IMG/VR virus record: IMGVR_UViG_3300042346_000744
Location: 1-40,646 of that record
Source: a virus
Lineage: Duplodnaviria > Caudoviricetes
Length of the DNA: 40,646 nucleotides
Reading direction: 5' to 3' (one strand)
Shown here in pieces: positions 1 through 40,646 of the stretch. A model generated the notes under the pieces. It was not told the DNA's origin. It ran no database searches and saw nothing but the letters and a program-made list of their open reading frames with translations. Each line of letters opens with the position of its first letter. Positions within the stretch are counted from its first letter, which is position 1. A program made the translations under genes and the position numbers.

Positions 1-127
1 GATATCCGGCGCGGGCATGATCCTTTTGCCATGATGAATGGATGAGTTGCATGAAAAAATATGTGTTTGGCCTATTGCCTATCAAATTGTTGTGCGGCGG
101 TGGATCGCCTAAAGCACCGCCACCCCC
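1..127. repeat. Terminal direct repeat, left copy (circular assembly overlap)
   Basis: 1-127 is identical to 40520-40646. The join runs from the end of terL straight into the gene upstream of the portal. Confidence 0.95.
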
Positions 128-314
128 ACCACCACCCCCACCACCACCCCAGTTGGCCAAAGTGCCACAAGCGGCGGCGGTTAGAAATGATGTGGCTGCG
201 CAGAATATTGCGCAAGGTCGCGGCGAAGTGACTAGCACTTTGTTAACTGGTGGCTTAGGAGACCCGATTAAACAAGACAAGCTGGGCCGTAAAACCTTAT
301 TGGGCGGCGTTTAA
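42..314 (+). CDS. Small proline-rich protein preceding the portal gene
   Basis: Poly-Pro tract and C-terminal KTLLG. Its stop overlaps the portal ATG (TAATG). The start may be ATG 51. Confidence 0.7.
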   Translation: MSCMKKYVFGLLPIKLLCGGGSPKAPPPPPPPPPPPQLAKVPQAAAVRNDVAAQNIAQGRGEVTSTLLTGGLGDPIKQDKLGRKTLLGGV

Positions 315-1963
315 TGAGCAATGATCCTATTCAATGCCTGAATAATCGCTTTGAAGCGCTCAAAACTGAGCGGGCGAGCTGGATGGCGCATTGGAAAGAG
401 ATATCACAGTTTTTATTGCCGCGCTCCGGTCGCTTTTTTGAAGAGCAGCGTAATCGAGGCGAAAAACGTCATCAGCAGATTATTGATAATACCGGCACCA
501 AAGCGCTGCGGATTTTATCCGCTGGCTTGATGTCTGGCATGACTAGCCCGTCTAGGCCTTGGTTTCAATTATCCATGATGGATACGGATTTGATGCGGTA
601 TCAACCCGTTAAAATCTGGCTGGATGAATGCACCACGATATTGCAGGGCATTATGTCCCGCAGTAATTTTTATCGGGCTTTGCATAATCTGTATGACGAA
701 CTTGGCGCTTATGGTACTGGCGCGGTGTTTTTAGCCGATGATTTTGAAAACGTGGTGCATTTGCACCCGTTTACAGCCGGTGAGTACATGATTGCCTGTA
801 ATTGGCGTGGTGAAGCCGATACGTTGTATCGGGAGTTTCAAGCGTCGGTTGGCTCGGTGGTTAAAGAATTTGGTTATGACGCTTGTTCCAGCACGACAAA
901 ATCATCGTATGACAGCCGCCACTTAGATCGTTGGGTAGCGATTCGGCACGGCATTGAGCCGCGTACTGATCGTGATTATACCAAGCGTGATGGCATCAAT
1001 ATGCCTTGGCGCTCGGTGTATTGGGAAGTGGGTGAAACGAATCAGGTTTTACGTGAATCAGGGTTTAATCAGTTCCCATGCTTAGCCCCGCGTTGGATGT
1101 TGACCAGTGGCGATATCTACGGCCATTCCCCCGCGATGGATGCTTTGGGCGATGTGAAGCAGCTGCAGGCCGAACAGTTGCGTAAGTCGCAAGCCATCGA
1201 CTTTCAAGCTAATCCCCCGTTGCAAATACCGGCTGCAATGAAAAACCGGGAGATTGATACGCTGCCCGGTGGCCGCAGTTATTACGATCCGATATCAGCA
1301 CCGAACGGCATTAAGACTGCATTTGAAGTGCAGCTGGATCTGCGCAATTTGCTGATGGATATACAGGATGTGCGCGATAGGGTGTACAGCGCATTTTATG
1401 CCGATGTGTTTACGATGATTACCCAGATGGACCGCAAAACCACAGCCACCGAAGTGATGGAACGGCACGAAGAAAAAATGATGATGCTGGGACCAGTGGT
1501 TGAGCGTTTGAATAATGAGTTGCTTGATCCTGCCGTCGAAACCTTGTTTGTTCGCGCATTAAAAGGCGGCTTATTGCCACCACCCCCGCCCGAAATTGAA
1601 GGGCATGATATCAATATCGAATACGTATCGATCTTGGCTCAGGCGCAAAAAATGGCCGGGTTAAATAACGCTGATCGTTATGTGATGAGCATAGGCCAAT
1701 TGGCCACAATGAAACCCGATGTATTGGATCGCTTGGATGCCGATTATTTTGCCGAGATGTACGCGGATAAGTTGGGGACTGATCCTAAGCTAATCGTGCC
1801 AATGGAAAAAGCGGTACTGATCAGACAAGACCGGGCCAAACAAATGCAGGTTGCGCAACAACAAGCGGCATTGCAACAAGGCGCGGATATGCTGGGCAAA
1901 GTCGGCCAGTTATCGACACAACCGGGCACGATGGCCGGTGATGTGATGCAGGCGGCACGATGA
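314..1963 (+). CDS. Portal / head-to-tail connector (T7 gp8-like, BPP-1 type)
   Basis: 549 aa with motifs GMTSPSRPWF, YGHSPAMDALGDVKQLQ and TATEVMERHEEK. Follows terL. Confidence 0.93.
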   Translation: MSNDPIQCLNNRFEALKTERASWMAHWKEISQFLLPRSGRFFEEQRNRGEKRHQQIIDNTGTKALRILSAGLMSGMTSPSRPWFQLSMMDTDLMRYQPVKIWLDECTTILQGIMSRSNFYRALHNLYDELGAYGTGAVFLADDFENVVHLHPFTAGEYMIACNWRGEADTLYREFQASVGSVVKEFGYDACSSTTKSSYDSRHLDRWVAIRHGIEPRTDRDYTKRDGINMPWRSVYWEVGETNQVLRESGFNQFPCLAPRWMLTSGDIYGHSPAMDALGDVKQLQAEQLRKSQAIDFQANPPLQIPAAMKNREIDTLPGGRSYYDPISAPNGIKTAFEVQLDLRNLLMDIQDVRDRVYSAFYADVFTMITQMDRKTTATEVMERHEEKMMMLGPVVERLNNELLDPAVETLFVRALKGGLLPPPPPEIEGHDINIEYVSILAQAQKMAGLNNADRYVMSIGQLATMKPDVLDRLDADYFAEMYADKLGTDPKLIVPMEKAVLIRQDRAKQMQVAQQQAALQQGADMLGKVGQLSTQPGTMAGDVMQAAR

Positions 1964-2289
1964 GTATTCTTTGGGATGCCATTATCGATGGCCAATCTGA
2001 AACTGAAAAACGCCAACAACAGCAAGAAGCAGCCGAATTAAAAGTGCTGGCTTATCAAAACGACCTTAAAAGCGTCCTGGATACTGAAGCCGGTCGGCGA
2101 GTTATCCGGCGCTTGTTAAACCATACCGGCCTTTATTCAGCCAGTTTTACCCCTAGCCAATCGGATATCTCGGCCTTTCGGGAAGGTAGGCGTGATGTGG
2201 GGATTTGGCTGAATGCGCAAATACTGGCCTTGCCTGATTTATATCTCAAATTAATGACTGAGGAATTTAATGGACACACCGACGACTGA
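1960..2289 (+). CDS. Conserved head-module protein (Bbp19-like)
   Basis: GRRVIRRLL...AFREGRRDVG motif. Lies between portal and scaffold with an ATGA overlap. Confidence 0.7.
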   Translation: MSILWDAIIDGQSETEKRQQQQEAAELKVLAYQNDLKSVLDTEAGRRVIRRLLNHTGLYSASFTPSQSDISAFREGRRDVGIWLNAQILALPDLYLKLMTEEFNGHTDD

Positions 2290-2875
2290 AACCGGTGCTG
2301 TTGACTCGTTGCCTGATGCAACGGATACAACACTCACCACCGAAATAACCCAAAGCCAAAGCGCAACCACAGACGCACCCCAGGCAGAATCTGCTGAAGG
2401 TGCGTCAACCCCTGACTATGCCGATTTTCAGTTACCTGACGATGTGCAGCTAGATCAGCAATTGTTTGGCGAGTTTACTAAAACCGCCAAAGCGATTGGC
2501 TTAAATCAAGACCAGGCACAACAGTTGATCAACATGGGCGCACAGCTTAGCCAAAAGATCATGGCTCAAGCTCAAGAAGCTCAAATCCAACGCGTGAATG
2601 CCTGGGCCGATGAAACCCGCAATGATAAAGAAATTGGCGGGGATCAATTGCAACAAAATTTAGCAACAGCCAAAAAAGCGATGGATGCTTTTGGCTCGGA
2701 TGAATTGATAGCGGTTTTGGATAGTACCGGCCTGGGCAACCATCCGGCGATTATCAAAGCGTTTGTCAAGGCAGGGAAAGCCGTGTCGGAAGATACCTTA
2801 ATGCCGGGAGGCGCTCAGGTACCTACTGCGCAAAAAAGCCTTGCGCAAACTCTTTACCCCAACATGAACCCCTAG
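2270..2875 (+). CDS. Capsid scaffolding/assembly protein
   Basis: Acidic low-complexity N-terminus, GLNQDQAQ and TGLGNHPAII motifs, directly upstream of the capsid gene. Confidence 0.8.
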   Translation: MDTPTTETGAVDSLPDATDTTLTTEITQSQSATTDAPQAESAEGASTPDYADFQLPDDVQLDQQLFGEFTKTAKAIGLNQDQAQQLINMGAQLSQKIMAQAQEAQIQRVNAWADETRNDKEIGGDQLQQNLATAKKAMDAFGSDELIAVLDSTGLGNHPAIIKAFVKAGKAVSEDTLMPGGAQVPTAQKSLAQTLYPNMNP

Positions 2876-2887
2876 GAGGTTTAAAAA

Positions 2888-3907
2888 ATGGCTACTTTAT
2901 CCACTGGCCAGCTTACTCTGCTTGATATGTCTAAACGCATGTCTCCAGATGGCAAGGTCGACCCCGTTGCAGAATTACTGTCGCAACAAAACGAAATCCT
3001 TGAAGACGTGGTTTACAAAGAAGCAAACCAGCCTACCAGCCACGTGGTAGGTGTGCGTACCGGTTTGCCCGATGTTTACTGGCGTGCGTATAACCAAGGT
3101 GTTCCATCCAGCAAATCCACCACAGCACAAGTGACTGAACCTTGTGCGATGTTGGAGTCCCGCTCACACATTGACGCTAAATTGCTGCAATTGAATGGCA
3201 ATAGTGCGGCGTTCCGTCTTTCTGAAGAGTCGGCTTTCTTGGAAGCCATGTCTCAAGAGATGGTTGGCAAGATCTTTAACGGCAATGTGGGCGTTGATCT
3301 TAAAACCTTTTCCGGTTTGGCCACGCGTTACAGCTCAACGTCTGCCGGTAATGGGCAAAACGTGATTTTAGGCGGTGGCTCTGGCTCTGATAATGCTTCG
3401 GTTTATTTGGTGGTCTGGGGTGAGCAAACCGTGTTTTGTCCTTTCCCTAAAGGCTCAAGAGCCGGGTTGCAAAACCGTGATCTAGGTGAAGAATCTGTTG
3501 TTGATGCCAACAATAACTACTATCAGGCGGCACGTTCATTGTTCCAATGGGATGCCGGTTTGGTGGTTAAGGATTGGCGTTATGTGGTGCGCATTGCCAA
3601 TATCGATATTTCGGATTGGGTGGGCGTGACCGGTACCCAAGCGTCTACGGCCTCCACTAACTTGATCAAGTTGATGATGCGAGCCATTGCCAGAATCCCC
3701 AACTTCCAAATGGGCCGCGCGGCGTTTTATGCCAATCGCTCCATCAAAGAAGGCCTGATGATTCAAGCCCTGGAAAAATCCAGTTCAGCGCTGGGCATTA
3801 CCGAATCACTCACTCAATTTGGCACCACCATGCAAACCCTGAAGTTTATGGGCATTCCTGTGCGCGGTGTGGATCAGTTGGGCATTGCTGAAACTCTGGT
3901 TTCTTAA
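2888..3907 (+). CDS. Major capsid protein (BPP-1/epsilon15-like)
   Basis: Strong AGGAGG RBS. Motifs ELLSQQNEILED, VRTGLP, VVKDWRYVVRIANID and FMGIPVRGVD. Confidence 0.92.
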   Translation: MATLSTGQLTLLDMSKRMSPDGKVDPVAELLSQQNEILEDVVYKEANQPTSHVVGVRTGLPDVYWRAYNQGVPSSKSTTAQVTEPCAMLESRSHIDAKLLQLNGNSAAFRLSEESAFLEAMSQEMVGKIFNGNVGVDLKTFSGLATRYSSTSAGNGQNVILGGGSGSDNASVYLVVWGEQTVFCPFPKGSRAGLQNRDLGEESVVDANNNYYQAARSLFQWDAGLVVKDWRYVVRIANIDISDWVGVTGTQASTASTNLIKLMMRAIARIPNFQMGRAAFYANRSIKEGLMIQALEKSSSALGITESLTQFGTTMQTLKFMGIPVRGVDQLGIAETLVS

Positions 3908-3916
3908 GGGGGAACA

Positions 3917-4369
3917 ATGATATTAGATCAATTATTGGCGCTATCACTAGCGCAAGCTGTGACTGCCACAGCCGTGTCTACCAATACTATCGACCTTAAA
4001 ACCGCGCGGGATTTGGGGCCGGGTAGCGATGTGTATTTTGTGTTCGAGGTCGATGAAGCAGCGACCGCTGCAGGCGCGGCTACCGTTACGTTTCAAATCA
4101 TCAGCTCGGCGGCAGCGGATTTATCCAGCCCGACCGTGATTGTGCAAACCGATGCGATTGGCAAAGCGGAATTAACCCTAGGCAGACGACCTATTTCGTT
4201 AGAGTTGGTTGATTCAATTCTAGCCGCTCAACCGGTAGGGCAACGTTATTTGGGTGTGCGTTACGTGGTGGCGACTGGCCCACTCACAGCGGGTAAATTT
4301 ACCTGTTATGTGGCGAATGAAGCCCCAAGCGTGGGTAAAAACTATCCTAGCGGCTTTGCGGTAGCGTAA
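3917..4369 (+). CDS. Capsid cement/decoration protein (Bbp16-like)
   Basis: MILD...AQAVTATAVSTNTIDL...QRYLGVRYVV; beta-rich; follows the capsid gene. Confidence 0.75.
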   Translation: MILDQLLALSLAQAVTATAVSTNTIDLKTARDLGPGSDVYFVFEVDEAATAAGAATVTFQIISSAAADLSSPTVIVQTDAIGKAELTLGRRPISLELVDSILAAQPVGQRYLGVRYVVATGPLTAGKFTCYVANEAPSVGKNYPSGFAVA

Positions 4370-4371
4370 TC

Positions 4372-4617
4372 ATGGCTAAGTATCGTGCAAACGCCAAAAC
4401 CTGGCTAAGTCATGAAAATCGCATGGTGCAAGAAGGGGAAGAGTTTGAAACATCTTTTCCTGACGGCATGAAAATCGGCGGTAATCTGACAGAGCTGGAT
4501 ATCAAAAAAACCCGCACTCGTACTAAAACAGAAGCGCCTGCAGCGATTGAATCAACCGATGAGATTTATGACATCTTGGCGGTGGAGGTGTACGAAGAAG
4601 GGGAAACGACCGCATGA
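4372..4617 (+). CDS. Hypothetical head-module protein
   Basis: In operon, 2 nt after the cement gene. Confidence 0.65.
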   Translation: MAKYRANAKTWLSHENRMVQEGEEFETSFPDGMKIGGNLTELDIKKTRTRTKTEAPAAIESTDEIYDILAVEVYEEGETTA

Positions 4618-4675
4618 TAAAACACGTGTGCTTTGTTGAAAAACCCGGCGCACGTGGTTACAGGAGGCCTTCCCG

Positions 4676-4984
4676 ATGCCGCAAATAGTAGATCCAACGC
4701 TATGGGCCAATTCGGGCGGGCTGATTGGGTTGATCATCTTCGCCCTGTTTTTTGTCCTGTATGCGTTTTCTAAAACCCTTTCAAATATCCTGGACAAAAA
4801 TCGTGAGGATATCAACCGAATTCTGGATCTTCATGCTAAAGAGCGTGAGGAGTGGGGGCGGATTGTCGATAGTCGGCAGTCTGAAACCAATCTAGCCATC
4901 AAAGCCATGGCGACAGCACTAAACAAAATTGCAATGCGTCATCGATTTGAAGATGACTCTCATGATAAGGGGTTAGAGTTATGA
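4676..4984 (+). CDS. Single-TM membrane protein with helical tail (holin/anti-holin candidate)
   Basis: AGGAGG RBS; hydrophobic GGLIGLIIFALFFVLYAF segment followed by a charged helix. Confidence 0.55.
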   Translation: MPQIVDPTLWANSGGLIGLIIFALFFVLYAFSKTLSNILDKNREDINRILDLHAKEREEWGRIVDSRQSETNLAIKAMATALNKIAMRHRFEDDSHDKGLEL

Positions 4985-6414
4985 GTGGGTTTAAAGCGGG
5001 GAATTATCCTAATTTGTATGATGTAGCCACAGGTAAATTAGTCGGTTATATATCGCCATATGGCAAAGAACACTATGATTTTAATGATATTGAATCAAAA
5101 ATAAACATAAAAAAAGCCAAAGCAACCATTATTGACGCATTTTCAACGCTCAATTTATCTACAAATCAATATAACAATTCTACCAATGCCCAGCTTGTGC
5201 CAACGTACAACGGAACGCCTACAGTTTTATCAGGGCAAGGCCCAAACGGAGAGGACGTTTTACGATTTAATTTAGGCACAGCAGCAGGCGCAAGCGGTCG
5301 AGTTGGCGCAACGATTGGCGCGGTATCGCCTGCAAATTTGGGTTATAGCTCTGGCGGATTAGTTGGCACGACTGGATTATTTGGTTTTTGGGTGCGGTTC
5401 AATTTAGACGGTACTGATTCGCTTGACGATACCAGCGCTAACAAAATTACACCGATTAACTATGTTTATGCCAATCCTGATTTGGTTGCAAACTACGCAC
5501 AGTCGGCAAGCTTTAACAACAAGTCAAGTAACGAAATGTCGCCGGTTATATCTGGCGAGTGGTATTTTTGGCGGTTTTACAATAATGATAGGGCGGGAAG
5601 TCCTGCTAATACATTAGCAATTGATAAACTGCTACACGCATTCCAACCAGCACAAGCTAATGCTGGTCGAACAACAACAATAGATATTGGCCCTGCTTAT
5701 TTCAACATTGAGCAATCGCCATCTTTCCAATTCAGTTTTGATAATTTAGATGCCAGCATTTACGCCGCATATCAATATTTAAAATCGAAAGGTATAACGG
5801 GAACACTATACACAGACCCGAGAGGGCACGACGGTGGCACGCATTTAACCGTCGCCCAGGTGGATGAGATGTATCGCAATGGTTGGACTATTGGCCTGCA
5901 CGGCAACACAGGCACTACTGCCGATGTAACTCACGGTTTTTACGGTCAAACGACTGAATTTTTAAATGCCGATGTGCTTCCTTGCCTGGAGCTGTTAAAA
6001 GCGCGGTATGGAGATGGTTGGAAGCATTTAGCTTGGCCGCTTGGGAAAATGGATGAAAATGCTATTCGTTACATGCGTAATCTTGGCGTTTTAACTGCTC
6101 GCGGGACTGGTTCCCCGACTCGATCAGGATTGCCGCTATGTATCGATGATTGTTACAACATTTTCGCGGCGGGATGGTTTGCCAACACATCCACAGCAAC
6201 AGTTAGTTGGGCGCAAGCAAAAGCCGTGATTGATGCCACTATTGCAAATAAAACACATACCCATATTTGGGGGCATTTTTACAACGGCACAAACATCACT
6301 ATCTTAAAACAAGCGGTTGATTACATCTTAGACAAGCAGGCTCAAGGCTTATGCGAAATAATAGCTAATGCCGAGGATGCTTATAATCGCTATATTTTGC
6401 CGTCAAAGTTTTGA
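4981..6414 (+). CDS. Polysaccharide deacetylase (CE4/NodB-like) domain protein, possibly virion-associated
   Basis: C-terminal FSFDN, GITGTLY, GWTIGLHG and HLAWPLG motifs; beta-rich N-terminal half. Confidence 0.7.
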   Translation: MSGFKAGNYPNLYDVATGKLVGYISPYGKEHYDFNDIESKINIKKAKATIIDAFSTLNLSTNQYNNSTNAQLVPTYNGTPTVLSGQGPNGEDVLRFNLGTAAGASGRVGATIGAVSPANLGYSSGGLVGTTGLFGFWVRFNLDGTDSLDDTSANKITPINYVYANPDLVANYAQSASFNNKSSNEMSPVISGEWYFWRFYNNDRAGSPANTLAIDKLLHAFQPAQANAGRTTTIDIGPAYFNIEQSPSFQFSFDNLDASIYAAYQYLKSKGITGTLYTDPRGHDGGTHLTVAQVDEMYRNGWTIGLHGNTGTTADVTHGFYGQTTEFLNADVLPCLELLKARYGDGWKHLAWPLGKMDENAIRYMRNLGVLTARGTGSPTRSGLPLCIDDCYNIFAAGWFANTSTATVSWAQAKAVIDATIANKTHTHIWGHFYNGTNITILKQAVDYILDKQAQGLCEIIANAEDAYNRYILPSKF

Positions 6415-6415
6415 T

Positions 6416-6586
6416 ATGAAAATTCACTGGAATCAACCCAGCACTAAGCGCAATGCCATCTGGCTAGTGGTTGGCATTGCGGGATTAATCCAATCCTGGG
6501 GCAATATATCTGTGCAGGATTTAATGTATCTCGGTGCTACTGTTGCGGGCGGCATGGGAGTGATGTCTGATGATCGTCAAAATTAG
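6416..6586 (+). CDS. Small two-TM holin-like protein
   Basis: Likely start ATG 6416, 1 nt after the upstream stop. WNQPSTKRNAIWL followed by two hydrophobic stretches. Confidence 0.55.
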   Translation: MKIHWNQPSTKRNAIWLVVGIAGLIQSWGNISVQDLMYLGATVAGGMGVMSDDRQN

Positions 6587-6833
6587 CCTTTTATTGCTGC
6601 TTTCCGCCTGCAGCCATATCACCTACGAAGCCAAGCCAGATGGATCAACAACAGCGGAAGGCTGGGAGTTTGGGACTAATACGGCGTTATCCGGTGCATT
6701 GTTTGAAACGCATGCAGATGGTTCCAGGCTGTTAAAGCTGGATTCCTCCAGCAACTCACGCACGGAAGGCATGAAACAAATCAACCAAGGCCTAAGCTTG
6801 ATTGTTGAAGGCGCGGCTAAAGGGGTTAAATAA
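6570..6833 (+). CDS. Lipoprotein (spanin candidate)
   Basis: Signal peptide II with lipobox LLLLLSA-C; adjacent to the holin-like gene. Confidence 0.6.
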   Translation: MIVKISLLLLLSACSHITYEAKPDGSTTAEGWEFGTNTALSGALFETHADGSRLLKLDSSSNSRTEGMKQINQGLSLIVEGAAKGVK

Positions 6834-7441
6834 TGGCGACTTCTGCTGTTGATATTTGCAATTTGGCCTTGGCGCATTTAGGCGACTCGGCCAACATTTC
6901 CAGCATTTCACCACCTGACAACTCGGTACAAGCCAATTACTGCAGCTTGTTTTATCCGTTAGCGTTGGCGGCGGCTTTGGATGAGCATACTTGGCGGTTT
7001 GCGACTCGCCGCGTTACGCTGGCCACTCGCACCAATGATGCGAGTGATGAATGGGATTATTGTTATGTGGTGCCTTCTGATCTGGTTTCGATTGTAGAGT
7101 TAAAAAGCGCGGGCGTTGATCAGCAATTGATTCAATACAGTCAGGAAATTGCGTCGGATAATGCCCAAGTGCTGTACTGCAATGTTACGCCTGCAGTCCT
7201 GTATTACGTATCATCGTCTGTTTTGAGCCTGCATTTTACCCCGGCTTTTGTGCAGTATCTGGCCGCTTTACTGGCCAGTCATCTGGCTGGGCCGATGCTG
7301 AAAGGGGATGTTGGGGTGAATGCCAGCAATAAGCTGTTAGCGCTGGCCATGCAACTGAAAGAACGGGCGATTGAGCGGGATGGGCAAAGCGTGCGCGTGG
7401 TGGTTGATCATATTCCGGCAACGCATGCCGCGCGATTGTAA
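6833..7441 (+). CDS. Tail adaptor / tubular protein A (T7 gp11-like)
   Basis: VDICNLALAHLG and HTWRFATRR motifs; about 200 aa; directly before the nozzle gene. Confidence 0.85.
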   Translation: MATSAVDICNLALAHLGDSANISSISPPDNSVQANYCSLFYPLALAAALDEHTWRFATRRVTLATRTNDASDEWDYCYVVPSDLVSIVELKSAGVDQQLIQYSQEIASDNAQVLYCNVTPAVLYYVSSSVLSLHFTPAFVQYLAALLASHLAGPMLKGDVGVNASNKLLALAMQLKERAIERDGQSVRVVVDHIPATHAARL

Positions 7442-9501
7442 TGCCTAACGTCCGTGTTTTAAGACAGTCTTTTTCAGGCGGCGAATTGTCGCCGCGTTTG
7501 TTCGGTCGGCTGGATTTTGCCAGCTTTCAATCAGGTTTGGAAACCTGCAAAAACTTTATCGCCTTGCCGCACGGTAGCGCAATGAATCGGCCTGGGTTGC
7601 GGTTTGTGAATGAAACTAAAACATCAGAATACAAAACCCGCTTGATTCCGTTTACCTTTAGCACTACGCAAGCTTTTGCGATTGAAATGGGGCGGTTTTA
7701 CTTCCGGTTTCATGCCCTGGGCGGGACGTTGAATCTGTTACCGCTGAGTTCTGATGCTTATCAAGTCGTCACACCCTACACTGAAGATGAATTGTTTGAT
7801 GTACATTTTGTACAGTCTGGCGATGTCATCACACTGACACACCCTAATCATCCACCCAAAGAGTTAAGGCGCTTAGGCAATACGAATTGGACACTTACCA
7901 ATATCGCGTTTTCGCCCACGTCTACAGCCCCGGCCAGCTGTACGGTAACAGCCACTTCTCCCGGTGGTGGGCCAAACAAAGATTACACGTATAAAATCAC
8001 GGCGCTGAATGACCGGGGGCTTGAAGAGTCTTTGGCTTCCCCAGTATCCAACACCGTCAGCAATAACCTGACATTAACCGGCAATTACAATACTGTGACT
8101 TGGCCCGCTGTAACCGGCGCCACTATGTATAACGTGTATAAGTCGGCCAGTGGGGCGTATGGCTTTATCGGGCAAACCGCGGCTTTAACGTTGGTCGATG
8201 ACAATATCATGGCTGATATGACGCGCACTTTGCCGATTTTAGACAATCCGTTTAACAGTGCTGATCATTATCCCACTGCGGTTGGGTATTACGAGCAACG
8301 GCGGTATTTTGCAGGGACTGAAACCGACCCAATGAACGTTTGGGCGACTCAATCCGGCAGTGAAACCAACTTGGCTTACTCGGTGCCGTCGCAAGATTCG
8401 GATGCTTTGCGGTTTCGAATCATGGCCAACCGCTCTGACATCGTGCGGCATTTGATCAACCTGCAGGATCTGATTGTATTGACGGCGGCGAATGAATGGC
8501 GGGTGGCTTCATCCGGCAATGGACCGTTGACGCCTTCGACTATCAATATCAAGTCACAATCGCAAGTTGGGGCATCCAACGTACAGCCCAAAGTCATTGA
8601 CAATTACTTGCTGTACGAAGCCGCGCAGGGCGGGCATATTCGGGAATTTACCTATGACTGGCAAAGTAACGGCTTCCGTAGTGGCGACATCAGCTTATTA
8701 GCCTCGCATCTGTTTGATGGCTATACGATTAAAGACATGGCTTACAGTCGCGCACCGTGGCAAATTTTGTGGTGTGTTTCGACCTCAGGCAAGCTGCTAG
8801 GCTTGAGTTATGTGCCCGAGCAAAAGATTGCCGCTTGGCATCAACATGAAACCGATGGGCAGTTTGAAAGCTGCTGTACCATCAACGAAAACGGCGCGGA
8901 TGTGCTGTATGTGATCGTTAAGCGCACGATTGACGGGGTACAAAAGCGCTATGTGGAGTATCTGGATTTGCGGGATGCTGCCACCTTGGCCGATAGCTTT
9001 TTTGTGGATTGCGGTTTGACTTATAGCGGTACCGCGACCACTACCATCAGCGGACTGGACCACTTGGAAGGTAAAACCGTGTCTGTGCTGGGTGATGGGG
9101 CTGTTTTATCGCAAAAAACAGTGGTAGCCGGTGAAATTACTTTAGAGGTTGCAGTTAGCAAGGCCCAAGTGGGTTTGCCGATTACGGCGGATTTAAAAAC
9201 ATTGCCGACGTATTTTCAGGATGAAACCTTAGGGCAAAGCCGCATTAAAAACGTCAATAAGGTTTGGGTAAGGATTGCCGAGTCTGGGCCGTTTAGTGCA
9301 GGACCGGATGAAAGCCACTTAACCCCGATTAAATTGCGCACGTTTGAAACCTACGGATCACCCATCGAGTTAAAAACAGGCGAGTTTGATTTAGTGGTGC
9401 AATCCAATTGGAATCAATCCGGTCAGGTGCTGATTCGTCAAGATGATCCATTACCGCTTGAAGTGGTGTATGTGGCGGCTGAGGTGGCTATCGGTGGATA
9501 G
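7441..9501 (+). CDS. Tail nozzle / tubular protein B (T7 gp12-like)
   Basis: SFSGGELSPRLFGR N-terminus, RLIPFTFS, YYEQRRYFAG and AWHQHETDG motifs. Confidence 0.88.
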   Translation: MPNVRVLRQSFSGGELSPRLFGRLDFASFQSGLETCKNFIALPHGSAMNRPGLRFVNETKTSEYKTRLIPFTFSTTQAFAIEMGRFYFRFHALGGTLNLLPLSSDAYQVVTPYTEDELFDVHFVQSGDVITLTHPNHPPKELRRLGNTNWTLTNIAFSPTSTAPASCTVTATSPGGGPNKDYTYKITALNDRGLEESLASPVSNTVSNNLTLTGNYNTVTWPAVTGATMYNVYKSASGAYGFIGQTAALTLVDDNIMADMTRTLPILDNPFNSADHYPTAVGYYEQRRYFAGTETDPMNVWATQSGSETNLAYSVPSQDSDALRFRIMANRSDIVRHLINLQDLIVLTAANEWRVASSGNGPLTPSTINIKSQSQVGASNVQPKVIDNYLLYEAAQGGHIREFTYDWQSNGFRSGDISLLASHLFDGYTIKDMAYSRAPWQILWCVSTSGKLLGLSYVPEQKIAAWHQHETDGQFESCCTINENGADVLYVIVKRTIDGVQKRYVEYLDLRDAATLADSFFVDCGLTYSGTATTTISGLDHLEGKTVSVLGDGAVLSQKTVVAGEITLEVAVSKAQVGLPITADLKTLPTYFQDETLGQSRIKNVNKVWVRIAESGPFSAGPDESHLTPIKLRTFETYGSPIELKTGEFDLVVQSNWNQSGQVLIRQDDPLPLEVVYVAAEVAIGG

Positions 9502-9994
9502 ACGCCTTAAAGAGCGCTTGACGTTACGCACTCCCACCCAAGCCGACGCGGATTATCTAGCTAAGCATTTGCGGCAAGCGGATGTTGATGAATTGGCCGT
9601 TACGGGCTATCCATCGGCAGCTCAAGCGGTGCAATGGGCATTTGAACGCACTTTGCCAGAGCTGCAAACGGTGGTTGAGTGGGATGGCGAAATGCTGATC
9701 ATGACCGGCTGCGCAGCGGATACGCTGCTGTCTAATGTTGGGGTGCCGTGGTTATTGGGTACCGAAGCCATGATAAAGCATATGAAAGCCATCACCATTG
9801 GCGCACACCAAGCCATTGCCATTTTTTTAACCCACTGGCCGATTCTGCGCAATGTCGTAGATGCCCGCAACACGGCAACTATACGCTGGGTGCAATCCTT
9901 GGGGTTTGATTTAACGCCTGTGCCTGAATGGGTACCGGGCTTTCCTGTCTATCAGTTTGAAAAGAGGCGGAATGAATACGTTAGAGAAGTTTGA
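9494..9994 (+). CDS. GNAT-like internal virion assembly protein (T7 gp13-like)
   Basis: LRQADVDEL, PWLLGT and NVVDARNTATIRWVQSLGF motifs. Probable GTG start at 9494 behind GAGG. Confidence 0.75.
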   Translation: MDRRLKERLTLRTPTQADADYLAKHLRQADVDELAVTGYPSAAQAVQWAFERTLPELQTVVEWDGEMLIMTGCAADTLLSNVGVPWLLGTEAMIKHMKAITIGAHQAIAIFLTHWPILRNVVDARNTATIRWVQSLGFDLTPVPEWVPGFPVYQFEKRRNEYVREV

Positions 9995-10799
9995 GGCGTT
10001 GAATTTTCAACATGCCATTTTAGCGATTGAAGAGCGCATGAAGACTATGCCGCCGTTAGAATTTAAAGTGGTGCATCATTTTGCCAATGGTATTTATGCC
10101 CGTGAGTTGCACATCCCAGCAGGCAGCGCCTTAACCGGCAAGATCCACAAAACCGAACACCTATGCACGGTGGCCAAAGGTGACATTAAAGTGATGGATC
10201 ATAATGGATATAAACACCTGAAAGCCGGGGATACTTTTGTCTCTAAGCCTGGTGTTAAGCGCTTAGGGTTAGCGATTGAAGATACCATTTTTGTGACCTA
10301 TCACCCCGCAACGACGCAAAACGTGGACGAATTATTGTCGTTATTAGTGTGTGATACGTTTGAAGAATATCACCGTCATTACGTTGAAAACGTATCCCGT
10401 GAACAAGATCGGCTGGATTACCAAGCCTTTTTAACCGAATGGCATTTTACTGAAGAGCAAGTACAGGCCATGGTGCAAAACACTGATGACTTGATTGATT
10501 TGCCGGATTTTTATGCGCATTTATCGCTGAAAGATTCGGCTATTGCGGGGCAAGGCTTGTTTTCCGATATCGATATTCCTGCCGACAAGGTGATTGCTCC
10601 GGCCAGAGTTGCGGGAAAGCGAACACCTGCAGGGCGTTATGTGAATCATTCATCGGTACCTAATTGCATCATGTGGGCGGACAAAAGCGCCGATATTTGG
10701 TTGATCAGTTTATATAACATCAAGCCGGGGGATGAATTAACCGTGGATTATCGGCAGGCGGGGCAGGTCAACATTGAATCATTGAGGTTAGCGGCATGA
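9972..10799 (+). CDS. Cupin plus SET-domain (putative lysine methyltransferase) fusion
   Basis: N-terminal HHFANGIYARELHIPAG...GKIHKTEH cupin. C-terminal SAIAGQGLF, RYVNHSSVPNC and IKPGDELTVDY SET motifs. Start 9972 behind GAGG. Confidence 0.82.
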   Translation: MNTLEKFEALNFQHAILAIEERMKTMPPLEFKVVHHFANGIYARELHIPAGSALTGKIHKTEHLCTVAKGDIKVMDHNGYKHLKAGDTFVSKPGVKRLGLAIEDTIFVTYHPATTQNVDELLSLLVCDTFEEYHRHYVENVSREQDRLDYQAFLTEWHFTEEQVQAMVQNTDDLIDLPDFYAHLSLKDSAIAGQGLFSDIDIPADKVIAPARVAGKRTPAGRYVNHSSVPNCIMWADKSADIWLISLYNIKPGDELTVDYRQAGQVNIESLRLAA

Positions 10800-11407
10800 G
10801 CGTTGTTTATGTAGGGGTTGCGTTAGCTGTTGTATCAGCCATTGGTGCGGGTGTCAGTGCTGGCATGCAAGCCGATGCCCAACGAAAACAAGCCAATTAC
10901 CAAGCCCAATTGGACAATAATGCGGCGATTGTCGCGGCCAATAACGCCAAGATTGCCAAGTGGAACCGCAGCGATGCGTTACAACGCGGCGAACAGTCGG
11001 CACAGAATGCCATGCTGGAACGTCAGCAACTCATCGGGCGACAACGGGCCACGCTGGCCGCCAGTGGGGTGGATTTAACGCAAGGATCGGCGCTGGATTT
11101 ATTAGCCAGTACCGAGTATTTGGGACAGATTGAGGTTAACAACATCCAAAGCAATGCAGCGCGAGAAGCCTGGGGTTATGACTTGGAAAGCAATAACTAC
11201 ATCAATCAAAGCAATATCGAGATTGCCAATTCTGGTTTTGAAGGATGGCGGGCTAAAAACTCGAATCCTGGAGTGGCGGGCGGCATGGCGTTTGCCGGGT
11301 CTTTGTTGAGTTCTGCTTCGTTGTATGCCAGTGCCGGGGCTAAAGGTGGCAGTGGGGGCGGCGGTGGGAATGGTCGTGGCGCTATCGGCGGCGGGAGTTC
11401 GATGTAA
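10796..11407 (+). CDS. Internal virion (ejection) protein, gp14-like
   Basis: Hydrophobic N-terminus, Ala/Gln-rich helix, GRQRATLAASGVD motif and Gly-rich tail. Confidence 0.75.
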   Translation: MSVVYVGVALAVVSAIGAGVSAGMQADAQRKQANYQAQLDNNAAIVAANNAKIAKWNRSDALQRGEQSAQNAMLERQQLIGRQRATLAASGVDLTQGSALDLLASTEYLGQIEVNNIQSNAAREAWGYDLESNNYINQSNIEIANSGFEGWRAKNSNPGVAGGMAFAGSLLSSASLYASAGAKGGSGGGGGNGRGAIGGGSSM

Positions 11408-13548
11408 TGGCGATTAAGGTGCCTGTGGCCGATATGGGCCGCGTTCAACAACAAGGTTTACCGGGCGCACGGCAGCAAGTCAGCTACCAGTCTCGGCGGG
11501 CCGGTGATTTTATCGGTGCCAACACCGTGCAAGCATTGGACACGGTAAACAATGTCGCCGGACAAGCGCAAAACACAGCTTTTAGGCTGTATCGGCAAGA
11601 AGTGGATGATGCCAATCGGTTGCGGATACAAGACGCGGCTAATCAGCTGGAAGCGTATGATCAAGATGCGGCATTCAGTGAAACCGGCTGGCGTAATCAA
11701 CGTGGGGCGGATGTCTTTAGCCAACAAAACAGCAAGCCTTTACCGGACAATGTTTTAGAAAATCGTCAAAAGAAAATTGACGAATTGATGAACGGCTTGG
11801 GTAATGATTATCAGCGCTCGCTGTTTCAACAACATGCGCAAACCACCAGCGTTAACCTACGCGGGCAGTTGCTGGGTCATGAGGCCGAACAGCATCGGGT
11901 GTATAAGCGTGGGGTTTTAGCCTCGGGTATCGATACCGCCACGCGCAGCATGGCGCTGTATTACAACGACGAAAACAAGCTAAATGAATCGATTGCGCTG
12001 ATTGATCAGGCCAGTAAAGACCTGGGGCATTTGGAACATGGCAGCGTTGAACTGGGGGCCAGCAGTGGCAAACAGCACATATCCAGCGCCTTAAGCCAAG
12101 CCATTGACGCCAGTTTGGCGCAAGGCGACCACGCCAGCGCCACGCGGATTTTGCAGAAGTTTAGCCCGCACATGGACAGCAACGATATGCTAAAGGCCTA
12201 TAAGCTGATTACCGGCGAACAGGAACGACGGCAGGCTATTGATGTATCTCGGCAGGTGATCAGCGAGGTTTATCCACGCATGGAAACCAGCGAACACGAC
12301 CGGGCGTTTAACATCTTGCTGCAGGCTGAATCCGGTGGTGTGCAGTTTAAAAACGGCCAAACCATTACCAGCCCCAAAGGTGCGGTAGGCATTGCGCAAG
12401 TGATGCCGGATACCGGGCCGGAAGCGGCCAAACTGGCCGGGTTGCCTTGGGATGAAAACCGCTACAGGAATGATCCTGAGTACAACAAAGCCCTGGGCAA
12501 AGCCTATTTCAGCCATCAATTAACCACGTTTAACGGTAATTTATCGCTGGCTTATGCCGCTTACAACGCGGGGCCGGGTGCGACTAAAGCTGCACTGGAT
12601 CAATACGGCAATGACTGGCTGTTGCATCTGCCTGCCGAAACGCAAGCCTATGTCAGCAAGAATATGAAAGCTTTTTCAGCCGGTCAAGGCCAAAACCCCA
12701 AGCCGACACTGGCAGAGGCTCAACAAACCGCCTTAGCGAAACTGGGCGACACAGCCAGCCCCACCCTGCAAAAAGAAACCCTTGATCTGGTCGAAAAGCA
12801 GTTTAACCTGCAAAACAAAGCCATTAAACAGCGCCAAGAAGAAGCGACAGCGGAAGCTATGCGCGCGGTATTGGCCAACGGCGGCAAGTGGGATGATTTA
12901 CCAGCCACCCTACGCGGCCAAGTGCCGGTTGAGGATGTGGATAAGGTGATGAACTTTGCCAAGAAAGTCAGCGAAGGCGAGCCGATTCAAACCGATTGGG
13001 GTTTGTGGTACCAGTTGAAAAATGACCCACAATTGCTCAAATCGACCAATCTGATGTCTATGCGGGACAAGCTGAACGACAGCGAATTTAAGCATCTGAC
13101 GGAAGAGCAGCAAACCTTGCTAAATCAAGGCGAATCCAGCCTAACCCAATTGCGTACCCCTAAGCAGATTCTGGATCAATTTATGATTGAAGCCGGGATT
13201 GATCCCACACCCAAACCGGACGACGAAAAAGCCACGGCCACCGTCGGCAAAATCTGGAATACCTTTGAAACCCGTGTGCGTGATGCCGAATTGGACAAAG
13301 GCAAAAAACTGACACGGGATGAAATCCGCACTGTTGCCGCGCAAATGTTCACGCAAGTGGGCGTTAAAGGCCTGTTGTGGGGTACCAATGAAAAACCGGC
13401 GGTGATGCTGGATAAAACAGACCAAATCCAAGTGCCGGATGATGAACGCAAGTTGATTATCTTAGCCTTGCGCCAAGCCAGACCCGGCCACGCCATCACT
13501 GAAAACGATATTTTACAGTTATATAGCAAGAAATACGGCTTGCAGTGA
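11407..13548 (+). CDS. Internal virion protein with soluble lytic transglycosylase domain
   Basis: SLT motifs QAESGG, GAVGIAQVMPDT, AYNAGPG and ETQAYV. Confidence 0.85.
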   Translation: MAIKVPVADMGRVQQQGLPGARQQVSYQSRRAGDFIGANTVQALDTVNNVAGQAQNTAFRLYRQEVDDANRLRIQDAANQLEAYDQDAAFSETGWRNQRGADVFSQQNSKPLPDNVLENRQKKIDELMNGLGNDYQRSLFQQHAQTTSVNLRGQLLGHEAEQHRVYKRGVLASGIDTATRSMALYYNDENKLNESIALIDQASKDLGHLEHGSVELGASSGKQHISSALSQAIDASLAQGDHASATRILQKFSPHMDSNDMLKAYKLITGEQERRQAIDVSRQVISEVYPRMETSEHDRAFNILLQAESGGVQFKNGQTITSPKGAVGIAQVMPDTGPEAAKLAGLPWDENRYRNDPEYNKALGKAYFSHQLTTFNGNLSLAYAAYNAGPGATKAALDQYGNDWLLHLPAETQAYVSKNMKAFSAGQGQNPKPTLAEAQQTALAKLGDTASPTLQKETLDLVEKQFNLQNKAIKQRQEEATAEAMRAVLANGGKWDDLPATLRGQVPVEDVDKVMNFAKKVSEGEPIQTDWGLWYQLKNDPQLLKSTNLMSMRDKLNDSEFKHLTEEQQTLLNQGESSLTQLRTPKQILDQFMIEAGIDPTPKPDDEKATATVGKIWNTFETRVRDAELDKGKKLTRDEIRTVAAQMFTQVGVKGLLWGTNEKPAVMLDKTDQIQVPDDERKLIILALRQARPGHAITENDILQLYSKKYGLQ

Positions 13549-13730
13549 AACCCACGCCCGGTGAAGCCGATAAACAATGGCTTTTAGGCTATGGCCCGGT
13601 ACCTGACGATTTAATGGAGTGGTTTTTAGAACGGGTGGGGATACGGTGCGACAGTGGTTTAACAGCCATGCAAGCACGGAATTTAACTTATACAGAGTAT
13701 TTAAAAAAGGTAAATAACAGTGAAAATTGA
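13545..13730 (+). CDS. Small hypothetical protein
   Basis: GTGA overlap with the upstream stop; EWFLERVGIRCDSGL helix. Confidence 0.5.
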   Translation: MKPTPGEADKQWLLGYGPVPDDLMEWFLERVGIRCDSGLTAMQARNLTYTEYLKKVNNSEN

Positions 13731-14079
13731 TGAAATTGAACAAGAGATTATTGATAAAGGCTTAACAGCACCACGTGTAACGCCTGCTGATATTGAGGCG
13801 AATATCGCAAGCGAGTATTACTTTACGGCTGCTGATGGTGTGAGCGTTGAAGCAAACAATCATCCAACATTTTGCTATGAAAACCATCTTAACTTGCTGA
13901 CATTTTGCGTTCTGGTGCTTAGAAATGGCTTTACTGTTACCGGTGAATCGGCCTGCGCAAGCCCCGAAAACTTTGATGCGGAAATTGGTAAAAAGATTGC
14001 CAGAGCCAACGCCGTGCAAAAAATATGGCCGATTATGGGTTATGAGTTAAAGCAAAGGCTCTTTGTAGATAAAGCTTAA
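13720..14079 (+). CDS. Phage Gp49/Gp66-family protein (Acb4-like nucleotide-sponge candidate)
   Basis: Signature LTFCVLVLRNGFTVTGESACASPENFDAEIGKKIARANAVQKIWPIMGYEL. Confidence 0.8.
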   Translation: MKIDEIEQEIIDKGLTAPRVTPADIEANIASEYYFTAADGVSVEANNHPTFCYENHLNLLTFCVLVLRNGFTVTGESACASPENFDAEIGKKIARANAVQKIWPIMGYELKQRLFVDKA

Positions 14080-14086
14080 TTATTTA

Positions 14087-14130
14087 GATATCGGCAAAAA
14101 CTTTTTGCCGATATCGGTTTTTTATTTCTT
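14087..14130 (+). terminator. Perfect 14-bp inverted repeat followed by a T-rich tract
   Basis: GATATCGGCAAAAA-C-TTTTTGCCGATATC (14087-14115), then GGTTTTTTATTTCTT. Confidence 0.6.
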
Positions 14131-14141
14131 TTAAGTAAACA

Positions 14142-17100
14142 ATGGCAAATCAAAATCCTTACCTAGACTTGCTCCAACAAGATACCGAAACTGATTTGCG
14201 TCAATCCATGGTCAGCGCAGCGGATAAACAGCCGGACGTTGAAGCGCGTTTGCGTAAGTTGGCCAGTGATTATCAGTTGCCTGTGGAAGCAGTGCGGCTG
14301 GATCGGGAGACGGTGGAGCGTAAAGCCAAGCTGGATTCGGTGGATTACTTAAAACTGGCTAAAGAGTTGCCAGCCACGGCGGCGGTGTTTAAAGATCCTA
14401 ATAACGCGGCGATTGTTTACGATGACTTGGAGAATTTAACCGGCATCGAGAAGGCGTTAAAGTTTGGTAAAAATACCGGCTCGGCGGCGTTGTCTGGGGT
14501 GTTTGGTGCGACCGAAGGCGTGGCGGGTTTAATGGAAGGCGGCGCGGATGCATTGGCTCGGGTGACTGGGCCGGTTGCGGATGCAATGGGCGTACCGGAT
14601 GTATTGGGTAGGCCATTGGCGCAAGATATCCGCGACATTCGGCAAAACCAAAGGGATTGGCGGCAATACTTAACGCCTAAGGGTGATAGTAACCTGGAGT
14701 CTGGCTATTACAGCGGGGTGCAGTCGCTCAGTCAAAACCTTTTAACCTTGCCGCTGGCCATTGCTACCGATAACCCCAGCTTGATGTTGAATGCCTTAAC
14801 CGGCATCACGGGCGGTCAGTCCTACGGTAAGGCACGCGATAAAGGCTTAAGCCTTGAGCAGTCGGCTTTGTATGGTGCAGCCGATGCGACAGTTGAAAAA
14901 GCCACGGAAATGTTACCGGTCGGCCAGTTGTTTAAAGATCTTAAGGCCGGATCTGGGTTGTTTAAAACCTTGTCCGCGCAGTTAGCTACGGAAATACCGG
15001 GCGAACAGGTGGCCACAGCGTTTCAGGATTTAAATGAATGGGCGGTGTTGCATCCTGAAAAAACCTTTCAGGATTATCTAGCCGACAGGCCCGATGCAGC
15101 GATTCAAACCCTGATTGCTACAGCTGTGGGTACCGGCGGCGTCGTGGGTACGATGAAAGCAGCTGAAGCGTTGGCCAATGGGCAATTAGGCAAAGCGCGA
15201 CAATCCCAAAATCGCACCGCTCAACTTGAAGAGTTACACAATCTTGCCGCAGCCAGTAAGGTGATGCAGCGAGATCCCGCATTGGTTAAAGCTGTCGCTG
15301 AAGGCGCATTGGCTGACAGTGACGCGCAAAACGTGTTTATTGACGCCAATACTTTGGCGCAATCAGGCGTATTAGAGCAACTGGTCGCGAGTATGCCGGA
15401 ACTGGAAGCGCAATTACCGGATGCGTTGGCAACAGGTGGGGAAGTCAAAATACCCTTGGCTGATTATGTAACCAATATCGCCCCGGCCAGTTATGCCCAA
15501 AGCCTGTTACCGCATGTGCGCTTAGAAGGCGAGGATTTTACCCCCGCGCAAGCCAAAGCTTACATCGATAACCATCAGACCGAATTGCAGGCTTTACAGG
15601 AAAGCCATGTTTTAGACTTGCAACAACAGCAAGCCAAGCAAGCGTCGATACTAAACGTTAAGGCGTTGATCAAAGACAAGCTGGATAGCATTAGCCACCA
15701 TACCGGCGCGGTAAATGATCACAACGCCACGCTCCACGCGCATTTTTACGCGGCCATGGGCGAAAAGTTGGGGATGAGTGCGGAAAGCCTTTATGAACAG
15801 TATCCGGTCGAGATTAATTCGACGTTGTTGGGGAGGGTGTTGGGGCAAAAAGCTTGGCATGGATCGCCATATTTTTTTGATAAATTTAGTTTAAATAATG
15901 TAAGCCCTGATTACAATAAACAAAAATTTGGTTATGGGCTTTATTTTTCTGACAGTAAGTCTGTAGCCGAGTTTTACAAAGATTATGGTAAGACCGAAAC
16001 CTCAATAAATGGCACTTTATATCATGTTGAATTATTACCTAGCGAAGATGATTATTTGTTATGGGATAAAAATTTAAGTGAACAATCTACAAAAGTTTTA
16101 AATGCATTGCAAAATGCAAAAAATGGATTTTTAGCAGAATTTAAAGAACCGATTGAAAATCTAAGTGTGCAATCATTGTATTTTGCAGCTAGTGATTTTT
16201 ATGGGTCAGATAAATCTGCATCAGAACACTTTCTTAGCCTAGGCATTCGCGGCATTAAATACAAATTTGCTGATGATTTTAATTATGTAATTTTCAATGA
16301 CAACGATGTTGAGATTAAAGCGTTTTATCAAGATAAACGCGGCGCAAGCAAAGCACTCTATCAATCCGCCTTCGATCAACCCTTAACCACTCAAACCCCA
16401 TTACCCGAAAGACAGACCACGATTACCGTGGATGGTGTTGAGCGGTCTACGCTGAACAGCAATGGGCAGGCGATACATCCCACGGTGGAAGGGGTGGAGA
16501 ATTTTTGGCGCTGGTTTGGTGATTCTAAAGTAGTGGATGAGAGTGGTAGGCCGTTGGTGGTTTATCATGGGACCAAGGCAGATTTTAAAGATAATGTTTT
16601 CAAACTAGGAGAAATAGCACACGGACGGGCATCTGGTGATGGATTTTATTTTACATCAAAAAAAGAAATAGCGAATGCACATGGTAAAGACGGCCATGTT
16701 ATGCCGGTTTATTTAAAATCAAATGATCCATTTTATGGAAACCCATTTAAATTAGAAGAGCCAAGAAAAAGCCAAGTATTAAACGGGGAGGGTGATTTTA
16801 ATGAGGTACTAAAATCAGTAGGTTTTGATTCAATAACAGATGAAAAGTTTGATGTTATAGTTGTTTTTGACCCCACACAAATCAAATCAGCCACAGGCAA
16901 CACAGGCGAATTTAACCCCGAAAATCCAAACATCCTTTATCAATTCGCGGGCGAGAATGCCGAAACGGCCAATCAATTTACGCTGGAGACAGCACAGCAA
17001 CGCCTAGCATCCGGCGAAGATGCCGAAACCATCCGCCAAGATACTGGATGGTTTAAGGGCGTTGATGATAAGTGGCGGTTTGAGATTAGTGATAAAGACG

Positions 17101-20100
17101 CGAGTATTGCAAACGGTCTGGCTTACAAAGGTAATCCTGTAGGACCGGCAGCCAGTGAATTAATTAGAAAGCTAGACAGGCCATTGGTTTTGTCTGATGT
17201 GCTCCAGCATCCGGCTTTATTTGCTGCTTATCCTGATCTAGCTAATTTCGGCGTTACCTTTGTACCAGGCAAAACTTTAAATAATGCAAGGGGTTCGATC
17301 AGCGGCAAACAAATATTACTTGATGACCAATTGCCTGGAATTGATGTTAAGTCTGTTTTACTGCATGAAATACAACACGGTATTCAAACTATTGAGGGGT
17401 TTGCGAGTGGTGGGAATCCTGAGCAATTTAAAAATATAAAAGCATTACATGGTGAGCTTTTACGCCAAAAAAACCAAGTATTAGATGATTATGGTTTTGA
17501 TTACTGGGCAAATGATTTAATTATAAACAACCCAGAAAAATATAATAATTTGCTTTTGGATGGCAAAGATTCACTTTCATTAGAGCCGATGTATAAAGAG
17601 TTTGTCAAAACATTGGCTGAAGATGATGCAAGATATTTCTTATATAAATTAAATGATTATGATAAGCAAATATCTAAATATGAAAAACTTTCTAGGTATG
17701 ATAAAGACGAGGCTTATTTTAGACTAGCAGGCGAAACCGAAGCCCGCAACACCCAAGCCCGTGCCAGCATGACCGATGCCGAGCGGTTGGCGAGATCCCC
17801 GGAAAGCACGCAAGACGTTAAAAATAGCGATGTGATTGTGCTGTTTAACGGTACGGAAATGCATAACGCACCGATGCCAGCCAACACGTTGAATCAAACC
17901 CAACGCGGAGCCTTCAACCCCGACACCCGCACCATTACCCTCCTGGATAATGCCGACTTATCCACCTTCCTGCACGAAACCGGCCATTTATTCTTAGAAC
18001 TGCAATTTGATTTAGTCTCCCGCTTGATGCAGGAGAATCATTTAGTAGGCTCTACTGACATGCAAAAGCAGCTGATCAAAGACACGCAAACGCTTTTAGG
18101 CTGGTTTGGCCTGGACGGTGAAACCGGTTTTGATCAATGGCATGCCTTAGACTTTGAACAAAAACGCGCCTACCACGAAAAGTTTGCCGTGGCGTTTGAG
18201 AAATATTTAATGGAAGGCAAAGCCCCTAGCCTGGAACTGGCCCGCGTGTTTGCCAGTTTTAGGCAGTGGTTGAAAGATGTTTACAAGTACGTGGTGAAGT
18301 ATTTTGATGGGGTTGAGCTGACGGACGAAGTGCGCGGGGTGTTTGACCGCATGTTGGCGACCGATGAACAGATTGCCTTAGCGCAGCAGGGCCGCAGCTT
18401 GTTACCGTTGTTTGCTGATCAAGCCAAGAGCGGCATGAGTGAAACCGAGTTTGCCGAGTATCAAGCGACGTGGGCGGCGTCGACCAGTGACGCACAGGAG
18501 CAATTAGCCATTAAAGGCTTAAAGGATATGCAGTGGCTGCAAAATGCCCGCAGCAAAACTTTAAAGCAACTGCAGGCTAAGCATGACAGCTTAAGAAGGG
18601 CCATTCGCAGTGAGGTTAGGCTTGATGTTTATGAGCGTCCGGTTTATCGGGCTTGGCAGTATTTAACCGGCAAGTTGCGGGATGAAGACAAGATCCAGCC
18701 AGTTAAAAAAAGTAGCAATCCGAATGTGGTGGATGCCACACAAGACAATCTGTTTGTGGCCATCGCCAAGCTGGGCGGGCTGGATAAACAGGAAGTGGTT
18801 GACAGGTGGGATTGGGACCAGCAAGGCCGCGCACCGATGCCGGTGTTTAGTAAGCCGGTGGTGCGTAAAACCGGGGGCTTATCGATTGAGGCCATGGCCG
18901 AAAAGTTGGTGGATGAGGGTTACTTATCTACCGATGAACACGGCAAGTTTGACACGCGGGAATTTGAAGAGAAGTTTGGCGCTCAGTTGCGGGGGCAAGA
19001 TCAATTTAGCCATCAGTTTGACGACCGGGCGGCGTTGGGTGAGCAAAGAGCCGGTGAGCAGATTAAAAACATCTATGGCCTGCATTATGCCCGGATTGAA
19101 GCGGTGGCACTGGATAACATGCTGGATTTGCCAGACCGCATTATCAACCGCATTAAAGAGCTGAAAATGACCGCTAAAGAGGGTTTACATCCTGACATTG
19201 TGGCGGATTTGTTTGGTTTTAGCTCGGGCGATGAATTGATGATTGCATTGGCGGAAGCCACGCCACCGAATGAATTAATTGAGCAACTGACAGACCAACG
19301 CATGTTGCAAGAACACGGCGAATTATCCACGCCTGAAGCGATACAGCGCGAAGCAGACCGGGCGATATCCAATGATGCACGGGCCAAGATGGTCAGTACA
19401 GAAGCCACGTTTTTAGCTAAAGCAACCGGCTCTGTCCGGTTGTTGACCGCAGCGGCTAAAGAGATGGCCTTTAACATGATCAGCCGGGTGAAGATCCGCG
19501 ACTTATCGCCCAGCTTGTACAGTCGCGCGGAAGCCAAAGCGGCAAAAGCCGCGTTACAGGCCGAAAAAGCCGGGGATATGGCCACTGCAGCAGCCGAAAA
19601 ACGCAATCAATTGATTAATATACAGGCCAATAAAGCCGCGCATGAAGCCCGCGAGTCGATTGAAAAAGGTGTGAAGTATCTTAAAAAGTTTGAGAACGGC
19701 GGCTTACCTACGATCGATGCGGATTATAACGACCAGATTATGGCTATTCTGGATCGGTATGACTTTAAGAAGTTGACCGATGCGGAGCGGAATCGTCGGC
19801 AATTGTCTTTAGAAAACTGGTTAAAGCAGCAAGAAGATGAGGGATTGACACCGAATATCCATGCGGCCTTATTAAAAGAGCATCAACGCATACCTTACAA
19901 AGATTTGACCGTGGAAGAGTTGCGCGGGGTGATCGATGCGGTTAAACAGATTGAGCACATGGGGCGCGAGAAATACAAAATGCGGGTGCTGAGTGAAAAG
20001 CGGAATTTTTTGGAGTTACAACAAGAAGTTTCTGACAGTATTTTTGAAAACGCAAAAGGCCGGACCCGCAAAACAGAACGCGAAGCACAAGATTTATTTG

Positions 20101-22049
20101 GTAAGTTTAAACAATCGCTTAATAGTGGCTTTTATCATCATATTAGGGCTTATGCTGCGGCCAAGGTGTTAGATGGTGGAGATGCCGGGGGCAAGGTTTG
20201 GGAGTATTTCATTAAGCCCGCTAATGAACGAGGCGAATGGGAAACCAGCAAACGGGCCGAATATACGAGCAAGCTGAGTGAAATATTAAAGCCGGTGTTT
20301 GATGGTGCGCCATTAGGTGGATCAGGGCAATACTACCCATCTATTGGTACCAGCTTAAATAAAACTCAGGTGATGGGCATGGCTTTGAATATGGGCAATG
20401 CCAGCAATTTACAGCGATTAATGGGCGGCGAAGGCTGGACATTAGCGCAGATCAATTCAGTGGTTAAAACCTTAACAGCCGAAGATTGGCGAGCTGTTCA
20501 ACAGATTTGGAATTTAATCGAAGAGTTTAAGCCATTAGTCGCGGCTAAAGAGCGGCGTTTGTATGGCAAGGAACCCGCGTGGATTGAGCCGCAAGGGTTT
20601 ACGGCCTATTCCAGCGATGCGGGGCCGATTGAAATGGCGGGTGGTTATTATCCTGTCAAGTATGATCCTAGAGGTAGTTTGCAAGCGGAACAACATGCGG
20701 ATGCTGAAAGCGCCAAAGATCAGTTAAAAGCGGCTTATTCGGCGGCCACGACTCGGCGCAGTTTTACTAAAAACCGGGTGGACGAGGTGTTAGGCCGTCC
20801 GTTGCTGTTGTCTCTGGATGGGGTTTTTAGTGGCATTAACGAGGTGATTCATGATCTGGCTTGGCATGAATGGCTGATCGATATGAATAAGGTGTTAGCT
20901 TCTAAGCTGATTGTCGATGGTGCCATTCGACCTTATTACGGTAGTGACATTATTCGAGTTTTTAAAGACTGGCGGGATAATATCGCCGGGGGCGATGAAA
21001 AAGCCAAGCGTGGCATTGAAAGTGCTATGGCATGGATGCGGCAAAATGTGAGTGCATCTGGCCTGTCGTTTAACGTTATGAGTGGCGCGATGCAGTTTAC
21101 CGGCTTGGCGCAAAGTATGCTTGAAGTTGGATCGCCCTGGGTATTTAAGGGCATTATGACGATGTTGAATGATGAAACCATGACGCGCGACTTTGTGAAT
21201 GAGCGCAGTCCGTTAATGCAAAATCGAAGTCTGACACGTTTTAGAGAGTTGGCCGAGTTGCGCAACCGGATACAGTATCAAAGCGAAGCCAAAGCAAATT
21301 TTGATAGTTATAAATTTTGGATCATCGTAAGAGCGCAGGGTTTAGTCGATTATCCTACCTGGGTAGGTGCTTATCTTAAAGCGTTGAACGATTATCACGG
21401 CGAAGAAAAGGCGGCGGCTATGGCTGATCAAGCGGTTATCAATAGCCAAGGCGGCGGCGAAACTAAAGATTTATCTGCCATCGAGAATAACAAAAACCCT
21501 TGGGCGCGTTTATTTAGCTTGTATTACAACTTTATGGGTACCAAGTTGAATATGGCGTATGTCGCAGCTCAAACCACTCAAAATAAAGCCGAACTCGCGG
21601 CAAAAATGTTGTTGCTGTTTACTGTGCCTTTAGTGATGGAGCATGCTTTAAGAGCTGCTTTAACCCCGGATGATGATGACTGGGATGAGATCAAATGGCA
21701 AAAACATTTAAAAGAATTAGCGGGGGAGCAATCTGACCAATTCTTAGGGCTGTTTGTTGGGTTACGCGAGATTAAGGAGCCTATCAAACATGCCATGCAG
21801 TTAAGCGACCAAGTGCGCAATTATGAAGGCCCAACGGGGTTAAGGCTGTTTGGTGACTTAGGTGATCTTACTATACAGGCAGGTCAAGGCGAATTCGACG
21901 CGGCGTTTAGAAAAGCCTTTATCAATGTGATCGGTGACACCACTGGCTTGCCATCGGCGCAAATCAATAAAACCTGGACCGGTGCGGAAGCGCTGGCCGA
22001 TGACGATACAGACAATCCTGCAGCGTTGCTGTTTGGTTATAAAAAATAA
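14142..22049 (+). CDS. Large polyvalent internal virion/ejection protein
   Basis: 2635 aa at the gp16 position. Two ART-like modules (WHGS...GYGLYFS; YHGT...GDGFYFT), an LPD23-like TGWFKGVDDKWRFEISD, and two HExxH motifs (17364-17378, 17973-17987). Confidence 0.82.
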   Translation: MANQNPYLDLLQQDTETDLRQSMVSAADKQPDVEARLRKLASDYQLPVEAVRLDRETVERKAKLDSVDYLKLAKELPATAAVFKDPNNAAIVYDDLENLTGIEKALKFGKNTGSAALSGVFGATEGVAGLMEGGADALARVTGPVADAMGVPDVLGRPLAQDIRDIRQNQRDWRQYLTPKGDSNLESGYYSGVQSLSQNLLTLPLAIATDNPSLMLNALTGITGGQSYGKARDKGLSLEQSALYGAADATVEKATEMLPVGQLFKDLKAGSGLFKTLSAQLATEIPGEQVATAFQDLNEWAVLHPEKTFQDYLADRPDAAIQTLIATAVGTGGVVGTMKAAEALANGQLGKARQSQNRTAQLEELHNLAAASKVMQRDPALVKAVAEGALADSDAQNVFIDANTLAQSGVLEQLVASMPELEAQLPDALATGGEVKIPLADYVTNIAPASYAQSLLPHVRLEGEDFTPAQAKAYIDNHQTELQALQESHVLDLQQQQAKQASILNVKALIKDKLDSISHHTGAVNDHNATLHAHFYAAMGEKLGMSAESLYEQYPVEINSTLLGRVLGQKAWHGSPYFFDKFSLNNVSPDYNKQKFGYGLYFSDSKSVAEFYKDYGKTETSINGTLYHVELLPSEDDYLLWDKNLSEQSTKVLNALQNAKNGFLAEFKEPIENLSVQSLYFAASDFYGSDKSASEHFLSLGIRGIKYKFADDFNYVIFNDNDVEIKAFYQDKRGASKALYQSAFDQPLTTQTPLPERQTTITVDGVERSTLNSNGQAIHPTVEGVENFWRWFGDSKVVDESGRPLVVYHGTKADFKDNVFKLGEIAHGRASGDGFYFTSKKEIANAHGKDGHVMPVYLKSNDPFYGNPFKLEEPRKSQVLNGEGDFNEVLKSVGFDSITDEKFDVIVVFDPTQIKSATGNTGEFNPENPNILYQFAGENAETANQFTLETAQQRLASGEDAETIRQDTGWFKGVDDKWRFEISDKDASIANGLAYKGNPVGPAASELIRKLDRPLVLSDVLQHPALFAAYPDLANFGVTFVPGKTLNNARGSISGKQILLDDQLPGIDVKSVLLHEIQHGIQTIEGFASGGNPEQFKNIKALHGELLRQKNQVLDDYGFDYWANDLIINNPEKYNNLLLDGKDSLSLEPMYKEFVKTLAEDDARYFLYKLNDYDKQISKYEKLSRYDKDEAYFRLAGETEARNTQARASMTDAERLARSPESTQDVKNSDVIVLFNGTEMHNAPMPANTLNQTQRGAFNPDTRTITLLDNADLSTFLHETGHLFLELQFDLVSRLMQENHLVGSTDMQKQLIKDTQTLLGWFGLDGETGFDQWHALDFEQKRAYHEKFAVAFEKYLMEGKAPSLELARVFASFRQWLKDVYKYVVKYFDGVELTDEVRGVFDRMLATDEQIALAQQGRSLLPLFADQAKSGMSETEFAEYQATWAASTSDAQEQLAIKGLKDMQWLQNARSKTLKQLQAKHDSLRRAIRSEVRLDVYERPVYRAWQYLTGKLRDEDKIQPVKKSSNPNVVDATQDNLFVAIAKLGGLDKQEVVDRWDWDQQGRAPMPVFSKPVVRKTGGLSIEAMAEKLVDEGYLSTDEHGKFDTREFEEKFGAQLRGQDQFSHQFDDRAALGEQRAGEQIKNIYGLHYARIEAVALDNMLDLPDRIINRIKELKMTAKEGLHPDIVADLFGFSSGDELMIALAEATPPNELIEQLTDQRMLQEHGELSTPEAIQREADRAISNDARAKMVSTEATFLAKATGSVRLLTAAAKEMAFNMISRVKIRDLSPSLYSRAEAKAAKAALQAEKAGDMATAAAEKRNQLINIQANKAAHEARESIEKGVKYLKKFENGGLPTIDADYNDQIMAILDRYDFKKLTDAERNRRQLSLENWLKQQEDEGLTPNIHAALLKEHQRIPYKDLTVEELRGVIDAVKQIEHMGREKYKMRVLSEKRNFLELQQEVSDSIFENAKGRTRKTEREAQDLFGKFKQSLNSGFYHHIRAYAAAKVLDGGDAGGKVWEYFIKPANERGEWETSKRAEYTSKLSEILKPVFDGAPLGGSGQYYPSIGTSLNKTQVMGMALNMGNASNLQRLMGGEGWTLAQINSVVKTLTAEDWRAVQQIWNLIEEFKPLVAAKERRLYGKEPAWIEPQGFTAYSSDAGPIEMAGGYYPVKYDPRGSLQAEQHADAESAKDQLKAAYSAATTRRSFTKNRVDEVLGRPLLLSLDGVFSGINEVIHDLAWHEWLIDMNKVLASKLIVDGAIRPYYGSDIIRVFKDWRDNIAGGDEKAKRGIESAMAWMRQNVSASGLSFNVMSGAMQFTGLAQSMLEVGSPWVFKGIMTMLNDETMTRDFVNERSPLMQNRSLTRFRELAELRNRIQYQSEAKANFDSYKFWIIVRAQGLVDYPTWVGAYLKALNDYHGEEKAAAMADQAVINSQGGGETKDLSAIENNKNPWARLFSLYYNFMGTKLNMAYVAAQTTQNKAELAAKMLLLFTVPLVMEHALRAALTPDDDDWDEIKWQKHLKELAGEQSDQFLGLFVGLREIKEPIKHAMQLSDQVRNYEGPTGLRLFGDLGDLTIQAGQGEFDAAFRKAFINVIGDTTGLPSAQINKTWTGAEALADDDTDNPAALLFGYKK

Positions 22050-22058
22050 GGGGTTTGC

Positions 22059-24263
22059 ATGACGATTGAAAATAACGCTAGACGAACCGCCTTGTTTAAT
22101 GGCGATGGCGTCACGACGGTTTTCCCGTTTACCTTTAAGGTGTTTAATGGCGCCGAAGCGGATGCGGTGGTTACATCGGCTTTAACCGGTACCCAAAGCC
22201 TGGTTTATGGGGTTGATTATACGGTATCGCTGAATGCTGATCAGGATTTGAATCCTGGGGGGTATGTCACCTTGGCGCAGCCTTTGGCGTCGATTTTTAC
22301 GATGCGGATAATGTCTAATGTGCCTTATACGCAACTGGTGAAGCTGAATAATGCCGGTGGGTTTTATCCTGAAGTGCTGAATTTGGCATTTGATAAGCTG
22401 ACGATGCTGGTACAGCAGCTGCTTGACAAGCAGGAAAACCCGGAGATATTCGGCAATTTATTTACCTGGACGGCCTACGCGAATAGCGCTGATGGGTCAG
22501 TGGACTTTACCAACGGGGTTTGGGATGGGCATTTGTTTAGAGGGGTGGCCTATAACAAGTTGACCGCGCACGAAAGCACAGACTGGGCTGATTATGTGTG
22601 GGAACAGATTGGTATTGATGGGTTGCCTGGGGTTAATGGGACTAAAAGCATTACATTAACTGCTTTTAAGTGGAGTAATAGCGGCGTTGGTTTACACAGT
22701 GCGGCTTTTATATATACCTGGGCAACGGGCGATGTTTCCGCGTATCCGGCGGGGTGGACTGCAGCGGCGCCGCCTTCACCTGATACGGGTTACACGTTGC
22801 ACATGATTCATGTGGTGGTGTCTGATGATGCCGAAGCGGATACGTCAGATGGCGAGTGGGCCGATGCGTTTGAAAGTACGATAGGTTATCGGGAAGATGG
22901 TTCGATAGGGCCGCAAGGTCAAGGGCAAGTTAAGGGGTTTAGTTTCAAACGCGCCACGTCAACACCATTCACACCGACAGGCGGAAGTTATGCCAACCCT
23001 AATGCAACGGGTTGGAATGATGGGATTCCGGCTGGCACTGATCCTATTTATGTAGTGACACGGATTTTTACTTCAGATGGATTGCCACCACAGCAATCAG
23101 CTTGGTCTGCGCCTGTTTTGTTTGCGCAAGATGGGACGGATGGGACGAATGGATCAGGATCTCGAACGCGTTATATTTTTAGCACCGCCACGTCTGCGCC
23201 TGCTTTACCGGCCAGCAATGCTACAACCGGTTGGGATTTAACTGCAAGTACCAACACGGTTTGGATGAGTCAACAGGTTAATATTGTGGACATATCCGGC
23301 ACAGTAACCACGTATGGGGCGTGGGATACAGCAGTAAAAATTAAGGGCGAGGTTGGCGACGCTGGCACGAATGGCCAATCATATCGCCGCGCGTATGTGG
23401 TGACCACTTTGGCGACTCCGCCCAGCATTACCGCTGGATCGGGTGATGTGGTTCCCACGAATACACCCAGTGGTCAAGTATCCGGCAAGGGTTGGAGTTT
23501 TAACGCTTACAGCTCTTTAGCGGCTGGAGAGTTTCAGTATGTGACCGATGGCATTTATACGGCTGGGGGCAATATCGCCTGGGGCAATGCCTATCTGAAT
23601 TACTTGAAAGTGGGTAGTTTGTCGGCGTTGTCGGCTGATCTTGGCGTTGTTGAAATATCCAGCACGGGTAATTTGGCGTCAACTGGCAAGGCTTACGGCA
23701 ACTCAACGCCTGGGTTTTTCTTGGGGTATTCGGGCGGGGCTTATAAGTTTGATGTGGGGGATAGTGCCAAGAATATCCGATGGGACGGCTCTAATTTTTT
23801 GGTGAATGGCGATATTATTTCGACAGTTAATATTCAAGCTAATGCGACTACTCTTATAAGATCAGCACGCAATTCGGCGATGTATTGGCAAACATTCACG
23901 ACAGCTAATGTTTATTATACGGTCACAGGGTCAGAGCTTACGTTTCCTGCTGATGCTAATCGCGGGGCCAATAATGTATTGATGTTGTCTTGGTGGCCAG
24001 AAAACAGGCCATCTTTTGATGAAGATTGGGTTGTTGTTGTTGAAACGTCTACTGATAATGTGAATTGGGTTAGTGACGGAGGGGCTTGGTATTTTAGAAC
24101 CCCCAAATGCGCCGCCGGGGATCAGGATTTAACTGCAATTTGGGATTATGGGGTTTTTATTCCAACAACAGTTTTTTATATGAGATTAAAAGCCACTAAT
24201 AAATCAACTAATAATGCACGATTGAGGGGTTATAACTTTATGATTGTAGAGTACAAACGATGA
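22059..24263 (+). CDS. Tail fibre / receptor-binding protein
   Basis: T7 gp17-like N-terminal anchor (NGDGVTTVFPFTFKVF...FDKLTMLVQQL), short collagen-like G-x-x linkers, Thr/Ser/Gly-rich body. Confidence 0.85.
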   Translation: MTIENNARRTALFNGDGVTTVFPFTFKVFNGAEADAVVTSALTGTQSLVYGVDYTVSLNADQDLNPGGYVTLAQPLASIFTMRIMSNVPYTQLVKLNNAGGFYPEVLNLAFDKLTMLVQQLLDKQENPEIFGNLFTWTAYANSADGSVDFTNGVWDGHLFRGVAYNKLTAHESTDWADYVWEQIGIDGLPGVNGTKSITLTAFKWSNSGVGLHSAAFIYTWATGDVSAYPAGWTAAAPPSPDTGYTLHMIHVVVSDDAEADTSDGEWADAFESTIGYREDGSIGPQGQGQVKGFSFKRATSTPFTPTGGSYANPNATGWNDGIPAGTDPIYVVTRIFTSDGLPPQQSAWSAPVLFAQDGTDGTNGSGSRTRYIFSTATSAPALPASNATTGWDLTASTNTVWMSQQVNIVDISGTVTTYGAWDTAVKIKGEVGDAGTNGQSYRRAYVVTTLATPPSITAGSGDVVPTNTPSGQVSGKGWSFNAYSSLAAGEFQYVTDGIYTAGGNIAWGNAYLNYLKVGSLSALSADLGVVEISSTGNLASTGKAYGNSTPGFFLGYSGGAYKFDVGDSAKNIRWDGSNFLVNGDIISTVNIQANATTLIRSARNSAMYWQTFTTANVYYTVTGSELTFPADANRGANNVLMLSWWPENRPSFDEDWVVVVETSTDNVNWVSDGGAWYFRTPKCAAGDQDLTAIWDYGVFIPTTVFYMRLKATNKSTNNARLRGYNFMIVEYKR

Positions 24264-24868
24264 ATATTACTATTGCGGCGTATGACAATCTTGGCGAAAT
24301 TACGTCTATTCGCTATATCCCGGAGTCTGAAAAAGAGCTTTATGAGCCGTGCATAGCGTTAGTTGAAAAGGGTGTTAGTCGTGATACGCATTTTGTTGAA
24401 AATGGGGAGTTAGTCGAAAAATCGCTTAAACCTAGCAACTTTCATGAATTTGATCCACAATCAAAATCCTGGGTATTGCCTGAGTATGCAGACAGTGAAA
24501 TCAAGCAGCGAGAACAAGAAACCGTCAAATTAACGGCCAATAACACCAGTAATGAGCCTATTTTGTTTGAAGGCAAGTTAATCGACGCTGATGTTAATGC
24601 GCGTGAAAATATCAGAAATACAATTGACCGGTTAACGTATGAAGATGAGCAAGGGCTTTTTAGTGGCAATCTATTCTGGATCGATGCCGAGAATAATACG
24701 CTGGACTGGTCTGATGCATCAGTTTATTTAGCCTGGTTGAAACGCTTGCATATTGCCATTGCAAACCGAAAAACCGGGCTTGTTTTAACGGCCAAAGCCG
24801 AAAAGGATCACATTAAAACGGCTGACGCGGCGGATTTGGTGACGGTAAAAGCTAAAGGCAAAGGGTGA
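24260..24868 (+). CDS. Tail fibre assembly/chaperone-like protein (DUF4376-like C-terminus)
   Basis: KPSNFHEFDPQSKSWV and FWIDAENNT motifs; ATGA-coupled to the fibre gene. Confidence 0.6.
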   Translation: MNITIAAYDNLGEITSIRYIPESEKELYEPCIALVEKGVSRDTHFVENGELVEKSLKPSNFHEFDPQSKSWVLPEYADSEIKQREQETVKLTANNTSNEPILFEGKLIDADVNARENIRNTIDRLTYEDEQGLFSGNLFWIDAENNTLDWSDASVYLAWLKRLHIAIANRKTGLVLTAKAEKDHIKTADAADLVTVKAKGKG

Positions 24869-25876
24869 TTATATGTCAACGTCACCTGGATCAAGGTTTA
24901 CATAACGCTGCAGCGTTTGCCATGTGCTGTGCAGCGTGATTTGCTGCACTTGCTGAATGCTTAGGCCTTGCTCAAAGAGTCGGCTTGTCGCTTCGTGGCG
25001 TAAGTCGTGGAAGTGCAGGCCGGTGATATCTAGCAATTTACAAGCTCGGGTAAAGTTTGCGCCTACTGTTTTTGAGTGGTAAGGGAATATCACCCCGGTT
25101 TTTTGACCGTGTTTTTGAATGATTTTATACGCTGATTTGGGTAGCTTGCAGCGTCTGGATAGGCCTTTTTTGCGAGGGTCTTTCAGGTCGCGGATAATAA
25201 TGGTGCGGTTATCGTGGTTGATATCCTCCGCTAGAATTCGAGTTATTTCTGATTGTCTGCGGGCGCTATAAATCGCAAAATACATTAAATGCAGCATGTA
25301 AGAGCCTGCGCCAAAATAACGGGCCAATGCCCATATCTCCGCTTTAGTCGGTCGGCGTTCACGCTGTTCTGATTTTCCTATCATCCCTTCGCGCCTAAGC
25401 ACTTCTCGGGCCGCTTCAAATATCCCTGCTGGTGTGTCGATCTCGATGACTCCGGCCATGGTTTTAATCACAGTCCCTAACCAAATCAAATCATTAACAG
25501 CCGTTTGCGGCTGGCATTCTGTGTTTCTTATTCTGATATGTTTGATCAGGTCTTTAGCGGTCAACGTGTGTACGTTGAGCTTGGCAATATCCCGGGTGAT
25601 GAGCTTTTCAAGGTCAAAGCGTTTGCTTCTGCCGTCTGGGTCAAACTCTTTGATATAGCGTTGGATCACTTCACCGACTCTAAGCTTATCGCGGGTTTTG
25701 TAAACCCCGGTTTCTTGGATTTCCACTTCCCGGCGTTTCGCCCAATCCGCCGCCAGGCGCAGCCGGTCAAACGTTTTTGATTCTCGGTGTACAATCACGC
25801 CTTTATTTTTAATGACAATCTCGGCCTTATAAACCGTCGAGCCGTCTGCCTTAATTCTTTTTGTAATGGTTGCCAT
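24869..25876 (-). CDS. int: Tyrosine integrase (dusA-associated type)
   Basis: Catalytic residues in SARRQSE, DLKDP, FHDLRHEATSRLFE, TLH and QRY; adjacent to a dusA fragment. Confidence 0.93.
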   Translation of the reverse strand: MATITKRIKADGSTVYKAEIVIKNKGVIVHRESKTFDRLRLAADWAKRREVEIQETGVYKTRDKLRVGEVIQRYIKEFDPDGRSKRFDLEKLITRDIAKLNVHTLTAKDLIKHIRIRNTECQPQTAVNDLIWLGTVIKTMAGVIEIDTPAGIFEAAREVLRREGMIGKSEQRERRPTKAEIWALARYFGAGSYMLHLMYFAIYSARRQSEITRILAEDINHDNRTIIIRDLKDPRKKGLSRRCKLPKSAYKIIQKHGQKTGVIFPYHSKTVGANFTRACKLLDITGLHFHDLRHEATSRLFEQGLSIQQVQQITLHSTWQTLQRYVNLDPGDVDI

Positions 25877-25877
25877 A

Positions 25878-26067
25878 CGGTACGCCTAAAAATTTAGGCG
25901 GATTTTAGGCGTACCGATAAGACAAAATCAAGCCAAATTATGCAAAACAAAACAACGATAAACCAAGACACTGCGCCACATAGGTTTTGTGTTGCGCCCA
26001 TGCTGGATTGGACAGATTAAGCTGTTATAGCTTGGTTTTTATGGGGGTTGGCGGATTTTAGGCGTAC
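25878..26067. repeat. attP region with arm-type repeats
   Basis: 14-bp inverted repeat CGGTACGCCTAAAA (25878-25891 / 25903-25916). 18-bp direct repeat GGCGGATTTTAGGCGTAC (25897-25914, 26050-26067) brackets the dusA fragment. Confidence 0.8.
25940..26020 (+). pseudogene. dusA: Replacement 5' end of dusA containing the attP core (26 aa)
   Basis: Translates to MQNKTTINQDTAPHRFCVAPMLDWTD*, matching the conserved DusA N-terminal RF.VAPMLDWTD motif. Confidence 0.88.
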
Positions 26068-26079
26068 TGTTTAAATTTA

Positions 26080-26406
26080 TTAATCATCAATTGGGCGGTT
26101 AAGATATTTTTCATATCGTCTCAGGTTTGAAATACACATTTTGCAAATGTCACTAATAGGCACATAAAAATCACGTCTTTCTGTCCTTTCGTTGCCTGAT
26201 TGTATGGTTCTAATAGTTATGGTTTCATTACCATAAAATTGTTCAATGTCATATTTGTTAGCATGTGGAACATGAAAAACAGGCACTCTTATTTTATAAC
26301 GATAAATATCATAAATTACAGAATCACATGGAGATGAGGGTCTTAATATATGCCATTTCAAATTTTCACTTTTTGTTTTCCTGGATAATATAATTTCTGT
26401 ATCCAT
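26080..26406 (-). CDS. AT-rich hypothetical protein, last gene of the early-left operon
   Basis: 108-aa ORF in operon orientation; visibly AT-rich. Confidence 0.55.
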   Translation of the reverse strand: MDTEIILSRKTKSENLKWHILRPSSPCDSVIYDIYRYKIRVPVFHVPHANKYDIEQFYGNETITIRTIQSGNERTERRDFYVPISDICKMCISNLRRYEKYLNRPIDD

Positions 26407-26414
26407 CTATTTGC

Positions 26415-26639
26415 TCATAATTTTTTATCTAAAATCTTTGCAAGATCCTCAATATCCACAAACCACGGTGCACCATTGGCGGGCCTGACTTGAAATGCTC
26501 TGACGCCTAGTTTTTTTTCTTTTGCGTAACGTCGGGCTATTTTGGGGGATAGGCCGAAGTATTTGCGGCATACGGCTTCATCTTCGACGTTTAAATGCTT
26601 GGTTTTGTGCTCTTGGTAAAGTGCGTCAACTGTGTTCAT
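26415..26639 (-). CDS. PrtN-like DNA-binding protein, probable excisionase
   Basis: VCRKYFGLSPKIARR...APWFVDIEDLAKILD pattern; close to attP and int. Confidence 0.65.
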   Translation of the reverse strand: MNTVDALYQEHKTKHLNVEDEAVCRKYFGLSPKIARRYAKEKKLGVRAFQVRPANGAPWFVDIEDLAKILDKKL

Positions 26640-26640
26640 G

Positions 26641-26829
26641 TCATTTTTTAGACTTTTTTCTTTGTCGATGTAAGCGCGACGTCAGGATTTTCTTTTTTTT
26701 GGCGCATGCTGAGCATTGTGCTTGATTGCGGGATTTGACGGCATATTCAATGCCGCATTTACAAATTCTGACTGTTCCTAAAACAAAATCTTTTCTAAGG
26801 TCCATGCCTTTGCTGGGCGCAGTTTGCAT
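26641..26829 (-). CDS. Small basic zinc-finger protein
   Basis: CKCG...QCSAC followed by a Lys/Arg-rich tail. Confidence 0.55.
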   Translation of the reverse strand: MQTAPSKGMDLRKDFVLGTVRICKCGIEYAVKSRNQAQCSACAKKKKILTSRLHRQRKKSKK

Positions 26830-27161
26830 TAGCGATACCCGTTGTGCTCAAAGCTAAAATGGTTCATGTCGTTTTCAATGCGTTTTGAGCCGCCTAGGTC
26901 GTCCCAGTAATCATGCAGTTTTGCGTAAGCTTTGGTCGGGGCTAGTTTGCCGTTTTGCACGATGTTGAGATCCACAGCCAAGCGTAATTTGTGGCAGCTG
27001 TTAGCCGATCCATAGCCGCCTTTTACGCCCATTGCGCCATGTGCGCGGGGGTCGCGGTAGGCATCGCCGAATGTAACGGGTGTGCCTAGATGCTCGGCAT
27101 GGATGATCAGGCTGGCGACGGCGCGGGCAAATTTTTGTTGTTTAGTAAGCAGCTCGCTCAT
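26829..27161 (-). CDS. M15-family peptidase (L-Ala-D-Glu endolysin type)
   Basis: GDAYRDPR, SCHKLRLAVDL (SxH-x6-D) and DMNHFS zinc-ligand motifs. Confidence 0.82.
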   Translation of the reverse strand: MSELLTKQQKFARAVASLIIHAEHLGTPVTFGDAYRDPRAHGAMGVKGGYGSANSCHKLRLAVDLNIVQNGKLAPTKAYAKLHDYWDDLGGSKRIENDMNHFSFEHNGYR

Positions 27162-27718
27162 AGTGTCGTTGATGTGTAGTTTTTGATCAGTTGATATGCG
27201 TGGCTGACAAATTGCGCCTGGTACATGGCATCGGCTAGGGCGTCGTGTTGGGTGCCGTTGAATGGGATGGTTTTTTTGGCGTTGATGCCGGTTATGCGCT
27301 CGGCGATGTCGACGATTGTTCGGGTGTCGCGTTCTTGCCAGTATTGCCAGGGTGTTTCTAAATGGTTGCGATTGAATGCATTGCGCAGAATGACTAAGTC
27401 AAATGACGCGCCGTTTGACAAAAGCGTTTTAGTTCCAGGTTTTATAAAATCATCGAGTTTAAATAAGGCATGGATAAGGTCTATCTTTTCGCCGCTCAAC
27501 AGGCAGTCTTGTGCTGTTATAGGTTGATTTAGCCACCATTCCACCGTTGATGCGCTGATGTGTCCGGTGTGGTTTGATGTGTCATAAAAGCTGGTTTTGA
27601 CGTGGAAATTTTCGCCAATTTGCCCGGTTTCTAGGTCAAAATAACACGCGCCTATGCTTAAAATGTAAGCGTCTGGTGCGGTGCTTAGGGTTTCAAGATC
27701 TATCATTAAGTCATTCAT
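27158..27718 (-). CDS. DEDDh 3'-5' exonuclease
   Basis: MIDLETL, NGASFD, ERDTRT and HDALADA motifs. Confidence 0.88.
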   Translation of the reverse strand: MNDLMIDLETLSTAPDAYILSIGACYFDLETGQIGENFHVKTSFYDTSNHTGHISASTVEWWLNQPITAQDCLLSGEKIDLIHALFKLDDFIKPGTKTLLSNGASFDLVILRNAFNRNHLETPWQYWQERDTRTIVDIAERITGINAKKTIPFNGTQHDALADAMYQAQFVSHAYQLIKNYTSTTL

Positions 27719-28413
27719 GCGCTTTGCTCCAGCTTCTGATAATCGTTGATCATGTCGGCAAATAGGTTGCTTACGTCGGTATTGATCAGCGCGTAATGTT
27801 CTTTGACAAAGCGCAGCATCATGATTTTTTCTTTGGGTTGTTTGACGACAAAAGCGGGCTTTGGCCTGGGTAGTTTTTCGACCATTTCAACGGCTTTTTG
27901 CAGTTCGTTGTAAATGTCGTTGAATGGGTCATACGTCACGGCAGGCTGTGGAATTTCATCACATTGAAATTGCTGATCCTGCGAAGCTTCCAGCGTTTGC
28001 TGTTGTTCCATCGACTGCGGTTGAGTATCCATATCCATTCGGGTGTCCATACTTGACTCTGCCAAGTTTTCATCGGTTTCGATATTGGACTCCTGCCCAC
28101 TATCCAATGCCAGTTGTGGAGCGGGATTGCTTTCCCCCGCCGGTTGAACGGTAGATGCTTGTTGATCCGCATAAAACGCCTCCAAGGCTTCAATGCCTTT
28201 TTTGGTAATTTTGTGAATGTTTTGTCCTCCGCTGACTGAGCTGGTGACATATTTACTCGCTCGCAATGTGTAAATCATCGCGCTGGCGTTTTTAAGATCA
28301 GCAATTTGGCTGTTTTTAATGTCATCCGCTTTTTTTAAGATATCGCGGGTTTTTAATCCTTGCGGGTTGTCGCGCAGGATCTGCAGTGTTTCGGCATGGG
28401 ATGCAGGTATCAT
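27715..28413 (-). CDS. Hypothetical protein with a winged-helix-like N-terminus
   Basis: LQILRDNPQGLKTRDI...HKITKKGIEAL followed by an acidic linker; ATGA coupling. Confidence 0.6.
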   Translation of the reverse strand: MIPASHAETLQILRDNPQGLKTRDILKKADDIKNSQIADLKNASAMIYTLRASKYVTSSVSGGQNIHKITKKGIEALEAFYADQQASTVQPAGESNPAPQLALDSGQESNIETDENLAESSMDTRMDMDTQPQSMEQQQTLEASQDQQFQCDEIPQPAVTYDPFNDIYNELQKAVEMVEKLPRPKPAFVVKQPKEKIMMLRFVKEHYALINTDVSNLFADMINDYQKLEQSA

Positions 28414-28640
28414 TTTTTTTGCTCCGAATTGTCTATGCGGCGGTCAATCGTAAACGCGGTGGGTAGGTGGTGGCTGTCTTGTTTGCTGATGTCGTCTGGA
28501 TCGAATAACCGACGGTTTGCGGTGTCTCTGGCTTGCTGCAAACAGGGTGCTGATTCGGTCATGTCGCGCAGCCTTGAGCCATATTTGTTGTAATAGGTGA
28601 TGATGAAATCACCGGTGTTAATGTGCTGTTCGTCTACCAT
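28410..28640 (-). CDS. Hypothetical protein
   Basis: Overlaps both neighbours in the operon. Confidence 0.55.
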   Translation of the reverse strand: MVDEQHINTGDFIITYYNKYGSRLRDMTESAPCLQQARDTANRRLFDPDDISKQDSHHLPTAFTIDRRIDNSEQKK

Positions 28641-29059
28641 TGCGATTCCACTGTGATAGTTTTTGTTTTGGGTTTCACGCGGCGGGCGTGTCTGCGTTTT
28701 TGGTTGTAGATTTCTTGTTGTTGCTGGGTGGCAAAGTTGCCGCGCAAAAAATCTAGTGATAGCTTTGTTAGTGGGTCAATATATCTAGGCTCAGATGGTT
28801 TTCTGGGTGCGTGGATCTCTGGCCGCTCGGCTTCTCGGCGGACTTTTCTAAAAATGTCCAGTGGCCTGGTGTTTTGTGGCAATGTTTTTTTCCACGCAGT
28901 CACTTCTGATTCCAGCCACTTAGGCTGTAAACGGTGTCCGCCTGGTATCGGTCGGGGGAAATCTTTTATCAGCTTCCAGGCGCGACTAAATGAATTGGCT
29001 GGCACGTCTAAGAGTGCTGCGCAGTCTGGGGATTTTAGGTATTGAGTGGTTTTTTCCAT
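28634..29059 (-). CDS. AlpA/Xis-like HTH protein
   Basis: CAALLDVPANSF...DFPRPI...KWLESEVTAWK. Confidence 0.7.
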   Translation of the reverse strand: MEKTTQYLKSPDCAALLDVPANSFSRAWKLIKDFPRPIPGGHRLQPKWLESEVTAWKKTLPQNTRPLDIFRKVRREAERPEIHAPRKPSEPRYIDPLTKLSLDFLRGNFATQQQQEIYNQKRRHARRVKPKTKTITVESQW

Positions 29060-29076
29060 GGCTGCGCAGCGGGTTG

Positions 29077-29889
29077 TTATTGATACGCCATTTCGCCCAG
29101 ATAGATTTTGATATCTTGGACGCTGACACGGTTTTTTATCGATTGTTTAAACTCTTCGGCGATGGCGACTTGTTGAGCTTCCAGCTGGCCGATGCGGTAT
29201 TTAAATAGCGCGGTTTTTTCGCTGGGTATGGCTCTTAACTGGCAGGCAAAGCGATAGTCATTAAAACCGTCGTAAGGTTGGCATTCGAAGATAAATCCGG
29301 CTGGCAAATCTTCGGCGCCTGCTTTGATTTCGACTTGTTCAAGTGTTGATCGGGCGGCGGCAAAGTTTGAAACGTCGTTAGTTGTGGCGGCGTTGGCGTT
29401 GACTTTGACGCGCCTTAAGGTGCGGATGGTTTGTTTAAAGTCCAGGCCTTGATTGTCGTTATCAAAGAAATGGATGTGCGTTTCCCAGTCTTCAAGAAAA
29501 TCAATCAGCTCTTGCTGGTTATGTTGCGCGTTTTGCTGATTGAGAAGCGCGGTATAGGCCGGGGATTTTTTTAAGAGCGCGTATGCTTTGTGTTTTCCCC
29601 ACAAAGGGTCTGTATGAGTACCAAGGTCAATAATTGCCGCAGCTTGCATTGAATCCTGATTGATAAATATCCCGCTGCATTCGTCGGCATTTTGGTTGAT
29701 GTAGGTGATGTATTCATCCAGAACGGTGGTTTTGAAATGCGCACGGAAAAAGTCAGGCACTGAATAAAATCGTTCTAGGGATTCTACTTTTGCCAATTCT
29801 GGCAAAATAACCGTAGCGTCAGGAAGTCTTGTGCTTGCCTGTTCCGTAATCGATAAATCGCGTATTGCTCTTATTGCTGATGCATCCAT
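29077..29889 (-). CDS. yfdQ: YfdQ family (DUF2303) protein
   Basis: 270 aa with ESLERF, AIIDLGT...WGKHKA, DFLEDW and CQPYDG motifs. Confidence 0.75.
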   Translation of the reverse strand: MDASAIRAIRDLSITEQASTRLPDATVILPELAKVESLERFYSVPDFFRAHFKTTVLDEYITYINQNADECSGIFINQDSMQAAAIIDLGTHTDPLWGKHKAYALLKKSPAYTALLNQQNAQHNQQELIDFLEDWETHIHFFDNDNQGLDFKQTIRTLRRVKVNANAATTNDVSNFAAARSTLEQVEIKAGAEDLPAGFIFECQPYDGFNDYRFACQLRAIPSEKTALFKYRIGQLEAQQVAIAEEFKQSIKNRVSVQDIKIYLGEMAYQ

Positions 29890-30245
29890 TATTTTGCCCC
29901 CACAAAACGGGCTACGTTGTTGCCGTTTTCTTGTTTAAATAAATCGTCTTGGGTTTGTGGGCTGATGGTGAGATAGCCCAAGTTGTTGACGTACATTGGG
30001 GTAGAGGTGGTCATTTCTTCCGTGGCTTTGCCGCGCCGGGTGGGTTTGTTGAATTTCAGCGTGTGGTTAACGGTTACGCTGTCTGATTCGCCTATGCGAT
30101 CCAGCTCTAAAACCAGCGTGACGCTGCCTTTTTTCTTATCGTTGCGGATGACGCCTAATGCCACTTCTTTTAAAGCGGCTTCGACTTGTTGCATAAATAG
30201 GCCTGCGTCTAATTCGTCTAGGGTTTCGTTGAGTGTTGGGTTCAT
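29889..30245 (-). CDS. YfdP-like partner protein
   Basis: LDELDAGLF...KKGSVTL...KPTRRGK...TPMYV; coupled to yfdQ; AGGAG RBS. Confidence 0.7.
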   Translation of the reverse strand: MNPTLNETLDELDAGLFMQQVEAALKEVALGVIRNDKKKGSVTLVLELDRIGESDSVTVNHTLKFNKPTRRGKATEEMTTSTPMYVNNLGYLTISPQTQDDLFKQENGNNVARFVGAK

Positions 30246-30379
30246 GTGGATAGTCTCCTGTAAATGGTTAAATGCCGCGTATCGTGCGGCGGACGGCGGT
30301 TTCTCAAGATAAATGCTCTATGGTAAAGTCCTGGGCCGCTGGCTCTGTTATTTCCGCCACCGTGCGCCTGGAGGGAGCG

Positions 30380-30625
30380 CTAGCCCGGCGGTCGCTGGGC
30401 TGTGAGGATCTTTTGAAGCAGGTTGACCGCGGTTTGTACGTCGTCTGCAATCATTTTGGTTTTTTGATCGAGCCTGTGCGGCGGTAGTCTGCCAAAGACT
30501 TTATCTAACTCGGCTTTGCGGGCATCTTGCAGGTAACGGATGGCGTTATCAATCGTTGCAAGTTGGTTTTCTGGTGCCCATGTTTGATTAATGATCATGA
30601 CGGCGGGCCTGTATTTTTTCGGCAT
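30380..30625 (-). CDS. Hypothetical protein
   Basis: Helical ORF in early-left orientation. Confidence 0.5.
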   Translation of the reverse strand: MPKKYRPAVMIINQTWAPENQLATIDNAIRYLQDARKAELDKVFGRLPPHRLDQKTKMIADDVQTAVNLLQKILTAQRPPG

Positions 30626-30923
30626 GGGGTTTGATGACGTTGAGCGCTTTGATTTGCGCGGGTGTCATGTCTGATGCCGCGCAGATGGGCGCTGTCTGTG
30701 CTTGGGCGGTGTCTATGCTGTGCCAGATGACCCAGAGCGTTGAGCATATAGCCAATATGGCTATTAAGCTGGCTATGGATACGCCGATGATGGCGCGGGC
30801 GTCGGCTTCGCTTTCCGTAATAAACGTCGATTTGCGGCTGTATTTTGTTTTGCAGCAGCTGCTTGGCTTGTTTTGCATGTTCGCTAGAACTTCATCTAGC
30901 GGTATGGCTTGTCTGGTTCGCAT
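30588..30923 (-). CDS. Single-TM hypothetical protein
   Basis: Start 30923 behind GGAGG; IIGVSIASLIAILAICSTLWVIW segment. Confidence 0.6.
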   Translation of the reverse strand: MRTRQAIPLDEVLANMQNKPSSCCKTKYSRKSTFITESEADARAIIGVSIASLIAILAICSTLWVIWHSIDTAQAQTAPICAASDMTPAQIKALNVIKPHAEKIQARRHDH

Positions 30924-30936
30924 AGATCCTCCAGTT

Positions 30937-31003
30937 AAAAAAAGTGCCACCCCCACGCGGGCGGATTAAAACCAATTAAGAAAAAATAGCCCGCGTCGGT
31001 GGC
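30937..31003 (-). terminator. Intrinsic terminator/attenuator within the early-left transcript
   Basis: GC-rich stem 30946-30962 / 30989-31003 followed on the minus strand by a U7 run, just before the next RBS. Confidence 0.55.
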
Positions 31004-31009
31004 TGGGTT

Positions 31010-31380
31010 AGATGTTTTGGCAACCCGGTTTTTCCAGACCCCAGATTTTTGTAGTAGCACTACTCGGGCCGTTTAACGACTCCCGAGGACGTCGGCCAAA
31101 ACATCTTGAATAACCCCGCTAGGTTGTTGCTAGTGGTGTGTGAGGGCTAATATCACTACCTAGCAGGGTTATTCAGGATGTCTTTTTAGCTTTCAAGGAT
31201 TTGGACTGTGCAGAATTCTAATCTGCGGCACTTCCAGTGCTGTCGTAAGTTGACCAGTCGCAAATCATTCAAAACTAAACTTTCACGGCTAGCGACTGGG
31301 GAGATCGTCCCGACCCGCTAGCAGGGCACTCAGTCGCAAGCCGTCAAAGTTAAATGGTTGCCAGCTCTTACCCGGCTGGC
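31010..31380 (-). ncRNA. Highly structured non-coding region with three long stems and smaller hairpins
   Basis: Stems 31010-31021/31095-31106 (12 bp), 31101-31124/31158-31181 (22 of 24) and 31278-31298/31331-31351 (19 of 21). No sizeable ORF. Strand is inferred from the operon. Confidence 0.55.
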
Positions 31381-31405
31381 TTAGGTGTTTCTCCCCGTCA
31401 AACTG

Positions 31406-31660
31406 TCAATGCGTTATGACTAAATCACCTGTTTTCAGCATGCCGATTTTTGGTTGTTCGGTTGGGTTCTCCTGGTGCCAGCGGGCTAAATCCTCTTGCA
31501 TGTTGCAAACCTGATCGCGCCAAAAGTCTGCGGATTCTTCCGCGTAGGCCAGGGCTGTTTTGGTTTGCTGCAGCTCTTCATACAGTTGAGCCGCCACTTC
31601 CCGCAGCTGATCCAATGCCATGGCGTCGAGTTTGTTTTGCAAGCGTTTTAATGTGTTCAT
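31406..31660 (-). CDS. First gene of the PL operon, coiled-coil hypothetical protein
   Basis: AAGGA RBS; downstream of the PL promoter. Confidence 0.65.
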   Translation of the reverse strand: MNTLKRLQNKLDAMALDQLREVAAQLYEELQQTKTALAYAEESADFWRDQVCNMQEDLARWHQENPTEQPKIGMLKTGDLVITH

Positions 31661-31672
31661 TTCTGCATCCTT

Positions 31673-31700
31673 AAAAAAGACCGGCTATGTAAGCCCGGTC
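31673..31700 (-). terminator. Leader terminator/attenuator downstream of PL
   Basis: Minus strand GACCGG-GCTTACATAG-CCGGTC-TTTTTT. Confidence 0.6.
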
Positions 31701-31746
31701 AGGCTTTGGGAGGACTACTAACAGGCACTTTGTGCTGTTGGGCGTT

Positions 31747-31788
31747 AAAGTAACAAACTGTTATTTTAAAGTCAATAACAAATTGTTA
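31747..31788 (-). promoter_or_regulatory. PL promoter with two operators
   Basis: TTGACT (31775-31770), 17 bp, TACTTT (31752-31747). Palindromes TAACAAACTGTTA (31751-31763) and TAACAAATTGTTA (31776-31788). Confidence 0.8.
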
Positions 31789-31795
31789 TCAGGCG

Positions 31796-31829
31796 AAAAA
31801 ACAAAACCGCTAGAATGCGGTTTTGTTTT
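31796..31829. terminator. Intrinsic terminator hairpin insulating PL
   Basis: AAAACAAAACCGC-TAGAAT-GCGGTTTTGTTTT, a 13-bp stem with U-rich tails on both strands. Confidence 0.65.
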
Positions 31830-32035
31830 GATTGAGGTTTGTGATGGGGTTTGAAATGACCGTGAACCAGCAGGGCCAGACACGCTGGGAGCACGTAAAC
31901 GGCAAAGCGTTTTTGTATTTAACGCATGGTGAGTTGTGTTTTCATTGTCCTATCTGTCACAATTTAACCGGATTTGACGGTTTGGTTAGGCACTAGCTGT
32001 AACTTAACGCAATGACTAATCTATTGGAGACAAGC

Positions 32036-32242
32036 ATGAATGAGTTGAAAATATTTGATAACCCGAGATCGGGATGCAGAGAATTTATTGTAAATGATGA
32101 ATTGTCGTTTTCGATCGCTAGAGAGTCATTATTAATGCTTAAGCAACACCGATGGGGAATGTATAGCGATGAAACCAGAAGCCAGATCCCGTACAGCCGG
32201 GAACAATATGCTGAGCTTATAAAGGCAAAAATTTTTGGTTGA
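32036..32242 (+). CDS. Hypothetical moron-like gene
   Basis: GGAG RBS before ATG 32036; opposite strand to the cI operon. Confidence 0.5.
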   Translation: MNELKIFDNPRSGCREFIVNDELSFSIARESLLMLKQHRWGMYSDETRSQIPYSREQYAELIKAKIFG

Positions 32243-32265
32243 TAGGGTTGGATCGCATTAATTAA

Positions 32266-32286
32266 GGTACGCGGTGCGTACCCTAC
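32266..32286 (-). repeat. Single GTAG-family REP-like palindrome
   Basis: Minus strand GTAG-GGTACGC-ACC-GCGTACC. Confidence 0.55.
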
Positions 32287-32372
32287 AGGGCTAGGTAAAG
32301 GTGATTTTATGAAGGCGTTTGAATTACATTGGGCGGATAAAGTTGGATTAATGCCTGTTACGATTACAATTG

Positions 32373-32645
32373 CTAGTGAGGGCGTCCAGTATCGTCTGAC
32401 TCCCGAAGTATCTGAACACTGGATAAACCTCCCCACAGGCCAAGCAACATCTGATACATCTTTGCCAATTGTGGTTGTTGACTCTGTTGAAGCGATTCCT
32501 GCTCTTGTTTTAAAAGCGAGAAAAGAACATCTGCTTGCTTTGGGTTGGTCTGGATTATGGTATCGATCACGTTTTTTGAAAATCTTAAAACGAATGTCTC
32601 AAGCTCTTCTTGGGTCAGTAATTGATTTGTTTCATTTGGCGGCAT
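32373..32645 (-). CDS. Hypothetical protein in the cI operon
   Basis: AAGGA RBS 12 nt after the lipoprotein stop. Confidence 0.6.
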   Translation of the reverse strand: MPPNETNQLLTQEELETFVLRFSKNVIDTIIQTNPKQADVLFSLLKQEQESLQQSQQPQLAKMYQMLLGLWGGLSSVQILRESDDTGRPH

Positions 32646-32657
32646 AAAAATTCCTTT

Positions 32658-32990
32658 TTATTGACGAATTTCTATCACAGTATCCGGCGATTTTGGTAGG
32701 GGTTGAGCAGTGCCGCCGGGTTCGACGCATTTAAATTGTAATTCGGTAGAGCCGAATTGGCCCGGACGTGTGGGGATAGTTTGAATTTCCAGCGTTTTAA
32801 CTTCTTGGCCTTTGGCTTGGCAAAAGGCATTAGCCTCTTGATAAACCTCTACTTTGGTGCCTAGTGATACCCCAAAGCCTGGTGAATGGTCTTTTTTGCC
32901 TACCATGTAAGATTCTTGACCTAAAGGAACAACGCCAGTGCTTTGGCATCCAGTAATAAAAAACATCAATAGAAGATAATTTTTTTTCAT
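32658..32990 (-). CDS. Lipoprotein (superinfection-exclusion candidate)
   Basis: MKKNYLLLMFFITG-C lipobox; ANAFCQAKG...ELQFKC disulfide-type pattern; downstream of cI. Confidence 0.7.
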   Translation of the reverse strand: MKKNYLLLMFFITGCQSTGVVPLGQESYMVGKKDHSPGFGVSLGTKVEVYQEANAFCQAKGQEVKTLEIQTIPTRPGQFGSTELQFKCVEPGGTAQPLPKSPDTVIEIRQ

Positions 32991-32991
32991 C

Positions 32992-33219
32992 TTATTTGTT
33001 GAAAATCACAGGGATTCCTGCCGAACATATTGAAACTGTTGACATTAATAAAATCAGTTCTTGTTTTGGGATATCTATAAAGATAAACAAAATATCGATC
33101 AATGACGCTATAAACACGCATAACACTGCATTACCAGCCCCTTTTTGTTCTGATTTTTTGCGCAAATAATGCAATTCTTCTGGTGTTAATATAATTTTTT
33201 CATCATATAGCATTAACAA
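32992..33219 (-). CDS. Small two-TM membrane protein
   Basis: Two hydrophobic segments; AAGGA RBS; downstream of cI. Confidence 0.55.
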   Translation of the reverse strand: MLMLYDEKIILTPEELHYLRKKSEQKGAGNAVLCVFIASLIDILFIFIDIPKQELILLMSTVSICSAGIPVIFNK

Positions 33220-33281
33220 TCCTTATGCTTGCTAGGTGGAACTATGGCCGTAATGGCTTCTATGCCTTCTATTTCTTCTGC

Positions 33282-33671
33282 TTAGTTATTATTAATTCTT
33301 GTTGTTAGATAACCTTCTTTTTTTTCATTAATAATCTGCTGCGTACGCGTATAAATGAGCGCTTTATAATTGGCCTTCTCCTTGTCTGGCAGGAAAGATA
33401 GATCCAGCAGATCATCTTCACTGGGTATAGGCCGCATTGGCCCACGACCTGTCAATAACCACTCAACACAACAATTAAACATTATTGATATGGTGATAGC
33501 CTGGGCCATGGTTGGCAATCGATCGCCATTCCACCAGTAGGTAACTGCTGGTCCTGTTACGCCTAGTTTTTTTCCGACCTGTTCCCTCGTGTGTTTAGAC
33601 CATCCTTTTTCATTCATTAGTCTCTGAAAACGTTGCGAAAATTTGATTAGTGCCGTTTCTTTCTCAATCAT
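33282..33671 (-). CDS. cI: CI-like XRE-family repressor without a peptidase domain
   Basis: HTH REQVGKKLGVTGPAVTYWWNGDRLP...VEWLLTGRGPM; divergent from cro. Start placed at 33671 because 33719 overlaps the operators and PR. Confidence 0.85.
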   Translation of the reverse strand: MIEKETALIKFSQRFQRLMNEKGWSKHTREQVGKKLGVTGPAVTYWWNGDRLPTMAQAITISIMFNCCVEWLLTGRGPMRPIPSEDDLLDLSFLPDKEKANYKALIYTRTQQIINEKKEGYLTTRINNN

Positions 33672-33677
33672 GCTTCC

Positions 33678-33747
33678 AGCATGACAAAATATCAAATAAC
33701 AATCAGTTTCTATTTTCATTGAACACTCAGTAACAATCTGTTATTTT
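33678..33747. promoter_or_regulatory. OR region with PR, a PRM-like promoter and operators
   Basis: PR is TTGAAC (33719-33724), 17 bp, TATTTT (33742-33747). Operators TAACAATCTGTTA (33731-33743) and TAACAATCAGTTT (33697-33709). Minus-strand extended -10 TGtCATGCT before cI. Confidence 0.72.
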
Positions 33748-33753
33748 ATGTGT

Positions 33754-33945
33754 ATGGAAAAATTAATACAGTTTTTCGGTAATCGAAAAAAAGCTGCTGA
33801 CGCCATTGGCGTAACTCCTAATTATCTGAGCATGGTTGCCAGGGGAAAGCGGCAGTTTTCGCCGGCTTTGGCTATTACTATCGATCGTCTTACTGATGGA
33901 TTGGTCAGTAAGTCTTATTTACGTCCTGACATTTTTGAGCATTAA
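33754..33945 (+). CDS. cro: Cro-like HTH regulator
   Basis: RKKAADAIGVTPNYLSMVARGKR...LRPDIF. Confidence 0.85.
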   Translation: MEKLIQFFGNRKKAADAIGVTPNYLSMVARGKRQFSPALAITIDRLTDGLVSKSYLRPDIFEH

Positions 33946-33956
33946 ACGAGTTTCAT

Positions 33957-34145
33957 ATGAGCAAATGCCTAGAAGACATCAAGCTACACCTGGACGAAGC
34001 GTTAAAGCGCGACATTCAAGATTTGGCTATGGAAGACGACCGTAAAGTATCCGAATGGATACGGCATGAAATCAGGGCGGTGGTGCGTTTGCGTAAAGCT
34101 GGGGTGATTATCTCTAACGTTGTGGATAAGTCGAGGGTCGAATAG
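33957..34145 (+). CDS. Ribbon-helix-helix-like regulator at the CII position
   Basis: IKLHLDEALKRDIQDLAMEDDRKVSEWIR pattern. Confidence 0.6.
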   Translation: MSKCLEDIKLHLDEALKRDIQDLAMEDDRKVSEWIRHEIRAVVRLRKAGVIISNVVDKSRVE

Positions 34146-34306
34146 TGGCTAAACCGTGGCTTGAATGGTTTGTAAATGGCTTGACCGTTTTAATTGCTGT
34201 GTTGTTGATTGCGTTGGCGTTGGTGGGCCTGGTGTTTGTGTTGATCAAGATGATGCTGATCGACGGGGTGAACTTTTTGGCTGAACATGCGGAGGATTTG
34301 GAGTAA
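34145..34306 (+). CDS. 53-aa single-TM protein missing from the ORF track
   Basis: MAKPWLEWFVNGLTVLIAVLLIALALVGLVFVLIKMMLIDGVNFLAEHAEDLE. The GTG overlaps the upstream TAG and the TAA overlaps the downstream ATG. Confidence 0.65.
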   Translation: MAKPWLEWFVNGLTVLIAVLLIALALVGLVFVLIKMMLIDGVNFLAEHAEDLE

Positions 34307-34863
34307 TGACTAAAAAAATAATAGGGCTGGCAGGCCGTAAACAGGTAGGCAAATCCACGGCAGCTGAGGCGTTGGAGGGGTTGGATTTTGAATTGTGCTC
34401 GTTTGCGTCCACGTTAAAGCTGATGGCGCGCATTTTAATGGGCAATTGCGGGTTGTCTGAAAAGCAAAAACAACATGCAGAACGCAATAAGGAAGATATT
34501 TTGCCGTTGATTGGGGTGAGTTATCGGCATTTGCTGCAAACGTTGGGCACGGATTGGGGGCGCGAAAAGATTAATGAAAATCTGTGGGTTTTAGCGGCTG
34601 CGCATGATGCGTCGGTTTGGAATCAGGTGGTGTTTGATGATGTGCGGTTTGAGTGTGAGGCAGCTTGGATCCGTGAGCAAGGCGGTTTGATTGTGCATAT
34701 TGAGAGGCCATTGAGTCAATTGCCAGATTTACACGCGTCTGAAGCGGGTGTGGCTTATGGTAAGGGTGATGTGCGGGTTTTTAATTTGGGCAGCTTGGAT
34801 TATTTGCATGATCGCATCCATGCCATTGGACTGCAGTATTTAGGCAGTACGACCGGCCATTAG
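34306..34863 (+). CDS. Deoxynucleoside monophosphate kinase
   Basis: P-loop GLAGRKQVGKST, RHLLQTLGTDWGR, DDVRFECE and HASE motifs. Confidence 0.85.
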   Translation: MTKKIIGLAGRKQVGKSTAAEALEGLDFELCSFASTLKLMARILMGNCGLSEKQKQHAERNKEDILPLIGVSYRHLLQTLGTDWGREKINENLWVLAAAHDASVWNQVVFDDVRFECEAAWIREQGGLIVHIERPLSQLPDLHASEAGVAYGKGDVRVFNLGSLDYLHDRIHAIGLQYLGSTTGH

Positions 34864-34866
34864 TCC

Positions 34867-37290
34867 ATGGCTAAAAAGATCGATTTTGCCGCGATTAACC
34901 GCGCGGCCCTGGGTCAGTTTACGCTGTTGTTGGCGGAGTGGATCCCAGGCGGCAAGGTTTGCGGGGCTGAGTACCAAGGGCTGAATCCGACGCGCGGCGA
35001 TACTAATAAGGGATCGTTTAGTGTCAATATCATCAAGGGCGTTTGGTCGGATTTTGCGACCGGTGAAGCGGGATCAGATCCGATTAGTTTGTATGCCTAT
35101 CTGTTTTGCAATGATGATCAAGGCGAAGCGGGCAAGGCGTTGGCTGAGCGGTTTGGGATTGAGTGTAAGAAGCCGACACGCGGACCGGAAGCCCAAGCAC
35201 GGCAAGCGACTAAAGCACGGGTACCCGTTGAATCTAAACCGGGGAATGATTCGCCCTGGCATCCTATTATGCCGCCTGCGGTGTGTGCCGACGCGCCTAA
35301 AGCGCATCCTGTACGCGGGTTGCCTGAGCGAGTTTGGACGTATAGGGGATTATCCGGCGAGCTGCTGGGGTTTGTGTATCGGTTTACGAATAGCACTGGC
35401 GGTAAGGAGATTTTGCCGCTGACGTGGTGCGAGCACGAAACCAGCAAAAAACAAGAGTGGCGCTGGATGCAATGGGCGGTACCGCGTCCTCTTTATGGTT
35501 TGGAGCGGTTGACGGTGGCGGATGTGGATGATCCCAAACATTTGGCGACTGTGTTGATTGTGGAAGGGGAAAAGTGCGCGGATGAGGCGGCGGCCCATTT
35601 GCCCGCGTTGGCAGTTTTAACCTGGTCCGGTGGCAGTAAGGCGGTTGATAAGGCGGATTGGTCGGTATTGGCTGGGCGCAAGGTGATTATTTGGCCGGAT
35701 TGTGATGCGCAAAAAGATAAGGCCGGGGTGATTAAGCCCGAGTCTGAGCAACCGGGGATTGTGGCCGCGCAGAAGGTGGCGGGGATTTTGACAGGGCTTA
35801 ACTGCAAGGTGTGGTTGATGTCGATCCCTAAACCCGGTGAAAAGCCGAGCGGTTGGGATGTGGCCGATGCGATAGCTGAAGGGATGCACGGCGAATTGTT
35901 AGAGCAGTACATTAGGACGCAATCGGTCTGGTTTTCTGGCTCTGAAAACATTAAAAATACTACGGTTAATGACGAGGCAAAACAGCTTTCTACCCCTAAT
36001 GCCGCTTGCGCTGGCGGCGGGGGTTCTGGCGATGTTCCGAATGTCGCTGGCGATTGGCTCACGTCGTTAAAAATGAAGACGCGCGGCGGTATTGAGCCGT
36101 GCATGGCGAATATTGCAAAGATTTTGCGCGGCCATCCAACCTGGGCCGGAGTTATTGGGTTTAATGATTTCAGCAAAGAGATTGAGAAGTTAAAGCCGAC
36201 CCCTTGGGGCGATGTAGGGCCTTGGCAAAATATCGATGATTTGCGGCTGTGTGAGTGGCTTGCTGATTTTGATATTACGATTAAAGCCACTTCTATGATC
36301 AGTGAAGCCGTGTCGTTGGCTGCTGATGACAATAAATATCATCCGGTCAGGGAATGGCTTGACCAGTTGCCTGCCTGGGATGGTACGTCTCGTTTAGCCT
36401 GTTATTTAGCTGACATTACCGGCTCTGCTAGTACGCCTTATTTAGAGCGGGCTGGGCGGTGGTTTGTGATGGCTATGGTTGCGCGTATTTATCAGCCTGG
36501 GGTTAAGTTTGACTATGCGTTGGTATTAGAAGGGGCACAGGGTCAAGGCAAGTCGTCATTTTTTAGGGTGCTGGCTGATCCTTGGTTTTCTGAGACGTCT
36601 TTTGAGATTGGCAGCAATGAGGGCGTGATGTCTATTCAGGGCACGTGGCTGCATGAAATGGCAGAAATGGGGCAGATGGCACGGGCTGAGGATACTGCGT
36701 TTAAGTCTTTTTTGGCGTATCAGAAGGATAAGTTTAGACGGCCTTATGACCGTCGCCCGCAAGATGTGCCGCGCGTGTGTTTGTTCGGTGGCACGACCAA
36801 TCTGGATCAGTATTTTAAGGATCACACGGGGAACCGTCGAATTTGGCCGGTGCGCTGTGATTATGTGGATACGGCGCTATTAACTGAGATACGAGAGCAG
36901 CTATTTGCTGAGGCGATTGTCGCGTTTAAGGCGGGCGAACGCTTCTGGCCAATTCGCGAAGAAGAGAAGCTTTATTTTGAGCCTGAGCAGGAAGCGCGGA
37001 TGCCTGTGGACGGATGGGAAGAGTTAATAGCCCGATTTGTGTATGACCCTGATAACCGGCTGAGAAACTTTTTTACAGCGCCTGTGCTGCTGATGGAAGC
37101 GTGCAAGGTGGAGAAGTCCAAGATAGACGAAGGGAACCGCATGACGGCCCGTGTGGGGCGGATTATGAAGCGGTTAGGTTGGGAACGAGACAGGGAACCG
37201 TCTGGGCGATATCGCAGTTATGGCTATGTGCGGCCACCTGATCAGCGGGTGATTAAAGAGGTTTTTAGCAATCTGCCTGAGGAATATTAA
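34867..37290 (+). CDS. Primase (TOPRIM)-helicase (VirE/VapE-like) fusion replication protein
   Basis: TOPRIM LIVEGEKCAD and IIWPDCD; Walker A LEGAQGQGKSS; GTTN and DHTGNRRIWPV motifs. Confidence 0.88.
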   Translation: MAKKIDFAAINRAALGQFTLLLAEWIPGGKVCGAEYQGLNPTRGDTNKGSFSVNIIKGVWSDFATGEAGSDPISLYAYLFCNDDQGEAGKALAERFGIECKKPTRGPEAQARQATKARVPVESKPGNDSPWHPIMPPAVCADAPKAHPVRGLPERVWTYRGLSGELLGFVYRFTNSTGGKEILPLTWCEHETSKKQEWRWMQWAVPRPLYGLERLTVADVDDPKHLATVLIVEGEKCADEAAAHLPALAVLTWSGGSKAVDKADWSVLAGRKVIIWPDCDAQKDKAGVIKPESEQPGIVAAQKVAGILTGLNCKVWLMSIPKPGEKPSGWDVADAIAEGMHGELLEQYIRTQSVWFSGSENIKNTTVNDEAKQLSTPNAACAGGGGSGDVPNVAGDWLTSLKMKTRGGIEPCMANIAKILRGHPTWAGVIGFNDFSKEIEKLKPTPWGDVGPWQNIDDLRLCEWLADFDITIKATSMISEAVSLAADDNKYHPVREWLDQLPAWDGTSRLACYLADITGSASTPYLERAGRWFVMAMVARIYQPGVKFDYALVLEGAQGQGKSSFFRVLADPWFSETSFEIGSNEGVMSIQGTWLHEMAEMGQMARAEDTAFKSFLAYQKDKFRRPYDRRPQDVPRVCLFGGTTNLDQYFKDHTGNRRIWPVRCDYVDTALLTEIREQLFAEAIVAFKAGERFWPIREEEKLYFEPEQEARMPVDGWEELIARFVYDPDNRLRNFFTAPVLLMEACKVEKSKIDEGNRMTARVGRIMKRLGWERDREPSGRYRSYGYVRPPDQRVIKEVFSNLPEEY

Positions 37291-37362
37291 TGCGTAGCAT
37301 CCTCCCCACGCTCCCCTCCTGCGTGAGCGGATGCTACTCGAGCGGTTTTACTGGGCTGTAGA

Positions 37363-37656
37363 CGTCACAGTGTCACAGTAAAAAATAACCGTGACGGATT
37401 AACTGTGACGTCTGCAAGCCTTGCCGCCAAAGGGCTGCAGCGAATCCGTCACAGTGTCACAGTAAAAATTGATTTTTTCCATACGCGCGCGCGTGACGCG
37501 TGTATTTAGGTACGTACTGTTTACGTGTTTTTTTTTAATTGTTTTATGTATTTTTACTGTGACACTGTGACAAGAAGTAATAAAGGTAGATTTATCAAGG
37601 CTTGCAGACGTCACAGTCTTTTTAAAAACTGTGACGTATCTGTGACAAACCGTGAC
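37363..37656. repeat. Iteron-like putative replication origin
   Basis: About 13 GTCAC/GTGAC cores. 22-bp direct repeat (37363-37384, 37447-37468) with an inverted copy at 37551-37571. Perfect 22-bp inverted repeat 37402-37423 / 37596-37617. Central CG run and T-rich tract. Confidence 0.75.
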
Positions 37657-37776
37657 AAGTCATTTAATTTTGAAAGAGGTGTTTATGTTTTGTGCTGAAT
37701 GTAAGTATTTTGTGGGGTATGTAGGAACTGATCGAGGTGATTACGATGCCAAAGATCAATCGGAGGGATAAGCAGC

Positions 37777-38325
37777 ATGCCTAACCCTGAATTGATTTCA
37801 TTACTGACGGCTGGATCTGCGTTGTTTAAAGACGAGATAAGGCATCAGCCGAATAACGGTGTGGTGTTGTCGCGTTGTGAGCTGGCTGGGTATTTATCCG
37901 GCTTGACGCATGGGGCTACGCTGATGGCCTATGCTAAGTGGGGAAACGATGAACAGGCTATGCGGCATCTGATTGCCTGGGTGCGTGTCATAGCGGCAGG
38001 CATGGCCGTTGAGCAGGGCTGGCCGGTTGAGCGGGGTAAGCCTGTGATTTGCAACCTGGCCGCGATTGCGGCTTATGAAGTGGTCATGCCCATGGTGCAT
38101 GATGTTTGTGAGGGGCGTGGTCAGGTTGGGTTTAAAACCTGTAACGGTTGCGGTGGTACCGGCAGGAAAGCGTTATCGAGTCGGCAGGTTCAAGAGGCGG
38201 TTGGGATTGAGCGTAATCTTTGGCGTCGGCAGTGGGAAGGCCGCTATCGGCAGATTGTTAGGGCGGTGGTTGAGTTGGATGCTGAGGTGCAGCGGGGTAA
38301 TGGGGGTTTTAAGGCGGTTGGATAA
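37777..38325 (+). CDS. Late antiterminator Q-like protein
   Basis: HDVCEGRG...CNGCGGTG zinc finger; upstream of a promoter-terminator pair and terS. Confidence 0.72.
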   Translation: MPNPELISLLTAGSALFKDEIRHQPNNGVVLSRCELAGYLSGLTHGATLMAYAKWGNDEQAMRHLIAWVRVIAAGMAVEQGWPVERGKPVICNLAAIAAYEVVMPMVHDVCEGRGQVGFKTCNGCGGTGRKALSSRQVQEAVGIERNLWRRQWEGRYRQIVRAVVELDAEVQRGNGGFKAVG

Positions 38326-38342
38326 TATTTGTTTGATCTGGA

Positions 38343-38415
38343 GTCGTGACGGCGAATACAAATATAAAAACACATTTCTAAGCTGCCTGTGCGGCGGCAA
38401 ATCTGCCGTCACGAC
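38343..38415 (-). ncRNA. Predicted ~73-nt sRNA containing the solitary repeat (Racr-like)
   Basis: 11-bp terminal inverted repeat (38343-38353 / 38405-38415). Extended -10 TGcTATACT at 38430-38422 puts +1 at about 38415. Confidence 0.65.
38375..38402 (-). CRISPR. Solitary type I-F CRISPR repeat (no array, no cas genes)
   Basis: Minus strand ATTTGCCGCCGCACAGGCAGCTTAGAAA versus the canonical I-F repeat GTTCACTGCCGCACAGGCAGCTTAGAAA: 24 of 28 identical, last 21 nt exact. Confidence 0.85.
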
Positions 38416-38462
38416 GTATTGAGTATAGCAAATATTTTATAGGTTATTTATAAAGTCAACAT

Positions 38463-38491
38463 TTGACATTGACCCAAAAACCGGTTATAAA
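38463..38491 (+). promoter_or_regulatory. Late promoter pR'
   Basis: TTGACA, 17 bp, TATAAA, downstream of Q. Confidence 0.78.
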
Positions 38492-38504
38492 TTCCCAAAA
38501 TAGC

Positions 38505-38540
38505 AAAAGCCTGCCCGGAAACGGAGCGGGCTTTTTTTTT
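38505..38540 (+). terminator. tR'-like intrinsic terminator
   Basis: GCCTGC-CCG-GAAA-CGG-A-GCGGGC stem with a GNRA loop, followed by T9. Confidence 0.82.
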
Positions 38541-38598
38541 GGAAATTTTGCTATCCTTGCCACCTTCGCGATTGTAGCGCTTTTAATCAGGTGTTTTC

Positions 38599-39114
38599 AT
38601 GGCCCTTACAGACAAACAGCAATTGTTTGTTGACAATTATTTGACATCTTTAAATGCCACTCAGGCCGCTACTGCTGCGGGTTACAGTGGAAAAACAGCG
38701 AGAACCATCGGCAGCAAGTTGTTAACAAAAGTTGACATTCAGGTTGCTATTTCTGCGGCGATGGCTGAGCGTGGGGACCGGACTAAAATCACTCAAGACC
38801 GGGTTTTAACAGAAGTTGGGCGGATTGCTTTAGTCGATCCTCGGAAAGCGTTTGATAAAAACAACGCATTGTTGCCGGTTAATCAATGGCCTGATGAAAT
38901 TGCCGCCGCTATTTCATCCATCAAGATCAATGAATTGCGTAATTCTGACGGCGATTTGATTGGCGAAACTAAGGAAGTGAAGTTTTGGAGCAAACCTGAC
39001 GCCTTAATGTTGGCCGCGCGTCACTTAGGCATGCTGAATGACAAAGTCACGCTGGATGTGACGGATGAACTGGCCGACAGGCTGGCAAGGGCACGTAACA
39101 GGCTGAATGGATGA
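38599..39114 (+). CDS. terS: Terminase small subunit
   Basis: LTDKQQLFVDNYLTSLNATQAATAAGYSGKTA HTH and ARHLGM motif. Confidence 0.92.
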   Translation: MALTDKQQLFVDNYLTSLNATQAATAAGYSGKTARTIGSKLLTKVDIQVAISAAMAERGDRTKITQDRVLTEVGRIALVDPRKAFDKNNALLPVNQWPDEIAAAISSIKINELRNSDGDLIGETKEVKFWSKPDALMLAARHLGMLNDKVTLDVTDELADRLARARNRLNG

Positions 39115-40564
39115 AATTATTGCCCTCGCTGCCGAGTGTGACAAAGACCCGCAACGGTGGGCTTTATCGGCGTTTGATTGGGGCCATGGTCAACTTGCTA
39201 ATCATTCCGGCCCGCGACAATGGCAAGCCGAGATTAATGGGGTTATACGGGATCATCTAAGCAATCCTGAGACCCGATTCGAGCCGCTAAAAATTGCGGT
39301 GGCTTCCGGGCATGGTATCGGTAAGTCTGCAGAGCTGGGCATGTTGGTGAATTGGGCGTTATCGACCTGTGAAGACTGCAAAGTCGTTATCACAGCCAAC
39401 ACTGATAGCCAGCTTAAAACCAAAACCAGCCCAGAAATCGGGAAATGGCAGCGGTTATCGATTACTGCACCGTGGTTTGACGTACAAGCCACCAGTATCG
39501 CCAGCACGGACAAAGAGCACGGCAGGGAATGGCGGGCTAACTTTGTCACCTGGTCGAAAAACAATACTGAAGCGTTTGCCGGTTTGCATAACGAAGGCAA
39601 ACGGATCTTACTGATCTTTGATGAAGCGTCCGCTATCGATGATTCAGTGTGGGAAGTGGCTGAAGGCGCTTTAACCGATGCCAATACGGAAATTATCTGG
39701 ATTGTTTTCGGCAACCCCACTAGAAACAGCGGGGCATTTAGAGAATGTTTCCGCAAGAATCGCCATCGCTGGATTACCAAGCAAATCGATAGCCGCGATG
39801 TAGAAGGGACGAATAAAACGCAGCTGCAAAAAATGGTTGATGACCACGGTATTGATAGCGATATCGTCAAAGTGCGGGTTAGGGGCATGTTCCCCAGCTT
39901 ATCCGCCAAGCAGTTTATTGCTACGGATGATGTAGATGCGGCTTTACAACGACATTTAAGACCTGATCAATACACATTTGCCCCGGTTATTTTAACCTGT
40001 GATCCAGCCTGGGAAGGTGATGACGCATTAGTGATTGCGTTGCGGCAAGGCCTGTACTTTAAAGTGCTGCGGTCGATTGCAAAAAACGACAATGACATTC
40101 AAATCGCCAACATTTTGGCCACGCTGGAAGATGAACATAATGCCGACGCGGTGTTTATTGATGCGGGTTACGGTACCGGGATTGCTTCAGCGGGTTTAAC
40201 CATGGGGCGAGAATGGACGCTGGTTTGGTTTGGCAGCAAAGCTAGTGACCCTGGATGCCTGAATAAACGAGCGGAAATGTGGAAGCTGATGCGGGATTGG
40301 CTTAAATCTGGCGGTTGCTTGCCGGATGACAAAGAGTTGTATGACGATCTGATTAATCCTGAAACCGTGGCCAGCATGGATGGCAAGATCCAGTTAGAAA
40401 GCAAAGCCGATATGAAACAACGCGGGCTTCCATCACCCAACAAGGCCGATGCACTGGCTTTATCATTTGCGTTTCCGGTGTCTAAAAAATTCAAATCCCC
40501 ATTACCTGATCAACCGCGCGATATCCGGCGCGGGCATGATCCTTTTGCCATGATGAATGGATGA
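39107..40564 (+). CDS. terL: Terminase large subunit
   Basis: Walker A VASGHGIGKS, Walker B LLIFDEAS, FGNPTR, and nuclease motifs TCDPA and SPNKADAL. Confidence 0.94.
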   Translation: MDEIIALAAECDKDPQRWALSAFDWGHGQLANHSGPRQWQAEINGVIRDHLSNPETRFEPLKIAVASGHGIGKSAELGMLVNWALSTCEDCKVVITANTDSQLKTKTSPEIGKWQRLSITAPWFDVQATSIASTDKEHGREWRANFVTWSKNNTEAFAGLHNEGKRILLIFDEASAIDDSVWEVAEGALTDANTEIIWIVFGNPTRNSGAFRECFRKNRHRWITKQIDSRDVEGTNKTQLQKMVDDHGIDSDIVKVRVRGMFPSLSAKQFIATDDVDAALQRHLRPDQYTFAPVILTCDPAWEGDDALVIALRQGLYFKVLRSIAKNDNDIQIANILATLEDEHNADAVFIDAGYGTGIASAGLTMGREWTLVWFGSKASDPGCLNKRAEMWKLMRDWLKSGGCLPDDKELYDDLINPETVASMDGKIQLESKADMKQRGLPSPNKADALALSFAFPVSKKFKSPLPDQPRDIRRGHDPFAMMNG

Positions 40565-40646
40565 GTTGCATGAAAAAATATGTGTTTGGCCTATTGCCTA
40601 TCAAATTGTTGTGCGGCGGTGGATCGCCTAAAGCACCGCCACCCCC
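40520..40646. repeat. Terminal direct repeat, right copy
   Basis: Identical to 1-127. Confidence 0.95.

Follow-up and report, generated by a model that had tools for sequence, protein, structure and literature searches.

The genome of a temperate phage carries a single type I-F CRISPR repeat that, together with the 21 guide-like nucleotides following it, is bracketed by a perfect 11-bp inverted repeat (38343–38353/38405–38415). Both this clamp and the guide-like stretch inside it had been overlooked in the preliminary description of this DNA. From the observed anatomy, conservation, look-alikes and recurrence of the clamp, and from the predicted folding, we infer the following chain: the phage RNA is likely transcribed, its ends would be clamped, and host Cas6f would cut it to leave a 21-nt guide behind a handle of 8 nt, which would be loaded and would likely steer a short Csy complex to a host cas or toxin promoter and repress it. 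We give this chain, taken whole, about as much credence as doubt.

What kind of virus carries this unit? The stretch of DNA analysed here (the window, 40,646 nt) covers an entire virus record and ends in direct repeats of 127 nt. Its genes are those of a temperate podovirus (an integrase, a repressor pair, a primase-helicase, a Q-like gene and terminases), and its portal-like protein shares 54.5% identity with the counterpart in Bordetella phage BPP-1. A Methylococcales methanotroph is the likely host, because the best named relatives of the integrase are those of Methylomonas sp. 11b (69%) and Methylobacter (66% and 61%); in the class around G001 integrase matches were weak only. A short frame beside the integrase (25985–26017, plus strand) we take to be the start of dusA, which suggests an attP for integration into that gene. 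Between 37340 and 37660, 3′ of the primase-helicase gene, short direct and inverted repeats cluster round an AT-rich stretch that is likely the replication origin. The virion module includes genes for a cupin plus SET domain and for a polysaccharide deacetylase domain (9957–10799 and 4981–6414, respectively). At least half of the window is present in three lake-water metagenome runs, one of which may be its source; no RNA dataset is among the runs listed as containing the stretch. A relative of Csy1 was sought in IMG/VR and none was found.

The repeat-like unit is 28 nt long and occupies 38375–38402 on the minus strand, in one copy. A search for its last 21 nt that allowed up to three mismatches gave one site in the window and none in 100 shuffles. 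The same 21 nt terminate the repeats of I-F arrays in viral loci, which bears out their earlier equation with the canonical I-F repeat. Of the full 28 nt, 26 are identical to the terminal repeat of the I-F array of Methylobacter sp. YRD-M1. Near-identical repeats belong to I-F systems of Methylococcales, and the phage has conserved its unit (see below), in keeping with the proposal that the RNA is aimed at a host I-F system. We found no second repeat in the window and no Rfam match for the unit. Of 48 listed ORFs, 33 were compared with PHROGs or Pfam and gave no cas or Acr family, the other 15 lying in the virion module; the repeat had been described as solitary and unaccompanied by cas genes, and within this scope it is.

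The 8-nt 5′ handle of the predicted guide is intact (38375–38382, minus strand), as first noted, and the anatomy of the repeat places the predicted Cas6f cut between 38383 and 38382 on the same strand. Csy4 recognizes A19 and G20 of the 3′ strand of the stem, and the phage repeat has both. As a predicted Cas6f substrate the repeat keeps the C6–G20 pair, has at position 7 (pair 2) the C–A mismatch that had been raised as a caveat, and forms its hairpin with a probability of 0.68–0.78. An 86-nt lake contig (run X2, its joint also in X3; depth about 4) contains a phage-identical repeat, a 32-nt spacer and another repeat. The C–A variant therefore occurs in an array-like unit, which eases the worry about the mismatch. 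As separate observations, the I-F array repeats of a Methylomonas koyamae plasmid (L069, 11397–12200) have a C at position 7 paired to G19, and the phage repeat combines a 5′ half as in these repeats with the common 3′ half. Several 32-nt spacers of the lake I-F arrays in X1–X3 are near-palindromic and mutually similar.

Does the unit have its own promoter, as was originally suggested? An extended −10 motif (TGn plus hexamer) lies at 38422–38430 on the minus strand, is unchanged in a relative (L043), and would set the start of the RNA at about 38415. It is a motif with a putative promoter function. The promoter scanner did not list it and reported two sites against 1.5 expected, and a −35-like hexamer nearby is altered in the relative (position 38455).

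From this putative start the RNA would read, along the minus strand, as the 5′ arm of the clamp (38405–38415), a linker of 2 nt (38403–38404), the repeat, a spacer-like stretch of 21 nt between handle and 3′ arm (38354–38374) and the 3′ arm (38343–38353), which occupies the place taken in mini-arrays by the second repeat. The 79-nt RNA is predicted to fold with −32.7 kcal/mol (z −4.95), and none of 200 shuffles is equally stable. In the predicted structure the arms pair with a probability of 1.0, the canonical repeat hairpin with merely 0.68. A further predicted hairpin joins handle and seed to the tail of the spacer itself, at −4.0 kcal/mol and with probabilities reaching 0.99. The weak stem and this handle–spacer hairpin, as modelled, count against efficient loading. 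The two pieces are predicted to remain paired after the Cas6f cut. No intrinsic terminator was found downstream of the clamp; the run-on (38240–38342, minus strand), antisense to the end of Q, is C-rich and G-poor (42 C and 11 G in 103 nt) and may possibly be a Rho loading site. A candidate co-transcriptional lock, in which the hairpin has a probability of 0.01–0.02 before the 3′ arm is made and 0.68 after, was rejected and is not counted: 20–25% of shuffled leaders equal it, and two other clamped units (L038 and L105) are without it.

How does the unit compare with the solitary repeats described as RNA anti-CRISPRs? In common with RacrIF1 and other solitary repeat units it is one intergenic I-F repeat of a temperate phage, with a promoter motif, C6–G20 and no cas genes. 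RacrIF1 inhibits via a product of 70–76 nt upstream of the cut, with the handle unneeded and C6–G20 needed (PMC10651486). The phage leader, by contrast, is 13 nt long and paired, and the piece upstream of the cut is predicted to measure 33 nt, 11 of them paired, values that rest on the putative start. The unit is a solitary repeat unit in the loose definition, one intergenic repeat on a mobile element without cas genes or more repeats (33 of 48 ORFs scanned), and does not have the anatomy of RacrIF1. In nine supplements of PMC10651486, term searches found neither the phage repeat nor Methylococcales.

Could the RNA nonetheless be a sequence-independent decoy that ties up Cas6f and other Csy subunits, its 21 nt targetless and its clamp merely stabilising? 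A solitary repeat with a promoter motif and an intact C6–G20 pair would suit such a role, no target was found in three I-F loci or in the phage's own genome, and non-targeting crRNAs also reduced immunity, while Cracrs titrate too (PMC10651486; 10.1101/2024.10.29.618823). We think it unlikely. The short, paired leader differs from the long upstream product of RacrIF1; in RacrIF1 the stem is intact and the handle altered (primer Prs220), in the phage unit the stem is weakened and the handle perfect; and the 20 nt downstream are conserved and common to look-alikes. The RacrIF1-type decoy first proposed thus fits less well. Since the handle is intact, the stem weakened and the leader short and paired, a guide-type, Cracr-like mimic appears to fit better. 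The decoy is in part nested within the guide reading because titration of Cas proteins would occur under either.

What, then, do the 21 nt resemble? In four of the five lake runs examined (X1–X4; none in X5), contigs match the phage at 38355–38394/5 only, a segment made up of the tail of the repeat and the first 20 nt of the spacer-like stretch, and have unrelated flanks. They are of two kinds, one with 4 differences in 40 positions (X2, X3 and X4) and one with 6 in 41 (X1, X2 and X4). If all these differences are placed within the 20 downstream nt, the worst case, identity there is 16/20 and 14/20; the maximum among 290 viral I-F repeats is 12/20. In one contig of each kind a second repeat can be made out by eye in the loose end, 25–26 nt past the handle. 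Host CreR/CreA spacers measure 23–27 nt and viral Cracr spacers 17–21 nt (10.1101/2024.10.29.618823), and in length the look-alikes' spacers are like those of host CreR/CreA. Judged by sequence, this 25–26-nt layout looks like that of regulatory mini-arrays, and the phage's 21 nt look like a regulatory spacer. The earlier alternative of a guide gains from these look-alikes and their common 20 nt; its target was not found in the three I-F loci or the phage genome.

An unannotated mini-array of two repeats lies between cas3f and csy1 on plasmid NZ_CP091425.1 of Methylobacter sp. YRD-M1 (L068, 10185–10320, minus strand, from 10257 downward). Its first repeat is degenerate with the handle intact, its spacer is 19 nt long, and this spacer has a CC-flanked seed run of 13 positions upstream of csy1, the top run in 30 kb, the next best being 7. 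The mini-array is a candidate CreR, self-repressing, in a methanotroph, so that a self-repressing circuit would exist in the likely host order. According to PMC10120712, I-F1 CreR mini-arrays sit between cas3 and cas8f/csy1, and phage copies of them have shortened spacers. The phage unit is like these mini-arrays, the Methylobacter example included, in having a short AT-rich spacer after a degenerate first repeat; unlike them and their phage copies, which have two repeats, it has one repeat and a clamp.

The csy1 site of YRD-M1 is not the phage's target, because the two spacers are identical at 9 of 20 positions and the seed differs. For the phage spacer, no CC-flanked seed run of more than 6 positions was found in three plasmid-borne Methylococcales I-F loci (L068, L069 and L075), and the best CC-flanked run in the phage genome itself is 6. 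Two plasmids searched with the target pattern gave 0 exact and 5 one-mismatch matches, compared with 2 for the control. Relaxed patterns returned from IMG/VR only known copies and unrelated units, and no GenBank phage matched the unit. Comparison of 219 spacers (51 of them from L068/L069) with the window and seven related loci gave just chance matches of 13–17 nt.

The guide might instead be directed against a competing phage, a plasmid or a non-cas host gene, like inter-virus mini-arrays. Viral mini-array spacers target mostly other viruses (PMC10120712), the look-alikes could belong to other phages, and the loop of L038, discussed below, is near the canonical spacer length. We hold this to be improbable: 21 nt are too few compared with the usual 32-nt cutting guide, their composition is AT-rich and promoter-like, and the pattern scans of IMG/VR, which used patterns of the unit rather than the bare target, gave neither look-alike nor target.

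Is the unit maintained? Arm to arm it shows 0 differences in 73 positions from L043, compared with 34 in 549 for the Q gene and 7 in 112 for the flanks (2/17, 3/45 and 2/50), where the nearest differences fall 1 and 3 nt beyond the arms. The chance of zero differences in 73 nt is P ~0.01. L043 and L044 were counted once because they are identical over 3000 nt, and the arms offer no covariation because just one independent relative carries the unit. The ORFs overlapping the unit are not under coding selection: against L043 the 79-aa antisense ORF across it has 9 non-synonymous changes and 1 synonymous, and the 118-aa plus-strand ORF 15 non-synonymous and 2 synonymous plus a stop, and both were rejected as coding. 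In Q, 29 codon changes are synonymous and 5 non-synonymous.

These figures bear on another account, that of a captured host mini-array, silenced or decaying, whose clamp and handle–spacer hairpin would lock the RNA into little activity. In its favour are the C–A mismatch, a competing slipped stem, the sequestered handle and the lost second repeat; it is hard to square with 0/73 differences from a relative 6% diverged, with an identical copy of the unit in a second lake run, and with the recurrence of a perfect clamp in unrelated viruses. We consider it, too, to have little chance of being right.

The unit lies in a slot bordered on the left by the Q-like antiterminator gene (37777–38325, plus strand; phrog_127, E 2e-6) and on the right, before terS, by a conserved late-promoter-like region with a hairpin (38461–38540, plus strand), whose promoter role is putative. 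Six other relatives are comparable: three have the slot empty (L052, L056 and L057) and three have small unknown ORFs in it (L045 5642–6289, L049 2607–3046 and L050 972–1893). An RHH-like gene follows the slot ORFs in two relatives, with a GG..GAGR motif. In five more distant relatives of Q the packaging modules are different and the slot is empty. The slot thus has the look of an accessory site, although the relatives' slot genes matched no Acr or Aca family; the RHH-like slot genes gave below-cut-off matches only in L049 and none in L055. RHH regulators of acr operons are known, namely Aca14 (10.64898/2026.07.27.740549). One slot ORF is a member of a 98-aa family, 356 proteins strong, in which SRH and VVVHP motifs are conserved; its confident alpha/beta model had no clear structural match. 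For the slot ORF of L050 a likeness to a ring nuclease is unsupported, with no sequence match in Pfam, NCBIfam, PHROG or PDB; its model has a pLDDT of 94.6 and Foldseek returned none at E ≤ 0.001, the best Z being 5.9.

Is the clamp peculiar to this phage? We classed 292 repeats from 168 loci, dropping locus-end repeats and duplicates; one scan covered 121 of about 160 stretches. Among 21 solitary repeats, 6 (the window, its copy, L105, L085, L022 and L039) had leader–tail pairing stronger than in 150 shuffles at p ≤ 0.01, as against 2 of 65 first repeats; L038 had p 0.026. Under a strict rule of at least 10 ungapped pairs, a threshold chosen after the data had been seen, 4 of 20 solitary viral repeats are clamped (3 of 19 excluding the window) and 16 are not. 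The controls gave 2/65, 2/183 and 0/23 for array repeats, 5/380 for cross pairings and 64/6000 for random places. Simple arithmetic puts 3/19 at P ~0.001, a value that includes the weak L104, whose clamp, with 6 Watson–Crick pairs, is probably due to chance.

The clamp of L105 has 14 pairs, with guide and linker of 23+0 nt (21+2 in the window) and a fold z of −7.3; that of L038 has 17 pairs, a loop of 30–34 nt and a fold z of −3.4, and an extended −10 ends 7 nt before its 5′ arm. The loops of L038 and L085 are longer than the window's. L105 and L038 are unrelated in sequence, both favour the repeat-sense strand, and neither record has a Csy1 match (that of L038 is 46% complete). We conclude that the clamp is a recurring RNA feature in a minority of solitary I-F repeats. 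In L105 and L038 no self-target run of more than 8 was found. Other candidates were discarded: a clamp in L025 spotted by eye (z −0.17), that of L039, which is a duplicated palindrome, and that of L022, which is weak. As to setting, the clamped repeat of L105 (350–455, minus strand) lies directly before a 59-aa acidic ORF, that of L038 (1462–1580, plus strand) between tail genes on the opposite strand, and the solitary repeat of L085 (355–490, plus strand) inside a long leader–tail helix. In L085 (G028, about 7400–7455) the 7 nt that directly follow the handle are found again 30 nt upstream, just behind CC, in its own leader, possibly as a self-target or a short duplication.

Least probable of all is an account in which the CRISPR repeat is incidental and the inverted repeat works as DNA, serving as an operator or marking the ends of a small mobile element, or works through the opposite strand, as a stem at the 3′ end of the Q message or as antisense control of Q: the window's strands do fold alike (−32.7 vs −30.8 kcal/mol) because its arms are all Watson–Crick, and the minus transcript continues antisense into Q, but in L105, L038 and L085 the repeat-sense strand is better by 6–11 kcal/mol, with G–U pairs in the arms, no target-site duplication was seen, and the empty-slot relatives are without such a stem.

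How close does the unit come to a type I-F Cracr? It is viral, lies outside cas loci and joins an intact-handle repeat to a spacer-like stretch of 21 nt, within the viral range of 17–21 nt. It differs in having neither a second repeat to close the spacer, the 3′ arm standing in its place, nor an intrinsic terminator; instead the 11-bp clamp joins leader and tail. Unlike Cracrs, it has no acrIF24 or other Acr family found beside it, and its target was not found. It would work like a Cracr, but we do not file it as one because the second repeat is absent and no target is shown. Type I-F Cracrs match a host CreR/CreA spacer at 9 or more PAM-proximal positions and have a CC-flanked target in a cas or creT promoter; for the phage spacer the values are at least 16/20 and 14/20 against the lake look-alikes and 9/20, with a different seed, against the YRD-M1 spacer. 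The main text of 10.1101/2024.10.29.618823 does not mention Methylococcales. In our own collection, viral I-F mini-arrays with short spacers of 8–22 nt (L017, L018, L021, L034, L040, L042 and others) are likely Cracr-type.

Further parallels come from PMC13187072, which states that assembly in class 1 systems is seeded by the 5′ end of the crRNA and can do without its 3′ end. The phage unit is like the extraneous crRNAs described there, in that one repeat can produce a guide from outside sequence; it is unlike the leader–repeat hairpins of that account, in which the leader blocks processing, as the phage leader pairs past the guide and the repeat hairpin is predicted to be free. A clamped or permuted single-repeat crRNA mimic was not found in the literature searched; Cracr tables S1–S3 and the large tables of PMC10120712 may list the unit or the host spacer.

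How might the guide-type mimic work? Transcription would begin at the 5′ arm and the clamp would close. Host Cas6f would cleave at 38383/38382, freeing the 8-nt handle and the 21-nt guide. Cas8f/Cas5f would bind the handle, and about four Cas7f would cover the 21 nt, as for CracrIF2 (10.1101/2024.10.29.618823). The short Csy complex would then bind a CC-flanked host cas or toxin promoter without cutting and so repress it. Meanwhile the paired pieces would shield the 3′ end of the guide and may keep a Cas6f-bound hairpin where a normal crRNA has one, so that one repeat could supply both crRNA ends. Followed along the guide, the order would be 5′ to 3′ to the base of the helix, a switch of strand, 7 nt and the hairpin, which is the order of a crRNA, permuted.

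This leads to a bolder and tentative proposal, which we regard as doubtful though worth stating. The unit may be a natural circularly permuted crRNA, in which a single repeat gives both the 5′ handle and, via the leader–trailer helix, a Cas6f-capped 3′ hairpin. Unrelated phages (those of the window, L105 and L038) would have reached this build independently, so that a share of the solitary repeats filed as decoys would be complete one-repeat guides.

About 2,100 viral solitary repeats have been catalogued as candidate decoys (PMC10651486), and detection of guide-type mimics relies on a second repeat or on a host spacer already known. Should a clamp be able to stand in for the second repeat, some of the catalogued decoys would be sequence-specific repressors overlooked by present searches, and a simple search rule would follow: one arm before the repeat and one arm 20–35 nt after the handle. 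Type I-F tools would also gain a guide design with one repeat, without recombination between repeats. For the lake methanotrophs, the unit points to RNA-guided regulation of cas genes and to its subversion by phage, of which the literature searched held no description.

Follow-up and report, generated by a model that had tools for sequence, protein, structure and literature searches.

The window analyzed here is the whole 40.6-kb stretch of DNA, a complete-looking temperate phage genome with integrase, repressor, primase-helicase, Q, terminase, portal, and capsid genes; the phage is present in lake metagenomes. Because the best named relatives of its integrase come from Methylomonas sp. 11b (69%) and Methylobacter (66 and 61%), the host is likely a methanotroph of the Methylococcales. 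The sole genome match to the Q gene is a 2-kb contig titled Geobacter. The guide described below was found in 0 of 61 genomes from the order of that contig and pmoA was matched nowhere, so these searches have no bearing on the host, as the pmoA controls were also blank. The listed datasets containing the phage include no RNA dataset.

The locus of interest is a slot bordered on the left by a Q-like antiterminator gene (37777..38325, plus strand; PHROG 127, E 2e-6) and on the right by a hairpin and T-run that resembles a terminator of the late promoter (38505..38540, plus strand, recognized by eye, with similar structures in related loci L005 and L085), beyond which lies the terminase small subunit gene, terS (38599..39114, plus strand; PHROG 51, E 2e-36). 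The element described here lies within this slot, encoded on the minus strand, in the interval separating the end of Q from the late promoter region. The content of the slot is variable, as 0 of the 14 related loci scanned have a repeat there (one loose chance match lies elsewhere in L268), and in L005, L085, and L086 small genes take the place of the repeat element. In L005 (3642-4078) and L085 (2607-3046), the slot after Q contains a small unknown gene and a ribbon-helix-helix-like gene with their own promoter, a layout that we take to resemble that of acr-aca pairs; the ribbon-helix-helix-like gene of L085 matches NCBIfam NF041551 at an E value of 4e-5, which is below the cut-off. The slot of L086 holds a 147-aa unknown gene, and the slot genes of all three loci are candidates for anti-defence proteins. 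When 13-16 small proteins of the phage were compared with Pfam and NCBIfam, none matched an Acr family, nor did the four compared with the PDB.

Two other regions of the window were recorded. After the primase-helicase gene, positions 37360-37660 contain 13 GTCAC-type boxes in direct and inverted orientation, including a 22-bp inverted repeat, and this cluster is likely the replication origin. At 31993-32650, small unknown genes (76 and 112 aa) lie on the strand opposite the early left operon; they have no family matches and are possible accessory genes.

A solitary type I-F repeat is bracketed by an 11-bp clamp

A preliminary description of this DNA had placed a 13-nt leader, a 28-nt repeat, and a further 32 nt on the minus strand at 38415-38343, and this arrangement was confirmed, with the last 11 nt exactly complementary to the first 11. 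The predicted +1 at 38415 follows an extended -10 promoter element that was identified by eye (38422..38430, minus strand). The box is identical in L001, though the bases between it and +1 differ. A promoter consensus scan did not list this by-eye box, which has a poor -35, and listed instead a site 9 nt upstream. In the order of transcription, and all on the minus strand, the element comprises the 5' arm of the 11-bp clamp (38405..38415; pair probability 0.96-1.0), a 2-nt linker (38403..38404), a solitary type I-F repeat (38375..38402) with its stem-loop at 38397-38383, an AT-rich, clamp-free guide of 21 nt (38354..38374), and the 3' arm of the clamp (38343..38353; spacer positions 22-32). 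By analogy with the solitary repeats described in the accessible text of PMC10651486, Cas6f is predicted to cut between 38383 and 38382, leaving the last 8 nt of the repeat (38382-38375) as the handle.

A 21-nt repeat-core pattern matched the window once and 0 of 100 shuffled sequences, and the phage genome contains no second repeat. The 73-mer folds at -31.3 kcal/mol (z -4.9), a value equaled by 0 of 200 shuffles. Among 4000 random sites, 7 had an 11-bp complement across a 28-nt gap. Genome-wide, inverted repeats of this kind are no rarity (8 seen versus ~1.2 per simulated genome), and the significance of the clamp therefore lies solely in its position around the repeat.

Two features had been overlooked in the preliminary description. 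First, the second pair of the repeat stem is a C·A mismatch, which was found in 1 of 346 array repeats; the C6-G20 base pair is present. Because arrays of Methylococcales use both U-A and C-G forms of this pair, the stem in the phage is a hybrid between them, and the mismatch may weaken Cas6f binding. Second, no intrinsic terminator was found 3' of the clamp, so the 3' end of the RNA is not defined by one. Rfam gave no match at gathering scores. A 79-codon antisense frame starting at 38412 was rejected as a gene, as it shadows Q and its start codon is absent in the diverged homologue described below.

A two-piece RNA with a short working spacer is predicted

A single cut at the stem's base would yield a 33-nt 5' piece (clamp arm, 2 nt, 5 nt, and hairpin) and a 40-nt 3' piece (handle, 21 nt, and clamp arm), which are predicted to remain paired in a two-strand fold of -32.5 kcal/mol. 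The two-piece, circularly permuted topology of the preliminary description is supported by covariation of the clamp at conserved spacing in the diverged homologue. Its proposal that pairing returns the Cas6f hairpin to the 3' end of a 32-nt pseudo-spacer was not supported. The strands of the clamp are antiparallel, and the hairpin leaves it beside guide position 21/22 and not at position 32; the continuous path is 21 + 2 nt, which fits four Cas7f and not six. Because its arms are antiparallel, the clamp would be a side branch, and the working spacer would be 21-23 nt rather than 32. The free guide, 21 nt (23 with the linker), is within the short-spacer range of 17-21 nt typical of Cracrs. According to the accessible text of PMC7296934, spacer length is related to Cas7f number as L = 6N-4, and truncated I-F1 Cascades bind DNA without triggering Cas2/3. 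A working spacer of 21-23 nt would then accommodate about four Cas7f. We found no report in which a Cascade with a side helix had been tested.

Folds of the growing transcript gave a stem pair probability of ≤0.02 at lengths of 33-62 nt, 0.09 at 68 nt, and 0.67-0.69 at the full 73 nt; before that, the 5' side of the repeat is predicted to be taken up by pairing with the leader. A folding lock, by which the repeat stem forms only after the clamp closes, is thus predicted for the protein-free RNA.

The clamp covaries in a diverged homologue

In a close relative of the phage, represented by two IMG/VR contigs and one lake contig, there are 0 changes in the 73 nt of the element versus 22 in the other ~330 aligned bases, and changes flank the element at both edges, 38342 and 38418 (chance 0.0008-0.006). 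These two contigs were the only ones to carry the element in scans of IMG/VR, the first broad scan having covered 56 of 64 parts. Cultured phages gave no homologue, the repeat query returning only a partial, handle-free repeat in Pectobacterium phage ZF40. In that phage (1500-1520 of L276), an I-F stem-loop without a normal handle lies just before gp28 and downstream of gp31-gp29. A further supposed copy of the element, in L280, was rejected as a chance match in AT-rich coding DNA.

One diverged homologue, hereafter homologue C, was found on a 151-nt lake contig (X5 record 27, depth 2) through its likeness to the loop, handle, and guide only, with 4 unplaced differences in 38 nt. Its clamp was read by eye from the two loose ends of the contig, which were assigned by their lengths. 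So read, homologue C has a 10-bp clamp at distances exactly as in the phage, the linker included in the overall spacing, and 10 of 10 outer pairs are kept. Two of these carry compensatory double changes (pair 5, U-A to A-U; pair 7, A-U to C-G), pair 2 has gone from U-A to a U-G wobble, and the innermost 11th pair is lost. In simulations, all ten pairs survived five random substitutions in 0.24% of trials. In the repeat itself, the second stem pair, which is C·A in the phage, is paired in homologue C, which has a wobble elsewhere. From these comparisons of sequence, the clamp looks selected. Conservation of the 32-nt distance and covariation in the clamp, proposed as a check in the preliminary description, are thus both seen in the one diverged homologue found.

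A similar design occurs in an unrelated provirus (G062; 245-385 of L113, minus strand), where a perfect solitary I-F repeat lies inside a 14-17-bp helix of different sequence, with an additional outer helix, 20-23 free bases, and a fold z of about -6, upstream of a small acidic gene. The first helix of L113 ends at 37 nt, so a distance of 32 nt, which is kept in homologue C, is not general. The nuclease gene of L113 is closest to those of Burkholderia phages, and its guide had no target in the loci tried. Overall, solitary repeats with a clamp are rare: clamps at p ≤ 0.01 were found around 3 of 70 solitary repeats, two of these being the element itself, versus 6 of 335 array repeats; the 70 solitary matches include many from a set of 57 loci that are chance matches in coding sequence. 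Two other loci were rejected as the same design: L105, which looked clamped but whose leader falls inside the promoter and whose fold lacks significance (z -0.9), and L091, which is strongly folded and leaves only about 12 free bases. L091 (G064; 262-380, plus strand) is a solitary I-F repeat in an RNA of several helices (z -6.1) that includes a GNRA-type hairpin, and the downstream segment of L190 opens with the same 8 bases as that of L091.

The guide is common to a mini-array in lake metagenomes

By analysis of lake-metagenome runs, we identified contigs that are not from the phage and that match the repeat and the first 20 bases of the guide in 4 of 4 runs from 4 studies. In these contigs (X2-3, X3-10, X4-19, and X5-26), the alignment stops where the clamp begins. 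One contig family has 4 differences in 40 nt and another 6 in 41, and a match that continues into the guide is expected by chance at 4e-7 to 1e-5 per repeat. In X3 record 10, the spacer is 25 nt long and leads to a second, worn repeat, so that the locus reads as a two-repeat mini-array; its first repeat is atypical and lies behind an AT-rich -10-like box. The mini-array was seen with 30 nt on each side, and its host origin and its place in a cas locus are putative. In X2 and X4, the loose-end consensus "before 38355" combines two contigs (agreement 0.67); it was excluded. An ordinary spacer acquired from the phage was rejected as the source of the match, because the shared sequence begins directly in register with the handle and is preceded in the phage by AA, not CC.

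Type I-F regulatory mini-arrays repress the cas8f promoter, according to the accessible text of PMC10120712, and X3 record 10 has their anatomy. A guide that mimics the spacer of a host CreR/CreA is expected to match at least 9 PAM-proximal bases; here 20 bases align, with ≤4 differences over 40 nt including the repeat, their positions being unplaced. As far as the accessible text of 10.1101/2024.10.29.618823 describes, host CreR/CreA guides are 23-27 nt, and viral I-F Cracrs, whose guides are 17-21 nt, assemble with four Csy3 and act as repressors of creT or cas promoters. By comparison, the 25-nt array guide and the 21-nt phage guide fit this size pair of host regulator and viral mimic. An unannotated antisense regulatory mini-array with a 19-nt spacer was observed between cas3f and csy1 on a plasmid of Methylobacter sp. 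YRD-M1 (7170-7330 of L277). Its seed has an 11-nt match next to a CC PAM within the promoter region of csy1, and its guide differs from that of the phage; going by this example, the likely host group possesses regulatory mini-arrays.

Because the repeat and first 20 guide bases are common to a different lake-metagenome locus, the guide is probably not blind. Of the two functions offered in the preliminary description, the loading of a full, blind Cascade has the lower likelihood. Repression of a cas-type promoter gains independent support from the shared guide and from published systems (PMC10120712 and 10.1101/2024.10.29.618823, as far as their accessible text goes), but no target promoter was found: a CC-PAM target of the guide was absent from the phage, 306 loci, and four plasmid I-F loci. 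The earlier statement that the phage holds no convincing self-target stands. The guide is also absent from two supplement files of PMC10120712, which apparently do not include its large tables.

Discussion

Based on the above comparisons, we propose that the predicted 73-nt RNA is a circularly permuted Cracr, which carries a copy of a host regulatory guide, forms a short, non-cutting Cascade, and represses a host cas or CreT-toxin promoter. We assign this reading a probability of roughly one-half (0.52). Transcription would start at 38415, and the leader would mask the repeat stem during synthesis, until closure of the clamp allows the stem to form. After one Cas6f cut, Cas6f would be retained on the 33-nt 5' piece, as its known behavior suggests. 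Cas5f/Cas8f and about four Cas7f would then find an 8-nt handle and 21 free bases on the 40-nt 3' piece, and the clamp, as a side helix, would return the Cas6f hairpin to cap the filament in place of the missing second repeat. If it behaves as published Cracrs do, the short complex would sit on a promoter site with a CC PAM without cutting by Cas2/3, and it would also consume Cas proteins.

In this analysis, the element is closest to a Cracr in its predicted action and to a Racr in its appearance. It resembles CracrIF1 and CracrIF2, as presented in the accessible text of 10.1101/2024.10.29.618823, in that its guide of about 21 nt is common to a longer (about 25 nt) regulatory-type mini-array and in having its own predicted promoter in an accessory slot. 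It is encoded on a mobile element outside a CRISPR-Cas locus, on a phage between Q and terS, with one repeat. Unlike a Cracr, it has a clamp instead of a second repeat-like hairpin downstream of the guide, so it is a Cracr variant and not a plain member. The same source compares type I-F Cracrs through the repeat-like sequences flanking the spacer, and its single-repeat Cracr is of type V-A, with a terminator; in the phage element, one repeat and a clamp would supply both the handle and the Cas6f hairpin. No acrIF24-like neighbor was seen beside the element. Host type I-F1 CreR/CreA mini-arrays and their phage copies, as described in the accessible text of PMC10120712, likewise have a short guide and an atypical first repeat, an anatomy also found in the shared lake locus, but those mini-arrays have two repeats and the phage element has no second one. 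With RacrIF1-3 (PMC10651486, accessible text), the element shares a single intergenic I-F repeat and a predicted promoter (by eye here) in a temperate phage. RacrIF1 acts through 70-76-nt upstream products that are coated with Cas7f without Cas5f/Cas8f; in the phage element, provided that the +1 is predicted correctly, 13 nt lie upstream, 11 of them paired, and the handle piece would stay attached. That RacrIF1 inhibits through the product upstream of the cut and not through the handle piece (PMC10651486, accessible text) is a point against the reading we prefer. The sequence of the element is absent from the nine supplement files of that paper.

The strongest competing explanation, which we nevertheless consider unlikely, is a Cracr whose clamp merely defines and protects the ends of the RNA, so that the handle-plus-guide piece joins Cas5f/Cas8f/Cas7f and the Cas6f tether is irrelevant. 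With no intrinsic terminator, a terminal helix would be needed as a barrier; in the accessible text of 10.1101/2024.10.29.618823, CracrIE1 is matured with only four 3' repeat bases, and, from that of PMC7296934, DNA binding by a 5' subcomplex that lacks Cas6f is possible in principle. A plain 3' hairpin, however, would shield the end without any leader, and homologue C keeps the exact spacing of clamp, repeat, and guide, with a similar one in L113. The predicted folding lock also suits tethering better.

Somewhat less probable again is a Racr-type decoy, in which a blind complex soaks up Cas6f and other subunits and the shared guide is a mere relic of descent from a host mini-array. Racr activity is proven for solitary I-F repeats that follow a promoter, and even non-targeting crRNAs titrate Cascade (both PMC10651486, accessible text); the blank target search in the phage, 306 loci, and plasmid I-F loci agrees with such a role. 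Against a decoy, the guide is still alignable in homologue C and the mini-array while the flanks and clamp diverge, and the mostly paired 13 nt upstream of the repeat cannot form a long Cas7f filament like that of RacrIF1. Moreover, because spacer-mutated Cracrs raised cas transcription (10.1101/2024.10.29.618823, accessible text), a decoy with no target would be counterproductive in a host with CreR/CreA.

It is improbable that the inverted repeat acts as DNA (two inverted origin-like boxes or insertion ends) or that the transcript acts as antisense RNA to Q, with the CRISPR likeness a leftover. In favor of this reading, both arms hold a heptamer 13 of whose 22 genome copies cluster in the putative origin (37363-37657), and the transcript runs toward the 3' end of Q without a terminator. 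Against it, homologue C alters the heptamer yet keeps the pairing, including a G-U pair that suits RNA, and related phages carry unrelated cargo in the slot.

For the circularly permuted Cracr that we favor, a broader proposal is more tentative and stands a little below even odds: that phages have more than once evolved a permuted guide, built from one repeat, a short stolen guide, a terminal clamp that would rejoin the Cas6f hairpin after cleavage, and a folding lock that would permit cleavage only once the clamp is closed, with a complete four-Cas7f Cascade on a two-piece RNA silencing the host CRISPR or its toxin. Circularly permuted tRNA genes and two-piece tmRNA also have ends joined by pairing and one internal cut that gives a two-piece working RNA; they are unrelated RNAs, and the analogy is one of design only. 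Phage guide mimics, the Cracrs, are a known class, and we did not find the one-repeat, clamped, circularly permuted form in print. Searches of the literature, subscription papers aside, for permuted, split, or two-piece crRNA with Cas6 yielded nothing relevant among the results listed. The main text of the Cracr preprint (10.1101/2024.10.29.618823) does not contain "permut", and its supplementary tables could list this or a similar element.

If this reading is right, an RNA in two pieces can support assembly of a class 1 CRISPR complex, a side helix at the PAM-distal end is tolerated, and a single repeat suffices for a capped guide. The design would also offer a compact, recombination-proof guide scaffold with a helix free for attachments, and it would be a first hint of a CRISPR-silencing RNA in phages of lake methanotrophs. 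Because Cracr searches rely on two repeats or similarity to CreR, and a lone repeat is classed as a decoy, guides with a clamp may have been put in the wrong category; a simple rule now allows screening for them. Among other viral loci, two-repeat mini-arrays with short spacers, which are Cracr candidates, were observed in L288, L290, L297, L299, L300, L303, L305, and others. In viral loci with at most two handles, 17 of 38 spacers are 8-25 nt long.
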